This document shows, in pieces, positions 1-64,000 of a DNA stretch of 64,000 bases. Source of the DNA: an uncultured Poribacteria bacterium (lineage in GTDB: Bacteria; Poribacteria; WGA-4E; WGA-3G). The stretch lies in the NCBI GenBank assembly GCA_958296135.2, contig CATQHZ020000001.1, forward strand, positions 768,001-832,000, in the 5' to 3' direction. Positions within the stretch are counted from its first letter, which is position 1, and each line of letters opens with the position of its first letter. The position numbers and the translations under genes were made by a program. Below the pieces are notes generated by a model. It made no database searches. It worked only from the letters and a program-made list of their open reading frames with translations, and was not told the DNA's origin.

Positions 1-166
1 GTTCTGGGCGTTTTCCTTCCGGCAAATTGGCGATCATCGCGTCTACGTAATTGCGAAGTTCGTCTAGTTCGGGTTCGGTAAAAATCCTACCAAATTTGAG
101 GTAGCCGTTCTCTCGGTAAAATGCCACCTGCTCATCAGATACGGTGGTTTCTAGTTCCCAGTTCAT
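1..166 (-). CDS. Phytanoyl-CoA dioxygenase (PhyH) family protein, N-terminal part (runs off window)
   Basis: Manual translation MNWELETTVSDEQVAFYRENGYLKFGRIFTEPELDELR matches the PhyH N-terminal pattern; RBS GAGGAG upstream. Confidence 0.7.
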   Translation of the reverse strand, partial: MNWELETTVSDEQVAFYRENGYLKFGRIFTEPELDELRNYVDAMIANLPEGKRPE

Positions 167-228
167 TTATTTCTCCTCTCATCAGTATGTATAAAAATGC
201 CAAGTTCTCGCCCTGTCTCGGTTGCGGG

Positions 229-357
229 TTCGCGAGGGACACGCCCTTGCGCTAGGGGAAGGACGAACCTCGCGAGGGACAGGCCCTCGCGCTACGGGTT
301 AAGGGGGGCTCAGTTCTCTGTCGCGGATTCGCGAGGGACAGGCCTTTGCGCAGCGGG
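229..357. repeat. Three GTAG-type REP hairpins (family A, CGCGAGGG-acagg-CCCTCGCG-CTAC)
   Basis: Imperfect palindromes followed by CTAC (GTAG on the other strand); the same unit recurs throughout the window. Confidence 0.8.
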
Positions 358-418
358 TTAAGGGGTGCTGAGGAAAACTATTCCTCCACTTGATTAAGTT
401 TAACACATCAGCAGCATT

Positions 419-447
419 TTGACAAATTGCGGCACTCGTGCTAAAAT
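419..447 (+). promoter_or_regulatory. Sigma70 promoter, probably giving a leaderless glycerate kinase mRNA
   Basis: TTGACA-17 nt-TAAAAT with TGn extension; ATG at 455 lies 7 nt after the -10 and has no SD. Confidence 0.6.
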
Positions 448-454
448 GCCAGTT

Positions 455-1594
455 ATGAAAATCGTAGTTGCACCTGATTCATTCAAAGGCAGCGTCACCG
501 CACTGCAAGCCGCAAGTGCAATGGAGACAGGGCTCCGCCGCATCTTCCCTGATGCCGCCATTGAGAAAATTCCTATGGCAGATGGCGGCGAAGGCACTGT
601 GCAATCCCTCGTCGATGCCACCGGTGGACACCTCCAGACGCGCCGGGTACTTGCGCCCCTCGGAAACGAGGTTGACGCGCAATTCGGCATCCTCGCCGAT
701 GGGGATACCGCTGTCATTGAAATGGCGGCGGCATCTGGATTGACGCTTGTCCCACCGGATAAACGGAATCCTCTCCAGACAACAACTTACGGGACGGGAC
801 AACTGATCTGCGCCGCGCTAGAAGCCGGATGCCGACGCTTGATTATCGGCATCGGCGGCAGTGCTACCAATGATTCGGGCGCGGGCATGGCGGCGGCACT
901 CGGCGCGAAATTGCTGGATGCATCCGCAAACCCGATTCCGCGGGGCGGCGGTGGACTCGGCAAATTGGCGGCGATAGACATCACCGGTTTACATCCCGCC
1001 ATCGCCGATACAGAAACCGTCGTCGCTTGTGATGTCAACAACCCTTTGACGGGTCCAGAAGGTGCATCGCACGTTTATGGGCCGCAAAAAGGTGCGACTC
1101 TGGAAATGATTGAAACGCTAGACGCGCACCTCGCGCATTTTGACGCAGTTTTAGCGAGAACACTTGGCAAGTCGTTTGGTGCTATTCCCGGCGCAGGTGC
1201 CGCCGGCGGGTTAGGTGCTGGCCTCATGGCGTTCCTCAACGCCGAATTGCGCCTCGGTGTTGACATCATGATCGATGCTGTGAAATTCAAGGAACGCGTG
1301 AAAGGTGCCTCCCTCGTCTTTACCGGTGAAGGACAACTTGATTTTCAGACAGCGTTCGGCAAAACGCCTGTCGGTGTAGCCAAGGTGGCGAAGGCACACA
1401 ATATCCCTGTCATCGCTATTGCTGGGGGCATCGCCGAGGGTGCCGAGGCTGTGTATGACGCTGGCATCGATGCGATGTTGGGCATCGTCCAAGAACCGAT
1501 GTCACTTGAGCTCGCTGTCGCGGATGCGTCGCGATTAATTGCGGATACCGCTGAGCGTGCGGCACGCTTGATGGCGATCGGCCAGAAGTTTTAA
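455..1594 (+). CDS. glxK: Glycerate kinase (GlxK/GarK family)
   Basis: MKIVVAPDSFKGS, PMADGGEGT, GIGGSATND, GAGAAGGLG, TGEG motifs. Confidence 0.93.
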   Translation: MKIVVAPDSFKGSVTALQAASAMETGLRRIFPDAAIEKIPMADGGEGTVQSLVDATGGHLQTRRVLAPLGNEVDAQFGILADGDTAVIEMAAASGLTLVPPDKRNPLQTTTYGTGQLICAALEAGCRRLIIGIGGSATNDSGAGMAAALGAKLLDASANPIPRGGGGLGKLAAIDITGLHPAIADTETVVACDVNNPLTGPEGASHVYGPQKGATLEMIETLDAHLAHFDAVLARTLGKSFGAIPGAGAAGGLGAGLMAFLNAELRLGVDIMIDAVKFKERVKGASLVFTGEGQLDFQTAFGKTPVGVAKVAKAHNIPVIAIAGGIAEGAEAVYDAGIDAMLGIVQEPMSLELAVADASRLIADTAERAARLMAIGQKF

Positions 1595-1663
1595 TAGGAA
1601 CGTAGTTTCGGCGTGATGTCCCTCGCTCTACGGTAAGAGGGGGCTTATACCAAAAGAGCACGC

Positions 1664-3001
1664 CTACCGCAGCAACACCGGTGTATCTTTCAAAAAATCG
1701 TTCGTCTCGATTTGCCACATTTGCATATCGGCGGCAAGTGATTGGACGCGGTCTGCGTGTTCTGGCGATGCTGATAGATCGGTTGTTTCGCTCGGGTCGT
1801 TCGCCAGATCGAAGAGTTGGATGCAGTTCGTCCCCGCTCCTGTCTCTTTGGAAACATAGTAACGGATGAGTTTCCAACGTCCATCGCTGACGGTGCGCTG
1901 AATGTCGCGATAGGCGGCGAAAACAGTCTCGCGAACGCGTTCTACGCTGCCATTCATCAACGGCACTAAACTTCTCCCCTCAACCGTATCCGGACACGCC
2001 ACTTCAGTTAACTCACAAACGGTAGGAAATACGTCGTAGAGATAGGTTAATGCGTCGACCGTTTTGCCTTCGGGGATACCTGGGCCAGCGAAGATTGATG
2101 GCACGCGGATGCTGTGGCTATAGAGGTTCTGTTTGCCTAACAGTCCGTGTTGTCCGACGGCTAACCCGTGGTCAGCGGTGTAAATGATAAGCGTGTTTTC
2201 CAGTTGTCCGATGGCTTCCAGCGTTTTCAGCACGCGCCCGATTTCGGTATCCATGTGCGAGATCATGCCGTAATAGTCGGCGATGTGTTGCTGCACAATT
2301 TCTGGGGTGCGCGGGAACGGTGCCAACACTTCGTCTCGGATGCGCATTTCGCCGTTGTCAAACGGATGTTCTGGCATGAAGTTTTCAGGGACCGGCATCT
2401 CTTCGGGCGGGTACATCGCGTCGTATTCGGCGGGCGGCGTTCTCGGGTCATGCGGTGAAGTAAACGCAAGGTAGAGGAAGAACGGGTTAGCCGCGTCGTA
2501 TTCCTGCAAGAATTGCACCGCCGCGTCGGTGAACATCTCGGTAGAAAACTTTTCGCCGATGTATTTCGCCGCGTTCGGGTAGGCACCGCTTGCGTCATAA
2601 TCGTAGATGGGGACTTCAAAATGACTGCTCATCCCGCCGAAGAAAATCTTGGCACCGTCAGCGAAACTGTTAGTGAATGTCTGTTTGTCGTTATGCCATT
2701 TTCCCGTTGCGAAGGTGTGATACCCCGCTTCGCGCATCACCTGCGGCCACACGGCAAGTTCTCGATTAATTTCCTGCATTCCGCTGCGAAACAGATTTGC
2801 GCTGGTTAGCACAGCGGCTCGGCTCGGCACACAGACTGCACCGACAAGTGAGCCCATGATGTGCGTTTGTCGGAATGTCGTCCCGCGCGCCATGAGTGAA
2901 TTGAGGATAGGCGTTTGCACCGTTGCATCGCCCATCGTGCCGATGGCATCGAACCGATGGTCATCGGCTATCATGAAAAGAATGTTGGGTTGTGTAGGCA
3001 T
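1664..3001 (-). CDS. Sulfatase (choline-sulfatase-like)
   Basis: PNILFMIADD, formylglycine motif CVPSR, GKWH, DHG...KQNLY. Confidence 0.92.
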   Translation of the reverse strand: MPTQPNILFMIADDHRFDAIGTMGDATVQTPILNSLMARGTTFRQTHIMGSLVGAVCVPSRAAVLTSANLFRSGMQEINRELAVWPQVMREAGYHTFATGKWHNDKQTFTNSFADGAKIFFGGMSSHFEVPIYDYDASGAYPNAAKYIGEKFSTEMFTDAAVQFLQEYDAANPFFLYLAFTSPHDPRTPPAEYDAMYPPEEMPVPENFMPEHPFDNGEMRIRDEVLAPFPRTPEIVQQHIADYYGMISHMDTEIGRVLKTLEAIGQLENTLIIYTADHGLAVGQHGLLGKQNLYSHSIRVPSIFAGPGIPEGKTVDALTYLYDVFPTVCELTEVACPDTVEGRSLVPLMNGSVERVRETVFAAYRDIQRTVSDGRWKLIRYYVSKETGAGTNCIQLFDLANDPSETTDLSASPEHADRVQSLAADMQMWQIETNDFLKDTPVLLR

Positions 3002-3059
3002 GTTTTTATCCTATAGATATTAGTTTTATCGGAATTGGTTCCAGAGGCATTCAGTTTCG

Positions 3060-3160
3060 TTTTTTGATATCATCCGTGAAAATCCACAACAGCCCCGTTC
3101 TATAGGGCAGGATCGCCTGATTCTGACATGGTTGAGACCGGGCGATCGCAAACTACAGAA
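3060..3160. repeat. ~100 bp dispersed repeat (family D); inverted copy near 39232-39332, partial copy near 5993-6036
   Basis: Shared TTTTTGA..TC.TCCGTGAAAATC.ACAAC.G...GGGCAGG.TCGCCTGA...GGCGA...AACTACAG. Confidence 0.65.
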
Positions 3161-3280
3161 GAGGGAGAACTGAATAACTCTGAGTATAGCATAGTTTGCG
3201 GAAAAATGGAAATTTTTCTTGATTCTTAAACTATTTTGCGATATGATTCGTTACCGATGTTTACTAGGAGGAATGAAACG

Positions 3281-4597
3281 ATGCTGACGCATATCAGTAT
3301 GAAAAACTTCAAATCGTGGGCAGACAGCGGACAGGTGAAACTCGCGCCGCTGACCGGCTTTTTCGGCGCGAACAGTTCCGGCAAAAGTAGCCTTCTCCAA
3401 ATGCTGCTGCTCCTCAAGCAGACAATCCGGAGCGAAGAGGTGTTATTCTTCGGCGACGAAAATTCACTCGTCAACCTCGGCAGCTTTGACGAAGTGATTC
3501 ATTGCCATAACCGAGTAGCACAGCTTGAGTTGGAATTTGGCTGTGAGCTCCGAGAACCGCGTCCGATTGTCATCTCTTTGGAAGAGGGACTATTGGACGA
3601 AACAATGATAGATGGTTTCACTTTCAACACGGTGCTCAGCGCGAGATATGGCGAACCGCTTGTTCAACGTTTTCAATACGTTGCACCGGGTGATGTCCCG
3701 CACATGATATGGAACGCTTCTGGTTACAGAGAAGGAGATCTAATTCTCAATGGACATAACTTGGGATATGCCGCGGTCGAAACCTGCTACGGAATACCAT
3801 CGTGGAGCGACAGGCCCGAGACAACATGGGATCGAACATTTTTAAGGGAATTTTCATCTCTCTTTGAGGCGTTCTTTTCCGATCTCTATTATCTCGCCTC
3901 AACTCGGGCTGAGCCGCGGCGGCAAGATCGGTGGGAAGGGGAGCATCCCATAGACGTGGGGCAACGGGGACATGATGTCATTAGCGCGCTCCTTTCCGCG
4001 CGCGTTAAACATCTGGGACAGAATGAGAAACACATATCTGCGTGGCTCCAGAAAATGAAATTAGCGCATTCCTTTTCGCTTGATAATCACGGCGACGATG
4101 GAAAGGACTACGAAATTCGCATCCGAAAAAATGCTGAAAGCCCCGCAGTGACGCTGGTTGACATGGGATATGGGTTGTCGCAGTTTTTACCGGTGCTAGT
4201 GCTTTGCTATTACGTGCCGAAGGGTTCGATGTTGATTTTGGAACAGCCCGGTATCCATCTGCATCCGATGGTGCAGTCTCAACTCGCCGACCTGCTGATA
4301 GAGGTTGTCACCGAACGCGGCCTGCAGGTTATCGTGGAGAGCCACAGCGAGCATCTGTTGGTGCGCCTGCAACGCCGCATCGCCGAAGGAAAGGTTTGCC
4401 GCGACAAAGTCGGGCTCTATTTTTGCCGCAACGATGAGGCAGAGGGAGTTTCTAGTTTGGAACCGTTAGAGGTAGACAGGGTGGGTAACATCCGCAACTG
4501 GCCGGAGAACTTTTTCGGAGATGTGATGGGCGACATGTTTGCCATAACTGACGCACAAGCGGCACAACTGAAACGTCAGGAAGAAGGGGGGAATTGA
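3281..4597 (+). CDS. AAA/ABC-type ATPase (AAA_15/AAA_21 with DUF3696-like C terminus)
   Basis: NFKSW, Walker A GANSSGKS, signature MGYGLSQ, LILEQPGIHLHP, IVESHSEH, C-terminal NWPENFFG; RBS AGGAGG. Confidence 0.88.
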   Translation: MLTHISMKNFKSWADSGQVKLAPLTGFFGANSSGKSSLLQMLLLLKQTIRSEEVLFFGDENSLVNLGSFDEVIHCHNRVAQLELEFGCELREPRPIVISLEEGLLDETMIDGFTFNTVLSARYGEPLVQRFQYVAPGDVPHMIWNASGYREGDLILNGHNLGYAAVETCYGIPSWSDRPETTWDRTFLREFSSLFEAFFSDLYYLASTRAEPRRQDRWEGEHPIDVGQRGHDVISALLSARVKHLGQNEKHISAWLQKMKLAHSFSLDNHGDDGKDYEIRIRKNAESPAVTLVDMGYGLSQFLPVLVLCYYVPKGSMLILEQPGIHLHPMVQSQLADLLIEVVTERGLQVIVESHSEHLLVRLQRRIAEGKVCRDKVGLYFCRNDEAEGVSSLEPLEVDRVGNIRNWPENFFGDVMGDMFAITDAQAAQLKRQEEGGN

Positions 4598-5157
4598 TGG
4601 CGGCAGTTATCATTGATACGAACGTTATCGTCGTTGCAAACACGGAGATTCGGGAGGATGAAAACGGCAAACTTGTCGCAGTAGGCATGGCAGATCATGC
4701 TACGCCGGATTGCATCATTACTTGCAAAAATCGGCTGGATCAGATTCGCGGCGGCTCCACAAAGGTAGTCCTTGACGATAAGGAGCGGCTTACCCGAGAA
4801 TACCGGCGGTACGTAAGAGACCTGCGGCGCAGCCGTTCGCAGCAAAATCGCGCCGGAGATCTGTTTTGGGCCTGGTTAATGCGGATTCAGTGGCTTCCGG
4901 AAAAGTGCAAGATGGTGCATATCACGCCACTGCAGGGAAACGGCACCGAATTTGAAGAGTTCCCTGACGATGCCGAGTTGAGCGAATTTGACCCGGCCGA
5001 TAGGAAATTCATCGCGGTGGCAATTGCTTATACGCGCGACACTCAGCAGACAGCCCCTATCTTGCAAGCGGTGGATACAAAATGGGAAGGCTTCATTGAG
5101 GCACTGCAGCGACGCGGCGTGAAAGTTGAGCAGATCTGTAAACCTGATCTGGCATAG
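4597..5157 (+). CDS. PIN-like domain protein, translationally coupled to the ATPase
   Basis: VIIDTNV near the N terminus, DPADRKFIAVA and a later D; TGATG stop/start overlap. Confidence 0.72.
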   Translation: MAAVIIDTNVIVVANTEIREDENGKLVAVGMADHATPDCIITCKNRLDQIRGGSTKVVLDDKERLTREYRRYVRDLRRSRSQQNRAGDLFWAWLMRIQWLPEKCKMVHITPLQGNGTEFEEFPDDAELSEFDPADRKFIAVAIAYTRDTQQTAPILQAVDTKWEGFIEALQRRGVKVEQICKPDLA

Positions 5158-5164
5158 TTCTCAT

Positions 5165-5938
5165 CTACCTCCGATCAACAGCCTCAAAGAAATCACCATT
5201 TGACGCGCTGAAGCCGAGTTGTTGTTCTACCTCCCGAATGGCAATTTCTGTGGTGAACAGCGTATCAAACGTGTCAGGAAATTCCACTCCCGTTGTGGCA
5301 TCTCGGAGCAGGACAATGTTGTAGCCGTAGCGCGCCATTGAGCGGATACCGTAGTCTCTGCCTAAAACACACCAGTTCGTCGCGAAACCGGCGTAGAGCA
5401 GATGCAAAATTTGCCGTTCCTCCAACAATTCATGCAATTGTGTCCCGGTGGCGATGACAAAATCGTCGGCTTGAACGTCAATTGCCGGAGAGACAGCGAG
5501 TTCTGATTCAAGTTTGTCCCAATGCACACCGATACCCGGCGGTTGACTGCGCGGGCCGCGGTAAACGGCATAGTCGCCTTCGCGAGCGCGGAACGCCGTG
5601 GGCGGCCACGTCGATGGCACAGACGGTTCAGGCGGTTTATGTCGTTGGAGTTGCGGATACTGCGCCGCCACCGGTGGAGAGGGAGCATGAACGATTGTCA
5701 CACCGGCTCTCCGGGCGGCATCTATCACTGGAACGACACAGTCAACCGTTATCTGTTTTGCCCGTTCGATCCAACTTTCAATGAAATGCACGTTCCACAG
5801 GTCAACAAGCACGAGTGCTGTTTGTGCAACAGGCATCGGCATCTCAAATTCGCGACGGATGAAGTGCGTCTCACGGCACGGGACATCAGCCGGGGTGCTA
5901 TCTTGGAAGTAGCGGACGCGTAAATTGAGTTCTCTCAT
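5165..5938 (-). CDS. Isochorismatase/cysteine hydrolase family protein
   Basis: TALVLVDLWN, YAGFATNWCV, VLLRDAT; start moved to MRELNL. Confidence 0.8.
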   Translation of the reverse strand: MRELNLRVRYFQDSTPADVPCRETHFIRREFEMPMPVAQTALVLVDLWNVHFIESWIERAKQITVDCVVPVIDAARRAGVTIVHAPSPPVAAQYPQLQRHKPPEPSVPSTWPPTAFRAREGDYAVYRGPRSQPPGIGVHWDKLESELAVSPAIDVQADDFVIATGTQLHELLEERQILHLLYAGFATNWCVLGRDYGIRSMARYGYNIVLLRDATTGVEFPDTFDTLFTTEIAIREVEQQLGFSASNGDFFEAVDRR

Positions 5939-6097
5939 GTTTTGATTTCCGATTGGCTGAGTTTGGGCGGGTATCATAGGTATTCCGTTATCCGTTTTTG
6001 ATTTCATCCGTGAAAATGAACAACGGAGCCGCTACAGTATCTTGTGTCCGGTAAGCGCGCTTTGAAAGCGCGCCTACGGGGTTCGGCCGTGGCCGTC

Positions 6098-8245
6098 CTA
6101 TTCCTGAAACAGCGATTCGTCCAGGTCGGCGTTCAGCGTAACCTGCGATATCCAACTCTCTGTGAAGAGCTCCCCATCTACGTTTTGGACGACATGATGC
6201 GTGACTTTGATGCCATCGACATCACGGTAATCGTCAAAGAACGTTTCCCGATTGGCAGTAACGCCCTGCGAAGTTTCGCGGAAACCCATTTTTACAACGT
6301 AGTGCGTTTCTTTGCTAATGAAGAGACGGAGCATTTCACCCGAAGGCTGTGTGACGAGCAGCACGGCCGCTGGCGTTCCCTCCACTTCTTCTGTGCCGGC
6401 GTATTGCATTGGGATATCGTTCAGCGAGAGATTCGTCAGAAGCCAGATGGTTTCACGAAAAACGCTGTCTCTGTAGGTGTTCACCATCTCAGGCGGCAGC
6501 GGTTGCACGCCCATCTGGGTTTTCATGACTGCGGTTTCGCCATCAAAAATCTGGCTCATCTCGCCTACCTGCGGGATGGACATGTCTTGCCGGAACTTGT
6601 CAGGGTAGAGGTAATATGACGTGCCTTCTATCTGCATCGGCCCGTTCGGCGTGTTGGCTGCGGTTCTGCCTTTCACCACAACGTTCTTCACCGCTTGCAG
6701 TCTCTCAATTCCGCCGTGTGCTTCGATGGCGGCGGCGAGAATTTCGTTCGCTTTTGCGATGTCTGCCTCGTTCGTCTCAGGCATTGGTTCCGCGGTGGGC
6801 GGCTCAGGACGCGCTATCTTAATCTCGTTCACCTCGCCGAATTCACTCAGCTGCCGGTCGAAGCTGGCCTTATTGCCGACGGTGACGATAGTGAGTGCGT
6901 CGGGGTGGAGATATTTCTGCGCCACGTGCCGCACGTCTTCCGTTGTCACTTTTGCGATGTTATCGCTGAACGTTTCAAGGAAATCGGGTGCGTAACCGCG
7001 AAACGCCAGCATCATCTGCTGAAAGGCGATCTGGTTGCTGCTGTCAAACTGAAAGACGAACGAATTGATGAGCGAGTCCTTTGTGCGCTGCAGTTCGTTT
7101 TCCGGTACGGGTGTTTCCCGCAAATCGCTGACGATGTCAATGATGAGCGAGATGGCTTCGGCGGTTTTGTCGGCGCGTGTCTGTGAATACGCGAACCACT
7201 CACCTGGATTCGTGTAATAACTCGTCTGCATCAGACTGCCCACCATATAGGCGAGCCCGTGCTTTTCGCGCACCTCTTTCATTAACCGGGACGTAAACCC
7301 GCCTTCGCCGAGAATCTCGTTCATCACGCGGAGCGCGAAGTAGTCCGGAAAATCAGGCGTGCGTTTGATGCCGAAATGCCCGATTAACATCGTCGTCTGG
7401 TTCAGATCCTTGAAAATGTAGTTGACAGAAGGTTCCTGCGCGTTTTCTACCAGCGGCACTTCCGGAAACTCGATTTCCTTGTTTTCCCATCCTTCAAACA
7501 CCTTCTCCAGTTGCGCGATGAGCATCTCCATGTCAAAATCGCCGGTAATCGCGAGACTGATGTTGTCAGGCTGGTAATATTTGGCATGGAACGCCTTCAG
7601 ATCTTCAACGGTGATGCTCTCTACGCCTTCAATTTCAGAATACCGTCCGAACGGATGGTCTGCTCCGTAGAGCAGTGCTGAGAAGTTGCGCCATGCTAAT
7701 TGAATAGGATTGTCGTTTCTGCGGCGGATTGCCTCGATCGCCTGCTGTTTGCGAAGTGCCAGTTTGTCCTCACGAAACGCCGGGTTCATGAGGACATCGG
7801 CGAAGAGCTCCAATCCCTTGTCGATATCCTCGGCGAGGGTTGAGAGGCTCATACCGCCATATTCCGCGGACATGCTGATTTCAACGGCGGCGGCCATCGA
7901 TTCCAATTCCTCGTTGAGTCCATCGGGTTCGCGGGATAGGGTGCCGCCGGTGCGCATGACGCTGGCGAAGATGGATGCCAATCCGACTTTATCCGCAGGT
8001 TCATAGATACTGCCCGTTTTGATTAAGCCGCTGATGTTGAAGAGCGGTAATTCCCGGTCTTCCAGCAGATAGAGTTTCATCCCGTTTGAGAGTTCGCGCT
8101 GTTCCGGGACAGGCGGTTTGAATTGGATAGGTTCAAACGTGAGTTCTTCGTGCGGTTTTGCGGTTGTCGGCAGGGTTACGTACAGCATCGCCAAGGCGAT
8201 GAGTATCGCGAGGCCCAACCACATGATTGCGTTTCGGTTCTTCAT
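6098..8245 (-). CDS. M16B peptidase non-catalytic subunit with signal peptide and extra C-terminal beta-rich domain
   Basis: LSNGMKLYL, GGFTSRL...REKHGLAY; no HXXEH; ~230 aa C-terminal extension resembling lipoprotein-sorting-type folds. Confidence 0.85.
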   Translation of the reverse strand: MKNRNAIMWLGLAILIALAMLYVTLPTTAKPHEELTFEPIQFKPPVPEQRELSNGMKLYLLEDRELPLFNISGLIKTGSIYEPADKVGLASIFASVMRTGGTLSREPDGLNEELESMAAAVEISMSAEYGGMSLSTLAEDIDKGLELFADVLMNPAFREDKLALRKQQAIEAIRRRNDNPIQLAWRNFSALLYGADHPFGRYSEIEGVESITVEDLKAFHAKYYQPDNISLAITGDFDMEMLIAQLEKVFEGWENKEIEFPEVPLVENAQEPSVNYIFKDLNQTTMLIGHFGIKRTPDFPDYFALRVMNEILGEGGFTSRLMKEVREKHGLAYMVGSLMQTSYYTNPGEWFAYSQTRADKTAEAISLIIDIVSDLRETPVPENELQRTKDSLINSFVFQFDSSNQIAFQQMMLAFRGYAPDFLETFSDNIAKVTTEDVRHVAQKYLHPDALTIVTVGNKASFDRQLSEFGEVNEIKIARPEPPTAEPMPETNEADIAKANEILAAAIEAHGGIERLQAVKNVVVKGRTAANTPNGPMQIEGTSYYLYPDKFRQDMSIPQVGEMSQIFDGETAVMKTQMGVQPLPPEMVNTYRDSVFRETIWLLTNLSLNDIPMQYAGTEEVEGTPAAVLLVTQPSGEMLRLFISKETHYVVKMGFRETSQGVTANRETFFDDYRDVDGIKVTHHVVQNVDGELFTESWISQVTLNADLDESLFQE

Positions 8246-9744
8246 TCGGTGTTCTCCTTGTCGGGAGTCTTCTTAATCAGGGTGGCGACGGTCCTGTTGC
8301 TTTTCGTAAAATAGGTTTTCGCCGTTTTCATGATGTCTTCCGGCGTGATTTGATACATCTTTTCGCGCCAATCGAGGATATACCGCCAGTCCCCGGCGAT
8401 GCCCTCATAGAAGGCTAGCTGCCGCGCCATGCCTGCGTTTGAGCTGAGCGCGCGGATGAAGCCGGCATCTACCTGCTTCAGAATCCGTTTAAATTCCTTT
8501 TCCTCCACTGGTTCCGTCTTTAGCCGTTCCAACTCCGCGTAAATTGCTTCTTCAACGTCAGCCGTTGTGTTGGGTGAGCGCGGGGCGGCATCAATCACAA
8601 AGAGATTGTCGTAGCGCGCGCCGGGGTAGCCGTTGCTGGCATCGACAGAAATGGCGATTCCCTTTTCGACGATGTTCTTGTAAAACCGCGAGGTGCGTCC
8701 ATCTGACAGAATCGCGCTAATCATGTCCAGCACATAGTCGTCAAAGTGCGGGATAGTGGGTTTATGATACCCCATCATGAGTTGCGGTTCCGCGTCAAAT
8801 GCCACTTCGATGCGGCGTTCACCTTCCTGCGGGGGTTCGTCTACCGTCACTTCCGATGGTAACTGTTGCGAAGGGATGTCGCCGAAGTACTTGTCGATGA
8901 GTTGAATGGTATCCTCAACGTTAATATCGCCGACGATTACCATCACGGAGTTATTGGGTGCGTAGTGGATGCGGAAGAACTCGGCTGCTTTCCGCCTGTT
9001 GAGCATTGCGATGTCCGAGGGCCATCCGATAATCGGCATGCCGTAGGGGTGCGCGGTGAAAGCGGCTGCGATGAATTGCTCATACAGTTTGCCGCCCGGG
9101 TCGGTGTCCACGCGCATCCGCCGTTCCTCTTTGACGGCCTCGCGTTCCACATAAAACTCGCGCAAAACGGCGTTTTTAAGCCGGTCGGATTCCAGCATCG
9201 CCCACAACTCTAACTTGTTTGATGGCAATGCGACGGTGTAAATCGTATAGTCCACGGAGGTGCCGGCGTTGAAGCCGGTGCTGCCGTGTTGCGTATAGAT
9301 TTCGGTGTATTCGCCGGGGACAATCCATTCTTTGGCGGCTTCCTGCTGCGCTTTGAGTTCCGCCGCCAATTCGGCGATTTTTTCAGCATCGGCGCGAGAA
9401 CCTTTCGCGCGTTCCATGTCTAGCGCGTCGCCTATCCGGTCGATCTCTGCCAGCACCGCTTTCTCCTGCTCGTAATCTTTCGTGCCGATAGTCTTCGTGC
9501 CTTTGAACAGCATGTGCTCTAACATGTGCGCGATGCCGCGCGCGTCGTCAGACTCGTCCACGGAACCGGCTTTAAATAGGAGATACGGCGCAACCGTCGG
9601 TGAAGTGTGCCGTTCTATCATGAGCAGTTTCAAGCCGTTCGGGTAGGTATGTTCTACCACCCGGTCTGCCAGATTTTGCGCTGAGACAGCCCCGTGCAAG
9701 ATTACCAGCACGAGGAGCATCAGCCATCGAGTGATGTGTTTCAT
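8242..9744 (-). CDS. M16 zinc peptidase, catalytic subunit
   Basis: GIAHMLEHMLFKGT (HXXEH), FNAGTS, EERRMR; signal peptide; overlaps partner gene (ATGA). Confidence 0.92.
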   Translation of the reverse strand: MKHITRWLMLLVLVILHGAVSAQNLADRVVEHTYPNGLKLLMIERHTSPTVAPYLLFKAGSVDESDDARGIAHMLEHMLFKGTKTIGTKDYEQEKAVLAEIDRIGDALDMERAKGSRADAEKIAELAAELKAQQEAAKEWIVPGEYTEIYTQHGSTGFNAGTSVDYTIYTVALPSNKLELWAMLESDRLKNAVLREFYVEREAVKEERRMRVDTDPGGKLYEQFIAAAFTAHPYGMPIIGWPSDIAMLNRRKAAEFFRIHYAPNNSVMVIVGDINVEDTIQLIDKYFGDIPSQQLPSEVTVDEPPQEGERRIEVAFDAEPQLMMGYHKPTIPHFDDYVLDMISAILSDGRTSRFYKNIVEKGIAISVDASNGYPGARYDNLFVIDAAPRSPNTTADVEEAIYAELERLKTEPVEEKEFKRILKQVDAGFIRALSSNAGMARQLAFYEGIAGDWRYILDWREKMYQITPEDIMKTAKTYFTKSNRTVATLIKKTPDKENTE

Positions 9745-9771
9745 TTTTGTCTCCTTTCTGTAGTTGACTGG

Positions 9772-9797
9772 TAGGCGCGCTTTGAAAGCGCGCCTAC
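9772..9797. repeat. Perfect palindromic REP family B (GTAGGCGCGCTTTGAAAGCGCGCCTAC); further copies near 6051, 18502, 20486, 28600, 39422, 45218, 51743, 59883, 60580, 62246
   Basis: Same palindrome seen at gene ends across the window. Confidence 0.85.
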
Positions 9798-9811
9798 CGA
9801 TAACAAGCTAT

Positions 9812-10069
9812 TTACCCTTTGGCCAGGTCACCGAGTAACCCGACGAGGGCAAAACGGACGTGCGACGAGAGCGCGGAGTTCTCCGCGCGAAGGTCTGCGC
9901 CTTCCTCGTCCGGATACATCACGTGTTGCGCCACGGCGCGTTTGACCCACCGTTCCGCCCGGTCATCGTAGGGGATGTACTTCTCTTTCGGTGCCGCGCA
10001 AGCCGGACACTCTTCAGGTGGGCTATCCGCTTCTGTCCACAGATAGCCGCATGCTACACAAACAAACAT
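9812..10069 (-). CDS. Rubredoxin-like small protein
   Basis: CVACGY...PPEECPACAAPKEK; RBS GAGGAG. Confidence 0.75.
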   Translation of the reverse strand: MFVCVACGYLWTEADSPPEECPACAAPKEKYIPYDDRAERWVKRAVAQHVMYPDEEGADLRAENSALSSHVRFALVGLLGDLAKG

Positions 10070-10170
10070 TGCGAACTCCTCTCTTTTGGAAAAAATTATG
10101 AATGTTCCTATTTTAGCAAATTTCCTATTGCAATGCAAGGTTTAATTTATTTGCAATAAACTGTGCGTAA

Positions 10171-10722
10171 TCGTAGGGCGAGGGGCCCGGCGATCGCGAA
10201 TCGCCGAGGGTTCCCCTCGCCATGCCGGGGTCTATGCAGAAAGCGTTGCGAGTATCTGGGGCTCGGCTGTGTTTCGCGCGGCTTGGAAGATCGCGAGGGA
10301 CAGGTTTTCCCTCGCGCTACGGGCTAAGGTGGCTGTTGAACGATCGCGAGGGACAGTGGACATCTCTGCAGCGAGGCGGCAGAGATGACAAAGTTTCGGC
10401 GTGACGGCCCTCGCGCTACGGACTAGAGCGGCTGTTGAGGGACCGCGAGGGACAGTGGACATCTCTGCAGCGAGGCGGCAGAGATGACAAAGTTTCGGCG
10501 TGACGGCCCTCGCGCTACGGGCTAAGGTGGCTGTTGAACGATCGCGAGGGACAGTGGACATCTCTGCAGCGAGGCGGCAGAGAGGACAACGTTAAAGGTG
10601 GCATGTTTACGCGGGGCGACACACGCACATTTTCTGTAGGCGTGACCGTGACGGCCCTCGCGCTACGGGCTAAGGTGGCTGTTGAGGGACCGCGAGGGAC
10701 AGGTTTTCCCTCGCGCTACGGG
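10171..10722. repeat. REP cluster with 99 bp tandem units whose loops carry an inserted hairpin module
   Basis: Units start at 10345, 10444 and 10543; near-identical 22 bp linkers. Confidence 0.85.
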
Positions 10723-10735
10723 CCAGGGACTGTTT

Positions 10736-12751
10736 TCATCGGGCCTTCAAATCGGTGATCTGGTCGCGTAAGGTGGCGGCTAGTTCAAAATCGAGGTCCA
10801 AAGCGGCTTTGTGCATCCGCCGCGTTAAGTCGGTGATTATCGTCGGAATGTCTTCAAGTTCGGTGTCTTCTGGGACAGCAACGGGCTTCGCGGGCTTCTT
10901 TGTCTCGTATGCCGTTGAAGATTCGGCGATGAGTTCCTGAATCGCCTTTTCGATCGTCGCCGGCGTGATGTTGTGTTCGGTGTTATATTTCATCTGCGCG
11001 TCGCGCCGCCGCTGTGTCTCCTGCATCGCTTTATCCATCGCATCCGTGATGGTATCGCCGTATAAGATTACCTCGCCATCCACGTTCCGCGCTGCGCGTC
11101 CCGATGTCTGCACTAACGATGTCACCGAACGGAGGAACCCGGGCCGGTCTGCATCTAAAATCGCGACGAGGGAGACTTCCGGCAGGTCGAGTCCCTCGCG
11201 AAGCAGGTTGATACCGACAAGTACATCAAACACGCCTTCGCGAAGTTCCCGGAGAATGCGGGCCCGGTCGAACACGTCAATTTCAGCGTGCATGTAATTC
11301 GCGCGGATGCCTGCTTCAGTGAAATACTCTGTCAAATCTTCCGCCATCCGTTTCGTCAGAGTTGTGACGAGGACGCGCTGTTTCTGCTTCACGCGCTCTT
11401 GGATCTTGCCGATGAGATGGTCGATCTGGCCCTTCACTGGTTGGACAGTAATCTCCGGATCGATGAGGCCAGTTGGGCGAATCAGCTGCTCAGCGACCTG
11501 GGCACTGTTTTCCATTTCATAAGGCCCCGGCGTTGCGGAGACAAAAACGACTTGGTTGACATGTGCTTCGACTTCTTCAAACCGAAGCGGCCGGTTATCC
11601 AAAGCTGAGGGCAGTCGGAATCCGTAATTGACAAGTGTCTCCTTTCGCGACCTGTCGCCGCGATACATCCCCCGCAGTTGCGGGATAGTCACGTGCGACT
11701 CGTCGACAAAAAATAGGAAGTCGTCAGGAAAGTAGTGAAGGAGGCAGTAAGGCGGTTCGCCGGGTTGCAACCCGGAGAGGTGCCGCGAGTAGTTTTCGAT
11801 GCCGGCGCAGTAGCCTACCTCCCGTAGCATTTCCAGGTCGAAGCGTGTGCGCTGTTCGATCCGTTGCGCTTCCAGCAGTTTGTTCACCTTCTTAAACTCG
11901 ATGATGCGTTCTTGGAGTTCAAGTTCAATGTTAATGAGTGCCTCGTCAAAGATTTCGGCATCTGTCATGAAGTGCTTGGCGGGGTAGATTTCTAGGCTTT
12001 CGCGCTTTCCCAATACTTCGCCGGTTGTGGTGTCAATCTCGGCGATTCTGTCGATTTCGTCGCCGAACAATTCGATGCGATAGGCGTTTTCGGAATACGC
12101 CGGAAACACTTCGATGACATCGCCGCGCGCGCGGAAGGTACCTTGCCAGAATTCGACATCGTTACGGGTATATTGAATAGCTACTAGTTCGCGCAACAAT
12201 TTATTGCGCCGGACAACCTGTCCGAGCTCTATGTCGACCTTCTGTCCTTCAAATTCGCTTGGTGAACCGAGTCCGTAGAGACATGAGACGCTGGCGACAA
12301 CGATGACATCGCGGCGCGACATCAAAGAGGCAGTTGAGGCGAGGCGCATCCGCGTGATTTCCTCGTTAATCCGCACGTCCTTCTCGATATAGGTATCCGT
12401 GGATGGGATGTATGCCTCCGGTTGGTAATACTCGTAATCGCTGACGAAGTAGTGGACAGCGTTATAGGGGAAGAACGTGCGGAATTCGTTGTAAAGTTGC
12501 GCGGCGAGCGTCTTATTCGGCGAAATGACGAGAGTGGGCCGCTGGAGGTTCTGGATGAGATTCGCCATCGTATAGGTTTTGCCGGAGCCTGTCACGCCGA
12601 GGAGCGTCTGCGCTTTATCGCCTCGGCGGAGTCCTTCGGTGAGTTGGGCGATCGCTTGCGGCTGGTCTCCTTGCGGCATAAAATCTGATATTAATTCAAA
12701 TCGTTGCATTTCGCCGCTATGTTTGATGATGCGCTTGATTTTTTCTCGCAT
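10736..12751 (-). CDS. uvrB: Excinuclease ABC subunit B
   Basis: GDQPQAI, LGVTGSGKT, YYQPEAYIP, DESHVT, GINLLREGLDLPEV, C-terminal UVR motif. Confidence 0.98.
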   Translation of the reverse strand: MREKIKRIIKHSGEMQRFELISDFMPQGDQPQAIAQLTEGLRRGDKAQTLLGVTGSGKTYTMANLIQNLQRPTLVISPNKTLAAQLYNEFRTFFPYNAVHYFVSDYEYYQPEAYIPSTDTYIEKDVRINEEITRMRLASTASLMSRRDVIVVASVSCLYGLGSPSEFEGQKVDIELGQVVRRNKLLRELVAIQYTRNDVEFWQGTFRARGDVIEVFPAYSENAYRIELFGDEIDRIAEIDTTTGEVLGKRESLEIYPAKHFMTDAEIFDEALINIELELQERIIEFKKVNKLLEAQRIEQRTRFDLEMLREVGYCAGIENYSRHLSGLQPGEPPYCLLHYFPDDFLFFVDESHVTIPQLRGMYRGDRSRKETLVNYGFRLPSALDNRPLRFEEVEAHVNQVVFVSATPGPYEMENSAQVAEQLIRPTGLIDPEITVQPVKGQIDHLIGKIQERVKQKQRVLVTTLTKRMAEDLTEYFTEAGIRANYMHAEIDVFDRARILRELREGVFDVLVGINLLREGLDLPEVSLVAILDADRPGFLRSVTSLVQTSGRAARNVDGEVILYGDTITDAMDKAMQETQRRRDAQMKYNTEHNITPATIEKAIQELIAESSTAYETKKPAKPVAVPEDTELEDIPTIITDLTRRMHKAALDLDFELAATLRDQITDLKAR

Positions 12752-12887
12752 GCGGGTGCTCCTTTGTGCGGTTTGTTAAAAGTTGTTACGTTTAGTATAG
12801 CATATTCTAGGGGAAATGTGAATCAGGATTTGCAAGATGATAGGATTTGCAGGATGAGGAGGGCGTGGAGATGCGAACTTCTTCTCA

Positions 12888-13153
12888 CCGTAGCGCGGGG
12901 GCCGTCACGGTCCCGTCTACTGTCCCTCGCGATCTCCCGACCTACGCGAGAAACGTCCTTGGCTGAGGGGCCTAAGGACGTTTTCTGATGCGACCGAGGC
13001 ATGGCGAGGCACAAGACCTCGCCCTACGGTAAAAGGGGGGGCGGCTCGAGGCATAGCGAGGGAGACCCTCGGCGATTCGTGCTCGCCTGTCCCTCGCCCT
13101 ACGGTAAAAGGGACGCGCGCGGCCCAGCGAGGCACAAGACCTTGCCCTACGGT
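12888..13153. repeat. REP/REPIN mosaic; 12888-13030 is a composite also present at 17347-17472
   Basis: Inverted GTAG-REPs flanking an internal AGAAACGTCCTTGG...CCTAAGGACGTTTTCT hairpin. Confidence 0.8.
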
Positions 13154-13168
13154 TCGCGGGGCGTTTTC

Positions 13169-14833
13169 CTACTTCCGTATCAGCATCTTCTTCGTTGCAG
13201 AGAAATCACCGGCCTGCAGCGTATAGAAATACACGCCACTCGCAACAGGCTCTCCCTGCGCATTCCGGCCATCCCAATACGCCGCACGGGATTTGCTCTG
13301 ATACACACCGGCTCGCACCTGTCCCAACTCCAAGGTGCGGACTCGTTTTCCATCTGACGCGTGGATCGTGACGGTAACCTCCGCTGCCTCTGCCAATTGA
13401 TACGGTATCCACGTTTCCGGGTTGAACGGATTCGGATAGTTGGCAAGCAGGACTGTCTTTTTCGGGACCGGGATGTCCCTCCTACTGAGTGTTGCCAACA
13501 GCCGCTCCAGCGCAGCAATGCCCGCCGGATCTGCGTTCGCATCCTTCGCATCACGAATCCACTGCTTGACATCCGCCGCCCGTAGGAGAGACCTCCCGGT
13601 CTCGATGCCTTCTCCTTGTAGGAGAGCCCTCCCGGTCTCGATGCCCCCGGTCTCAATATCTCCCTGCACGAACGCAGGTGCAGCTGCCGCATCCACCGCC
13701 TTTACTACGATGAGGATATCGTCAACGTCAACCTTCCCATCGTTGTTGACATCTGCACGGCGGTTTGCGCCATCAGCGACGGTTTTGCCGTAGTTCCTTG
13801 CAACTCCAACGAGATCATTCACATTGACGCGCCCATTCCCCGTGACATCCACCGTGAGCAACCGCCACAAACTGATCTGCTCGAGACGAGGCCCCCGAAC
13901 GGCAAAAATCTCCGCGTTCGGAGATAACGCGAATCCCCAACCAGCATCGCCTGCGCTGAGCGTGGCTTTGAGGGTGCCGGTATTCAAGTCCCACAGCAGA
14001 ACTCCCTCTCCACCTTTACTCGCCAGCGTCTGTCCGTTTGGATGGAACACTAACGAAGAGACACCTAGGCCGTATACACCTCTGTTGTGTCCTCTTAGCA
14101 CGCGCCGGGTATCGTGCGTGTCCGGATTCCATAGGCGGATGGTGGTGTCCCTACTCCCACTGGCGAGGAGGCTCCCGTCCGGACTCCACGCCACGCAGTA
14201 GACACTCTCCGTATGCCCCCGCAGCACGGCGAAGTTGATGCCGTTGTTCGGATTCCACAACCGCACCGTGCCATCAGCACTTGCGCTGGCGAGCGTGCTA
14301 CCATCCGGCGACCACGCCACCGAGGAGATCCGGCTCGTGTGGCCGCGCAGCGTACGCACGTGCCGCAGGTTGTTTACGTCCTCCACGTCCCAGATGCGGA
14401 TGGTGTTGTCATAACTCCCACTCGCCAGCAGATAACTGTTCGGCTTGAAGGCGAGGCTATAGACAGAATCTGTATGCCCCGCCACATCGCCGCGCCAGTC
14501 GCCATCGTCACTATAGCGCATCCGAATGTTAAAATTCGTATCCCCACCATAGGCGATGAAGTCTGGGTCATGCGAGGGGAGGGCAACGGCGCGGACAGCA
14601 TTGCCGACATCTTGTTGCCAGCGTTGTGTGCCGGTGGTGACATCCCAGGCGCGGAGAGTGTCGTCGCCACTCCCACTGATAAGCGTCCCGTTATCCTTGA
14701 AGGCTAAGCCAATGACTGAGGTCGTGTGTCCTTCCAAGGTGTCGGTGTGTACGTATTCTTGGGCGGTGGCGGGTGGCAGTGCCATCGCCGCGGTTAACAA
14801 TAGTGTTAAGGTGAAAAGCGTTAATATTTTCAT
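13169..14833 (-). CDS. Secreted WD40-repeat protein with dockerin-like Ca-binding repeats and T9SS-CTD/FlgD-Ig-like tail
   Basis: Signal peptide; repeated GH...LASGS.D.TIRLW; DVTGNGRVNVNDL / DVNNDGKVDVDDI; NYPNPFNPETWIPYQL...YWDGRN..GE.VASGVYFY. Confidence 0.9.
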   Translation of the reverse strand: MKILTLFTLTLLLTAAMALPPATAQEYVHTDTLEGHTTSVIGLAFKDNGTLISGSGDDTLRAWDVTTGTQRWQQDVGNAVRAVALPSHDPDFIAYGGDTNFNIRMRYSDDGDWRGDVAGHTDSVYSLAFKPNSYLLASGSYDNTIRIWDVEDVNNLRHVRTLRGHTSRISSVAWSPDGSTLASASADGTVRLWNPNNGINFAVLRGHTESVYCVAWSPDGSLLASGSRDTTIRLWNPDTHDTRRVLRGHNRGVYGLGVSSLVFHPNGQTLASKGGEGVLLWDLNTGTLKATLSAGDAGWGFALSPNAEIFAVRGPRLEQISLWRLLTVDVTGNGRVNVNDLVGVARNYGKTVADGANRRADVNNDGKVDVDDILIVVKAVDAAAAPAFVQGDIETGGIETGRALLQGEGIETGRSLLRAADVKQWIRDAKDANADPAGIAALERLLATLSRRDIPVPKKTVLLANYPNPFNPETWIPYQLAEAAEVTVTIHASDGKRVRTLELGQVRAGVYQSKSRAAYWDGRNAQGEPVASGVYFYTLQAGDFSATKKMLIRK

Positions 14834-15101
14834 GATGGATTTCTCCTTGTTATGAACGTTCGCGGGGGACAGGTTTCCCCCGCGCTACGTTGATTGTGGG
14901 CAGGCTCGTGTGCCTGCCCGGGTGTTCGGTTGTCTGAATCGCGGATTCAGACAATTACTCGCGTTTCGTCACCAGACAACGTGTCTGGGGTTACGGCGGG
15001 AGGTTGCGCGCCTTTCGGCGGTGCAGTGCCTCCCGTAATCGTGGAAACGTTCCACAATTTCCTATGCTCGTTGCTCAACAGCGGTTCTGAATGTGACAGA
15101 A

Positions 15102-16064
15102 TTACTCGGAGGCTTCTTCCCTGGGCGTGAGTCTCTCACAGACAGCATTAAAGTCGTCGCTCGCGATTACCTGTTCTGCTAGACGCCTTAGGTTGTTGAT
15201 GTTCCCTTGTCTAACATTATCCATGTCATCATTAGCGACCTCATTCTCGGTACCATTGGGACGGCCGAGACTGACCTGGAGGTGAATGTAATTGTCATCC
15301 CCGAGGAATCTGCGCATCTGATAGTGTGCGGCATCTGACATACCATCAAACATGAAATAGAGTAGAGGCCGAATCCACTTGGCTAACCCCCAGTCTTGTG
15401 CTTCCTCATATCTGAATTCGCGCGTCAGTTGCCCCGTTCCGATCGAGAGGATAAAAAATTCCTCTTCGCTGTAGACTTCTATCGCTTCTGCATAGGCAGA
15501 TACCGAAGGGGTGTTGATAAAGACCCCACCGTCGACTAGCGTCCGCATTCTCGACCCAACGCAAAGTTCGATAGGCTCGAAAAATGTCGGAGCAGCAGAT
15601 GTCGCGCGTGCGGCATCCCTCATTCTTACCCCGACGTGTTGCGGTTCCCAGCTTTTGAGGAAAAGTGGTTCGCGCGCCTGTATGTCGTAAGCGGTAACCA
15701 TGGTCTTTGTGGAAGCCTCTCCAAGGAGGGTTTGCCGAAAATATTCACCAAGCACGTTTTCCAGGCCTTCGTGAGAGTACCTCTCCTCAAACAACTGCCC
15801 GAAGAGCCCGCGGGGGTTCTGGAAAATTTCACGTCCGCGCCGCGCGTAGATATCGGCAAGGTCTGCGGCGGAAGAATATCGAGGATTTCCCTCATCGTCC
15901 GGTACGCTCAATCCTAGGGCAAGGATGCCGCCGGTTGAGGTGCCAGCGATAAGGTCGAAATTCTCTGCGGTGGCTATGCCTGTCTTCTCCTCAATTGCGG
16001 CGAGAACCATCGCGGGAATAATCCCACGGATGCCGCCACCGTCAATACTTAGAATCTTTTTCAT
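15102..16064 (-). CDS. Patatin-like phospholipase (CapV-like family)
   Basis: ILSIDGGGIRG, GTSTG, SAAPTFF, DGG. Confidence 0.92.
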   Translation of the reverse strand: MKKILSIDGGGIRGIIPAMVLAAIEEKTGIATAENFDLIAGTSTGGILALGLSVPDDEGNPRYSSAADLADIYARRGREIFQNPRGLFGQLFEERYSHEGLENVLGEYFRQTLLGEASTKTMVTAYDIQAREPLFLKSWEPQHVGVRMRDAARATSAAPTFFEPIELCVGSRMRTLVDGGVFINTPSVSAYAEAIEVYSEEEFFILSIGTGQLTREFRYEEAQDWGLAKWIRPLLYFMFDGMSDAAHYQMRRFLGDDNYIHLQVSLGRPNGTENEVANDDMDNVRQGNINNLRRLAEQVIASDDFNAVCERLTPREEASE

Positions 16065-16403
16065 TTTTCGTTCCAAAACAAGGTTACTGCCCTTATCACC
16101 AAGGGTAAGGGCTGAGGTTCTGTAAAACACCTGCCCATCCGGTTGTTATCCCGTTGTCCCCATAGCCTTCAGTTTGCCCACGCCGCCCAAAAAGGCGGCG
16201 ACAGAAATCCGCACCGCCAAAAGCAGCACGCAGAGACCTCTCGCTGAGGCAAAACTGGACAAACGGGGAAAATAATGGAAACGGTTGCAACCGGAAAGGT
16301 GGCAGGGAAAACTTGCATCGGGCCAGTCCCAATGCAACAGAAATAGCCCGCCACGCAAAGAATGCGTGCGGGATTGATGACAAAACGCCGAATATTGACG
16401 CTG

Positions 16404-16568
16404 TCAATCGGGAGGGGGGGGGAAGCCTCCCCTTGGGGCATCAAGGCGAACGGGAACGTGTGACGGCGCGACAACGGGCATAGACGCACGGCGCGCGTGC
16501 ATCTCACGGTGCCCAAGCAGGTCTACGGTGACCTTTTTAGCAATGGAAGAATTAATTCGCTGGTTCAC
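16404..16568 (-). CDS. Putative 54 aa leader peptide ending RGGFPPPPD
   Basis: GTG start after SD GAGGAG, downstream of a consensus promoter. Confidence 0.45.
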   Translation of the reverse strand: MNQRINSSIAKKVTVDLLGHREMHARRASMPVVAPSHVPVRLDAPRGGFPPPPD

Positions 16569-16652
16569 GTGTGTCGCTCCTCGTTCAGCTAGTTTGCGGA
16601 TTTCAGTCTCGCGACGGCGCGTTTTTTCGCGCGCATCACCACGTTTGCAACC

Positions 16653-16682
16653 ATTATACACGAAAAATGCAATAAATGTCAA
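16653..16682 (-). promoter_or_regulatory. Sigma70 promoter for the leader/patatin transcript
   Basis: TTGACA-18 nt-TATAAT on the minus strand. Confidence 0.7.
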
Positions 16683-16787
16683 ACATTTTTTTGCGAAAAA
16701 TCGCCAAAATGTTCACAATTAATTTTATTTTACGCGAAATTCGGTTTTTTGTCAACGTTTTGCAAAAAAACGAAAAACGCTGCTCTA

Positions 16788-17520
16788 CCGTAGCGCGGGG
16801 GCCTATCCTCCGCGATCCCGAAGAAAACAGCCTTCTTTGCATCGTAGCGCGAGGGCCTGTCCCTCGCGATCTCTCGACCGCAACGAAAAATGCCCGCAGC
16901 CGAGAAGCCGCGGACGTTTTTGACAGGCTCGGGCATGGCGAGGCACAGGACCTCGCCCTACGGTGAGGGGGGCGGCTCGACCGACACGCAAAATGCCCGT
17001 AGCCGAGAAGCCGCGAACGTTTTTGACAGGGTCGGGCATGGCGAGGCACAGGACCTCGCCCTACGGTGAGGGGGGCGGCTCGACCGCAACGCAAAACGCC
17101 CGTAGCCGAGAAGCCGCGGACGTTTTTGACAGGGTCGGGCATGGCGAGGCACAGGACCTCGCCCTACGGTGAGGGGGGGGGCGGCTCGATGCATGGCGAG
17201 GGGAACCCTCGGCGATTCGCGCTCGCCGGGCCCTCGCCCTACGGTGAGGGGGGCGGCTCGATGCATGGCGAGGGGAACCCTCGGCGATTCGTGCTCGCCG
17301 GGTTTTCCCTCGCCCTACGGGAGAACGGACGAAAACTTTCCATCTACCGTAGCGCGAGGGCCTGTCCCTCGCGATCTCCCGACCTATGCGAGAACCGTCC
17401 TTGGTTGAGGTGCCTAAGGACGGTTTCTGTGACGACCGAGGCATGGCGAGGCACAGGACCTCGCCCTACGGTGAGGGGGGGGCGGGGCTTAGCCGTAGCG
17501 CGGGGACCTGTCCCCCGCGA
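16788..17520. repeat. BIME-like REP mosaic with three ~103 bp tandem units
   Basis: Units start at 16873, 16976 and 17079; each contains GGCGAGGCACAGGACCTCGCCCTACGG. Confidence 0.88.
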
Positions 17521-17527
17521 GCTCTCC

Positions 17528-18466
17528 CTAAAACAGTAGATTCTCCCCGCTCACCGCCTGTGCTGCCTCACCGCCGAAGGTGAGATTAAATTGGAAGCCG
17601 GGTTGACTGATATATCCAAGTTGGAACGCCAAGGTGTTGCTCACCTCATAACGGAATCCTAACCCGATGAGATTGGCGACGTTCACCCCTGCATAGGGGA
17701 GTTCGCGCGAGAAGTCTGCCACGAGCCGCATGTTATCGGAGATGGCGACTTCAGCACCTACCTGCCAATTGAGTGTGAAGAAATCGGTGGTGCGGAGTGC
17801 CTTGGAAGTCAAGAAGGCTCCAACACCGGCATGGACTTTGAAGAAATTTCCGAACCGCTGTGTGCCGACGAGATAGGTGTTCATGCCGACAAAAGGGAAA
17901 CTATCGGCGGGCCCGTGGTCGAGGAATTCATTGTCGGAGTTGAGCCGGTCATCGGCAGTGTATCCGAATTGCGCGTCGCCGCCGATGGAGATGCTTGGGA
18001 AGTTATCGTTCCGGTCAGGTTTGAGGTTATACTTCAAGCCGAGGATACCTTCAAAGAGCGATTGTTCATAGACACGCTGATTTGCGAGTTCATCGCTGTC
18101 GGTGTTATAGAAATCGTGGACGACTTTCCGCACGCCGCCTGTTGAGAGCGTGCCGCCTAGCACCAGATCGAGTTGTTCACTCATCCCGTAGGTGAATCTG
18201 ACAGGGATGAGGAACGTCTCAATTTCCAGTGTCACCCGATGCGATTCCTCAAACCCGCCGATGTCGACCTTTTGTCCGTGGTCTGGGAGTAAATCGACTT
18301 TGGAGTATTGGAAGAGCCCGAATGTCGTGGTAGAGCCGCCTTTGCCCATCGGTTCGGCTGTCTGGATGGTGCTGAGTTGCGGCATAGGCGGGAGTTGTGC
18401 CAGTAGTGGTGTCGCGATGCTGCTGAGTATCAAACAGCAGATTTGTAAGTTGCGAAGATAGCGCAT
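17528..18466 (-). CDS. Hypothetical outer-membrane beta-barrel protein
   Basis: Signal peptide, amphipathic beta strands, C-terminal Phe. Confidence 0.65.
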   Translation of the reverse strand: MRYLRNLQICCLILSSIATPLLAQLPPMPQLSTIQTAEPMGKGGSTTTFGLFQYSKVDLLPDHGQKVDIGGFEESHRVTLEIETFLIPVRFTYGMSEQLDLVLGGTLSTGGVRKVVHDFYNTDSDELANQRVYEQSLFEGILGLKYNLKPDRNDNFPSISIGGDAQFGYTADDRLNSDNEFLDHGPADSFPFVGMNTYLVGTQRFGNFFKVHAGVGAFLTSKALRTTDFFTLNWQVGAEVAISDNMRLVADFSRELPYAGVNVANLIGLGFRYEVSNTLAFQLGYISQPGFQFNLTFGGEAAQAVSGENLLF

Positions 18467-18542
18467 GGTTTTTTTATCCTATAAATATTGCACACTACCC
18501 CGTAGGCGCGGTTTGCAATCGCGCCTACGGGTTGGATGGATA

Positions 18543-19619
18543 TCAAGGGCGCGCCTGGACGAGCGCGCTTTCGTCGCGTCGGCCATCGGGGCCGGGCGTA
18601 TCGTCAAATGCGGTGATGTAGTATCGCCGGAATTCAAGCGATTGCCCGACGAGAATCGGGTCTTCGCCCGGAATGGTGAAGGAGCGTTCCTTCGTTCCGA
18701 CTGCTGGGCGCGGCAGGAGATTCCCCTCGGCATCTTCCGTATAGAGTTGATATCCGGCGAGGTCTGCTTCAGTGTTGGGTGTCCATGAAATAGCGGCATC
18801 GTATTTTGTGTTAAACAGCGAGCGTGGCAGGTAACGCACCCGCACGTTCTGCGGCGGTGCCGGTGGCAGGTTCGGGACTGTCACGCTGAGAGTCGTGATG
18901 CCTTCTGCGCCAAATTCATCGACGGCGGCGATGCGGTAGATTTTGCTGGTTCTGTCCACCTCAAAATCGAAGTCAAAATAGTAGTCTTTGTCGCGCTTGA
19001 TTTCCGCGAGGAGTCTAAAGTTCGGTTCGCCTTCAGTGTCTGCCGCGGCATAGACGCGGAAGAGCGAGAAATCGTAAGGCAGCGCATAGTCTCGCCAGAA
19101 GAGTTTCACGGTGAGGTCTGTCGGTTCACCGAGGGTTACAACTGGGGCTGGGGGCGGAACACTCGGTGTGGCAAAATCCGTTTTCCAGATGCGACGCGGT
19201 GCCTCATCTTCGCGCGGCGGGTTGTTCGGGTTTGGGGTTTCAACGCCGTTGCCATCAATATAGGAGATGCGATATTCGTAGGCGAGGACGCGTCCGAGCG
19301 AATCGCGCCGGTCGTTCTCCAGATTTTGGGTGTCAATAAACTCACTTGCGGGTGCTTCAACGTAACCGACTTCCGTGAAATCGGCATCGTCGGTAGCGCG
19401 GCGGTAGATACGATACGCTTGGATGCCTTCCTGTCCCGTGTCGTTCCATGTGACGCGCACCTGTTCGTCGCCGGCGTAAAGGACGAGCCCGTCGGGTGCT
19501 CCTGCGGTGCGGAGATTTTCTGCATCGAGCGGATTCGCGAAATCTTCGTCGCTGGTGCAGGAACCCGTAAAAACCGCGAGGATGAAAAGCATAGGTATAC
19601 TCCAATTGTGATGTTTCAT
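18543..19619 (-). CDS. Lipoprotein with fibronectin type III-like domains
   Basis: Lipobox-like TGSC; FN3-type W...Y.IYR and PPAPPQN...W...LAGY motifs. Confidence 0.75.
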   Translation of the reverse strand: MKHHNWSIPMLFILAVFTGSCTSDEDFANPLDAENLRTAGAPDGLVLYAGDEQVRVTWNDTGQEGIQAYRIYRRATDDADFTEVGYVEAPASEFIDTQNLENDRRDSLGRVLAYEYRISYIDGNGVETPNPNNPPREDEAPRRIWKTDFATPSVPPPAPVVTLGEPTDLTVKLFWRDYALPYDFSLFRVYAAADTEGEPNFRLLAEIKRDKDYYFDFDFEVDRTSKIYRIAAVDEFGAEGITTLSVTVPNLPPAPPQNVRVRYLPRSLFNTKYDAAISWTPNTEADLAGYQLYTEDAEGNLLPRPAVGTKERSFTIPGEDPILVGQSLEFRRYYITAFDDTPGPDGRRDESALVQARP

Positions 19620-19825
19620 CGCATTTTCTCCATTATAGTCCGTCATTTCCCGGTAGGCGCAGTTTGAAGCCGTGCTTACCAGAGCCATTCAGTTTTTGGT
19701 GAGCACCCCCTTTTCGCCGGTAGGCGGGACATCCCTGTCCCGATGATTCAGGGGAATCGAGACGCGGGAGGTCTCTCCTACTGCGGGGAATTGTAACATG
19801 AAAGTCTCTTCTACCGGGGGTTGCG

Positions 19826-20314
19826 TTAAAAATAGTGCAGCAATCTGAGGCTCGCGCGGCCCGTTTCCCACTCATACTGCGGCTGTAACAGCGTGGTGAA
19901 TCGGAACGGAGTCCGCTGCGCGATGCCTGTTCCGCCGAGAATCCTATTTGCTTGTGGCGATGCCGGTTCGTCTGGGGTGTCCAATTGCCCATAAATCGAG
20001 AGCAGCACGGCGAGCCCGATACATCCGTATCCGACGCGCGACATGATGACGCTGCCGTTTTGCCGAGCGAGATATGCGTCCCGATGCGCTTGGATGTCCG
20101 ATTGGATTGCGGTGCTGAGATATTCATCGTATCGGTTTTGCGCAGACGTTTTAAGCAAGCTGCCGCCGAGTTGTAATCCGAGCCCGGAGGCGAATAGGAC
20201 GATGGGGAGCGTTCGTGACCGGCGCGCCGCCTCTGCCTGTCCACTTGCTAGCACGACGATAAAGGCGCAGCAGCACGTTATTCGCAATGCGTTTGATAGG
20301 AGTTTCTTGTTCAA
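19826..20314 (-). CDS. Hypothetical membrane protein
   Basis: SD GGAGG, signal peptide and two hydrophobic segments. Confidence 0.65.
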   Translation of the reverse strand: MNKKLLSNALRITCCCAFIVVLASGQAEAARRSRTLPIVLFASGLGLQLGGSLLKTSAQNRYDEYLSTAIQSDIQAHRDAYLARQNGSVIMSRVGYGCIGLAVLLSIYGQLDTPDEPASPQANRILGGTGIAQRTPFRFTTLLQPQYEWETGRASLRLLHYF

Positions 20315-20604
20315 GTTTGTCTCCCTCCGTATATCCGATATCGACGTTGTCGATATCTCGGTTTTTGAATTGGGATTGTTCGGTTTAAATAAAGTTTAAC
20401 GTATTTTTTTTGGAAAGTCAAGGGTTTTTTGACTTAACAACAAAGAATATGGTATAATTAACAAAACGGACGCGGAACTTCCGCGGTAGGCACTGTTTGA
20501 AACCGCGCCTACTGGGCGTGTTGGGTTTTTGCGTGAGCGAAAAACCAGCAGTGCCACGAACTTTTCACACGCTCGGTTGTCACACACTGCAGGAGGAAAG
20601 ATAT

Positions 20605-21462
20605 ATGAAAGGATTCTTGAAAATTGCCACGCTTTTCGGGATTGGAGGTGTGGTATGTCTTTTAATCTTCGCGTTACGCGAACCGCAGGCGCAAGATAAA
20701 CCCACTGGCGATGTCATCGCCACGAAGACTGAACTCAGCTCGGCGAAGCAAAAAGCGTTGAAGGAAGAAGCGGCGAAGCGAAAAGCCGTTGTGCAACAAC
20801 GGGTTGCTCGCGCCCGACAACGGCAAGCCAGCCGCAAAGTGGATTTCGGTGAAAATGCCGCCTTCTACCAGCTGATCATTGACAACAATCTCTTTCGGCC
20901 GCTTGGATGGCAGAAGCAGAATGACGAACCGTCGTATAGTTTGCTCGGCACTGTTGTTGATACCGACACCGCGATAGCGCAGGCGATTCTGCTAGAGAAG
21001 CGATCGAACCGCCATTACTTCGTTACCGTTGGCGAAAAAGTCGGCGATGCAACGGTGAAGGAAATTCAAGCGAAACAGGTTATCTTGGACGAGGCCGGGA
21101 AGGCGATAACGCTGAAGGCGGGTTCGCTACAGTTTCTGACACACCCGCGGGACGGCGGCCGCGGTGCTGAAGCACGCGCCAGCGAAACTGCTAAAGGAAA
21201 CGAAGGCGAGAAAGCCGCGGCGAACGCTAAGAAAGCGACTGCCAACGCTAATCAGCGAGCGAACCGATTTGGTATGGATCCGGAACTTGCCGAAAAGTGG
21301 CGGAACGCCTCACCTGAAAATAGGCGTAAAATCGAGGAATATATGCGAAACCAGCGAAACCAGCGGCGTGAACAGAGAGAAAGCACTCGTAGAGAAAACC
21401 GCGGCGACAGAGGTGGTAGAAGAGCACGAGGCAGCAGAGGCGACAGCAGGAGAGATAGGTAG
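20605..21462 (+). CDS. GspC/type II secretion protein C-like N-anchored protein with charged tail
   Basis: TM anchor, NLFRPLG, LLGTVV...AIL...VGEKVGDATVKEI; SD AGGAGG. Confidence 0.6.
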   Translation: MKGFLKIATLFGIGGVVCLLIFALREPQAQDKPTGDVIATKTELSSAKQKALKEEAAKRKAVVQQRVARARQRQASRKVDFGENAAFYQLIIDNNLFRPLGWQKQNDEPSYSLLGTVVDTDTAIAQAILLEKRSNRHYFVTVGEKVGDATVKEIQAKQVILDEAGKAITLKAGSLQFLTHPRDGGRGAEARASETAKGNEGEKAAANAKKATANANQRANRFGMDPELAEKWRNASPENRRKIEEYMRNQRNQRREQRESTRRENRGDRGGRRARGSRGDSRRDR

Positions 21463-21508
21463 TTACGAAGTTTGCCGGGACGGATACGAAATCCGCCCCG
21501 GCATGCTT

Positions 21509-22327
21509 TTAAGCCGCCTGCCCAACGTTCTCCGGCATGTTTTCCAGCCGCGAAAGCCAGTAACTGACATCAAACGAGTCATCGCCGATGAGGAACCGCC
21601 ACTGCTTGATGCGATTGACAATCTCAAGCCGCACATCGTTCCCATACCATTTGTGATTCCGGCCCAGGACACCGTGGATAGGCGCGGTGTCGATATCGTC
21701 CGTATTCCAGAGGCGGAGTTGGCGCACCGTCGGGTTGAGGCGCAGTTTGAACATATACCGCGTCCGGTCGGTGAGATTCGGCTGCGCGCAGTGCCACATC
21801 CCATGATGCACGACGAGCAGCGTGCCAGCCTCGCAGACCACGGGGAGTTGCCCCAGGAAGTTCTGGTAACGCGCGATGTCTGTCTCGCAGACCCGGCGGT
21901 AGTGGCTTCCCGGTAGAATCATCGTGCCGCCCATCTCGCGCGGCGTGTCGTGCGAGAAGTAGAAGAATTGGATGTCGAAGTGCATCCGCAGGTCGATGAT
22001 GGCATCGGCGTGCCAAATCTGCCCCGTATCGTTCTGCGGCCGCACAATGTGGACAGCATGATGATCGTAGAGGGGTGCCTCACCGACGAGACTGTGGATA
22101 ATGCCTTGCACTTCGGGTGTCCGGAAGACCTTGCCGATGGCGGAGTCATCGTCCCAGACTTCGTCCAGCACCGTTCCGCCGCGTCCGCGCACAATCACGC
22201 CGTTTTCCATTTCGGCGTGTGCGGCTTCGTTCAATTCGCGGGGAATCAATTCGTCAAAGCGAAGGTAGCCATCTGCTACGAAATTCGCCATCTGTTCCGT
22301 TGTGAGCAAATGCTTTTTGTCACTCAT
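21509..22327 (-). CDS. Phytanoyl-CoA dioxygenase (PhyH) family protein
   Basis: EQMANFVADGYL, WHAD, GGTMILPGSH, WH facial triad. Confidence 0.88.
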   Translation of the reverse strand: MSDKKHLLTTEQMANFVADGYLRFDELIPRELNEAAHAEMENGVIVRGRGGTVLDEVWDDDSAIGKVFRTPEVQGIIHSLVGEAPLYDHHAVHIVRPQNDTGQIWHADAIIDLRMHFDIQFFYFSHDTPREMGGTMILPGSHYRRVCETDIARYQNFLGQLPVVCEAGTLLVVHHGMWHCAQPNLTDRTRYMFKLRLNPTVRQLRLWNTDDIDTAPIHGVLGRNHKWYGNDVRLEIVNRIKQWRFLIGDDSFDVSYWLSRLENMPENVGQAA

Positions 22328-22643
22328 CTGTTTCCTCCAAAGCGGCGGAATCGGGACCAGGGGCCCCGCCTACCGGTGCCAGTTTCTCCAGGATGTACTC
22401 AAACCGGAGATATGAGGTATGATACTCCATGCCGGGGTAGGCAGGGAATTGTTGCGGGAACTGAATCACGCGCCACCCGTCTTTCATCGCCTCCAAGACA
22501 GAGGTATAGGGTGGGGTTTCGCTGTCCCCGGTGGTATGTTTGACTGTGCCTGTGCCATCGTAAATTGCCCAGGCGACAACGCTGCTATTGAGGTCTGGTG
22601 TGTGTAGATACAGCACCAGAAGTTTCTGTCTTAATGCAGACAT
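22320..22643 (-). CDS. Hypothetical protein coupled to PhyH
   Basis: Overlaps the PhyH start; protein-like composition (AMKDGWRVIQFP). Confidence 0.7.
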   Translation of the reverse strand: MSALRQKLLVLYLHTPDLNSSVVAWAIYDGTGTVKHTTGDSETPPYTSVLEAMKDGWRVIQFPQQFPAYPGMEYHTSYLRFEYILEKLAPVGGAPGPDSAALEETDE

Positions 22644-22718
22644 AATCGATGTGCACCTTTCTGGAGCAGGTTAGGATGCGCGGTTTGAAACCGTGCATCC
22701 CGGAGTTGCCCTGCTTCG

Positions 22719-22862
22719 CTAGCCTTGCGATAAGTAGCTGACGACAGCGGAAATCACCCCACTTGCTGCGGCGACGAGCGTGCCGACAATTGTCAAGCGA
22801 CGGTTCTCGCGTTTTTCCCGGTCTTCCAATTTGGAGAGGGTGACGCGAAGATCCGCTTTCAT
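22719..22862 (-). CDS. 47 aa small protein (coiled coil plus C-terminal TM)
   Basis: Manual translation MKADLRVTLSKLEDREKRENRRLTIVGTLVAAASGVISAVVSYLSQG; SD GGAGG. Confidence 0.5.
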   Translation of the reverse strand: MKADLRVTLSKLEDREKRENRRLTIVGTLVAAASGVISAVVSYLSQG

Positions 22863-22921
22863 CGCCTGGACCTCCGCTCTGTCATTGATTCTCCTTTATT
22901 GGATTGGGTTCCGAGTTTGCT

Positions 22922-23719
22922 TTACCTTTGTGGCATCACTTGTGCCCGGAGCCGGCTCCACGTTGTGACGAGTTTCCCACGCGGCTGCACATCTAACGCT
23001 ACCGAGATGCCATCCTCCATTAATTCGTTGATTTCCTTTTCGCTGAGGGCTCTATCGTAAAGGACAACTTCATCAATGGTGCCGGTCATCCAATAGCCGC
23101 CGATATCGCATCCGCCGATAAAGAAGACGTTATCGTGGGTATCGGGTTTGGTTCCGGGTGATACTTCGGCATCAACTTCGCCATCAAGGTAGAGTTTGAA
23201 GTCAGAACCGTCGTAAGTTCCGGCGACGTGATGCCACTCTCCATCCGTGATAGCGGTTTTCGCGTCAAACGATTTCCACCCTGCATTCGTCGTGAAGGAG
23301 TAGTGGACGACACCGCTGTTGATATTGCCGAACAGTCCGTAGTTTCGGCCGGTGGGGTTGCGATTCTCTTTGGAGGCGATGATCTGCCATTTCCCGGAAA
23401 TTTTGGGGACGTTGACATAGGCGGCGAGCGTAAAAGTCTCCAAGTCAAGCGCGTCGTCATCGGCGACTGTCACCATGTCGCTACCGCCAAACTCCATCGC
23501 GCCGCTGAACTTGCCTTTGACCCATTTCGGTTTCCCTTGCGCGATTTCGCCATCCAAGCCGTTATCAGATGCATCGGTGACTGCGTTTCCTTTTCCTTCG
23601 TCAAGCAGCCACGCGCCGACGAGCCCATCTGTGTCCAATGCCATGAGGGATGGCGTTATCGCAAACAGGCTCAGCATAAGAAGCGTTAGCATTTTGTTCA
23701 TGAGAATTCTCCTTTTCAA
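22922..23719 (-). CDS. Secreted LamG/concanavalin A-like protein
   Basis: LVGAWLLDEGKG, WHHVAGTYDG..LYLDG, GTIDEVVLYDRALS; tail DVQPRGKLVTTW. Confidence 0.9.
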   Translation of the reverse strand: MKRRILMNKMLTLLMLSLFAITPSLMALDTDGLVGAWLLDEGKGNAVTDASDNGLDGEIAQGKPKWVKGKFSGAMEFGGSDMVTVADDDALDLETFTLAAYVNVPKISGKWQIIASKENRNPTGRNYGLFGNINSGVVHYSFTTNAGWKSFDAKTAITDGEWHHVAGTYDGSDFKLYLDGEVDAEVSPGTKPDTHDNVFFIGGCDIGGYWMTGTIDEVVLYDRALSEKEINELMEDGISVALDVQPRGKLVTTWSRLRAQVMPQR

Positions 23720-23832
23720 ACGGGCATGGCGAGGGGAACCCTCGGCGATTCGTGCACGCCGGGCCCTCGCCCTACGATAATAAAGAGCCTGGCGTGGGAC
23801 AGACCCTCGCGCTACGGGCTCATCGCTAGAAA

Positions 23833-25209
23833 TTAGACCTCGGTGCCGGACAGAATCGTCGCGTCTTTTGGGACGATGACAATGCCGTCGCGAATGTAGA
23901 AGTTATCGCCATCGTAATTATCGATGCCATCGCGGTTGACAATCACCGAATTATCGCCGATACGCGCATTTTTGTCAATGATCGCGTTCTGAATCAGGCA
24001 GTTTTTCCCGATACCGACGTTGGGAATGCCTGCTTGTGCGTTTTCCGATTTCTGTGCGTCCGATTCGTAGTAGTCCGCGCCCATCAGCACCGATTGATAA
24101 ATGCGGCTGCCGTTGGAGATGATGCTCCGAATTCCGACAATCGTCCTATCCAATTCCGAATCGTCAATAATAGAGCCCTCGGCGAGGATGGAAGAACGGA
24201 TGCTGCTGCTATTCACCTTTGTGCTTGGCAGATGGCGGCGATTGGTATAGATAGGTGCCAGTTCATCGTAAAAATTGAACGCCGGGACTGCATCCGTGAG
24301 CGCGATGTTCGCCAAATAGAAGGAGCGGATGGTGCCGATATCCTCCCAATAGCCGTCAAAGAAGTAGGCGGAGACCCGGCGCGTCGTGATGGCTTTCGGA
24401 ATAATGTCCCTGCCGAAGTCCACGTTCGATTCATCTTGGAGGATTTCTTGCAACACCGCGCGGTTGAAAATATAGATGCCCATGGAGGCGATGTATTCTC
24501 TACCGTGCGGTTCAATGCCGCGTGAGGTAAAGACATCGGGTTCGACACGAAGTTGATGGAGTTCCGCCGCTGTCTGCGGTTTCTCAACAAAATCAACGAT
24601 GCGTCCATTGGCATCGGCTTGAAGGATGCCGAGTCCACTCGTCACCTCCTCGCGAACCGGAATCACAGAGACGGTGATGTCGGCGTTCGTCTCGGTGTGC
24701 ACCTGTAGCATTTTGCGATAATCCATCCGGTAGAGATGGTCGCCGGCGAGGATGAGGACGTGGGCATCTGGGAATCGCGGGTTTAAGATATACGGTTGAT
24801 TGTGCTTGACAGCATCGGCTGTTCCCTGATACCACTCTTCGCCCATCAACGTCTGTTGCGCCGCCAGAATCTGCACGAACCCGCGACGATAAGTATCAAA
24901 CCGATAAGTTCGCGCGATGTGCCGGTTCAACGAGACTGAGTTGAACTGCGTTAAGATATAGATGCGTTCGAGTCCGGAATGAAAGCAGTTGCTAATCGGG
25001 ATGTCAACGAGCCGAAATTTTCCGGCGATGGGGACGCTTGGTTTGGCGCGGTCGCGTGTCAATGGAAACAGGCGTGTGCCGCGCCCACCGCCAAGGATAA
25101 CTGCAATAACGTTTTCTGTCGTTCTCAATGTGTTTGATAAGGATTTCTGGTGCAATTGTGTTTCTCTCCGTAGTTCCGCAACGGCTGGCACGTGTGCCAG
25201 CCGTTGCAT
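23833..25209 (-). CDS. glgC: Glucose-1-phosphate adenylyltransferase
   Basis: ILGGGRGTRLFPLT..RAKP, WYQGTADAV, FVEKP, GYWEDIGT; start uncertain (the ORF-track extension overlaps hisB). Confidence 0.95.
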   Translation of the reverse strand: MQRLAHVPAVAELRRETQLHQKSLSNTLRTTENVIAVILGGGRGTRLFPLTRDRAKPSVPIAGKFRLVDIPISNCFHSGLERIYILTQFNSVSLNRHIARTYRFDTYRRGFVQILAAQQTLMGEEWYQGTADAVKHNQPYILNPRFPDAHVLILAGDHLYRMDYRKMLQVHTETNADITVSVIPVREEVTSGLGILQADANGRIVDFVEKPQTAAELHQLRVEPDVFTSRGIEPHGREYIASMGIYIFNRAVLQEILQDESNVDFGRDIIPKAITTRRVSAYFFDGYWEDIGTIRSFYLANIALTDAVPAFNFYDELAPIYTNRRHLPSTKVNSSSIRSSILAEGSIIDDSELDRTIVGIRSIISNGSRIYQSVLMGADYYESDAQKSENAQAGIPNVGIGKNCLIQNAIIDKNARIGDNSVIVNRDGIDNYDGDNFYIRDGIVIVPKDATILSGTEV

Positions 25210-25243
25210 CGTTGTTGCATGCTTGTTTCTTGTCGTAAATGGG

Positions 25244-25849
25244 CTATAGACTCCCTTTCGTGGAAAGCACTCCCGTGATGCGTTCGTCAAGGCGCGTTGC
25301 GATATCCAACGCCTTCGCGACCGCCTTGAAAATCGCTTCAATGATGTGGTGCCGATTTGTGCCGTAGGGGACATTGATGTGCAAAGTTGTCCCGCTATGG
25401 TTGACAAATCCGTGAAAAAATTCCTCTGCGAGTTCGATGTCAAAATCGCCGACTTTTCCGTATTCAAGCGGCGTATCGTAGTGTAAGAAAGCGCGCCCAC
25501 ATACGTCCAGATCGACTTTGGCGAGTGCCTCATACATAGGCACCGTGAAACTGCCGAACCGCCGCATCCCCGATTTATCTCCGACTGCTTCGTGGAGTGC
25601 CATGCCCAAACAGATGCCGACATCCTCGGTTGTGTGGTGTGTATCGACGTGTAAATCGCCGGTTGCTTCAACCTCGAGGTCAAAAAATCCGTGTTTGGCG
25701 AAGAGTTCCAGCATGTGGTCCAGGAATCCCACGCCGGTGTTGATGTCAGATGTCCCTGTTCCGTCAAGCGTAAGGCGGAGTCGGATGCGCGTTTCCGCCG
25801 TTTCCCGCGCGATTTCTGCTTGTCGGAAAGTTTTCGTTATTTTATCCAT
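25244..25849 (-). CDS. hisB: Imidazoleglycerol-phosphate dehydratase
   Basis: GFLDHML, DTHHTTEDVGI, NRHHIIEAIFKA, STKGSL. Confidence 0.97.
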   Translation of the reverse strand: MDKITKTFRQAEIARETAETRIRLRLTLDGTGTSDINTGVGFLDHMLELFAKHGFFDLEVEATGDLHVDTHHTTEDVGICLGMALHEAVGDKSGMRRFGSFTVPMYEALAKVDLDVCGRAFLHYDTPLEYGKVGDFDIELAEEFFHGFVNHSGTTLHINVPYGTNRHHIIEAIFKAVAKALDIATRLDERITGVLSTKGSL

Positions 25850-26007
25850 AATACCAGATTAACCTTCGTAAGTCAAGTTTGAGCGATGAACGCCGCTAAG
25901 TGTCTGTCCTTCGCCAGGCTCTTCATTACCGTAGGGCGAGGGAAACCTGTCCCTCGCCGTGCATCGAGCTGCTCCGAAAAATCGGAACCTCGGCAATCGC
26001 CTAGGTA

Positions 26008-28581
26008 TCACGCCCACGCCACCAACCCGAGTTCATACGGCGATTGCAAATCCTCATGATACGGGAGGACACGCAGCGTGTAGCCGTGCAACCCGGTCTG
26101 TTGCAAGGCGAGCGTTCCCTCAAAAAGATAGGCTCCGCCGCCGATTCTGTCACGGTATTCCATCGTGCTGACGTTGCCGTTGCGAATTTCACCGGCCTCG
26201 TCAAGCACGCCGTGGTAAATTTGGACGTTCAGTTCGTGTGGCGACAGGGTGTCTGTGTGTACAACTGCCTCCACTTGCACGGATTCGCCCACGCCGAATT
26301 CTCCGTTTTGCCTTCCGCGTCCTGCTGTTGCCTGCACTGCCGCTCTTTCTTCAATTCGCAGTGCACGCCAGTGGTTCCGGATGTGGGATTTCCAATGTGC
26401 GAGCGCGACGCTGCGTTGCGCTGCGTCCTGATTGAGGTGCTGCCATCGTCGGTGCGCGGGAAAATAGAGCTGCTCCGCATATTCCGAGACCATCCGTTTT
26501 GTGTTGAAAACGGGGGCAAGGTGCTGCATTGCCTCCTTCATCCGTTTTACCCATTGGTAGGGGATGTCGTCAATGGGGTGCCGTTCATAAAAGAGTGGGA
26601 CAATCTCCTTCTCAAGCAGCTCATATATCGCGTTTGCGTGTGCCTTGTCAACGGAGCTCGGGTCTTCCGCGACGGGGCTCGGTTCGATTGTCCAGCCGCC
26701 GCCCAGATAATCGGCTTCCGCCCACCAACCATCGGCAATGCTGAGATTCAGGACACCGTTTGCGGCCGCTTTCATCCCACTCGTCCCGCTTGCTTCATTC
26801 GGCGGTAACGGGTTGTTGAGCCAGATGTCAACGCCTTCAACCAGATAACGGCCGACACAAATGTCGTAGTTCTCAATGAAGACGATTTTGTGGTGGAACC
26901 TTGGTTCGGCTGCGATGCGGGAGATGCGTTGGATGAGCAGTTTGCCTTCGTAGTCGTGCGGATGCGCCTTTCCTGCGAAGATAAGCTGCACGGGCCGCTC
27001 CGGATTGTTGAGGATTTTATCTAGCCTGTCGACATCTTGGAACAGCAGTGTTGCCCGTTTATACGTGGCGAATCGGCGGGCGAACCCGATAGTCAACGCC
27101 GCCGAGTTGAGGATTTTCTCGGCGGCGATAGAAAAGGAGGCTGCCGTTCTCGTCTGCCGCCGTCGTGCGAAGGCGATGAGGCGTTCGCGGCGGCGTTCGT
27201 GCGTCCGCCAGAGTTCCGTATCCGGAATCTGCGAGATTTGTGTCCAAACTGCTTGGTTCGTCAGGTCGACTATCCAGCGCGGGCCGAGGTATCTATCGAA
27301 CAGACTCTGCATATCGCCGGAGACCCAGGAGCGGGTGTGGATGCCGTTTGTAATCGCGCCGATCGGCACTTCATGCACGGGGAGTCCGGGCCAGAGCCCT
27401 TTCCACATCTCGCGCGCGACGTGTCCATGCAGTTGGCTCACGCCGTTGCACATTGCGGAGAGCCGCAGTGCGAGCAGCGCGGGACTAAAATCGCTGCTGG
27501 TATCAGATGGATCCGCCCTGCCTAAGCCGAGGAACGTTTCCTCTGAAACGCCGAGCGCGCCGTAATATCCACCGAAATAGTAGTTCACCAGATTTGGCGG
27601 AAACCAATCGATGCCGGCTGGTACCGGCGTATGCGTAGTGAAGATATTGCCGGCCCGAGTTGCTTCGCACGCATCCTGAAAATTGACGCCGGTTTCCTGC
27701 ATCAATTGCAGGATGCGTTCAATGGCGAGAAACGCCGCGTGTCCCTCATTCATGTGGCAGACGGTTGGACGAATGCCGAGCGCGGTGAGGGCCCGGTAGC
27801 CGCCGATGCCGAGCAGAATCTCCTGTTTGATGCGCATCCGTTCATCGCCGCCGTAGAGATAATCGGTGATGTTGCGCAGTTCATCGTTCTGGTTTTCGGC
27901 GATGTTGGTATCGAGCAGGTATAAGGGGACGCGCCCGACTTGGGCACGCCACACCTTCGCGTACGCCCTTCCCTCCGGATAGTCAACTTTGACTAACAGC
28001 GGGTTTCCATCTGCCCCGTGCGCGGGCTGGATAGGCATATTGTAGAAGTCATTCGTCGGGTAATCTGCCATTTGCCAGCCATCTGCGGTGAGCCGCTGTC
28101 GGAAATAGCCGTGCTGATAGAGCAACCCCACCGCGACGAAGGGTAGCCCTAAATAACTGGTTGATTTGAGATAGTCTCCTGCGAGAACCCCCAGGCCGCC
28201 GGAGTAGAGCCGCATGCACTCTGTCAGCCCATATTCCATTGAGAAGTAAGCGATTTTCAAATCGGTGAGCGACTCATCGGCGGCGGCGGTTTCAAACCAC
28301 GACGGTGTGGTGAGATACGCTTTAAATTTTTTGTGGATTACGTCGAGGCGCGCGAGGAATGCCTCGTTTTTGGCGGCAGCGTCTAGCTGCGCTTGGGACA
28401 TCTGTCCGAGCATCGCGACTGGATTGTGGTAGGTTTCCTCCCACAACGCCGCATCGAGGTGGCGAAAGAGCGTCAGTGCTTCCTGGTCCCATGTCCACCA
28501 CAGGTTTTCGGCGAGTTCGCGCAGCGGTTTGAGTTTCTGTGGTAACGCCGGCACCACGGTTAATTGGTGAAGTGGCTTCAT
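26008..28581 (-). CDS. glgP: Alpha-glucan (glycogen) phosphorylase
   Basis: YFSMEYG..YSGGLG, HMNEGH, GFARRFATYKRA, EASGTSGMKAAANG. Confidence 0.96.
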   Translation of the reverse strand: MKPLHQLTVVPALPQKLKPLRELAENLWWTWDQEALTLFRHLDAALWEETYHNPVAMLGQMSQAQLDAAAKNEAFLARLDVIHKKFKAYLTTPSWFETAAADESLTDLKIAYFSMEYGLTECMRLYSGGLGVLAGDYLKSTSYLGLPFVAVGLLYQHGYFRQRLTADGWQMADYPTNDFYNMPIQPAHGADGNPLLVKVDYPEGRAYAKVWRAQVGRVPLYLLDTNIAENQNDELRNITDYLYGGDERMRIKQEILLGIGGYRALTALGIRPTVCHMNEGHAAFLAIERILQLMQETGVNFQDACEATRAGNIFTTHTPVPAGIDWFPPNLVNYYFGGYYGALGVSEETFLGLGRADPSDTSSDFSPALLALRLSAMCNGVSQLHGHVAREMWKGLWPGLPVHEVPIGAITNGIHTRSWVSGDMQSLFDRYLGPRWIVDLTNQAVWTQISQIPDTELWRTHERRRERLIAFARRRQTRTAASFSIAAEKILNSAALTIGFARRFATYKRATLLFQDVDRLDKILNNPERPVQLIFAGKAHPHDYEGKLLIQRISRIAAEPRFHHKIVFIENYDICVGRYLVEGVDIWLNNPLPPNEASGTSGMKAAANGVLNLSIADGWWAEADYLGGGWTIEPSPVAEDPSSVDKAHANAIYELLEKEIVPLFYERHPIDDIPYQWVKRMKEAMQHLAPVFNTKRMVSEYAEQLYFPAHRRWQHLNQDAAQRSVALAHWKSHIRNHWRALRIEERAAVQATAGRGRQNGEFGVGESVQVEAVVHTDTLSPHELNVQIYHGVLDEAGEIRNGNVSTMEYRDRIGGGAYLFEGTLALQQTGLHGYTLRVLPYHEDLQSPYELGLVAWA

Positions 28582-28640
28582 TGAATGCGTTTCTCCTTCC
28601 TGCGCGCTTTGAAAGCGCGCCTACCAGGGTTAAAGCGCGC

Positions 28641-28865
28641 CTACCGAGCATTGTCGTCGGTTGCTGGTGTTCTAAGCGTGAGGTAGGTCCCGCGGTTCCG
28701 TTTCTCAAACGCTAAATTCTCCTCTCGTGCGAGCCATCCGATGCCCATCAGCGTCATCCGTTCCTTTCCATCAATGTCACGGATGAGTTTGCTGACAGTG
28801 ACTTCGCCATTTTCCTCTAAATAGTGCCAGATTTCGCCGGCGACTTTTCCAATATCGTCTTGCAT
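28641..28865 (-). CDS. Small winged-helix protein (DUF2582-like)
   Basis: IGKVAGEIWHYL...GIGWLAREE; SD GAGGAG. Confidence 0.85.
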   Translation of the reverse strand: MQDDIGKVAGEIWHYLEENGEVTVSKLIRDIDGKERMTLMGIGWLAREENLAFEKRNRGTYLTLRTPATDDNAR

Positions 28866-29044
28866 TATTTCTCCTCCCTGGGCCCTGCGCCGAATAAACC
28901 CCGTGGGCGCGCAGGCTTGGGTGTGTTAGGATTTTTGTGTAAGTCCTGCTCGTAAACGGTTAGCGTTTCACAAAAAGGTTGTGCACCACGCGCGGGCGGA
29001 AACCATAGAAATCCGCCCATACAGTCATGTTAGGTGCGCGAAGA

Positions 29045-29060
29045 AGCATCGCGCAAGCCA
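29045..29060 (-). promoter_or_regulatory. Possible sigma54 promoter upstream of the wHTH-glgP unit
   Basis: TGGCTT-gcgcg-ATGCT gives GG-N10-GC spacing; imperfect consensus. Confidence 0.3.
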
Positions 29061-29292
29061 TTGTATATATTATAGTCTGATTTTGTGCGAATGTCAAGGA
29101 TAAAGGACCGGGCTCCATGACGATTTATTTTTCGGTTTTTGATGTTGCCTGTGAAAAGCCTCAACGGCCCCCGGCGAGCCCGAGCTACAGATATTGGGAC
29201 AACTAAATGTTTCTGGTGCCGTGCAGAAACGCGCTTGCTTTTTCAGTGAAAATCTGCTAAAATCAATGTGAATCCAAAACAGAGGTGCAAAA

Positions 29293-30030
29293 ATGCATTT
29301 CAGAGATTTCGGCATGCTATTCACGCTGTTAGCATTCTGCATAGGGGCCGCGCTGTCCGCACCGGCGGAACTGTTGTTCCACGACGATTTTGAAAAAGAT
29401 GCAATCGGGCAGGAGCCTGCAAAGTGGGAAGTCGGGCACGACGGCAGCACTACCGCGAAAGTCGTCGCAGACCCGAGAGATGCTAGTAACAAGGTGCTTT
29501 TGACTGCCGATAAGGCATCCAACCAATCGCGTCACGATGTCGGCGGCTCCATTTATGTCGTCGGCGAGGCGAATTGGGACGATTACGTCGCCGAGTGGGA
29601 CATGATGTTCCCCGATGACTTTTACATGGGCGTTGTCTTCCGCTTTCAGGATGGCGAGAAGTTCTACCTGAGCGACCGGCGGCAAGGCGGCAGAGATTAC
29701 CACTTCTATAAACGGCAAGGCGGTTGGGCGCAAGTCCAAGCGGGGATGGTGGAAAACGAGCCGGAGGTGTGGTATCGCGCGCAACTCACGCTGGCCGGCG
29801 ATGAATTCACTTTCAAACTAAAAGCGCGGAAGGACAAAACGCCGTTTGACAAGCTCGATCCGGCCACGGAAGGTTCGGACGCAACCTTCAAAACGGGCAA
29901 ATTCGGCAATTATGGCCTCGTCTATATTGATAACCTTTTCATCGGTGATGCGGTGGAAGACCTGGTTTTGCCGGTAGAAGCACGGGACAAGTTAAGCGTA
30001 ACATGGGGCGCGATGAAAGGGCGGTATTAG
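29293..30030 (+). CDS. Secreted concanavalin-like (DUF1080-type) protein
   Basis: Signal peptide, FHDDFE, GVVFRFQD, tail PVEARDKLSVTWGAMK. Confidence 0.7.
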   Translation: MHFRDFGMLFTLLAFCIGAALSAPAELLFHDDFEKDAIGQEPAKWEVGHDGSTTAKVVADPRDASNKVLLTADKASNQSRHDVGGSIYVVGEANWDDYVAEWDMMFPDDFYMGVVFRFQDGEKFYLSDRRQGGRDYHFYKRQGGWAQVQAGMVENEPEVWYRAQLTLAGDEFTFKLKARKDKTPFDKLDPATEGSDATFKTGKFGNYGLVYIDNLFIGDAVEDLVLPVEARDKLSVTWGAMKGRY

Positions 30031-30077
30031 GGCGGATTTCCGTGTCCGCCCTTGCAATCTGAAGGAAACAGAAGATC

Positions 30078-31355
30078 ATGTCAACGGACATTGCACACGG
30101 TGGACAAAACACCGTAATCACAACCGAAGAAAAACGGAACCTGCTACACAAAGCTTTGCAGAAGCGGGGCGGCATCCCAAAAAGGATTTTAGTCGTTCCG
30201 CCGGATATGACGCGCCTTCACTCCAACGCTGGCGAGCTCACCCGAATTCTCTATGAGCTCTGGGATAGCGCAAACGGTGAGTGCTTTGACATTCTGCCTG
30301 CAATCGGCACGCACGCGCCGATGACCCCGGCGCAAATCGCCGAAATGTATGGAGAATTGCCCAAGGCAAGGTATCATGTCCATAATTGGCGGAGTGGACT
30401 GCATCACTTTGGAGAGGTGCCATCCGAATTTGTGCATCAGGTCTCGGGCGGGAAAGTGGACTATCCCATTCCGGTTTCTGTCAACCACCGGCTTGGAGAG
30501 GGATATTACGACCTGATTCTCTCTGTCGGACAGGTAATCCCGCACGAGGTTGTCGGCATTGCGAACGGGTTTAAGAACATCCTCATCGGCACAGGCGGGA
30601 TGGAGACGATTAACAAGTCGCATTTCTTGGGTGCCGTGGACGGTATGGAGCGGTTGATGGGACGCACCGATACCTCCGTGCGGAAGGTGCTCAACTACGC
30701 GCACGAGCACTACCTGAAGCAACTGGGCATTGTCTATGTGATGAGCGTCATGGGTGTTGATGTTGATGGCGCACGCGTGATGCGCGGGCTTTACGTCGGT
30801 GACGATACTGAAACCTTTGAACGCGCCGCTGAATTAAGCCGAACCGTGAACCTCACCTTTTTAGACGCGCCGTTAACGAAAGCAGTCGTCTATTTAGACC
30901 CGAGGGAGTTTAAAAGCACGTGGTTAGGTAACAAAGCTATCTACCGTACACGGATGGCGATGGCGGATAACGGCACGCTGATTATCATCGCCCCGGGCCT
31001 CCGCGAATTCGGTGAAGATGCCGAGATCGACCGGCTCATCCGCAAGTACGGCTACCGCGGCACGAAGACAACCCTCAATGCCGTCGCAGAAAACGCTGAG
31101 TTGCAGGAGAATCTCTCCGCCGCCGCGCATCTCATCCACGGCAGCACCGAGGGGCGTTTCAAGGTTATCTATGCCACTGGATGTCTCACCCAAACCGAAA
31201 TCGAATCGGTAGGCTATGAGTGGGCACCCGTTGACGAAGTCCTTGCGAAATATAACCCTGAAACGCTTGTTGATGGATTTCACGATGACGGTTTTTTCTA
31301 TATTAGCGAGCCGGGGCAAGGGCTGTGGGCGTTGCGTTCGCGGTTCTCCCCGTAG
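30078..31355 (+). CDS. Lactate racemase (LarA/DUF2088) domain protein
   Basis: ILVVPPDMTR, PAIGTH.PM, HVHNW, PHEVVG. Confidence 0.82.
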   Translation: MSTDIAHGGQNTVITTEEKRNLLHKALQKRGGIPKRILVVPPDMTRLHSNAGELTRILYELWDSANGECFDILPAIGTHAPMTPAQIAEMYGELPKARYHVHNWRSGLHHFGEVPSEFVHQVSGGKVDYPIPVSVNHRLGEGYYDLILSVGQVIPHEVVGIANGFKNILIGTGGMETINKSHFLGAVDGMERLMGRTDTSVRKVLNYAHEHYLKQLGIVYVMSVMGVDVDGARVMRGLYVGDDTETFERAAELSRTVNLTFLDAPLTKAVVYLDPREFKSTWLGNKAIYRTRMAMADNGTLIIIAPGLREFGEDAEIDRLIRKYGYRGTKTTLNAVAENAELQENLSAAAHLIHGSTEGRFKVIYATGCLTQTEIESVGYEWAPVDEVLAKYNPETLVDGFHDDGFFYISEPGQGLWALRSRFSP

Positions 31356-31693
31356 GAGAGACTTTCCGGTCTTGACAAACGCCACCGGCCCTCGCGCTAC
31401 GGTGCTTCCGAAAAGAAATGCAAGATTGCAATGCAGTAAGTTCGCGAGGGACAGTGGACATCTCTGCAGCGGGACTGCAGAGATGACAAAGTTTCGGCGT
31501 AACGGCCCTCGCGCTACGGTGCCGGGGCGTTTTTTTGGTTAAGTGGAGAGACTGCGAGGGACAGTGGACATATCTGCAGCGAGGCTGCAGATATGACAAA
31601 GTTTCGGCGTAACGGCCCTCGCGCTACGGTGCCGGGGGCAGTTTTCGCTGCGCGCGAGAGTTAGCTGCCGCCCTAGGCCCTCGCGCTACGGGG
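31351..31693. repeat. REP cluster with two loop-insertion modules
   Basis: GGACAGTGGACAT.TCTGCAGCG...CTGCAGA.ATGACAAAGTTTCGGCGTAACGGCCCTCGCGCTACGG occurs twice. Confidence 0.85.
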
Positions 31694-31710
31694 CTGGGAT
31701 GATGCTGCCT

Positions 31711-32805
31711 TTAATTTTCCCTGAGCGCATTTGACACGATAACCAGATCTAACACATTCACCACGCCATCGCCGTTCACATCGGCGCGATTTTCCCCTGT
31801 CTGTCCGAAATTTGACGAGACTAACACCAAATCTAGAATGTTCACGGTTCCATCGCCGTTCGCATCCCCCGGCGGCGTATCCGTTGTTGTAGATTCTGTC
31901 GTAAATGCCAGATCAAACGTCTGCTCCTCAATAACCGGTACGTCCGTTTCTGCGAGTTCCTTCTCATAATTCCAGATCTCATTTCCCAGCGGTGTGAGGC
32001 GCGCATAGATATCGGCACCGAGGACAACGTCCAGTCCATAAAGGAGTTCCGCCTCGTAGGTGCTGTGGATCTGATAGGTATCTTGCGCGGCATCTACGCC
32101 CGGGGCCTCGATGGATTGCCCTTCACGTGTGATGGACACACCGTTCACGGTTACGGATTTTCCGACTAAACTCCTGTAACCGGAGAGATCCGCGTTGGCA
32201 CGGATACCGGCATCTAAAGAGTTCTTGACAATTGTCTTGAGGAGCTCTTTGGCGATTGTTCCGATGGGTGTCGCCGTGGTCAAGATAGCGGACCCGATTT
32301 CGACGGTACTGAGCTCCACGTTCACGATATTGAGAAGGTTTGTTTCCAGGCTGACCGGGTTGGCCCCGCCGAGGAGAAATCCGTTGAAGGGTTGTGAGGC
32401 ATCCCAGTCTTTCTCTGTGGTGAGGCGGGGTATTTCTAACCTGCGCTTGATGTTGATGTTACCGTCTTCTTCCCAGAACGCGAGAGGAAGAGCGAAGTCC
32501 AAATCGAGGGTGCTGAGGATTTTGACGTTGCCGTTGCTGCTGAACACTCCTTCGGTGCCGCGCACGGTAATCGTCTTGGATTCCCGGTCGAAATTCATGT
32601 CGCCCGTGACGGATGCCGTGATAGTTTCAGCACTGAGTTCCATGTTGAAATCTAGGGCGATGGCACTGCCTACCTTGTGCTCCCAAATCAGGCTGTCGCC
32701 AAAGGGTTTCAATTTGGCATCGTAGGTAACTTGTGCAGCAACGCCAAAGGTGGCGGTGAGCAGTAAGCCTGTGAATATCGAAGCGATAGCGGCGATAGTT
32801 TTCAT
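31711..32805 (-). CDS. Secreted hypothetical protein with C-terminal dockerin-like domain
   Basis: [17 protein letters not shown]...[15 protein letters not shown]. Confidence 0.8.
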
Positions 32806-33485
32806 CGGTTTTTCCTCTCAAAAAGTTCGGGTGGGAGGCCTCGATTGACCTCGTAGTTTGCGATGCGATTAATCAGGACGCGGTTTGATACAGGAAAGAG
32901 GCTTCGCGTTTCCACTGGCAAAAAACTGCCCTTGTTCCCGGGCACGTAGTGAAACTGCGTCCGGACAAATTCGATGGATTTGATAAAGTACGTGAGTTGC
33001 ACGACAGTCCAATTGCGTGACGATATCCAGAGGCGCGCCTGCGTTTCGGGCTCCTCGGGGGTGGTGATTTCAAGCACGTAACAGTCCTGCCCGTGGAGCG
33101 GTTCTCGGTGGGATTGCAGCTGCAAATCCAGCGTCTTGAGGCGTTCCAAGGAACTGAGCAGTTCAACGCGGAAGATGCCGCGGGGTGCCTCGCCGATGTT
33201 CTGAACGGCGTGTTCCCCCGGTTTCCGATAAAAGAGGTTGAAGGCGGCTTGCGGTGACTGCCAGTCGAAAAGACTGCCTGATGCTTCCAATGAATCGGTG
33301 GCGTAGGTGTGAACGACAGCGGCGTAGTCGTCGATCTTTTCATAAACTTGCAGCGCGTTGTTCATCACCGCCTGTGCGGTAAGTGCGGCGGTTGCGGGGT
33401 GCGGTAGCAGCACTGCGCCGATGAGGAGAAGGCTGAGTCTCGCAAGAATGTTTCTGGCTGTGAATTGCAAATAACGGTTTGTCAC
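32802..33485 (-). CDS. LolA-like exported protein
   Basis: Signal peptide, CYVLEI...LWI, C-terminal [10 protein letters not shown]. Confidence 0.65.
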
Positions 33486-33699
33486 GGTATTCCTCCGGTT
33501 GCAGGCATCTCATGCGCAGATGACGGGCATAGGTAGTCCCGTGCTAATAACGCGGGAGAGCAAATCCTTGACCGTTGGTGTGAAATTTAGCACGTTTTGC
33601 GTTTTTTGCCACTAATTTTCTGTTTCTTTTTTGGAGGGCGCGGGCCTGTCCCTCACCGTGCGTGGGCACGGGAGACCGCGAGGGACAGGTCCACGCACG

Positions 33700-34422
33700 C
33701 TACGGTGCCGGGGCGGTTTTTGGGTTAAGCAGAGCCAGCAATTCTGCCACTCCCCGAATCGTCTCGGGCCATTTGCCGGCTTGCGTTCCATCCCGATCAA
33801 TGAGAATCGGGCGTATTCCTACGCCATTCGCGCCCTCGATGTCTGCCTCGAAGGTATCGCCGACGTGGACTACCTCTTCCGCCGAAACGCCGACTGCCGC
33901 GAGGGCGTAGTGGAAAATACCCGGGTTCGGCTTCGCTGACCTGACGCGCACATCATGGGACGCGACTATCGCATCAAAATAGTGCGCGATGCCGAGGCGT
34001 TCGGTGAGCGGGTTCAGCGGCGTATCCCAGTTTGAAACGATTGCCATTTTCAAGCCAGCGTGCTGCAGTTGCTGAAGCGTAGGGATAACATCGGCGTAGA
34101 GCGTCGCGTTGCTTGCTGCAAAGAACGAGTGTTGAGATTGCAGCAATTCCCACGCTATTTGTTCCACATGTTCTTGAACGCCGAGTTGCTCTAAAAATTC
34201 GCACCAGCTTTTAACAATTTTGTGCATCGTCTCCAGCAGATTGTGCGTGCTCGGGTCTGAGTCGGATACCTCGGTGACGAGGTTCGCGTGTGCCGCTGCG
34301 TAGTTGTCCCAATTGAGTTGGACCTGGTACCGGTCGGCAACTTTTTGGAGTCTTGCTTTTAGCGGATGCTCCCAGTAGCATAAGGTATAGTAGAAATCAA
34401 AGAAGACTGCTTTTATCATCAT
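33700..34422 (-). CDS. HAD-superfamily hydrolase
   Basis: AVFFDFYYTL, IVSNWD, KPNPGIF, HVGD..ADIEGA. Confidence 0.9.
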   Translation of the reverse strand: MMIKAVFFDFYYTLCYWEHPLKARLQKVADRYQVQLNWDNYAAAHANLVTEVSDSDPSTHNLLETMHKIVKSWCEFLEQLGVQEHVEQIAWELLQSQHSFFAASNATLYADVIPTLQQLQHAGLKMAIVSNWDTPLNPLTERLGIAHYFDAIVASHDVRVRSAKPNPGIFHYALAAVGVSAEEVVHVGDTFEADIEGANGVGIRPILIDRDGTQAGKWPETIRGVAELLALLNPKTAPAP

Positions 34423-34603
34423 TTTTTGGGGAAGACAGTATCTCGTGCTTTGTCCCGTTGAAATTTCCGGGAAAATCAGGTTAAGATCCGGCGATCTGGT
34501 TTCCCTACGCGGGGACTCCCGGAGAATTCAAACATGACAAGACACTGTAGTAGTGTAGCGAGTTGGAAGTCTCTCCTCCGGTGTCGCGACCGGGAGGGCG
34601 CAC

Positions 34604-35290
34604 CTACTGGTAGCGCGTCGGATCGGGGACTTCTGCCTCCTCAAACCCTTTCTTTCGGAGCAGACAGCTATCGCAGTTGCCGCAGGCTCTGCTGTCATCG
34701 TCCGGATCGTAGCAACTCAGCGTGAGGCTATAATCCACACCGAGCCTCGCGCCAATTTGGATAATCTCCGCTTTCGTTTTGTCAATGAGCGGCGTTTGAA
34801 TGGTTAATTCGGTTTGCCCTTCCACGCCAGCGCGCGTTGCCAAATTCGCCATCGTCTGGTAGGCGTGGATGTATTCCGGACGGCAATCCGGATAGCCGCT
34901 GTAATCGAGGGCGTTGACTCCGATAAAGATGGTATCGGCGGCGAGCACCTCTGCCCACGCGATCGCGTAGGAGAGGAAGATCGTGTTTCGAGCCGGCACG
35001 TACGTTATCGGGATACCTTCCCGCATCTCCGCGTCTGACCTGTGTTTCGGCACGTCGATGTCGGCTGTCAACGCCGAGGCACCAAAATTGCGCAGGTCGA
35101 TGTCAACAACGGTGTGCTGTTTCACGGCCATCGCCTTTGCGATATTTTTGGCGCATGTCAGTTCTACCTGATGCCGTTGGCCGTATCGAAAACTCATCGC
35201 ATAGGTATCGTAGCCTTCGGCGAGCGCGATAGCAAGGGTGGTGGTGGAATCGATGCCGCCGCTGAGTAATAGGACTGCTTTTTGCGTCAA
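34604..35290 (-). CDS. queC: 7-cyano-7-deazaguanine synthase
   Basis: [31 protein letters not shown]...CGNCDSC; TTG start after AAGGA. Confidence 0.96.
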
Positions 35291-35325
35291 TTTTTGTCCT
35301 TTCTTTTTTTGATTATTTTTATTTT

Positions 35326-35517
35326 CCGTAGGGCGAGGGCCGTTACGGTCACGTCTGCAGCAAACGTGCATGTGTCACCCCGCGTTAGCACGGTTACGTC
35401 TATAGCAAACGTGTTTGTTTTGCCTCGCAAAAGCGAACTACCTTACTTTAAGCTGGCATCTCTGCAGCGGGACTGCAGAGATGACAACGTTTCGGCGTAA
35501 CGGCCCTCGCGCTACGG
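35326..35517. mobile_element. 192 bp MITE/REPIN-like element with 22 bp terminal inverted repeats built from REP half-sites
   Basis: CCGTAGGGCGAGGGCCGTTACG ... CGTAACGGCCCTCGCGCTACGG (21/22 complementary); interior related to the loop cargo at 10543-10668. Confidence 0.6.
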
Positions 35518-35545
35518 GGGCCGGGGCGTTTGTCGCTTCGCGCGA

Positions 35546-36073
35546 TTACGCCCTTTCAAACTCCAATTTGGCGAAGCGGAGGAAAATGCCGCCGCCCGGT
35601 CTGCCGAACGGCCCATTGACAGCCAAGCATGCAATGACGTGCTTCGCGCCTGGTTCCGCGTTTTCGGAGACGACGACGCGCTGCGGTGCGTTGAAACCGG
35701 AAGCTGCGCCGCGCCCCGATTCGCCGAACGCCAGATCGATGTTGCCATCAACCCAGACTTCGCCGTAATCGTCGATGCACGTGTGGAACCACACCTGTGA
35801 ACCGGCGATGGAGACACCGTCGACTTCTTCGGGAAGCGTGACGGTAATCCGATACCAGCCGAAGCAGAGGCCGGATAGGACAATTTCTTGGATATTCTCA
35901 CAGATATCCCAGCCGGAATCGTCATAATCGGCGAGGCGCGCTGGCGTTTCTTCCAGCCTGTCGACGAGGCCGCCGTTCGGTTCACCGGGGACGAGCCCAT
36001 CGGCATAACGCCACTCCGCATCGGTGAGTTGGAGGTGTTCCGCGTTTTCTAAATCGAGTTCTGCAATAATCAT
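35546..36073 (-). CDS. Hypothetical protein with galactose-binding/jelly-roll-like domain
   Basis: DYDDSGW, FGWYRITV, IDDYGEVWVDG; SD AAGGAG. Confidence 0.7.
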   Translation of the reverse strand: MIIAELDLENAEHLQLTDAEWRYADGLVPGEPNGGLVDRLEETPARLADYDDSGWDICENIQEIVLSGLCFGWYRITVTLPEEVDGVSIAGSQVWFHTCIDDYGEVWVDGNIDLAFGESGRGAASGFNAPQRVVVSENAEPGAKHVIACLAVNGPFGRPGGGIFLRFAKLEFERA

Positions 36074-36189
36074 TTTGTCTCCTTTTTTTTCGATGGGCGG
36101 AGATAGACATCCGCCCATCACAATTAACCTGCGTAGTTCAGGTTCGCGACCCGCCGATGTTAGTGACATTGGTTTTACGTTCGTCTTGT

Positions 36190-37353
36190 TTAACGATGTT
36201 GCCAAAGTTGATAAGCAATGGCGGTTGAAGCTGTCAGAAAAATTCCTGCGACAATAAATGGAACCTGAACCGAGAAGTTCACCAGAACCCCACTGGCGAC
36301 GTAGCCGGCGAGAAATCCGGTGCTCCATGCCAAATGTGTTAGTCCGACACCGTGCCCTTTTTCATCGGGTGCGGTGAATTCGTTGATAAAGCGCGGGATA
36401 GTGGTTGATAGGGCCCACGCCGCGCCTGCGCCAAGCACGCCGAAAATTTCCAGCGCGATGAGCGAGTTATGATAGAACGCCACGCCGAACGCGAGCAGCG
36501 TCACGATAGCGTTTGCTATGAAGGCAGGCGCGCGGTGCCCGACGGTATCACATATTTTTCCTGTAACTAGTTGGCATCCGAAAGCGAACAACAAACTGAG
36601 CGCGCCGTAATAGCCGGTAGTTTTGACACCTGCAATCCGTGAAATCAGCACCGGCATGAGCAAATTCACGGAGCCCCAATAATAGGTTGGTAAGATGCGT
36701 AAACCGATGAGCATCCGCATCTCACGCCGCCTGCCTAAATCCAGATAAGCTTGAAGCGTGCCCAGATTCCGGATGGGCAGTTGATGTTGCGGTGCTTTCG
36801 GGAGAAATAAGCACGCTCCTACAAATAGGATGCCTACGAGCAACACTGCGCTGCCGCCGAAACCCTCATAACTGATGCGCGTAATCACTTCCCCTGCTAC
36901 CGCACTGCCGAGCGCGCTCCCGATAGTCGTACTGATGAAGTAGAGTGCTGTCGCCAGTCCCAATTTATCCGGCGGTACTGCGCTGATGAGGTAAGATTGC
37001 CCGCCGGCGGTTTTGAAGCCGGAGGCGATACCTTCATAACAGAGGATGCCCCAGATAAACAGCGGCGTTTGTGTCGTAAACAGCCCGCCGATGGCGACTG
37101 CCCCTGTCATACCGATGAGCAATGTGAACTTCCGTCCAAACCTGTCGCTGAGGCTGCCGCCGATGAGTGCTGATATCCCGCCTAATCCGATTGGCAGGGC
37201 GCGCAGCAACGCCGCAAATAACGCGTCTTCCGCTAAAATCTCATCAGCGTAGACGGGAAAAAGCATTAGCACCGGACCTGTTACCAAGCCGATAACAAAC
37301 ACGATGATGCAGAGTTGAATAAAGCCGGCAGACCACATCGAGGAAACAACCAT
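36190..37353 (-). CDS. MFS transporter
   Basis: About 12 TM segments, motif A GSLSDRFGRK. Confidence 0.9.
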   Translation of the reverse strand: MVVSSMWSAGFIQLCIIVFVIGLVTGPVLMLFPVYADEILAEDALFAALLRALPIGLGGISALIGGSLSDRFGRKFTLLIGMTGAVAIGGLFTTQTPLFIWGILCYEGIASGFKTAGGQSYLISAVPPDKLGLATALYFISTTIGSALGSAVAGEVITRISYEGFGGSAVLLVGILFVGACLFLPKAPQHQLPIRNLGTLQAYLDLGRRREMRMLIGLRILPTYYWGSVNLLMPVLISRIAGVKTTGYYGALSLLFAFGCQLVTGKICDTVGHRAPAFIANAIVTLLAFGVAFYHNSLIALEIFGVLGAGAAWALSTTIPRFINEFTAPDEKGHGVGLTHLAWSTGFLAGYVASGVLVNFSVQVPFIVAGIFLTASTAIAYQLWQHR

Positions 37354-37480
37354 TGCAAGGGCGGATTTCCATATCCGTCCGGTTTCTTAATCGGTAGGCG
37401 TGGTTTGAAACCGTTACGTCTTAACATTGCGCGATTGCGTGGCTCCACCAAAGCAATCGCACGAACTCGCCTACCGGCGG

Positions 37481-39133
37481 TTATGGCAGCATGTCAGGGA
37501 AATACCGCATCAGACTCTCCGTGATATTCGGTGCGGCGGTGCCGAGGCCGCATGCGCTCGTCGCCTTCATGACTTCCCCTATCTCTTGTATGAGAGCCCG
37601 GCGGGCGCGATGTCCCTTTGCATTCCTGTCAAGCATCTCCGTTAGCCGCTGCGTTCCGATGCGGCACGGGAAACATTTCCCACACGATTCTTCGGCGAAA
37701 AATTCCATTGCGTTGTGCGCCACGTTTAACATGTCTCGCGTGTCATCGAACACCATGATTCCGGCTGCGCCGAGCATCGCGCCGACTTTTTGGAAACTGG
37801 GTTCATCTATCGTGATGCCCAGGTCTTCGCCCGCGATGAACCCGCCTGAGAGCCCTGCTGACGTAATCGCCTGAATTGAACGTCCCGACGCGGGTCCGCC
37901 TGCCCAATCATAGAGAAGCGTCTGGAGTGGCAGCCCGAAGGGCACTTCGTAATTCCCGGCCCTCTGAATATCTCCAGAGAGGCTAATGATTTTTGTGCCA
38001 GTTAAGTTCTTATCGTAACTGAGGTTTTGATACCAGGCCGCGCCGTGCCGTAGAATTTCTGCGGCGGCAGCGAGCGTCTCCACGTTGTTTACAACGGTAG
38101 GCAGGTTTTCAAAGCCGTGCGTTACAGGATACGGCGGTCTGTTCCTCGGGAACGGGTGTTTTCCTTCGAGGCTGTTTAAGAGTGAACCTTCCTCACCACA
38201 AACGTAGGCACCGGCCCCCCTGCGGATGTAGATGTGGAAATCGAATCTTTCGCCGAGGATGTTCTCGCCGAGCAACCCTGCTGCCTTTGCTTCCGCAATG
38301 GCCCGTTCGAGCGTTTTCAAGGTTTGCGGATATTCGTAGCGGAGGTAGATAAAGCCGCGCGTTGCGCCGGTTGCGTAAGCGGCGAGCGTCATCCCTTCGA
38401 GCACGGCGTGCGGTGCATAGTCAAGAATAGTTCTGTCTTTAAAACAGCCCGGTTCGCCTTCATCTGCGTTGCACACGACTGTTTTCGGTTCGCCGGGTGC
38501 ATTCAGCACCGCTTCCCACTTCGCGCCTGTCGGGAATCCGGCGCCGCCCCTGCCAGCGAGTTGACTCTCCTTCAGCGTGTTGATTACCTCGGTGGGAGAT
38601 GTTGTCACGGCTTGCGTTAATCCTTGGTAGCCTCCGGTGCGTTGGTAACCGGCGAGGGTGTTGCGTTCGGGTTCGCGAATCTCTGCGAAGATGCATTCCT
38701 CGTGCGTTCCTGGGTTCGGCGGTGGCAGCGGCGTGGCATGGACAGCGAGTGTGTCCGCTTGCTGTCCTGTCAGCACCTCGTCCCCTTTCAGGACTGGCAC
38801 ACAATCGTCGCACCGGCCTGCACACGGCATCGGTGTCGCGTCTTCGCTGCTGAGCGCGTCAAGGATTTCTAAGCCCCCTTTCAGCCGGCAGACGGGCCCT
38901 GTGCAGACGCGCGGCGCGTTTTTCCCGGGTGCCTCGCGCGCGAAGTGGTGATAAAAGGTCAGCGTGCCGAAGAGTTCTGCCAACGGTATCCGTAGCCCGA
39001 CTGCGATGTCGCGAAGGGCGGCTTCCGAAATGAACCCGTCTCTGTCGTGAAAAGCGTGTAGCACTGCGAGTAGAGGTGCCGGTGCCTCGCGAAATTGCGC
39101 AATCAACGCTTGATTTGTGGGGATAACCGTCAT
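37481..39133 (-). CDS. Fused NuoE-NuoF (HoxF/FdsGB-like) NADH-binding flavoprotein
   Basis: N-terminal [2Fe-2S] VCTGPVC...CAGRC; GRGGAGFPTG, NADEGEPG, GAGAYVCGEE, ESCGKCFPCRIG, CGLG. Confidence 0.9.
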   Translation of the reverse strand: MTVIPTNQALIAQFREAPAPLLAVLHAFHDRDGFISEAALRDIAVGLRIPLAELFGTLTFYHHFAREAPGKNAPRVCTGPVCRLKGGLEILDALSSEDATPMPCAGRCDDCVPVLKGDEVLTGQQADTLAVHATPLPPPNPGTHEECIFAEIREPERNTLAGYQRTGGYQGLTQAVTTSPTEVINTLKESQLAGRGGAGFPTGAKWEAVLNAPGEPKTVVCNADEGEPGCFKDRTILDYAPHAVLEGMTLAAYATGATRGFIYLRYEYPQTLKTLERAIAEAKAAGLLGENILGERFDFHIYIRRGAGAYVCGEEGSLLNSLEGKHPFPRNRPPYPVTHGFENLPTVVNNVETLAAAAEILRHGAAWYQNLSYDKNLTGTKIISLSGDIQRAGNYEVPFGLPLQTLLYDWAGGPASGRSIQAITSAGLSGGFIAGEDLGITIDEPSFQKVGAMLGAAGIMVFDDTRDMLNVAHNAMEFFAEESCGKCFPCRIGTQRLTEMLDRNAKGHRARRALIQEIGEVMKATSACGLGTAAPNITESLMRYFPDMLP

Positions 39134-39508
39134 AGCAATTTTCTCCTTCCGATGAATCTCTTTACAGATTTTACCAATTTTTCTAATTCATGTCAAGTTT
39201 TTTTTCGGAAGCATTTATAGTTGTTCAATTATCTGTAGTTAGAGCTCGCCTGAGCTCAAACAGGGCAATTTCAGGCGAGCCTGCCCTATAGGGCGGGGGC
39301 CGTTGTTGATTTTCACGGGAGACCTCAAAAACCGGGAAGTAAATCGTTCTGCTTTTTTTTGCGATAAAGTTTGACAAAATGCAGATGATGTGTTACAATA
39401 ACAAAACTGATGCCTCTTCTGGTAGGCGCGCTTTGAAAGCGCGCCTACGGGGGCCTGTTTCTGCGTCAGTCCTAAGTAAGTTTCAGATGATAAAAGGTGA
39501 AAAATCTA

Positions 39509-39885
39509 ATGGAAGCAATTTTCTACAACGGAATTTCGCATGTGGTTCTCGCTATCTTAACCTTGCTGGGCACGCTACTTTGGCAAAAGTCTCGCGGGGA
39601 AAACAGGTGATGGCGCGTTACGAGACGCTTAGGAATTTGGAAAACGCTTTTCAAAAACGGGCTGAGTTGCTTGTAGAAATGGTTACGCTCCTTCGCGAAT
39701 AGGCGAAAAAATAGGACAATGTGGAACGTCTCATCAACGCGCAGGCCGAGATGTTTGTGAACATGACAGCCGTTATCCATGCACAAACCGAGGAAATTAG
39801 GATTATGATGCGGCGATTCACTCCCCAGCCGAAATCATTGCCGGATTCCAGCCAACATCACTCTTGCGACGATAAGGAGCTCTGA
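39509..39885 (+). pseudogene. Disrupted TM plus coiled-coil protein gene
   Basis: MEAIFYNGISHVVLAILTLLGTLLWQK, apparent frameshift near 39600, in-frame TAGs at 39700 and 39712, then the frame stays open to TGA 39885. Confidence 0.5.
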
Positions 39886-39888
39886 AAG

Positions 39889-40599
39889 TTGCGCAATTAC
39901 GTCGACATCGCTTCTCGCGTGAAAAACTTAAACGGGCCGGTGGAACTTATCGGAACCGTCCACGATTACCCAATCTACCAAATCCGCCTGGCATCGTCAG
40001 CAGCGGCACCTGTCCCTATCCTCCTCACCGGTGGAGTGCATGGTGATGAGCCCGCAGGAGTTGCGGCGACGCTGCAATTTTTGGAACGCGACAACACCGA
40101 GCTCTTAAAACGCTTTACGTTTGTCGTCATCCCATGCATTAATCCCTACGGTTACGTTCACGGGACGCGAGAGAACCGGGAGGGTGTGGATATTAACCGC
40201 GCTTTTGACACGATGGATGTCCCAGAAGTCGCCATCGTCAAAAAAGCCATCGCGCAAACGCAATTTTCGTTGGCGATAGATTTCCACGAAGATTACGACG
40301 CAACCGGGTTTTATCTCTACGAAGGCAAGCGCGACGAGGCGTATATCGGGGTTGAACTTGCCGATGCTGTCAAAACAATTGGGCCGATAGATGCAGACGA
40401 CCCGGGCGAAGAGGCACCTGAAATTGCGGCGGGTGTCTACAAGGTTGCCACGGAGTGGGGTACGCAAGGGTTGGCACCTTATCTCTTGCATTTCCACAGC
40501 GAACATGTTATCATCACCGAGACACCGACAATCTGGCCCCTTGAACAACGCGTTGCTCTCCATTTAGGCATATTAGATGGCACGCTTGCGTTTTGCTAA
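39889..40599 (+). CDS. M14-family metallocarboxypeptidase (AstE/AspA-like)
   Basis: GGVHGDEPAG, NPYG...RENREGVDINR, IDFHED, ITETP. Confidence 0.88.
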   Translation: MRNYVDIASRVKNLNGPVELIGTVHDYPIYQIRLASSAAAPVPILLTGGVHGDEPAGVAATLQFLERDNTELLKRFTFVVIPCINPYGYVHGTRENREGVDINRAFDTMDVPEVAIVKKAIAQTQFSLAIDFHEDYDATGFYLYEGKRDEAYIGVELADAVKTIGPIDADDPGEEAPEIAAGVYKVATEWGTQGLAPYLLHFHSEHVIITETPTIWPLEQRVALHLGILDGTLAFC

Positions 40600-40700
40600 A
40601 TGCGCTGCGTCGCTGAATTGAGACAAGAGGTTTCTCCGGTGGCATCGATTGCGGGGGCTCTCCTACGCGAAAATGAACAGATTATCAGGAGACTATATCT

Positions 40701-41945
40701 ATGTTAGAAAACGTAAATACCGCTTCACGTCCTTCGGAATTGAAAATCACTGACATGCGTATTGTTCGGACGAAGGTAGGCGGGCCTATCATGAAACTGG
40801 AGACGAATCAGGGCATCCATGGGCTCGGCGAAGTGCGCGATGGTGCGAGTCCAACGTATGCGCTGATGCTCAAAAGCCGCATTTTGGGCGAAAACCCGTG
40901 CAATGTTGATAAAATCTTCCGAAAGATCAAGCAGTTCGGGCACCATGCGCGGCAAGGCGGCGGCGTGTGCGGCATCGAGATGGCCCTCATGGATCTGGTG
41001 GGGAAGGCGTACGGCGTGCCGTGTTATCAACTCGCTGGCGGGAAATTCCGCGACAAAATCCGATGTTATAGCGATACGCCCTCCCTCAAAGACGCGGGGG
41101 ATATGGGCGCGAAGTTACAGGAACGCATTGACAGCGGCTTCACCTTCCTGAAGATGGACCTCGGGATTGGATTACTGCGAGGTATCCGCGGCGCGCTTGC
41201 CGCCCCAAGCGGGAATTTAGACACGCATCACTTGATGCATCCGTTCACCGGCATCCGTCTTACCGACAAAGGCATCCGGCTCTTGTGCGAGTATGTGGAG
41301 CTCGTCAGAGCCATTATTGACTATGAGGTGCCGCTGGCAGTAGATCATTTCGGACATATCGGCATTGAGGACTGCATCCGGCTCGCGCGGGCGTTGGAGA
41401 AATATAACCTTGCGTGGCTGGAAGATATGGTGCCGTGGCAGTACACGGAACAGTATGTGCGCCTCTCCAACTCGTGCGCGACACCGATTTGCACCGGCGA
41501 GGACATCTACTGCAAAGAGGACTTCATGCCGCTGTTTGAGAAACGGGCGATTGCGGTTTGTCACCCGGATATTGCCACTTCGGGTGGGATTTTAGAGACG
41601 AAGAAAATCGGCGATCTGGCGGAGGAGCACGGTATCGCGATGGCCCTCCACATGGCAGGCACTCCTGTCTGTGCGATGGCGAGCGTCCACTGCGCGGCGG
41701 CGACTTCAAACTTCCTCGTCTTGGAAAACCACTCTGTTGACAACCCGTGGTGGGATGACATGGTGACAGGTTTACCGAACCCGATTATCCAAGATGGCTA
41801 TATTACTGTCCCGGACACGCCGGGGTTAGGCATCGAGCTCAACGAGGAGGTGATTCGGGAGCATTTGCATCCCGACGCGCCCGAATACTTCCCTCCGACG
41901 ACTGCGTGGGATTCGGAACGTTCGCACGATAGGCTGTGGAGTTAG
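40701..41945 (+). CDS. Mandelate racemase/muconate lactonizing enzyme family (sugar-acid dehydratase-like)
   Basis: GIEMALMDLVGKAYG.P, FLKMD, WLED, TGED, HPD..GGI. Confidence 0.9.
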   Translation: MLENVNTASRPSELKITDMRIVRTKVGGPIMKLETNQGIHGLGEVRDGASPTYALMLKSRILGENPCNVDKIFRKIKQFGHHARQGGGVCGIEMALMDLVGKAYGVPCYQLAGGKFRDKIRCYSDTPSLKDAGDMGAKLQERIDSGFTFLKMDLGIGLLRGIRGALAAPSGNLDTHHLMHPFTGIRLTDKGIRLLCEYVELVRAIIDYEVPLAVDHFGHIGIEDCIRLARALEKYNLAWLEDMVPWQYTEQYVRLSNSCATPICTGEDIYCKEDFMPLFEKRAIAVCHPDIATSGGILETKKIGDLAEEHGIAMALHMAGTPVCAMASVHCAAATSNFLVLENHSVDNPWWDDMVTGLPNPIIQDGYITVPDTPGLGIELNEEVIREHLHPDAPEYFPPTTAWDSERSHDRLWS

Positions 41946-41977
41946 TGGGGTTTGTCTGGGCGGATTTTCATAGAAAC

Positions 41978-43105
41978 TTACGGTATCTCCGCGACGTAAA
42001 CCTGCGAATGCCCCGAAACATCCGATGTATACACAACCGCCTTTTCATCAGGACTAAAGGAGGGATGTGGATGCGTCCACTGCGGGCCGTAAACGGTGTC
42101 CACCTTCATCTCCATCCAGCTGAGTGCCTTTTCCCTATCCTCCTGCTGTTGTGCCGCCGCCCAATCCTCGGCGAGAGCGTACCGGTCGGTTTTCCATTGG
42201 CTGCCGCTCGAGGAACTTTGCGGATAACAAATCTGCGTATGCTCACCTGTCTCCACATCCACCAGACGCAAACCGATATCGGGATGCACTGTATCGCACA
42301 AGACTTTGGTGCCGGCGCGATTGCTGGCAATGTGCCACGCATTAAAATCGGCAATCGTCTGCATTTGTAACGTTTCCAACGAGAACCTGCGTAGCGCGTA
42401 GGGCCAATGCGTCACAATCAGTTCGTCCTGCGCGCCGAGGAAGGTTTCATGGACGAGAAACTCATTGTTGTCGTGCTCATAGAGCTGCCGATTTTCCGTG
42501 CCATTACGGTTTATCGTCCACATCCGGGGTGCGGGATCCCCCGAATAGGCGATGAGTTCCGCGTGTTTCGGATGGAATTGTGGATGGATAATCGTCTGCG
42601 TTGGTGACGTATAGATAACCTCGCCGCCGCTGCTATCGGTTGCCGTAACAGTAATGTGCGATTTCTCATCGCGCTTCATCGCCGTGACGATAAACTGCTC
42701 ATCGGCACTGACGCTGCATTCACCGAGGCTGCCGCCGGGAAATTTTTCCAGCGTCCGTTCTGCTAACGTCTCCAAATGAATCGCCTTGATTTCGTCTGCT
42801 TGGGTATAGAAGAGTTGCGTGCCATCTTTGGCAATCACACCGGAGTAGCCGTGAACGTTATCGGCATCGGTAAGTTGCACGATATCTCCGTCCGGAAATG
42901 CCACCTTAAAAAAGTTCGGTTTTCCGGAGCGATAGGAGGTGAAAACGAGGAACCCCTGGTCTGGCGTGAATGAAGGTGTCAGAAAGTAGAGGTTGTGGTT
43001 AATGGATGCATCGTTTGTGAGTTGATAGATATGCGCGCCCGTTTGAGCATCGTCAAATTCGCGAAGTTCTGATGAATGAACGGCGGCTTTTGCGTAGGTT
43101 GCCAT
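41978..43105 (-). CDS. Oligogalacturonate lyase-like / TolB-like beta-propeller
   Basis: LYFLTPSFTPD, HPQFHP, VHETF, WHI, THPHPSFSPD; SD AGGAG. Confidence 0.78.
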   Translation of the reverse strand: MATYAKAAVHSSELREFDDAQTGAHIYQLTNDASINHNLYFLTPSFTPDQGFLVFTSYRSGKPNFFKVAFPDGDIVQLTDADNVHGYSGVIAKDGTQLFYTQADEIKAIHLETLAERTLEKFPGGSLGECSVSADEQFIVTAMKRDEKSHITVTATDSSGGEVIYTSPTQTIIHPQFHPKHAELIAYSGDPAPRMWTINRNGTENRQLYEHDNNEFLVHETFLGAQDELIVTHWPYALRRFSLETLQMQTIADFNAWHIASNRAGTKVLCDTVHPDIGLRLVDVETGEHTQICYPQSSSSGSQWKTDRYALAEDWAAAQQQEDREKALSWMEMKVDTVYGPQWTHPHPSFSPDEKAVVYTSDVSGHSQVYVAEIP

Positions 43106-43145
43106 AGTGTTGCTCCTACTGCAGATGAAGATGATATTTTTGCCA

Positions 43146-43233
43146 TGATACCAAATTCGCGATGAAATGTCAAGGGAAAAATGTTGCAGAAAAATAATTT
43201 GGCTTGACAAGGAATCCGAAAATAGTGTAGACT
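43146..43233. promoter_or_regulatory. Back-to-back divergent sigma70 promoters
   Basis: Minus strand TTGACA-17-TATCAT; plus strand TTGACA-18-TAGACT. Confidence 0.55.
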
Positions 43234-43294
43234 ATATTTTACTAGCATCTTTGGTGTGGCTTCGCGCCACAAATTAACTTTTCAGGAGGCAATA

Positions 43295-45178
43295 ATGAAC
43301 TTCAGAATCAAAATGTTAACCGTGATGGTGGTGATGCTGATGCTTTGCACCGCCCCCTTCGCGCTTGCACAGAAAATGTGGGAGAAGGTGAGCGAATCGC
43401 AATGGAGCGCGACCTTTTCCGATGTCTTTTTCGTTGATGAACAGCACGGGTGGATTGTCGGCAGCAATTCTACCATCCTGCATACCACCGATGGCGGCAT
43501 GTCGTGGGAAAGACAACCGAGTCAACCGCTCCCTTTTGATATTGAGTTGAAGAAGGTTCGGTTTCTTAACCCGAAGTTGGGATGGGTTGTAGGTGACAAA
43601 GGCACGGTGCTCAAGACAACCGATGGCGGGCAGACGTGGATGAAAAAGAATACCGGTACCTCTACTGCACTGTTAGCTGTTACTTTTGTGGATGAGCAGC
43701 ACGGCTGGGCGAGCGGTGATGGCGGGTTCATCATCAGCACTGCAAACGGCGGTACAACCTGGACAGAGCAGGAAATCGGAACTAATAACTCTATAGAAGG
43801 TATCTACTTTGTCACTCCCGAATTGGGCTGGGCGGCTGGCGGCGGCGGCACCCTTCTCCATACGACTGACGGTGGACAGAATTGGCAGTTCCAGACGAGT
43901 AACACGGTGCAGACGTTAGATTCCCTTTTCATGCTGAACGAAAGCACTGGCTGGGCGGTAGGTTCCGGCGGTGCTGTCGTGGCTACGGTGAACGGCACGG
44001 AGTGGGCAGTTCAGGAGAGTCATGTCCCGAATTCTAACGGGATGCCCGAACCGATTTGGGATGTCCATTTCGTTGATGAGAAGTTAGGCATCGCCGCGGC
44101 GGAGTTCGGCGTGATTTTGCGGACAACCGATGGGGGTACAACCTGGGCCCCTTTAAGCCCGCGCCCCGTCGCAGCCCGGCTCCAAGGCGTGCACGTGGTG
44201 AACCAGAACGAAGCATGGGTAGTTGGCGCTGACGCAACCATCTTACACAGTTCTGATGGGGGCCACACGTGGGAGATTGTTTCTAATTCCCCCAGTTTGC
44301 AGGCAGTTCACTTTTACACAGACCGGTTAGGATGGGCGGTAGGTTTGTCGGGGACTGTGCTGCATACCAGTGATGGCGGCGAAACATGGACACCTCAGAA
44401 AGGTGGCGTTTTTGAGTTTTTCGGTGTCGGGTTCGTCAGTGAGACCAAAGGCTATATTGTTGGAAGTAATGCCGCTCTGGCTGAAACGCTTGATGGCGGT
44501 AATACCTGGGCAGACCTCAGTGACCCGGGCGATGAAGGCCATGGCACCGCGCAGCGAATTAAGTTTGATGGCATCATGAGTTGGCGCAGCGCGATGGGCT
44601 CATACGCGATGAGTTTCGGGAGCCCGACGCATGCGTGGGCCGTGGGCGAAACTGGCCGGATTATGCACACCAGCGACGGTGGGCAAACCTGGCTCGGACA
44701 AGACTGCGATCCGATGATGACAGGTGCAGGATTTAACAATCTATACGGTGTTCACTTCATAGATGAAAAAGTCGGCTGGGTAGTCGGCGATGCAGGTACG
44801 ATTATCAAAACAACCGATGGCGGGCAAACATGGATGTCAATGCTGCAAGGGCCGGCGTTGAAAGATGCGTTCGTGCTGAACCCGCAGACTGTGTGGGTAG
44901 TCGGCGAGCAAGGTGCTATCATGCTCTCCACCGATAGCGGTATGGTGTGGACAGAGCAGACAGTGCCGACAGATGCAAACCTCAACGCTATCCTCTTTCT
45001 GAACGAAAATGAGGGATGGGCTGTGGGTGATAACGGTACTATTCTCCGTACCGCCGATGGCGGCGTGACATGGTTGATGCAGGAATCGCCCACGATGAGC
45101 CACCTGCAAGATATTGTGAAAGCGCCGAGTGGACAGTTGTGGGCTGTGGGCGATGCAACGACGATTATCCGTTATTAA
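43295..45178 (+). CDS. Secreted YCF48/BNR-repeat double beta-propeller protein
   Basis: About 14 repeats of GW.VG..G.IL.T.DGG.TW; signal peptide; SD AGGAGG. Confidence 0.9.
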   Translation: MNFRIKMLTVMVVMLMLCTAPFALAQKMWEKVSESQWSATFSDVFFVDEQHGWIVGSNSTILHTTDGGMSWERQPSQPLPFDIELKKVRFLNPKLGWVVGDKGTVLKTTDGGQTWMKKNTGTSTALLAVTFVDEQHGWASGDGGFIISTANGGTTWTEQEIGTNNSIEGIYFVTPELGWAAGGGGTLLHTTDGGQNWQFQTSNTVQTLDSLFMLNESTGWAVGSGGAVVATVNGTEWAVQESHVPNSNGMPEPIWDVHFVDEKLGIAAAEFGVILRTTDGGTTWAPLSPRPVAARLQGVHVVNQNEAWVVGADATILHSSDGGHTWEIVSNSPSLQAVHFYTDRLGWAVGLSGTVLHTSDGGETWTPQKGGVFEFFGVGFVSETKGYIVGSNAALAETLDGGNTWADLSDPGDEGHGTAQRIKFDGIMSWRSAMGSYAMSFGSPTHAWAVGETGRIMHTSDGGQTWLGQDCDPMMTGAGFNNLYGVHFIDEKVGWVVGDAGTIIKTTDGGQTWMSMLQGPALKDAFVLNPQTVWVVGEQGAIMLSTDSGMVWTEQTVPTDANLNAILFLNENEGWAVGDNGTILRTADGGVTWLMQESPTMSHLQDIVKAPSGQLWAVGDATTIIRY

Positions 45179-45277
45179 TTTCAGTCCTGACGCAAATTCA
45201 AGCATCCCTCTATCCGGTAGGCGCGCTTTGCCAGCGCGCCTACGGAAGGCTGCGTTCGTAAAGTTGCCGGTTTGTCA

Positions 45278-45299
45278 GGGCGGATTTCTATATCCGCCC
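45278..45299. repeat. REP-like family C (GGGCGGATTTCTATATCCGCCC); copies near 28994, 30030, 37359, 61776, 62207
   Basis: Repeated 22 bp hairpin. Confidence 0.8.
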
Positions 45300-45322
45300 A
45301 CAACATGGGAGGACTCATTCCA

Positions 45323-46768
45323 ATGAATTCATGCCGGTTTCGCGACATCTCATGGCGCGGAGCCTTTCTGATATTTTTATGCGCCTTCTCCGTTTTCAGC
45401 GCGCTTCCGAAACGCGCCTCCGGTGATAGGGAGAGCTCGGTGCAGGAGTCACGCGTTTTGACGCTTGAAGAGAGCATCGAGGTGGCCAAGCGGAGCAATC
45501 TGAGTCTCCAGACAGCGGAACAGACTCTCAAAACGGCGGCGGCGCAGGTGCGCTCGGCGCGCGCTGGCCTCTTGCCGCGGATTACGGCGAACGGCGACTA
45601 TACCTATTTTAAAGATATCCAAAAGTCTGTGATTCAGGCCGAGGGTGGGTTCGGTTTCCTGCCGCCTGGGGGCGCAGAGATGCAACCGATGCCAACGCCA
45701 AGTGGCGATAACGAAGCGGAGACAATTGAATTGGAGTTTGGCGCGCAGCATAATGTGCAAGGCACACTGAGCCTCACGCAACCGATTTTCGCGTGGGGAC
45801 GCTACTATTACGGGTATCAGGTGGCGAAGCTGAACTATCAGGCAGTTGCGCGTGAAGTCGCGGCTGCCTATCAGCAACTCCGTTTGGATGTCTCTGAGGC
45901 GTTTTACGGCGTTTTAGTGACGCAGGAGTTCGTCCGTGTTGCACAGCAAAGCGTTGCGCTCGTTGAGAAGCAGCTCGGCATCGCTGAGACATCGGTTGAG
46001 GCGGGGGCTGCCACGAATTTCGATGTGCTGCGCGCGAAAGTTCAGTTGGCTAACGCGCAATCGCAGCTTATCCGCGCGGAGAACGGTGTCCGCATTGCCA
46101 AAAACGGCTATAAGACGCTCCTGAATATGCCGCTTTCCGAGGACATCGCGGTTCAAGGCACATTGGAAACCGTCGGCGAGTATCCTTTGGAGAACGGCAG
46201 TCTTGAAGCCTTGATACAACAGGCACTGGCAAATAGGCCTGAGATGAGCCGTTCGCAATTGAACGAGCTCGCGGCACGCAAACAGGTGGATGTCGCGAAA
46301 ACGCGCCGTCTCCCAGACCTCAGTTTTTTCACCAACTACCAAATATCGCAAAATGAGAGGCTCACGCAGATGAACCGCATCTGGAGCCTTGGACTCCGGA
46401 TTAACATTCCAATTTTTGATGGGTTTGCGACGCAGGCGGCGGTGCAACAAACCGAATCTGTCCTCAAACAAACCGAATTGGGGAGCGCGCAGCTGACATC
46501 CGCCGTTGAATTTGAGGTGCGTTCCACCTATCTGAACCTCCTTGAGGCGCGAACGCTGATAGAGGTGCAGCGCGAAACCGTGGCACAAGCGCGCGAGAGT
46601 GTGCGCATCGCAAATCTACAATTTGAAAACGGCATCATTACCACCGTGGCGTTAACCGATACGCAACTCGCGTTGGCGCAAGCGGAAGTGAACCGACTTC
46701 AGGCGCATCATGACTATGTCGTCGGTTTCGCGCGGTTGGAGAAAGCAATCGGACAACAACTACAATAG
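45323..46768 (+). CDS. TolC-family outer membrane efflux protein
   Basis: LTLEESIEVA..N, LTQPIF, IPIFDGF, ARLEKAIG. Confidence 0.9.
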   Translation: MNSCRFRDISWRGAFLIFLCAFSVFSALPKRASGDRESSVQESRVLTLEESIEVAKRSNLSLQTAEQTLKTAAAQVRSARAGLLPRITANGDYTYFKDIQKSVIQAEGGFGFLPPGGAEMQPMPTPSGDNEAETIELEFGAQHNVQGTLSLTQPIFAWGRYYYGYQVAKLNYQAVAREVAAAYQQLRLDVSEAFYGVLVTQEFVRVAQQSVALVEKQLGIAETSVEAGAATNFDVLRAKVQLANAQSQLIRAENGVRIAKNGYKTLLNMPLSEDIAVQGTLETVGEYPLENGSLEALIQQALANRPEMSRSQLNELAARKQVDVAKTRRLPDLSFFTNYQISQNERLTQMNRIWSLGLRINIPIFDGFATQAAVQQTESVLKQTELGSAQLTSAVEFEVRSTYLNLLEARTLIEVQRETVAQARESVRIANLQFENGIITTVALTDTQLALAQAEVNRLQAHHDYVVGFARLEKAIGQQLQ

Positions 46769-46818
46769 ACACCAAAAGGGGAAAGGAGCCATTCCTTTAA
46801 AACCCGTTTAGGGGTGAA

Positions 46819-48447
46819 ATGTTTATAGAGGAGAAAACCGAATTGAAAAAAATAGGGCTCGGGGTTATCATCGTCTTAGTGATAGCGGTTCTTACCGTGC
46901 CAAGACTCCTGAAAACCGAAAAACCGACAGAAGAACAAGCCGAAGCCGCCGTGCTGAGACCGGTGGAAATTAGCAAAGCGATGCGGGGCGAAATCCGTTC
47001 CGAACTCCAACTCTCTGGCACCATTAAAGCGCAGTCGCGAGTGAGTGTGTTCCCGAAAATCGCCGGCCGCCTCATCGCGCTTCCTGTCGAGGAAGGGGAC
47101 ACCGTCCAAAAGGGCGATGCTCTTGCCACTGTGGAGCATGAGGAATTAGAACTCGCTGTTCAACAAGCCGAAGCGACGCTGGCATCTGCTGATACGGCGT
47201 ATTCGCAAGCGAAGCAGCTCGCCGAGGTGCGCGTCCGTTCGCAAATCGCGCAAGCCGAGTCGCAACTCAGTGCCGCGATGATTTCGTTAGAACAGGTGAA
47301 GGACCTTTCTGAAATCCGCGCGGTGACGCAGATTGAGCAGGCGGAAGCTGGGTTGCAGTCCCTCGTCGCCAATCGGGAAAAAATCAAGAACGGTGCCCGT
47401 GCTGAAGACCGGCGGCAAGCGGAAGCCGGCCTGAATCAGGCTGTCGCGACGCTCGCCAACGCCGAAAGCAACCATACGCGTATGGAGCAGCTCTTCCAAA
47501 ATGGGGCAATCAGTCAGCAGTCCCTTGAGAGCGCGAAGACGCAGTTAGATGTTGCCTTAGCACAACATAAGATTGCTGTGGAGCAACTACAGCTCATTGA
47601 CAACGGTGCGCGCGTGGAGGATATCCAAGCGATGGAGGCGCAGGTTGAACAAGCCTCGGCATCGCTGCGGTTGGCGCGGGTGCAAGCCGAAACACGTTCG
47701 TGGGAGAAGGACATCGCGCTGGCCCACTCCCAAGTTCAAACGGCACAAGCTGCGCTCACTGCCGCACAAGCCTTGCAAACCGCTAAGAGTTGGGAGGCAG
47801 AAATTACGACGGCGAAGACGGCGCGCACACAGGCGCAGGTCGCGCTGAAACTGGCGAAGAAGCGGCTCAAAGATGCCACGATTTACGCGCCTATTTCGGG
47901 GGTTATCTCGCAACGTAACCTCGATTTTGGCGGCATGGCTGTTCCGACGGCGCCACTGTTTGAGATTGTCAACATTGACACCGTCAAAGCCACCGTCGAT
48001 GTAATCGAGTCGCAGTTGGGCCAATTGACACTGAATCAGCAGGCATCGATAGAGATTGATGGGATAGCCGAGCCGCTCACGGGCACGGTGGCGTTCATGA
48101 GTCCGACACTACAAGCGGCACGCCGCACCGCGACTGTTGAGTTTCATATTGATAATGCGGCGGGCATATTGAAGCCCGGCATGTTCGCCAACGTCACGGT
48201 GCCGATTGAGGTGCATACGGATGCGATTCTCATCCCTCGTGCCACGCTCCTTGAGGACGCAGCAACGAAGCAGCAAGAGGTGTTCGTCGTTGAGAACGGC
48301 GTGAGTCAACGCCGCACTGTGCAAATTGGGCTGTTACGTGAAGGCCAGGTCGAAGTGCTCAGTGGCCTCACTGAAGGCGAGGCGGTTGTCACCGCGGGAC
48401 AACATTCCCTGAAATCAGGAGAAAGCGTCACAGTAGTCAATCGATAA
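46819..48447 (+). CDS. RND/HlyD-type membrane fusion protein with very long alpha-hairpin
   Basis: VEEGDTVQKGD, IYAPISGVI, LKPGMFA, GLTEGEAVV. Confidence 0.9.
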   Translation: MFIEEKTELKKIGLGVIIVLVIAVLTVPRLLKTEKPTEEQAEAAVLRPVEISKAMRGEIRSELQLSGTIKAQSRVSVFPKIAGRLIALPVEEGDTVQKGDALATVEHEELELAVQQAEATLASADTAYSQAKQLAEVRVRSQIAQAESQLSAAMISLEQVKDLSEIRAVTQIEQAEAGLQSLVANREKIKNGARAEDRRQAEAGLNQAVATLANAESNHTRMEQLFQNGAISQQSLESAKTQLDVALAQHKIAVEQLQLIDNGARVEDIQAMEAQVEQASASLRLARVQAETRSWEKDIALAHSQVQTAQAALTAAQALQTAKSWEAEITTAKTARTQAQVALKLAKKRLKDATIYAPISGVISQRNLDFGGMAVPTAPLFEIVNIDTVKATVDVIESQLGQLTLNQQASIEIDGIAEPLTGTVAFMSPTLQAARRTATVEFHIDNAAGILKPGMFANVTVPIEVHTDAILIPRATLLEDAATKQQEVFVVENGVSQRRTVQIGLLREGQVEVLSGLTEGEAVVTAGQHSLKSGESVTVVNR

Positions 48448-48500
48448 ATCGCTCGGATGGCGCGGGAAACCTGTCCCTCGTCACGCTGCGAGTAAACACA

Positions 48501-48529
48501 TTGACATCCGATAATTTTTGTGCTACAAT
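48501..48529 (+). promoter_or_regulatory. Sigma70 promoter upstream of the DprA fusion
   Basis: TTGACA-17 nt-TACAAT with TGn. Confidence 0.6.
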
Positions 48530-48763
48530 TAAAAGCAGATTGTAACACCTTGCGGACCCCGAGGAGAAACGATATGACTTATCAACCGTCGTTTCATACA
48601 TGTCGGTAGTGTGTGTTTCTGGCAATATGATGATGGATTATGAACGGGGAAAGCATTGGAAATCAGTATCACAGATTTCCATAGCCGCCAAAACATCTTG
48701 AACTATTAATGGAATTCGGGTAACATAGGATAATATTAGTCTCACCTGAACCGAGGCAAAACC

Positions 48764-50101
48764 ATGTTATCCGAGGAGACGAAAAGCCTGATTCATTTCA
48801 ACCTGATGCAAGGGGTTGGTTCTAAAACTATCCAACTCTTGGTTGAGGCCTTCGGTTGCGCTGAATCGGCACTGCAGGCAGCACCTGATGTGCAACAGAG
48901 AAGGTTAGCGGAATTAGGGAGTTCTGCCCCTGCAGGTTTGATTCACAGGCTACTTTACTATCCTTTGCAACGTGAACTTGAACTTATCGAACACCATGGA
49001 TGCGACGTTATAACGCTTTATGATGAAGCGTATCCACCGTTGCTGAAGGGGATTCATCATCCACCGATTTTGCTTTATGTCAAAGGGGAAATCCAAGCAG
49101 CTGATAACAAAAGCATTGCCCTCGTCGGTTCGCGTCGAGCAACAGAGGACGGCCGGCGACTCTGCCATAAACTCAGTTACGCGCTAGCTAAACACGGCGT
49201 GACGGTGGTGAGTGGTTTAGCAAGGGGCATTGATGAAAGCGCGCACCGCGGGGCTCTTGAAGCTGGCGGCAGAACCATCGCTGTAATCGGCAGGGGCTTG
49301 AGTGATGTTTATCCACAGGAAAACCGTAATCTTGCGGCGCAAATTGTGAAATTCGGCGCGTTAATCTCTGAATTTCCAATGGCCATGGAAGTGAGACGGA
49401 AAAACTTCCCGCAGCGCAACCGTATCATAAGCGGTTTAACGCGCGGCACCGTTGTCGGTGAAGCACCGAAGGGAAGCGGCGCGCTCATAACAGCAAAGCA
49501 TGCTCGCGAGCAGGAGCGAGAAGTATTTGCGCTACCTGGACAGATTTTATCTGGCATGGGGCAAGGCACACAAGCCCTAATTAACAGCGGACAGGCCACA
49601 TTTGTCAATGAAGCGGCAGACCTGCTGAAACTCTTTACGCCTTACCGTCTACGACGAAAACCTGCACAGACACCAGAATCACTGCAGCTATTTCTCGTTG
49701 AACAGCGTGATGAAGCACTCGTGGTGACAGCCGTTGTTGGCTATTTCAAGAATCCTGCGTTTCAGCGGTTTTCTATAAAACTTGAACACGACGTTCGGAT
49801 CGGCTCTAGAGATGGCAGAGCTGACGTTGTGCTTCTTACTGCAGAAGGGACACTCGCTGCTATTGCAGAGTGCAAACCTGAATACGAGAAATTTGGAGAT
49901 GAGCAGCTGAGGTCCTACCTCTCGGCAACCGATACACGCTTTGGCATATTTGCCAATAGCGAGAGGGCTGATAGGTGGGAGTTTTATGAGAACCTCGGGC
50001 GAAGCCAATTTAAAAAGATTAGCCGTTCTGAATTTGAGAATGGCATCCTCGGCGGCGTTAGCACGAAACTCTCCAGACATCCGCGAGAACCTAGTCATTG
50101 A
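48764..50101 (+). CDS. dprA: DprA/Smf protein fused to a C-terminal HsdR_N-like PD-(D/E)xK nuclease domain
   Basis: YPPLL..PP.LLY.KG, IALVGSR, VVSGLARGID..AH, FPQRNRIISGL, SGALITA; then RADVVL...IAECK...QLRSYL...FGIFAN. Confidence 0.85.
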   Translation: MLSEETKSLIHFNLMQGVGSKTIQLLVEAFGCAESALQAAPDVQQRRLAELGSSAPAGLIHRLLYYPLQRELELIEHHGCDVITLYDEAYPPLLKGIHHPPILLYVKGEIQAADNKSIALVGSRRATEDGRRLCHKLSYALAKHGVTVVSGLARGIDESAHRGALEAGGRTIAVIGRGLSDVYPQENRNLAAQIVKFGALISEFPMAMEVRRKNFPQRNRIISGLTRGTVVGEAPKGSGALITAKHAREQEREVFALPGQILSGMGQGTQALINSGQATFVNEAADLLKLFTPYRLRRKPAQTPESLQLFLVEQRDEALVVTAVVGYFKNPAFQRFSIKLEHDVRIGSRDGRADVVLLTAEGTLAAIAECKPEYEKFGDEQLRSYLSATDTRFGIFANSERADRWEFYENLGRSQFKKISRSEFENGILGGVSTKLSRHPREPSH

Positions 50102-51732
50102 CACCGGCGATGACAGCACGGGTAAGACAACCGTTTCTGCATCAGTTATTCTCAACTGACGCATTGCGACAGACGAAAAAGATGAAAGTTGAACAACTGC
50201 ACGGGCCCAACGTAAAACCGTTTCAGATCTCTGATTTGGAACGTCTCGTACAAGAAGACTCTGCCGACATCTTCGGGCCGTTCGGGTTTCAGAAAGGCGG
50301 GCAGGTTATCGTTACGCGCGCGCCTGCACGGCTTGACATCATGGGCGGCGTTGCCGATTACTGCGGCGCGAACGTCTTTGAAATGACGCTGGAACGCATC
50401 GCTGTCGCGGCCTGTCAAGCGCGCGAAGATAGACACCTCCGCGCAGTGACACTCGGTGTCGGAAACCAGTATCTCTATCAGCCTACCAAACCTGAAAACG
50501 ATACCGGGAATACGGTGTCGCTCGGGGATAAGCGGGTGAAGCAGGGAGTTCAGATTTCGCTTGACGATTTCTATGCCGATGGCGCGCTCAAAACATACGC
50601 ACAAATTCGCGAACTTTTCAATAAGGATGCGCAAACTGCATGGAGCGGCTATATCCTCGGTGGGTTCTATGCCCTGCTAAAAGAAGGAAAGGTTGAACGT
50701 TTTCCGCACGGTGCCGCGATTGTCATCAAAAGCGACATTCCGATGGGTGCGGGGATTGCCTCATCGGCTGCCATTGAGGTGGCGGCGTTGATGGCAATCA
50801 ACAAACTTTATGAATTAAATTTGGGGGAGAGGGATATCGCTCAGGTGGCGCAAATCGTCGAAAACCGCATTATCGGCGCGCCGTGCGGCATCATGGACCA
50901 GGTGACTTCTGTCTCTGGAAAATGGGGAAAGATTCTCTCGATCCGGTGTCAACCCTCTCCGTCCTCAGTGTCCGATGTCCCTTATGAAATCCTTGAAGGT
51001 GTATCAAAGCCGTTTTACGTCAGTTTTGTCGGTGTGAACACGAAATCACCGCGCAGCACGACAAGCACCGCCTACATTGACGCGCGCACCGCTGCATTTA
51101 TGGGCTTGACAATCTTGCAGAAAGCGTTAAAATTAGAAGAGAACTATCTGTGCAACTTCTCCGTTCAGGAATTTCATGAGCAGTGCGCACCGTTGCTGCC
51201 TGAACAGATGCGCGGCGCGGAGTTTCTTGAAAAATACGGCGCGACCGTGGATACTGTCACGCACGTAGAGCCGAGAAAAGTGTATCCTGTCAGGAGTCGG
51301 GTGCAACACCCGATTTACGAAAACGAACGCGTCAAGCGGTTTATCGCCGCCTTGAAAAATGCGGGCAAACATCCGGAACACATTCGCGCCTACCTCAGAA
51401 AGGCGGGCGCGCTTATGTATGAATCCAACGCGAGTTACCGCGATTTAGCAGGGCTCGGTTCGCCGGAAGTGGATGGCCTTGTTGACATCGCGCAAAAAAT
51501 TGGCGAACCGGGTGGTATCTACGGTGCAAAAATTACCGGTGGTGGCGGTGGCGGCACCGTGGCCCTGCTCTGCTACGGCTTGGTTACCAAAACGTTGACA
51601 CAACTGCTCGCCGCCTACAAACTCGCTTGGGGACTTGACGCGGATATCTTCAGAGGTTCTACGGCCGGTGCCGCTGAATTCGGGCACTACCTGTGGGAGC
51701 TAAAAGAGAGCGAGCCGATCGAACATTTTTAA
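50098..51732 (+). CDS. GHMP sugar kinase (L-arabinokinase/galactokinase-like); start may be ATG 50182
   Basis: RAPARLDIMGG.ADY, IPMGAGIASSAA, GAPCGIMDQ, GAKITGGGGGG. Confidence 0.88.
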   Translation: MTPAMTARVRQPFLHQLFSTDALRQTKKMKVEQLHGPNVKPFQISDLERLVQEDSADIFGPFGFQKGGQVIVTRAPARLDIMGGVADYCGANVFEMTLERIAVAACQAREDRHLRAVTLGVGNQYLYQPTKPENDTGNTVSLGDKRVKQGVQISLDDFYADGALKTYAQIRELFNKDAQTAWSGYILGGFYALLKEGKVERFPHGAAIVIKSDIPMGAGIASSAAIEVAALMAINKLYELNLGERDIAQVAQIVENRIIGAPCGIMDQVTSVSGKWGKILSIRCQPSPSSVSDVPYEILEGVSKPFYVSFVGVNTKSPRSTTSTAYIDARTAAFMGLTILQKALKLEENYLCNFSVQEFHEQCAPLLPEQMRGAEFLEKYGATVDTVTHVEPRKVYPVRSRVQHPIYENERVKRFIAALKNAGKHPEHIRAYLRKAGALMYESNASYRDLAGLGSPEVDGLVDIAQKIGEPGGIYGAKITGGGGGGTVALLCYGLVTKTLTQLLAAYKLAWGLDADIFRGSTAGAAEFGHYLWELKESEPIEHF

Positions 51733-51943
51733 TCTTCGTTCCGTAGGCGTGCTTTGAAAGCGTGCCTACCGGGAATTTTCATATCTTCCGCTCCAGTGGA
51801 TGAAGGTTTTGTCAAAAACCTAAGTCTTGACAAGGAGCATGTCTATCAAGCCAGTCGAGCTGCCTGTCAGACCGGCGGACTCCTGTGAAGTCAACCGTCT
51901 CTGCATCAGTAATGCTCAATGAACGCATTGTGAAAGACGCAAA

Positions 51944-53896
51944 ATGCAAAACCGAGAAAAACGCCGCGATATCGGCGTAACATGGCGTGCAATCCTCATC
52001 GCCTTATTCCTCATACCCCCCAATGTATTTTGGGTCATCGAAGTTGAGTGTGTCTGGCATTCTGGGCATCCCACGACTATCTCCCTCTTCTGGAACGTTG
52101 TTCTCAACATCTTCTTCCTTATCTTGATAAACCTGTTTATCAAGCGTGTTGCACCGAAGTCGGCGTTGACGCAAGGCGAGATGATTACCATCTACGCGAT
52201 GCTCTCTATCGCCTCCGGTTTGGCTGGGCACGACACGCTGGCCCTCACAATTCCGGCATTGCCGCACGCTTTCTGGTTTGCAACGTTGGAGAACGATTGG
52301 GCGGACATGTTCCACAGTTATATCCCGCCGCATCTTGTCGTGGCCGATAAGGAAATTATTCGTGGATTTTATGAAGGCGACACGCCGTTTTACAATGCCA
52401 AAATCGGTGGCGCGTGGATAAAACCGACGCTGTGGTGGACATCGCTTATCGTCGCCCTCGGCACCATCATGATCTGCCTGAATGTGCTTATTCGGAAGCA
52501 GTGGACAGAGCATGAAAAGCTCGCCTACCCCATTATCCAGTTGCCGATGGCAATCACGGAGGGCGGCGGTGCCGCCAAACTCTTCCAAAATCGGCTTCTA
52601 TGGTATGGGTTTATCATCGCCGCTGCGCTGAATATTTGGCACGGCTTAGCGCATTTCTTTCCGGTGCTTCCCGATTTCAGTGTCAGACATAATGCGCGCA
52701 ACTGGGGAAAGTTCTTCACCGAAAAACCGTTGAATGCTGTTGGCAATATCCCCGTGCCGTTCTATCCGTTCGTCATCGGCTTAGGGTTCCTGTTACCGCT
52801 CGATCTCTCCTTTTCGATGTGGTTCTTCTTCCTATTTGAGAAAGCACAGCGAGTTTTCGGCAGTGCGCTGGCAATTCCAGCCCCTTTTCCCTATAATAGC
52901 GAACAATCTATCGGCGGCTGGATGGCAATCTTCGTCATCGCGCTTTTTGTAACGCGCAAACATATCGTCAACGTCGCACGCACCGTTTTCGGGCTGCCCG
53001 GCGGCATCGACGACACGCAAGAGCCCATCCGCTATCGCACGGCACTCGTGCTGATAGTTCTCGCGAGCCTTTTTATTATCTGGTTCTGCCTGAAGGCGGG
53101 AATGACGCTTCCGATTATCTTGCCGTTCTTCGCGTTCTTCTTCGCGATTTCATTGGCTATCACGCGCGTCCGTGCCGAGCTCGGCCCGCCTGCACACGAG
53201 ATGGCAGGGATGTGTAACGCGCAGCAGTTCCTCATCAATATCTTGGGCACGCGCGCTATCGGGCCGAATAACCTGACCGTTTTTCCCTATTTTTGGTTCT
53301 TCAGCGGGCGCGGGTATCGCGAACACATTATGCCGCATCAACTTGAGGCGTTTAAAATGGCGGAACGCGCCCGAATGAATACGAAACGGCTGGTGCTCGC
53401 CATGGTCATCGCCGTTGTTGTCGGCTCGCTCGCCTCGTTTTGGGCGACACTCAGCGAGCTCTATCGGTTAGGCGGCGCGATTACCGGTGCAGGCGGCGGC
53501 ATTGGGCCTTCCGTTGGACATATCGGGCAGTTTGGCTGGCTTGCGGGCCTGCTCGCTTTTCCGCGGGAGCCGGACATCCCCGCGATGAGTTTCATGGCTG
53601 GCGGCATGGGCTTCACCTTCCTCCTGATGTTCATGCGGATGCGCTTTATCTGGTGGCCGCTCCATCCTGCGGGGTATCCTATCTCAATGACGTTCGGTGT
53701 CGGCTATTTTTGGAGTTGCCTTGTGATTAGTTCCTTTCTGAAGTGGCTGGCACTCCGGTTCGGCGGGCCCGGCACTTATCGGCGGATGGTATTCTTTTTC
53801 TTTGGCGTTATCCTCGGCGAATACTGCGTCGGTGCGTTTTGGAGTGTGCTGAGCGTTATTATCCGCGAACCGATTTACGACTTCGCGCCGGGCTAA
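51944..53896 (+). CDS. Multi-pass membrane protein (DUF6785/DUF6784-like, putative transporter)
   Basis: More than 14 TM segments, RKQW..EKL.YP, WWPLHPAGY. Confidence 0.75.
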   Translation: MQNREKRRDIGVTWRAILIALFLIPPNVFWVIEVECVWHSGHPTTISLFWNVVLNIFFLILINLFIKRVAPKSALTQGEMITIYAMLSIASGLAGHDTLALTIPALPHAFWFATLENDWADMFHSYIPPHLVVADKEIIRGFYEGDTPFYNAKIGGAWIKPTLWWTSLIVALGTIMICLNVLIRKQWTEHEKLAYPIIQLPMAITEGGGAAKLFQNRLLWYGFIIAAALNIWHGLAHFFPVLPDFSVRHNARNWGKFFTEKPLNAVGNIPVPFYPFVIGLGFLLPLDLSFSMWFFFLFEKAQRVFGSALAIPAPFPYNSEQSIGGWMAIFVIALFVTRKHIVNVARTVFGLPGGIDDTQEPIRYRTALVLIVLASLFIIWFCLKAGMTLPIILPFFAFFFAISLAITRVRAELGPPAHEMAGMCNAQQFLINILGTRAIGPNNLTVFPYFWFFSGRGYREHIMPHQLEAFKMAERARMNTKRLVLAMVIAVVVGSLASFWATLSELYRLGGAITGAGGGIGPSVGHIGQFGWLAGLLAFPREPDIPAMSFMAGGMGFTFLLMFMRMRFIWWPLHPAGYPISMTFGVGYFWSCLVISSFLKWLALRFGGPGTYRRMVFFFFGVILGEYCVGAFWSVLSVIIREPIYDFAPG

Positions 53897-53981
53897 AACC
53901 GCCATTTTACCGTAGGGCGAGGGAAACCTGTCCCTCGCCATGCTTGGAGCAACACAAAACTCACGCTACGATACAAAAACG

Positions 53982-55046
53982 ATGCGCAACTTAACAAAAA
54001 CCTACTTTTTCGCACAAACCGTCCTTCTCCTCAGTCTCTTCGCGACGTTTGCTACTGCCGATGAAGGCAGTCACGCCGCCGAATTCCTGAGTCATGGAGT
54101 CGGCGCACGCGCATTAGGCATGGGGAGCGCGTTCGTCGCTACCGCTGACGATGCCACCGCTACCTATTGGAACCCCGCCGGGCTGACGCAAGTCAAAAAA
54201 CATAGTTTTTCGGCGATGTATGCCGATACTTTTAGGGCAGGAGAGGGGAGCTGGTTGAGCCGCGGTTTGGTTAACTACAATTTCGCGAACTATGTCTACC
54301 AGATTGAAGACATCGGCAGCGTCGGCGTGAGTTGGATGCGCCTCGGTGTTGACGATATTCCGCGCACGACTTTCATTGATACCAACAACAACGGTATCTT
54401 GGGCGATTTTCAGGACAAAAACGGGAACGGCATCAAAGAGGATGGCGAACTTTACATCGACCGGCCCGAAGTCGCCGAGTATTTCAGCAATACCGACACT
54501 GCTATCTTCATCTCCTATGCGCGCCAACTCCACTCCATCGTAGCTGTTGGCGGTAACCTGAAACTGCTCAATCAGGCGATTTTTGAGAATACCGGGCGCG
54601 GGTTCGGCGTAGATATCGGTGTCATCGTTGAGCCTTATCGAGGACTCCGGGTCGGCGCGCTGCTGCTTGATGCGACAGGCACGCAAGTCACGTGGGATAC
54701 GCCGGACGAACCGACGTTCACCCGTGGGCGGCGAATCAGATTGGGCAGTGCGTATCACTTTAGCGTGCCGCGCCTCGGCAAAGGTAGCATCGGCGCAGAT
54801 GTAGAAACCGGTCAGGCGGATTTGGAAGCAGGCGCAGCATCTGCAGGCGGGATGCTCTTCCGAGTAGGAGGAGAGTATTGGCTTTTTAACACGGTTGCCT
54901 TGCGCGGGGGTTGGAATGGGAAGGGGCTTTCTGTCGGTGCTGGCTTGCGCGTGAAGGTGAATACGATGGCGTTCTTCGTGGACTATGCCTTTAATACGCA
55001 CACCCTCGGCGGTTCGCAAAGGATTTCTGTTTCTGGGGAGTTTTAA
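53982..55046 (+). CDS. PorV/PorQ (FadL-like) family outer-membrane barrel
   Basis: FL..GVGARALGMGSAF.A.ADDATA.YWNPAGL; C-terminal DYAF..H.LG...ISV..F. Confidence 0.85.
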   Translation: MRNLTKTYFFAQTVLLLSLFATFATADEGSHAAEFLSHGVGARALGMGSAFVATADDATATYWNPAGLTQVKKHSFSAMYADTFRAGEGSWLSRGLVNYNFANYVYQIEDIGSVGVSWMRLGVDDIPRTTFIDTNNNGILGDFQDKNGNGIKEDGELYIDRPEVAEYFSNTDTAIFISYARQLHSIVAVGGNLKLLNQAIFENTGRGFGVDIGVIVEPYRGLRVGALLLDATGTQVTWDTPDEPTFTRGRRIRLGSAYHFSVPRLGKGSIGADVETGQADLEAGAASAGGMLFRVGGEYWLFNTVALRGGWNGKGLSVGAGLRVKVNTMAFFVDYAFNTHTLGGSQRISVSGEF

Positions 55047-55273
55047 GCCGCCTGCGTTTCCGTAGCGCGTGGGAAAACCTGGGCCTCGCTGTCACCGTGC
55101 GGCGTATTGGGATGGCAAAAATGCAGTCGGCGAACCTGTCGCAAGCGGGGTTTATTTTTATACCCTCACGGCGGGTGATTTCACGGCAACGCGGAAGATG
55201 CTCATTCGGAAGTAGGCGTTTTCCTGATTAACAGATGGTGTTTGGGCTTGCAAGTTCCCGAACACCGCCTGAT

Positions 55274-56470
55274 TCAGATAAGCGATGCCTGCTCAAAAAT
55301 GGTTTCCGCGCCCACCTGTATCCTTACCGGTGCCACATACGTGCGGAGAGTTTCAGGGTTCACGCGCACACCGAGCCCCGGCGCATCTTTCACGCGCACC
55401 ATCCCATCGGATGCAACGCGCAACGGTTCTGTCGTTAACTGCTGCGATAATGCTGAACCTGCCGCGGGATACTCTAGCAGCTCAAAATCCTCATTCGTTG
55501 CAAAGACGTGGCAAGAAGCGGCGAGACTCAAGTGGCTCTTGAACGTATGGTTGACGTACTGAATCCCGTGTTGTTCCGCAAGTAGCCGAACGCGAAAGGC
55601 AGTTGTAATGCCGCCGATACGTCCCACGTCAATCTGCACGAATTGAACGCCGCCGTGCACAACCAGGTCTTCCGCCATTCGGTAGGTGCTTGAGCCTTCG
55701 CCTGCCGCAATCGGGACAGGCGGTTTTCGCTGTGCGAGGGCACCGTACGCCGCAATCGCGTCGGGCGCGAGGGGCTCCTCTAACCACGTCGGTGCAAATT
55801 GCGCGAACGCCTCGGCACGCGCGGCAGCGGTTGCGTCATCGTGTCCCCAGGCGACACCTGCATCGAGCATGATTTGAGCTGCTTCGCCCATGCCTTCGCG
55901 GGCAGCCTGCACTAATGCAATATCGTTTGCCTCACCGAATTTGCCCATTGGCCCCCATCCGAACTTCGCAGCGCGATACCCCTGTTCGCGCAATCCCACG
56001 GCGATGTGATAGGTATCCTCCGGCGTATCGCCAAAAAGCACTGACGCATAAGGCAGTTTGGCGTGCGCAGTCTGGGAAGTGCCTGACATTTCGGCGAGCA
56101 GACGGTAGAGAGGCTTTCCTAGTTTCTGCCCGATAATATCCCACAAAGCGATGTCTGCGCCGCTATAGGCGTGTTGGATGTGTTGGATATCCAACCCGTT
56201 TTGCATCACTTTTTCGTGGAGCCGTAGCACATCGTCGGGACTATCCAGCGTTTCGCCTATCAGCGACTCGCGGATGTTGATGATATTCCCGTGCGACATC
56301 GGGCAGCAATAGACGGCGATGGAGACAAGCGGCGACGCATCACATTCGCCCCAGCCTTCCACGCCGGCATCGGTGCGGGCGCGGATAAGCAGTGTGTCTT
56401 GCGTTCCATCCGCGGCATCCGTGATGTGAGGCATCCGCAAATAGAACGCATCGATGGCGATAATTTTCAT
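55274..56470 (-). CDS. Mandelate racemase/enolase superfamily enzyme
   Basis: GWGE, DIALWD..G, MLDAG, WLEEP, AAGE, QIDVGRIGG. Confidence 0.9.
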   Translation of the reverse strand: MKIIAIDAFYLRMPHITDAADGTQDTLLIRARTDAGVEGWGECDASPLVSIAVYCCPMSHGNIINIRESLIGETLDSPDDVLRLHEKVMQNGLDIQHIQHAYSGADIALWDIIGQKLGKPLYRLLAEMSGTSQTAHAKLPYASVLFGDTPEDTYHIAVGLREQGYRAAKFGWGPMGKFGEANDIALVQAAREGMGEAAQIMLDAGVAWGHDDATAAARAEAFAQFAPTWLEEPLAPDAIAAYGALAQRKPPVPIAAGEGSSTYRMAEDLVVHGGVQFVQIDVGRIGGITTAFRVRLLAEQHGIQYVNHTFKSHLSLAASCHVFATNEDFELLEYPAAGSALSQQLTTEPLRVASDGMVRVKDAPGLGVRVNPETLRTYVAPVRIQVGAETIFEQASLI

Positions 56471-56478
56471 CTTTTTCG

Positions 56479-57036
56479 TTAATGTTCGTCGGTGTTTTCT
56501 GCTTCGGAAGCGATGGAAGGCACCGAAGAATCCTCTTCGTTTGTGGCAGCCATTGACACGGAGCGGAGGACTGAGATGAGGAACCAGCCGAATAATCCGA
56601 CAGCTGCGCCTGCGCAGGCCGCAATTGCCGCGCCTTTCGGTGTGGCAATCTTGTCCAACGTACCCGGGTCAAGTTCACAAGAGACATCCTTCAGATTTCT
56701 GAAGGCGACGATGCGTTTCTCGCCGTGTTGGACGTATTCTACGGTTGGCGCGCGGGGGCCATCTAGTTCAATATCGGCGTGTCCTGCGGGACTGCTCACT
56801 GCGACGCGGTTTGTGCCGGGTTCGCCTACCCAGCGTGCTTTCACGCCGTTGATTCCATCGGTGTCGCGAATCGGTTCCACCCGCGTTCGGGAGAGCGCAC
56901 TGCTCAGCAGCTCGAGCGCGATGTCCTTCGATTTTGCTAAGGCGTTTCCTAAGTTTATTGCATTCACGGTTGTTCTGTTCCCCGAAGTCTCAACATATCG
57001 AGATAAGTCGAGACTTCTAAGTTCCTGCTTCATCAC
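56479..57036 (-). CDS. Orphan hypothetical protein with C-terminal TM helix and acidic tail
   Basis: SD GGAGG before GTG/ATG; 185 aa; ends 9 nt before the next gene. Confidence 0.7.
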   Translation of the reverse strand: MMKQELRSLDLSRYVETSGNRTTVNAINLGNALAKSKDIALELLSSALSRTRVEPIRDTDGINGVKARWVGEPGTNRVAVSSPAGHADIELDGPRAPTVEYVQHGEKRIVAFRNLKDVSCELDPGTLDKIATPKGAAIAACAGAAVGLFGWFLISVLRSVSMAATNEEDSSVPSIASEAENTDEH

Positions 57037-57055
57037 TTACCGCCTCCGAAACGCA

Positions 57056-57441
57056 CCTGCCGATTTTGACGTAGGCATGCTTGGTCGGCGATCGTGCAGT
57101 GCTGTTTGCGAAAGCCAAACAGCACATCTTCGGCGTTCGGTAGTCCCGAACGCCTACACGATCGCCGGCGCGAAAGCCAAGCATGCCGAAGATGTCTTAT
57201 TCTGTAAACAGAATAAGACTGCGTCAAAATCGGAGAAATGCGAATACTACGAGGTCTTACGCGAGCGCCACAGGCGTTTTACGTCTCGGTCAAACCAGCC
57301 GCGACGTTGGTTTTGTAGTCTTAGATACTGCAGCGAGACAATCCTTTCTCCGATTTTTGCGCAGTGCTGTTTGCGAACAGGTCACAGACTGACCTATTCG
57401 GTAGTTTGTTATTACAAACTACCTACGCAAAAATCGGCAGG
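57056..57441. ncRNA. Unidentified highly structured element (candidate ncRNA or cis-regulatory leader) with three repeated junction motifs
   Basis: More than ten 8-21 bp stems found by manual pairing; see findings. Confidence 0.65.
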
Positions 57442-57627
57442 GAATCGCGTCGGACTTACAGCTCCCTCCACCGTCAGTGATGCCTGCGCACCGCCGACTA
57501 TTAATCCGCTTCACACGGGGGGTTAGGACATTACACATGCCTCTTGGTATCGTGCAGCAGGAAACGTTCTTCACGCTCCGTTCGCCAGCCTCTCATCTGA
57601 GAGATAAAACTACTTAAATCAGATATG

Positions 57628-57690
57628 TTACGAATTAACGAGACTTACCGAGAATTCAATCGATTTACTCGGATTTTCGGGCTCTAGCAC
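57628..57690 (-). CDS. Possible 20 aa leader peptide MLEPENPSKSIEFSVSLVNS
   Basis: Strong SD AAGGAGG just before GTG, at the 5' end of the long leader. Confidence 0.3.
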   Translation of the reverse strand: MLEPENPSKSIEFSVSLVNS

Positions 57691-58062
57691 TCTCCTCCTT
57701 TGTGGATAGAGGCTTGAAAAATAGTATCGCATGTTTCGCAAAGAAAATCAAGCGAAAATTCAGCACGATTCAATTTGCTGGCGCGAGGGTGAAAGGGGAC
57801 GGTTTTGAGGGATTCGCGAGGGACGGGGCCGTTTTTGCACTATTCCGTGCGTTCTGCTATAATCGTTTATAGCAATATCTGAATTCGGTCTGCACGCAAC
57901 CCGACCAGAAAGGATGGGGCAAAAGATGGAAAACGAAATCGTTCTGCAAAGAGTTAAAAAACTTGACAAAATTAAGGTTTTATGTCAAAATAGTTAAAAC
58001 CTAGTAAGAAAGCAAGGAAAAGTTAGTGAGCTATTAGCCACGATGAGGAAGTAGCGTTTCAC

Positions 58063-58719
58063 ATGCAGACCGATTCATTGACACCTTATGAACGAGAGAT
58101 TCCACTGTTCCCGCTGCAGGTAGTCCTATTCCCCGGCGGCGTGTTACCGCTTCATATTTTTGAACCGCGGTATCGCGAGATGGTGAAGTACTGTCTGGAC
58201 ACCGATTCCGAATTCGGAGTTGTTTTGATAAACGAGGGTACAGAGGCGGGTGAGTCCGCAAATCCCTATCGCGTTGGCACCGCCACGCGGATACTGGATG
58301 TCCAGCATTTACCCGATGGCCGTATGAACATCGTGACGGCGGGGGAGTATCGCTTTGAAATCCTTGACATTCAGGATGAACTCCCCTACCTCGTCGCGCA
58401 GGTTCGGCTGTTAGACGATGACTTCGCGTTGGAAGTTGAACCGGAGATAGAATCCCTCGCGGAAGAAAGTGCGGCACTCTATCAAACGTACGAGCTCTTA
58501 TCCAGCCGCCTGATTTTCGCATGGCAGCCGACAGAGGAAAACCCAGAACATCCACTGGAACTCGCCTATCAAATTGGTACGCGGCTCCGCATCTCGCTTG
58601 AGGAGAGACAATTGTTGTTGGAGACTGTCCGATTAGAGCAGCTTCTCACGCGCGAAATCGCTATTCTCAAAGACGAGAACCAGCGGATCTCCTTCCGGTT
58701 AATGGCGCGCAACAATTGA
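58063..58719 (+). CDS. Lon substrate-binding (LON N) domain protein
   Basis: IPLFPL.VVLFPG..LPLHIFEPRY, VGT...LPDGR. Confidence 0.9.
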   Translation: MQTDSLTPYEREIPLFPLQVVLFPGGVLPLHIFEPRYREMVKYCLDTDSEFGVVLINEGTEAGESANPYRVGTATRILDVQHLPDGRMNIVTAGEYRFEILDIQDELPYLVAQVRLLDDDFALEVEPEIESLAEESAALYQTYELLSSRLIFAWQPTEENPEHPLELAYQIGTRLRISLEERQLLLETVRLEQLLTREIAILKDENQRISFRLMARNN

Positions 58720-58731
58720 CACACGTGACGT

Positions 58732-59352
58732 ATGGAAACCCTCAAGGCTCCTGTTCATCAGTTTACTGAAACCCGGGCAATCCGCATTTCACGTCGGGAA
58801 TTTTTCTACATCAGCAATCTGCTATCGACTTTCAGACTGTTGATGGCCCCTTTTCTCTTTTATTTTATTTACCGTGCGCAGTGGCAGTTTGCGTCTGCGT
58901 GTGGTGCTATTGCCATCATCTCCGACCTGTTGGATGGTTTTTTTGCCCGGCGTTTGAATCAACACACGCAACTCGGCTACATCTTGGATCCGGTTGCTGA
59001 CAAATTCGTTATCGCCGCGGCGGTGTTCGCGCTGGTTTTGTCAAGCACGAGTTTCCCGATTTGGGCATTTGTCGTCATTGTCGTCCGCGATGTCTCTATT
59101 GTGCTGGGGAACGTTGTCTTGGCATACAAGGCGAAAATGATTACCCGTTCAAACCTCTGGGGAAAATGCACCAGTTTCGCGCTCTCCATTGCGCTGATGC
59201 TCTACCTTCTCCGGCCACTCCTGCCGCAATTGCCGGCGAAGGTTGAAATGTTCAGTCTCTGTGTCGCGCTGGTATTTGTGATTATTTCGACGGTGAGTTA
59301 TGCGCGGCACATGTTCCGTGTGCTAGAAACGCACCGTCATGTCAGCCGGTAA
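58732..59352 (+). CDS. CDP-alcohol phosphatidyltransferase (PgsA-like)
   Basis: SDLLDGFFARR.NQ.T.LG..LDPVADK. Confidence 0.92.
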   Translation: METLKAPVHQFTETRAIRISRREFFYISNLLSTFRLLMAPFLFYFIYRAQWQFASACGAIAIISDLLDGFFARRLNQHTQLGYILDPVADKFVIAAAVFALVLSSTSFPIWAFVVIVVRDVSIVLGNVVLAYKAKMITRSNLWGKCTSFALSIALMLYLLRPLLPQLPAKVEMFSLCVALVFVIISTVSYARHMFRVLETHRHVSR

Positions 59353-59375
59353 GCGGCGGAATTAGGAAATTTGGA

Positions 59376-59867
59376 ATGGAATTTTACATGCCGCTTTCCA
59401 ACGTCTCTGAAACGATAGGCGTTGAGGAAGAAATCATCAAAAACACGTTAGAACGTCGGGACGCGGATATTGAACCGTATCTGCGCGTCGTCTCTGCGCG
59501 CGCCGAGGGGAACAGCGCAACGAAGCCGCAATTGCAACTCCGCGTCGATGGGCTCGCACCCTTGATTAAGAAACTCTCCTACAACATCCCGACAGATGAC
59601 ATCATCGAGAATCTCATTTGTCAGATCGTGCTTCTCACGCATATCACTGAAATGAACGTGCGCTTGGAAGATGAGAATCAGGCGTTGCGCGCCGAGAACC
59701 AGCACCTCCGCGAGACAGTCGCTGCTCTGGACGAAGAGAACGACGAACTCGTCGCGAAGGTTGAGGAGAATCAGCAGCTGCATGTGCAGGTTGAGGACTT
59801 GACAAGCCAACTCAAGGAGAAAGAGGCGAAAACGTGGGTGGCACGTATCTTCCCAGGGCGGGATTGA
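59376..59867 (+). CDS. Hypothetical coiled-coil protein
   Basis: Heptad-rich C-terminal half ending WVARIF. Confidence 0.7.
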   Translation: MEFYMPLSNVSETIGVEEEIIKNTLERRDADIEPYLRVVSARAEGNSATKPQLQLRVDGLAPLIKKLSYNIPTDDIIENLICQIVLLTHITEMNVRLEDENQALRAENQHLRETVAALDEENDELVAKVEENQQLHVQVEDLTSQLKEKEAKTWVARIFPGRD

Positions 59868-59921
59868 TTCGCATTCCCAGTGGGCGCGGTTTGAAACCGC
59901 ACCTATGTTTGAGACATCACG

Positions 59922-60506
59922 ATGACAAAAACAAGACGAAATCAACTGCTTGCGATCGTGCTCTTCGGGCTCGGACTTCTCTTTCTCTATCAAGGCGGAA
60001 CGTTGCTTAAAGGCATCGCGCTGGTGCTGCTGAGCGTCGCTGCCATTCTAGGCGGCACCGCGTTCTCGAACAAACGGCGGATTGAAATCCTCGCGGGACT
60101 CGGCTTGCTCGTCGGGGTAGTGTTCCTCTATTTTCCTGCATTGACATCCCTGCGCGGCTCGGCATTTCATCTCCTGTTTGCCAGCGCAATCGCGTTTGGC
60201 ATGACGACTTCAGCAAGGCGATTCGCGACCGTCGGGGCGGCACTCTGTGCAGTTACCGGCCTTGTGTTTCTCTATCAACCGTTCGTGCCGGGCCTTGGTA
60301 AAACCACTCTCCACCTATTGCTACCGGGGATAACTGTCTTCTCAATCGTCTCCGCGCAAACGACGTTGTGTGAACGCATTTCGATTGGGTTAATTGCCCT
60401 CGGATTGGTTTCACTGTGTCAACCGTTTCTAATGCTGTTTTATCAGACCGGCTTCCAGTTGTTGCTTGCCGGCTTAACGGGGTTTATTGTCGTTGCGCAC
60501 CGCTAA
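59922..60506 (+). CDS. Hypothetical membrane protein with internally repeated TM hairpins
   Basis: Repeated LG.V.LYQPF-like segments. Confidence 0.7.
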   Translation: MTKTRRNQLLAIVLFGLGLLFLYQGGTLLKGIALVLLSVAAILGGTAFSNKRRIEILAGLGLLVGVVFLYFPALTSLRGSAFHLLFASAIAFGMTTSARRFATVGAALCAVTGLVFLYQPFVPGLGKTTLHLLLPGITVFSIVSAQTTLCERISIGLIALGLVSLCQPFLMLFYQTGFQLLLAGLTGFIVVAHR

Positions 60507-60618
60507 TGCCTGTCGGAGTTACGCAAATGCGATAGTGCCTCGTCTGGTAGGGGCTGTTTGTCACCGCGCATGTCCCCAAGAACGCGCTTGCAAAGCGTGC
60601 CTACGGAGTTTTGCTTCT

Positions 60619-61728
60619 ATGTCCTCAACTCCATCTCTCCGCGTTATCATCGTTGGCGCGGGTATCATCGGTGCCTCGCTTGCCTATTACCTATCACGTC
60701 GCTCGCGTATTACCGTGACGGTGCTGGAGCGCGACGTGCCGGGCACCGGCGCGTCCGGGCATTCTTTCGCCTGGGTGAACGCCTTCGGCAAAGACCCGGG
60801 GCACTACCACTCTCTCAATCGGCGTTCGCTGGATATGTGGTACCGGCTCGCGCATCAATTGGATACCGATATCGGCCTGCATGTCGGCGGCGAGATGCGG
60901 TGGGAGAATCAGCGTGAACCTGCCGAACGGTTGAAACAACGCATCCGACAACTCCAACATTGGGGATATCCGTGCCGGCTTATCTCGCGTGAGGAGATGA
61001 TGGCACTGGAACCGCACCTATCCCCCGGTGCGGTGCTGGCCGCCTCCTTTTCCGAGGCAGACCTGCATGTAGAAACGGACGCATTCATCAATGCCTGCCT
61101 CCGCCACGCGGTTGTGCATCCGCACACGACAGTCACAGGTTTTGTCAAGCACAACGGACGCATCACTGCCGTGAAAACAGCAGACGCTGAATTTCCGTGC
61201 GATGTCGCCGTTTTAGCGAGTGGCGTTCAGACTACCGAATTGGCCGCGCTTGCAACTGTCTCGATGCCACAGCAGCGGAGTCCGGGGATTGTGATTAAGA
61301 CAACGCCTTGCGCCGAGGTTCTCCACAACGTAGCCGTTCTTCACGCGCCGCCGGACGATGAAGGCTGTCAACATCTCCATCTACGGCAACTCGCCGATGG
61401 CAGCCTCAGGATTGGGCAAGGCACGCAGGAGGGGATAAACCGCGATGCTTCGCAACAGCATGCCGATGCGCTCCTCGCCCGCGCCAAAGTTTATTTGCCC
61501 GACATTGGGGACGCGGCAGCGATTCCTACGCCGGTAGGCTATCGTCCGATGCCGCTTGATGGATTCCCGGTGCTTGGGTTTACGTCAGCGGTGCCGAATC
61601 TGTATGTCGCCTTGATGCACAGCGGCGTAACGTTGGCACCTTTGGTAGGCGAAATGGCGGCGTTAGAGATTGCCGATGGCGCGCGGGTGGATTTGTTTGC
61701 GCCGTATCGGCCGGAAAGGTTTGTGTAA
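60619..61728 (+). CDS. FAD-dependent oxidoreductase (DAO/glycine oxidase family)
   Basis: VIIVGAGIIG, GASGHSFAW, GYRPMPLDG.P, HSGVTLAP; the ORF-track extension is REP DNA. Confidence 0.9.
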   Translation: MSSTPSLRVIIVGAGIIGASLAYYLSRRSRITVTVLERDVPGTGASGHSFAWVNAFGKDPGHYHSLNRRSLDMWYRLAHQLDTDIGLHVGGEMRWENQREPAERLKQRIRQLQHWGYPCRLISREEMMALEPHLSPGAVLAASFSEADLHVETDAFINACLRHAVVHPHTTVTGFVKHNGRITAVKTADAEFPCDVAVLASGVQTTELAALATVSMPQQRSPGIVIKTTPCAEVLHNVAVLHAPPDDEGCQHLHLRQLADGSLRIGQGTQEGINRDASQQHADALLARAKVYLPDIGDAAAIPTPVGYRPMPLDGFPVLGFTSAVPNLYVALMHSGVTLAPLVGEMAALEIADGARVDLFAPYRPERFV

Positions 61729-61900
61729 GCCCAGGTTTCTCTATCTGTCTGCTCGCTGTTGGTGGTGGAAAAGGTGGGCGGATATAGGAATCCGCCCTTA
61801 CAGTGCCTTGAAAACGGAATCGCGCTGCGTTAAAAAAAGATTTGAATTTTCACGTGCAATTTGGTATAATTATCTGCACATAACAGAGGAGAAGACTCCC

Positions 61901-62095
61901 ATGGAAATGACAATTACGCTAAACAAAGAGCAGACGCAACAATTAGAGCAGTTGGCAAAGCACTGCTCGGTTCATCCGCAAGAATTGGTGCGCGCTGCGA
62001 TTAACGATTTTCTCACGCGCCCTAATGAAAATTTCCTTCGTTCCGCGCATTATGTTGTGGAGAAAAACGAAGAGTTGTACAAACGGCTCAGCTAA
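61901..62095 (+). CDS. Ribbon-helix-helix antitoxin-like protein
   Basis: MTITL...LEQLA...ELVRAAI..FL...KNEELYKRLS; SD GAGGAG. Confidence 0.7.
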   Translation: MEMTITLNKEQTQQLEQLAKHCSVHPQELVRAAINDFLTRPNENFLRSAHYVVEKNEELYKRLS

Positions 62096-62102
62096 GGGTT
62101 TA

Positions 62103-62190
62103 CCTTTTCGTGCAGAAAAATAATAGGTTTGCCCCTTTTCGTGCAGAAACCCTCCGATTTTTCGATTTTGAGAGTGGCACATAAATTGCT
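62103..62190 (+). promoter_or_regulatory. Sigma54 promoter with two upstream enhancer-like direct repeats
   Basis: TGGCAC-ataaa-TTGCT at 62175-62190; CCTTTTCGTGCAGAAA at 62103 and 62134. Confidence 0.7.
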
Positions 62191-62322
62191 TGAGAGACTC
62201 TCAAAGGGACGGATATAGAAATCCGCCCTTACCAATAAAGGCTCCGTAGGCGCGCTTTCAAAGCGCGCCTACCGGTAGTGTTATGGAATCTAAGGATTCA
62301 GATTTTTCGGAGGTTTGAAACA

Positions 62323-63981
62323 ATGCGTATCAAAAGATTTTCCGGGGCACTTGCGATTTCGTTGGTGCTTCACCTCGTTGTTGTGTTCGTAGCCGGGGTT
62401 TATTATTACGCGGACCGGAGCGTACAATTTCACGCTCAGGATTGGGTAGGTATTATTCATCTGCCTGAGCCGCCGAAGCCGATACTACGCGCTTGTCTAC
62501 CCCGCGCGGCTCACAGCGTTTCTGTGTTCAATGTTACCCATGCACCGCAAACAGGAGCGGAGTCAGGTTACCACTCGCAGGGATTGAACCCACCTAACGG
62601 CGCGCCCTTCCACGATGTCTTCTTTGAGCATCACGGCACCCATCCGTTTATTGACACGGAAGACGATGCCTTCTCGACATTTGCGATGGACGTGGATACC
62701 GCGTCCTATTCGGTGACGCGCCGCTTCCTGAAGGATGGCCACCTTCCGCCGCCGGAAGCAGTACGCGTGGAGGAGTTTGTCAACGCCTTTGATTACGATT
62801 ACACGCCGCCATCGGGAGAGGCATTTGCTGTCCATCTGGAGGGTGCGCCTTCCAAATTTGGCGAAGGCGAACGGCTAAAGTTGCTGCGCATCGGCATCCA
62901 GGGCCGCGTCATCGCAGACGAAGACCGGAAGGATGCAAACCTGACGTTCGTGATAGACGTTTCCGGCTCAATGTTTTATGAAAACCGGTTGGAGTTAGTG
63001 AAGCGCGCATTGACGCTCCTGCTTGAGCAACTCCGCCCTGGAGATGGGGTGGGCATCGTCGTTTACGGTTCTAACGCTCGAGTTGTGCTGCCGCATACCG
63101 GGATTCAGAACCGCGAACATATTCTCGCAGTCATCAACTCCCTCGTGCCAGATGGCGCGACGAACGCCGAAGAAGGGCTGCGGATGGGATACGAGCTCGC
63201 TCTCAAGAATGCTCGCGTGGGATGCATCAACCGCGTGATTCTGTGTTCCGATGGCGTTGCCAATGTCGGAGAAACAGGGGCTGAGGCGATTCTCAAAGAA
63301 AGTCGTACCTACGTTGACGAAGGAATCACCTTGACGACGGTAGGCGTTGGCATGGGCAATTACAACGATGTCCTGATGGAGCAACTCGCCAACAACGGCA
63401 ACGGCAGTTACGCCTACGTGGATACGCTCGCCGAGGCGAAGCGCGTCTTTGTGGAGAATCTGACTGGCACGTTGCAAGTCATCGCCAAAGATGCGAAGAT
63501 TCAAGTTGAATTCAACACGAAAGTGGTGAGTCGGTTTCGGCTGCTTGGTTATGAGAACCGCCGGCTGGCGCACGAGGACTTCCGCAATGACACGGTGGAT
63601 GCTGGCGAAGTTGGCTCGGGACACAGCGTCACCGCGCTTTATGAGGTGAAGCTTCACCCCGCGGCTATCGGCCGCCTTGCGACTGTCTTCATCCGACACG
63701 AAGACCCGGGGACAAACGAGGTAACGGAGGTGCAGCAGTCTATCGCCACGGCGGACTTGAGAGAAACGTTTGGCGCGGCATCTTCAGCGTTCCAATTGGC
63801 AGTGTCCGTGGCCGAGTTCGCCGAACTGTTGCGCGGGAGTTATTGGGCAGAAAAGGGGAGTTTCGCGGCGGTGAGAGAAACGCTTGCGAGCATCGGCCCG
63901 GCATCGCGCACGCAGCAGGAAGAAGAACTCATCGGGCTCGTGCGGGAGGCGATTCGGTTGAAAGTGAGGAAGGATGGATAA
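62323..63981 (+). CDS. YfbK-like von Willebrand factor A domain protein (DUF3520)
   Basis: STFAMDVDTASY, VRVEEFVNAF.Y, FVIDVSGSM, ILCSDG.ANVG, IAKD.KIQVEFN, GYENR. Confidence 0.92.
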   Translation: MRIKRFSGALAISLVLHLVVVFVAGVYYYADRSVQFHAQDWVGIIHLPEPPKPILRACLPRAAHSVSVFNVTHAPQTGAESGYHSQGLNPPNGAPFHDVFFEHHGTHPFIDTEDDAFSTFAMDVDTASYSVTRRFLKDGHLPPPEAVRVEEFVNAFDYDYTPPSGEAFAVHLEGAPSKFGEGERLKLLRIGIQGRVIADEDRKDANLTFVIDVSGSMFYENRLELVKRALTLLLEQLRPGDGVGIVVYGSNARVVLPHTGIQNREHILAVINSLVPDGATNAEEGLRMGYELALKNARVGCINRVILCSDGVANVGETGAEAILKESRTYVDEGITLTTVGVGMGNYNDVLMEQLANNGNGSYAYVDTLAEAKRVFVENLTGTLQVIAKDAKIQVEFNTKVVSRFRLLGYENRRLAHEDFRNDTVDAGEVGSGHSVTALYEVKLHPAAIGRLATVFIRHEDPGTNEVTEVQQSIATADLRETFGAASSAFQLAVSVAEFAELLRGSYWAEKGSFAAVRETLASIGPASRTQQEEELIGLVREAIRLKVRKDG

Positions 63982-64000
63982 GTCCCGCGAACCTATTCCT

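What the first reader, a model, noticed from the sequence alone, without database searches (positions are those of the whole stretch)
57056..57441. Nested, two-strand repeats of a covarying three-way-junction motif: candidate new structured RNA (or ssDNA) class
Seen in sequence: module X (plus strand, 57060-57233) is P1 ccgattttgacGTAG/CTGCgtcaaaatcgg, P2 gcatgcttgg/ccaagcatgc, junction CGAAGAT, P3 gtcttattctg/cagaataagac. Module Y (minus strand, 57086-57167) sits inside the P2 loop of X: P1 cggcgatcgtGTAG/CTGCacgatcgccg, P2 gcgttcgg/ccgaacgc, junction CGAAGAT, P3 gtgctgtttg/caaacagcac. Module Z (minus strand, 57350-57437) has the same GTAG-G[P2]C-CGAA...ACTGC frame with a variant P3. The junction nucleotides (GTAGG, CCGAAGATGT, ACTGC) are conserved while the X and Y stems are unrelated in sequence yet complementary, which amounts to internal covariation. 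A further small junction lies at 57283-57339. I could not match the motif from memory to hammerhead, glycine, glnA, cobalamin, tmRNA or RNase P consensus. Inference: an undescribed aptamer, ribozyme or protein-binding module. Its presence on both strands also allows a folded-ssDNA substrate, or an element replicating through both polarities.
Basis: partly seen in the sequence, partly recalled or inferred. Interest (0 to 1): 0.9.

Follow-up and report, generated by a model that had tools for sequence, protein, structure and literature searches.

The report
Mobile three-armed REP-like DNA repeat
The three-way-junction modules are real, but they are copies of a small mobile palindromic DNA repeat, a relative of bacterial REP/BIME elements, nested inside a decayed IS200/IS605-type insertion sequence, and not a new class of functional RNA.

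Summary
X (57058-57234, +), Y (about 57083-57170, -, in X's P2 loop) and Z (57349-57439, -) fold as described, far better than shuffles on both strands, and match no Rfam family.

They are not a conserved RNA class. About 42 copies lie in this genome and one in a congener. None was found in 59 further family/order genomes, 150 phylum genomes, or pattern scans of 185,579 species genomes and 241 million metagenome records.

Paralogous empty sites show that X, Y, Z and other copies are precise insertions without target duplication. Type-A ends are always TGCCGATTTT...AAAATCGGA.

Each unit is a GTAG-tagged hairpin, a 6-nt spacer (GAAGAT), an inverted hairpin of the same types, and a 10-11 bp inverted repeat. 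That is the layout of a REP/iREP dimer inside a palindrome.

Compensation is Watson-Crick only, apart from one invariant T-G. The genome holds more than 1000 GTAG-type REP motif matches and two REP-associated tyrosine transposase genes.

The host sequence (56975-57705) is a seven-copy, tnpB-less derivative of a TnpB insertion sequence.

Best reading: a non-autonomous REP/BIME-like element, moved as folded single-stranded DNA by a Y1 HUH transposase acting in trans. The enzyme link is inferred, not shown.

The parts
57058..57234 (+). Module X: type-A three-armed repeat (ends TGCCGATTTT...AAAATCGGA), interrupted in its P2 loop by Y. Inserted into the host element between ...GCACC and GAAATG... 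without target duplication.
   Evidence: Paralogue C1:2122190-2122663 is contiguous across this site. Three paralogues carry X without Y, plus a fourth, more diverged one (GGAG in place of GTAG). The covariance model hits X's 3' part.
57083..57170 (-). Module Y: type-B copy (P1 CGGCGATCGT/ACGATCGCCG) inserted in the loop of X's P2 hairpin. The boundary is ambiguous by 1 nt.
   Evidence: Present in the window and in copy C1:2279xxx, absent from the four other X-bearing paralogues. CM hit of 86 bits at C1:825082-825171.
57349..57439 (-). Module Z: type-A copy, decayed. The 5' half of P3 and part of the junction are replaced by a 19-nt mini-hairpin.
   Evidence: Absent from paralogues C1:2122xxx and C1:3032xxx. 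Contigs join 57348 to 57440 in 4 runs of one sample. CM hit of 60 bits. The replacement is shared only with paralogue C1:3579xxx.
56975..57705 (-). Host 'base element': a seven-copy, about 475-nt (without inserts), tnpB-less derivative of an IS200/IS605-family TnpB insertion sequence. The right end (RE) lies at 56975 and the left end at about 57700-57705.
   Evidence: Seven copies have unrelated flanks. The 3' 165 nt resemble the end of full IS copies that encode TnpB. Contig loose ends lie at 56974/5 and 57700/2.
57235..57348 (-). 57235-57299 is homologous to the sequence directly after the tnpB stop codon in the full IS, which is the position of the guide-RNA (omega/reRNA) scaffold in such elements.
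   Evidence: 83-87% identity to IS positions 1420/1425-1489 across the base copies; 84.6% for the window's own copy. The alignment is visible by eye. The guide-RNA role is inferred from recalled knowledge of TnpB elements and was not tested.
56479..56967 (-). Downstream gene of unknown family. Its likely real start is GTG at 56967, 9 nt after the host element's right end. The listed ORF start at 57036 lies inside the element.
   Evidence: The start is inferred from where the paralogue homology ends.

Best explanation
X, Y and Z are copies of a small (about 90 nt) non-autonomous mobile DNA element of the REP/BIME/REPIN kind. Each unit has four parts. The first is a GTAG-tagged hairpin (P2, a REP). 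The second is an invariant 6-nt spacer, GAAGAT. The third is a second hairpin (P3) that is an inverted version of the same hairpin types (an iREP, tagged GCAG on the other strand). The fourth is a 10-11 bp flanking inverted repeat (P1), which turns the dimer into a three-way junction when the strand folds on itself. The unit moves as a whole. It inserts precisely, without target-site duplication, often into hairpin loops or stems of its own relatives and into the ends of IS200/IS605-type (TnpB) insertion sequences. That produces the nested, two-strand picture in the window. I infer, but have not shown, that the active form is the folded top strand of single-stranded DNA, cut and rejoined in trans by a Y1 HUH transposase. 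The candidates are the genome's two REP-associated tyrosine transposases (RAYTs), or an IS200-type TnpA that is not in the assembly. In this model GTAG acts as the guide-like motif 5' of the hairpin, and P1 brings the two ends together. Shown here: repeat family, mobility, architecture and narrow distribution. Inferred: the ssDNA form and the enzyme.
For: (1) Dispersed family. There are 30 exact matches to the junction pattern and 0 to the reversed control. There are 58 CM matches, which reduce to 42 loci after removing opposite-strand echoes. (2) Mobility, with four sets of paralogous empty sites. X, Y and Z are present or absent among the 7 base-element copies. A nested pair is present in 4 of 8 IS_A copies. 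One copy is present in 3 IS_B copies and absent from 7 full and 11 short ones by the BLAST table; the junction letters were read for 9 of those 18. In the three type-A cases the ends are identical (TGCCGATTTT...AAAATCGGA), the flanks are C|...|GA, and there is no duplication. (3) Architecture. The GTAG tag, GAAGAT spacer and CTGC are invariant in 20 of 20 copies. P3 loops are reverse complements of P2 loops: CGAAAGC/GCTTTCG, TAATAA/TTATTA and GTTTAC/GTAAAC. (4) DNA-type palindromy. There are 107 double compensatory cells and 0 one-sided (G-U) changes in 515 cells. In MFE folds there are 678 Watson-Crick and 27 G-U pairs, and 20 of the 27 are the one invariant T-G. Both strands fold about equally. 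(5) Narrow distribution. The family was found in the own genome and 1 congener of 61 genomes, and in 0 of 150 other phylum genomes. The 2 genome and 6 metagenome pattern hits are not family members: one scored a weak 22.6 bits and the other seven had no match to the model. (6) A REP-rich host. Motif matches on both strands for four GTAG-type REP motifs number 320, 432, 284 and 548. There are two RAYT genes: NF047646 at 125 bits (over its cut-off of 80) and at 57 bits (under it). Each is flanked by REP arrays. (7) Precedent in print. GTAG REP dimers embedded in longer palindromes are described in PMC3733652 (sections 7 and 14 read). GTAG as a guide-like motif, and CT as the cleavage dinucleotide of E. 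coli TnpA-REP, are described in PMC8266576 (introduction and section 28 read). The left boundary of X, Z and the IS_B copy falls inside a C|T dinucleotide.
Against: Neither RAYT gene is flanked by three-armed copies; the best CM score there is 11 bits. A 56%-identical orthologue of RAYT-1 exists in congener G002, which has no copies. None was found in G001, which has one copy but is only 86% complete. Orientation does not switch with GC-skew replichores: 6+/11- on one side and 8+/15- on the other. The skew is irregular, so this test is weak. Terminal inverted repeats are not typical of IS200/IS605 or REP substrates. The right end on the top strand is not a CT. The target motif is consistent only for the three type-A sites; other subfamilies landed in different sequences. 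The invariant T-G pair and the asymmetric spacer show strand specificity, but they cannot tell ssDNA from RNA. Solo copies tend to be co-oriented with neighbouring genes (8 of 9 between same-direction crude ORFs), which an RNA role would also explain. Copy number (about 42) is low for a REP family. No transposition was observed directly.
Confidence: 0.7

Rival explanations
1. A new class of functional structured RNA (aptamer, ribozyme or protein-binding module) that acts in the transcripts in which it lies.
For: There is no Rfam match. Covariation is strong and the junction is invariant. One invariant U-G pair makes the top strand about 3 kcal/mol more stable as RNA. Of solo copies between same-direction ORFs, 8 of 9 are co-oriented with them (crude ORF map).
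Against: Copies are present or absent among 90-99% identical paralogous repeats. They are nested inside each other in both orientations. There is no conserved gene association. The family is confined to one genus. Compensation is Watson-Crick only, with 0 one-sided changes in 515 cells. Both strands fold equally.
Confidence: 0.1
2. A classical double-stranded MITE, whose terminal inverted repeats (P1) are recognised by a DDE transposase encoded elsewhere.
For: It has 10-11 bp terminal inverted repeats, small size, intergenic sites and a lineage-restricted burst.
Against: None of the four resolved insertion sets has a target-site duplication. The termini differ between subfamilies while the internal junction is invariant, the reverse of what transposase-bound TIRs show. 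No longer element sharing these ends turned up among the pattern, BLAST or model hits in the genome; no dedicated search for far-apart half-sites was run.
Confidence: 0.08
3. A hitch-hiker, or hyperparasite, of the TnpB insertion sequences. On this view the element is a minimal IS200/IS605-type substrate (left-end hairpin plus right-end hairpin). It uses the same TnpA as these insertion sequences and preferentially lands in their single-stranded ends.
For: By my tally, 26 of 42 loci lie inside four IS200/IS605-type families (base, IS_A, IS_B, IS_C; TnpB confirmed). That is roughly 10 of about 26 separate insertion events.
Against: No IS200-type TnpA is in the assembly; there are only two RAYT-like genes. 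The ends of the element and of the insertion sequences are not alike. The enrichment count is by hand, and the events are not all independent.
Confidence: 0.12

Closest known systems
GTAG-tagged REP dimers embedded in longer palindromes (for example Anabaena variabilis GTAG-15 and Halothiobacillus CGTC-1; Di Nocera et al. 2013, PMC3733652, sections 7 and 14 read)
   Same: A 5' GTAG tag on a hairpin. Two hairpins in opposite orientation with a short conserved spacer. The whole dimer is flanked by complementary arms, so the unit can fold into a larger structure. Families are species-restricted.
   Different: Here the arms (P1) demonstrably move with the dimer, as the empty sites lack them. The second tag is GCAG, not GTAG. 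The spacer is an invariant GAAGAT. Copies insert into each other and into insertion-sequence ends.
REP/BIME and REPtrons of E. coli, Stenotrophomonas and Marinomonas (PMC8266576, abstract, introduction and section 28 read)
   Same: A palindrome preceded by GTAG. REP plus inverted REP separated by a linker. A single-copy RAYT in the genome, flanked by REPs. Cleavage at a CT dinucleotide beside the REP, matched here by the C|T left boundary.
   Different: The three-armed copies do not flank either RAYT. There are about 42 copies rather than hundreds. They carry terminal inverted repeats. No tandem BIME arrays were seen.
REPINs of Pseudomonas fluorescens (PMC3116915 and PMC3337134; only the search listing and the start of each abstract were seen)
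   Same: Two inverted REPs with a spacer, acting as one non-autonomous mobile unit thought to use a RAYT.
   Different: REPINs fold as one long hairpin by pairing REP with REP. Here each REP folds on itself and a third helix closes a three-way junction.
IS200/IS605-derived miniature elements (PATEs) and IS608-type ends (recalled, not read here)
   Same: Hairpin-bearing ends, strand-specific motifs 5' of the hairpins, insertion without duplication, and non-autonomy.
   Different: IS200/IS605 ends are not inverted repeats of each other, and they insert 3' of a fixed 4-5 nt target. Here only type-A sites share C|GA.
Integron attC sites (mentioned in PMC5737381, passages read)
   Same: A recombination substrate that acts as folded single-stranded DNA. 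It shows little sequence conservation but conserved structure, and is easily mistaken for an RNA motif.
   Different: There are no cassettes, integrase or R/L box pattern, and the elements are not arrayed between ORFs.

Membership tests
REP (repetitive extragenic palindrome), GTAG superfamily | A 20-50 nt palindrome preceded by a conserved GTAG tetranucleotide | tested here: met
   GTAGG plus hairpin plus CC is present in 20 of 20 aligned copies. The same GTAGG...CC frame occurs in the genome's ordinary REPs.
REP (repetitive extragenic palindrome), GTAG superfamily | High copy number, mainly extragenic | tested here: inconclusive
   There are 42 loci, low for a REP family. Of the 21 loci checked, 12 overlap no crude ORF of 150 aa or more, and most overlaps at the other 9 look like overprinted or extended frames. 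26 of the 42 loci lie inside insertion sequences.
REPtron / RAYT-associated REP | A RAYT gene in the genome | tested here: met
   Two PF01797 matches. NF047646 scores 125 bits (cut-off 80) for one and 57 bits for the other.
REPtron / RAYT-associated REP | The cognate RAYT gene is flanked by copies of the repeat | tested here: not met
   Filter-off CM search of both RAYT loci: best score 11 bits, E 0.08. Their flanks carry other REP types.
REPtron / RAYT-associated REP | The RAYT binds and cleaves the folded single strand | not testable with these tools
   Needs purified protein and oligonucleotides.
BIME/REPIN (REP dimer) | Two REPs in inverted orientation separated by a short spacer, mobile as one unit | tested here: met
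   P3 loops are reverse complements of P2 loops. The whole unit is absent from empty sites.
BIME/REPIN (REP dimer) | The dimer folds as one long hairpin (REPIN) | tested here: not met
   All folds give a three-way junction in which each hairpin pairs with itself.
IS200/IS605-type miniature element | Insertion without target duplication, 3' of a fixed short target | tested here: inconclusive
   There is no duplication in any of the four sets. The three type-A sites share C|GA, and the other subfamilies differ.
IS200/IS605-type miniature element | Orientation bias with the replication direction | tested here: not met
   6+/11- against 8+/15- on the two sides of the skew extremes. The skew is irregular and copies are not independent.
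Any Rfam RNA family | Score at or above the gathering threshold | tested here: not met
   0 matches in the window. Only chance-level matches at E up to 10 in 56900-58100.
TIR-MITE (DDE transposase) | Target-site duplication flanking the terminal inverted repeats | tested here: not met
   Empty and filled sites differ by exactly the element.

The most novel reading that the evidence does not exclude
The three-armed element is a hyperparasite of RNA-guided TnpB insertion sequences. On this reading it is a minimal folded-ssDNA transposon that lands preferentially in their single-stranded ends and guide-RNA region and rides with them. Its strand-specific invariant core (GTAG, GAAGAT, one T-G pair) would be a recognition module for a Y1 enzyme that has not been characterised. 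In the window, X would then interrupt the guide-RNA scaffold of the host element.
Probability: 0.15. Interest if true: 0.6.

Novelty: new variant of a known kind. Interest (0 to 1): 0.3.

Why it matters
This case shows how a covarying, Rfam-negative three-way junction can be a mobile DNA palindrome and not an RNA. The tests that told them apart were paralogous empty sites, Watson-Crick-only compensation and lineage restriction.

For repeat biology, it adds a REP-dimer variant whose flanking arms travel with it. This variant has unusually clean evidence of mobility: four sets of filled and empty sites. It also has a marked tendency to insert into its own hairpins and into IS200/IS605 (TnpB) ends.

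If a Y1 transposase is shown to act on it, the invariant GTAG/GAAGAT core would be a compact, well-defined substrate for studying how these enzymes read folded single-stranded DNA.

For annotation, the ORF start at 57036 is probably an artefact of the inserted element.

Tried and rejected
Rfam. The gathering scan of the whole window gave 0 matches. The permissive scan of 56900-58100 gave only three chance-level hits: Oskar_OES, snoZ5 and mir-242_2.

'Poribacteria-1'. I recalled a published motif of this name. A full-text search found 0 papers. The main text of PMC5737381 has 0 occurrences of 'Poribacteria'. Its supplements are closed, so I could not check whether this motif is listed there. 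No Rfam family matched in any case.

RAYT association. CM search of both RAYT loci found no copies. There was no presence/absence correlation with RAYT-1 across three congeners.

Replication-strand bias. No switch of orientation across the GC-skew extremes. The skew is irregular, so this is weak.

Orthologous empty site in congener G002 for the solo copy at C1:16693. The flanking genes align at 84-89%, but the intergenic region is too diverged to place a junction.

Wider homologues. The genome-contig scan gave 2 hits and the metagenome scan gave 6. One genome hit scored a weak 22.6 bits and the other seven had no match at E up to 1; none looks like a family member.

Expression. No RNA holder was listed for the stretch. 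The four holders are contigs of one sample, and laying them only re-found the paralogue variants and the element boundaries. This is no evidence on expression either way.

IS608-style guide/cleavage-site pairing. I compared GTAG and AGAT with the flanks by eye. There was no consistent fit, so I dropped it.

The organism's identity was not pursued.

Full report
**Observation.**
- Module X (plus strand) has P1 at 57060-57070/57223-57233, then GTAG, a P2 hairpin, the junction CGAAGAT, a P3 hairpin and CTGC.
- Module Y lies on the minus strand inside the loop of X's P2 and has the same frame with unrelated stems.
- Module Z lies on the minus strand at about 57350-57437.
- As RNA, the X+Y region folds to -109.8 kcal/mol on the plus strand and -107.3 on the minus strand (z -14.3 and -13.2). 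Z gives z -9.2 and -7.8. No shuffle in 200 did as well.
- With DNA parameters both strands again fold about equally.
- Rfam has nothing. There were 0 matches at gathering thresholds in the whole window and only chance-level hits at E up to 10 around the site.

**A dispersed repeat family.**
- The junction pattern GTAGG...CCGAAGATG...ACTGC occurs 30 times in the window's own genome (5.19 Mb, 4 contigs). The reversed control pattern occurs 0 times.
- A slightly looser expression found 31 matches. Thirty have a complementary P1; most P1 are 9-11 bp, and they are shorter where another copy interrupts them. One match was a chance hit.
- I aligned 20 simple copies and built covariance model R1. R1 finds 58 matches, which reduce to 42 loci once opposite-strand echoes are removed.
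- In the 20 copies, GTAGG, CCGAAGATG and CTGC are invariant.
- 98.4% of 515 cells pair, and 19 of 26 pairs carry changes on both sides. No shuffle in 500 reaches the observed covariation score, and slid controls collapse to 30-47% paired.
- So the structure and its covariation are real.

**The copies are insertions.** The stretch 56975-57705 is itself a seven-copy repeat with unrelated flanks, which I call the 'base element'. Its paralogues differ by whole modules.
- Copy C1:2122190-2122663 has neither X/Y nor Z. It reads straight through ...GCACC|GAAATG... and ...CCTTTC|GGGAAT....
- A more diverged copy, C1:3032xxx, has X (with GGAG in place of GTAG) without Y, and no Z. Three further copies have X without Y.
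- The window and one other copy have X with Y.
- Two copies carry further members of the family inside Z's stem.
- From these comparisons X is 57058-57234, Y is about 57083/4-57169/70 and Z is 57349-57439. Each has no target-site duplication.
- Contigs of four runs (one sample) show the same 57348-to-57440 joint. They also show loose ends at the base-element boundaries. This re-finds the paralogues and is not independent support.

Two more filled/empty sets lie outside the window.
- A nested pair sits in the left end of 4 of 8 copies of a 1.6-kb insertion sequence, IS_A.
- One copy sits in 3 copies of a second insertion sequence, IS_B. By the BLAST table it is missing from 7 full-length and 11 short copies. 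I read the junction letters for 9 of those 18.
- In all three type-A cases the inserted piece is TGCCGATTTT...AAAATCGGA, with flank C on the left and GA on the right.

**What the host is.**
- IS_A encodes a 359-aa protein that matches RNA-guided endonuclease TnpB: NF040570 at 252 bits, plus PF01385 and PF07282.
- The ORFs of IS_B and of a third family, IS_C, are TnpB as well.
- The last roughly 165 nt of the base element resemble the stretch from the tnpB stop codon to the right end of IS_A, at up to 87% identity, lower at the terminus. The left ends are also similar.
- The base element is therefore a tnpB-less derivative of an IS200/IS605-family element.
From recalled knowledge of TnpB systems, that is where the guide-RNA scaffold lies. 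This is an inference and I did not test it.

**Architecture points to REP dimers.**
- P2 is a hairpin preceded by GTAG and closed by GG/CC. The same frame is seen in the genome's ordinary REPs, for example GTAGGCGCGC...GCGCGCCTAC.
- Motif matches on both strands for four GTAG-type REP motifs number 320, 432, 284 and 548.
- P3 hairpins are inverted versions of the P2 types. Their loops are reverse complements: CGAAAGC/GCTTTCG, TAATAA/TTATTA and GTTTAC/GTAAAC. On the other strand P3 is preceded by GCAG.
- The unit is thus a REP plus an inverted REP, tail to tail, with a 6-nt spacer inside a 10-11 bp inverted repeat.
- Di Nocera et al. (PMC3733652; abstract and sections 7 and 14 read) describe GTAG REPs, their head-to-head and tail-to-tail dimers with conserved spacers, and dimers embedded in longer palindromes in several species.
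- Corneloup et al. (PMC8266576; abstract, introduction and section 28 read) state that REPs are palindromes preceded most often by GTAG, and that BIMEs combine a REP and an inverted REP. They also state that E. coli TnpA-REP cleaves single-stranded REPs at a CT dinucleotide 5' or 3' of the structure, and that GTAG sits where IS200/IS605 guide sequences sit.
- The left boundary of the three type-A insertions falls within C|T.

**DNA or RNA.**
- Compensation is of the DNA kind. Among 515 cells there are 107 with both sides changed and none with one side changed.
- In minimum-energy folds of the 20 copies there are 678 Watson-Crick and 27 G-U pairs. Twenty of the 27 are one invariant T-G next to the junction. 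The other 7 lie in three copies with a disrupted P2.
- The family is very narrowly distributed. R1 finds it in this genome and once in one congener (86% complete), with a compensated P1 variant.
- It was not found in the other congener or in 58 further genomes of the family and order. It was not found in 150 other genomes sampled across the phylum. Both searches used Infernal's stricter filters and scored only part of the candidates.
- I also ran a stricter exact pattern, which by my reading fits 24 of the 30 family members. It found 2 stretches in one genome each of 185,579 species and 6 in 241 million metagenome records. One scored a weak 22.6 bits against R1 and the other seven had no match at E up to 1.
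- Nesting in both orientations, presence/absence among 90-99% identical paralogues, and the lack of any shared gene neighbourhood do not fit a riboswitch, a ribozyme or a trans-acting RNA.

**The enzyme is not established.**
- The genome has two Y1 transposase genes. One passes the NCBIfam RAYT model (125 bits, cut-off 80). The other scores 57 bits.
- Both are flanked by arrays of their own GTAG REPs, but not by three-armed copies; the best R1 score there is 11 bits.
- The congener without copies has a 56% identical orthologue of the first RAYT. None was found in the incomplete congener that has a copy.
- Orientation does not follow the GC-skew halves: 6+/11- and 8+/15-. The skew is irregular and many copies are passengers of larger repeats.
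- Solo copies between same-direction crude ORFs are co-oriented with them in 8 of 9 cases. That fits either an RNA-level constraint or a strand bias of insertion.
- By my hand tally, 26 of 42 loci lie inside the four IS200/IS605-type families, which is roughly 10 of about 26 separate insertion events. This suggests a link with the single-stranded transposition pathway. It is the basis of the most novel reading that remains open.
- No IS200-type TnpA is in the assembly, although the TnpB families look recently active.

**Verdict.**
Z is a decayed copy and not a covarying variant. The 'small junction' belongs to the host element.
- The RNA-class interpretation is not supported.
- I file the element as a new variant of the REP/BIME/REPIN kind. 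It meets the GTAG-hairpin and inverted-dimer criteria. It fails the 'flanks its RAYT' and 'single long hairpin' criteria.
- I am about 0.7 confident that it is a mobile REP-dimer-like DNA element. I am roughly 0.45 confident that a RAYT or related Y1 enzyme moves it as folded single-stranded DNA.

Noticed in passing
window 56975 (right end) and 57700-57705 (left end); also C1:4547369-4548955 and 7 other IS_A copies: The TnpB insertion sequence IS_A and its tnpB-less 'base' derivative appear to insert between a Shine-Dalgarno-like motif and the start codon of unrelated genes. The left end is preceded by or begins with (A)AGGAGG or GAGG in every full copy. A start codon follows the right end by 7-13 nt in 6 of 7 base copies (32 nt in the seventh) and by 5-10 nt in 6 of 8 IS_A copies. 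The target (TAM) of this family may be the ribosome-binding-site core.
   Followed up: partly
window 56479-57036 (-): The listed 185-aa ORF takes its first 20 or so codons from the inserted element. The likely true start is GTG at 56967. No Pfam family matches the protein.
   Followed up: partly
whole genome; in the window for example near 9774, 18505, 39425, 45220, 51746 and 62249: The genome is dense in ordinary GTAG-tagged REPs of several families; motif matches on both strands number 320, 432, 284 and 548 for four motifs. It has two REPtrons, at C1:3734400-3734870 and C1:4791065-4791610, each flanked by its own REP arrays.
   Followed up: partly
C1:239590-239799, 375519-375719, 1498905-1499116, 1602032-1602238 and 7 more: About 11 short (about 210 bp) derivatives of IS_B keep the first 57 nt and the next 150 nt or so of the element. 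They form another family of miniature IS200/IS605-type elements.
   Followed up: no
whole genome: Three or more TnpB families have many 87-96% identical copies, but no IS200-type TnpA gene was found, only two RAYT-like genes. What mobilises these insertion sequences is open.
   Followed up: no
contig C2 (143,886 bp): GC content is 36.8%, against 54.4% for the main contig. It may be a plasmid, a phage or a binning contaminant. No three-armed copies were found on it.
   Followed up: no
contig C1: Cumulative GC skew is weak and irregular: maximum near 1.58 Mb, minimum near 4.91 Mb, with a bump at 2.75-3.25 Mb. This suggests rearrangement or misassembly.
   Followed up: no
window 57377-57396; C1:3579335: A 19-20 nt mini-hairpin (stem CAGGTCA/TGACCT) replaces part of Z. 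It occurs only here and in one paralogue. Its origin is unknown.
   Followed up: partly
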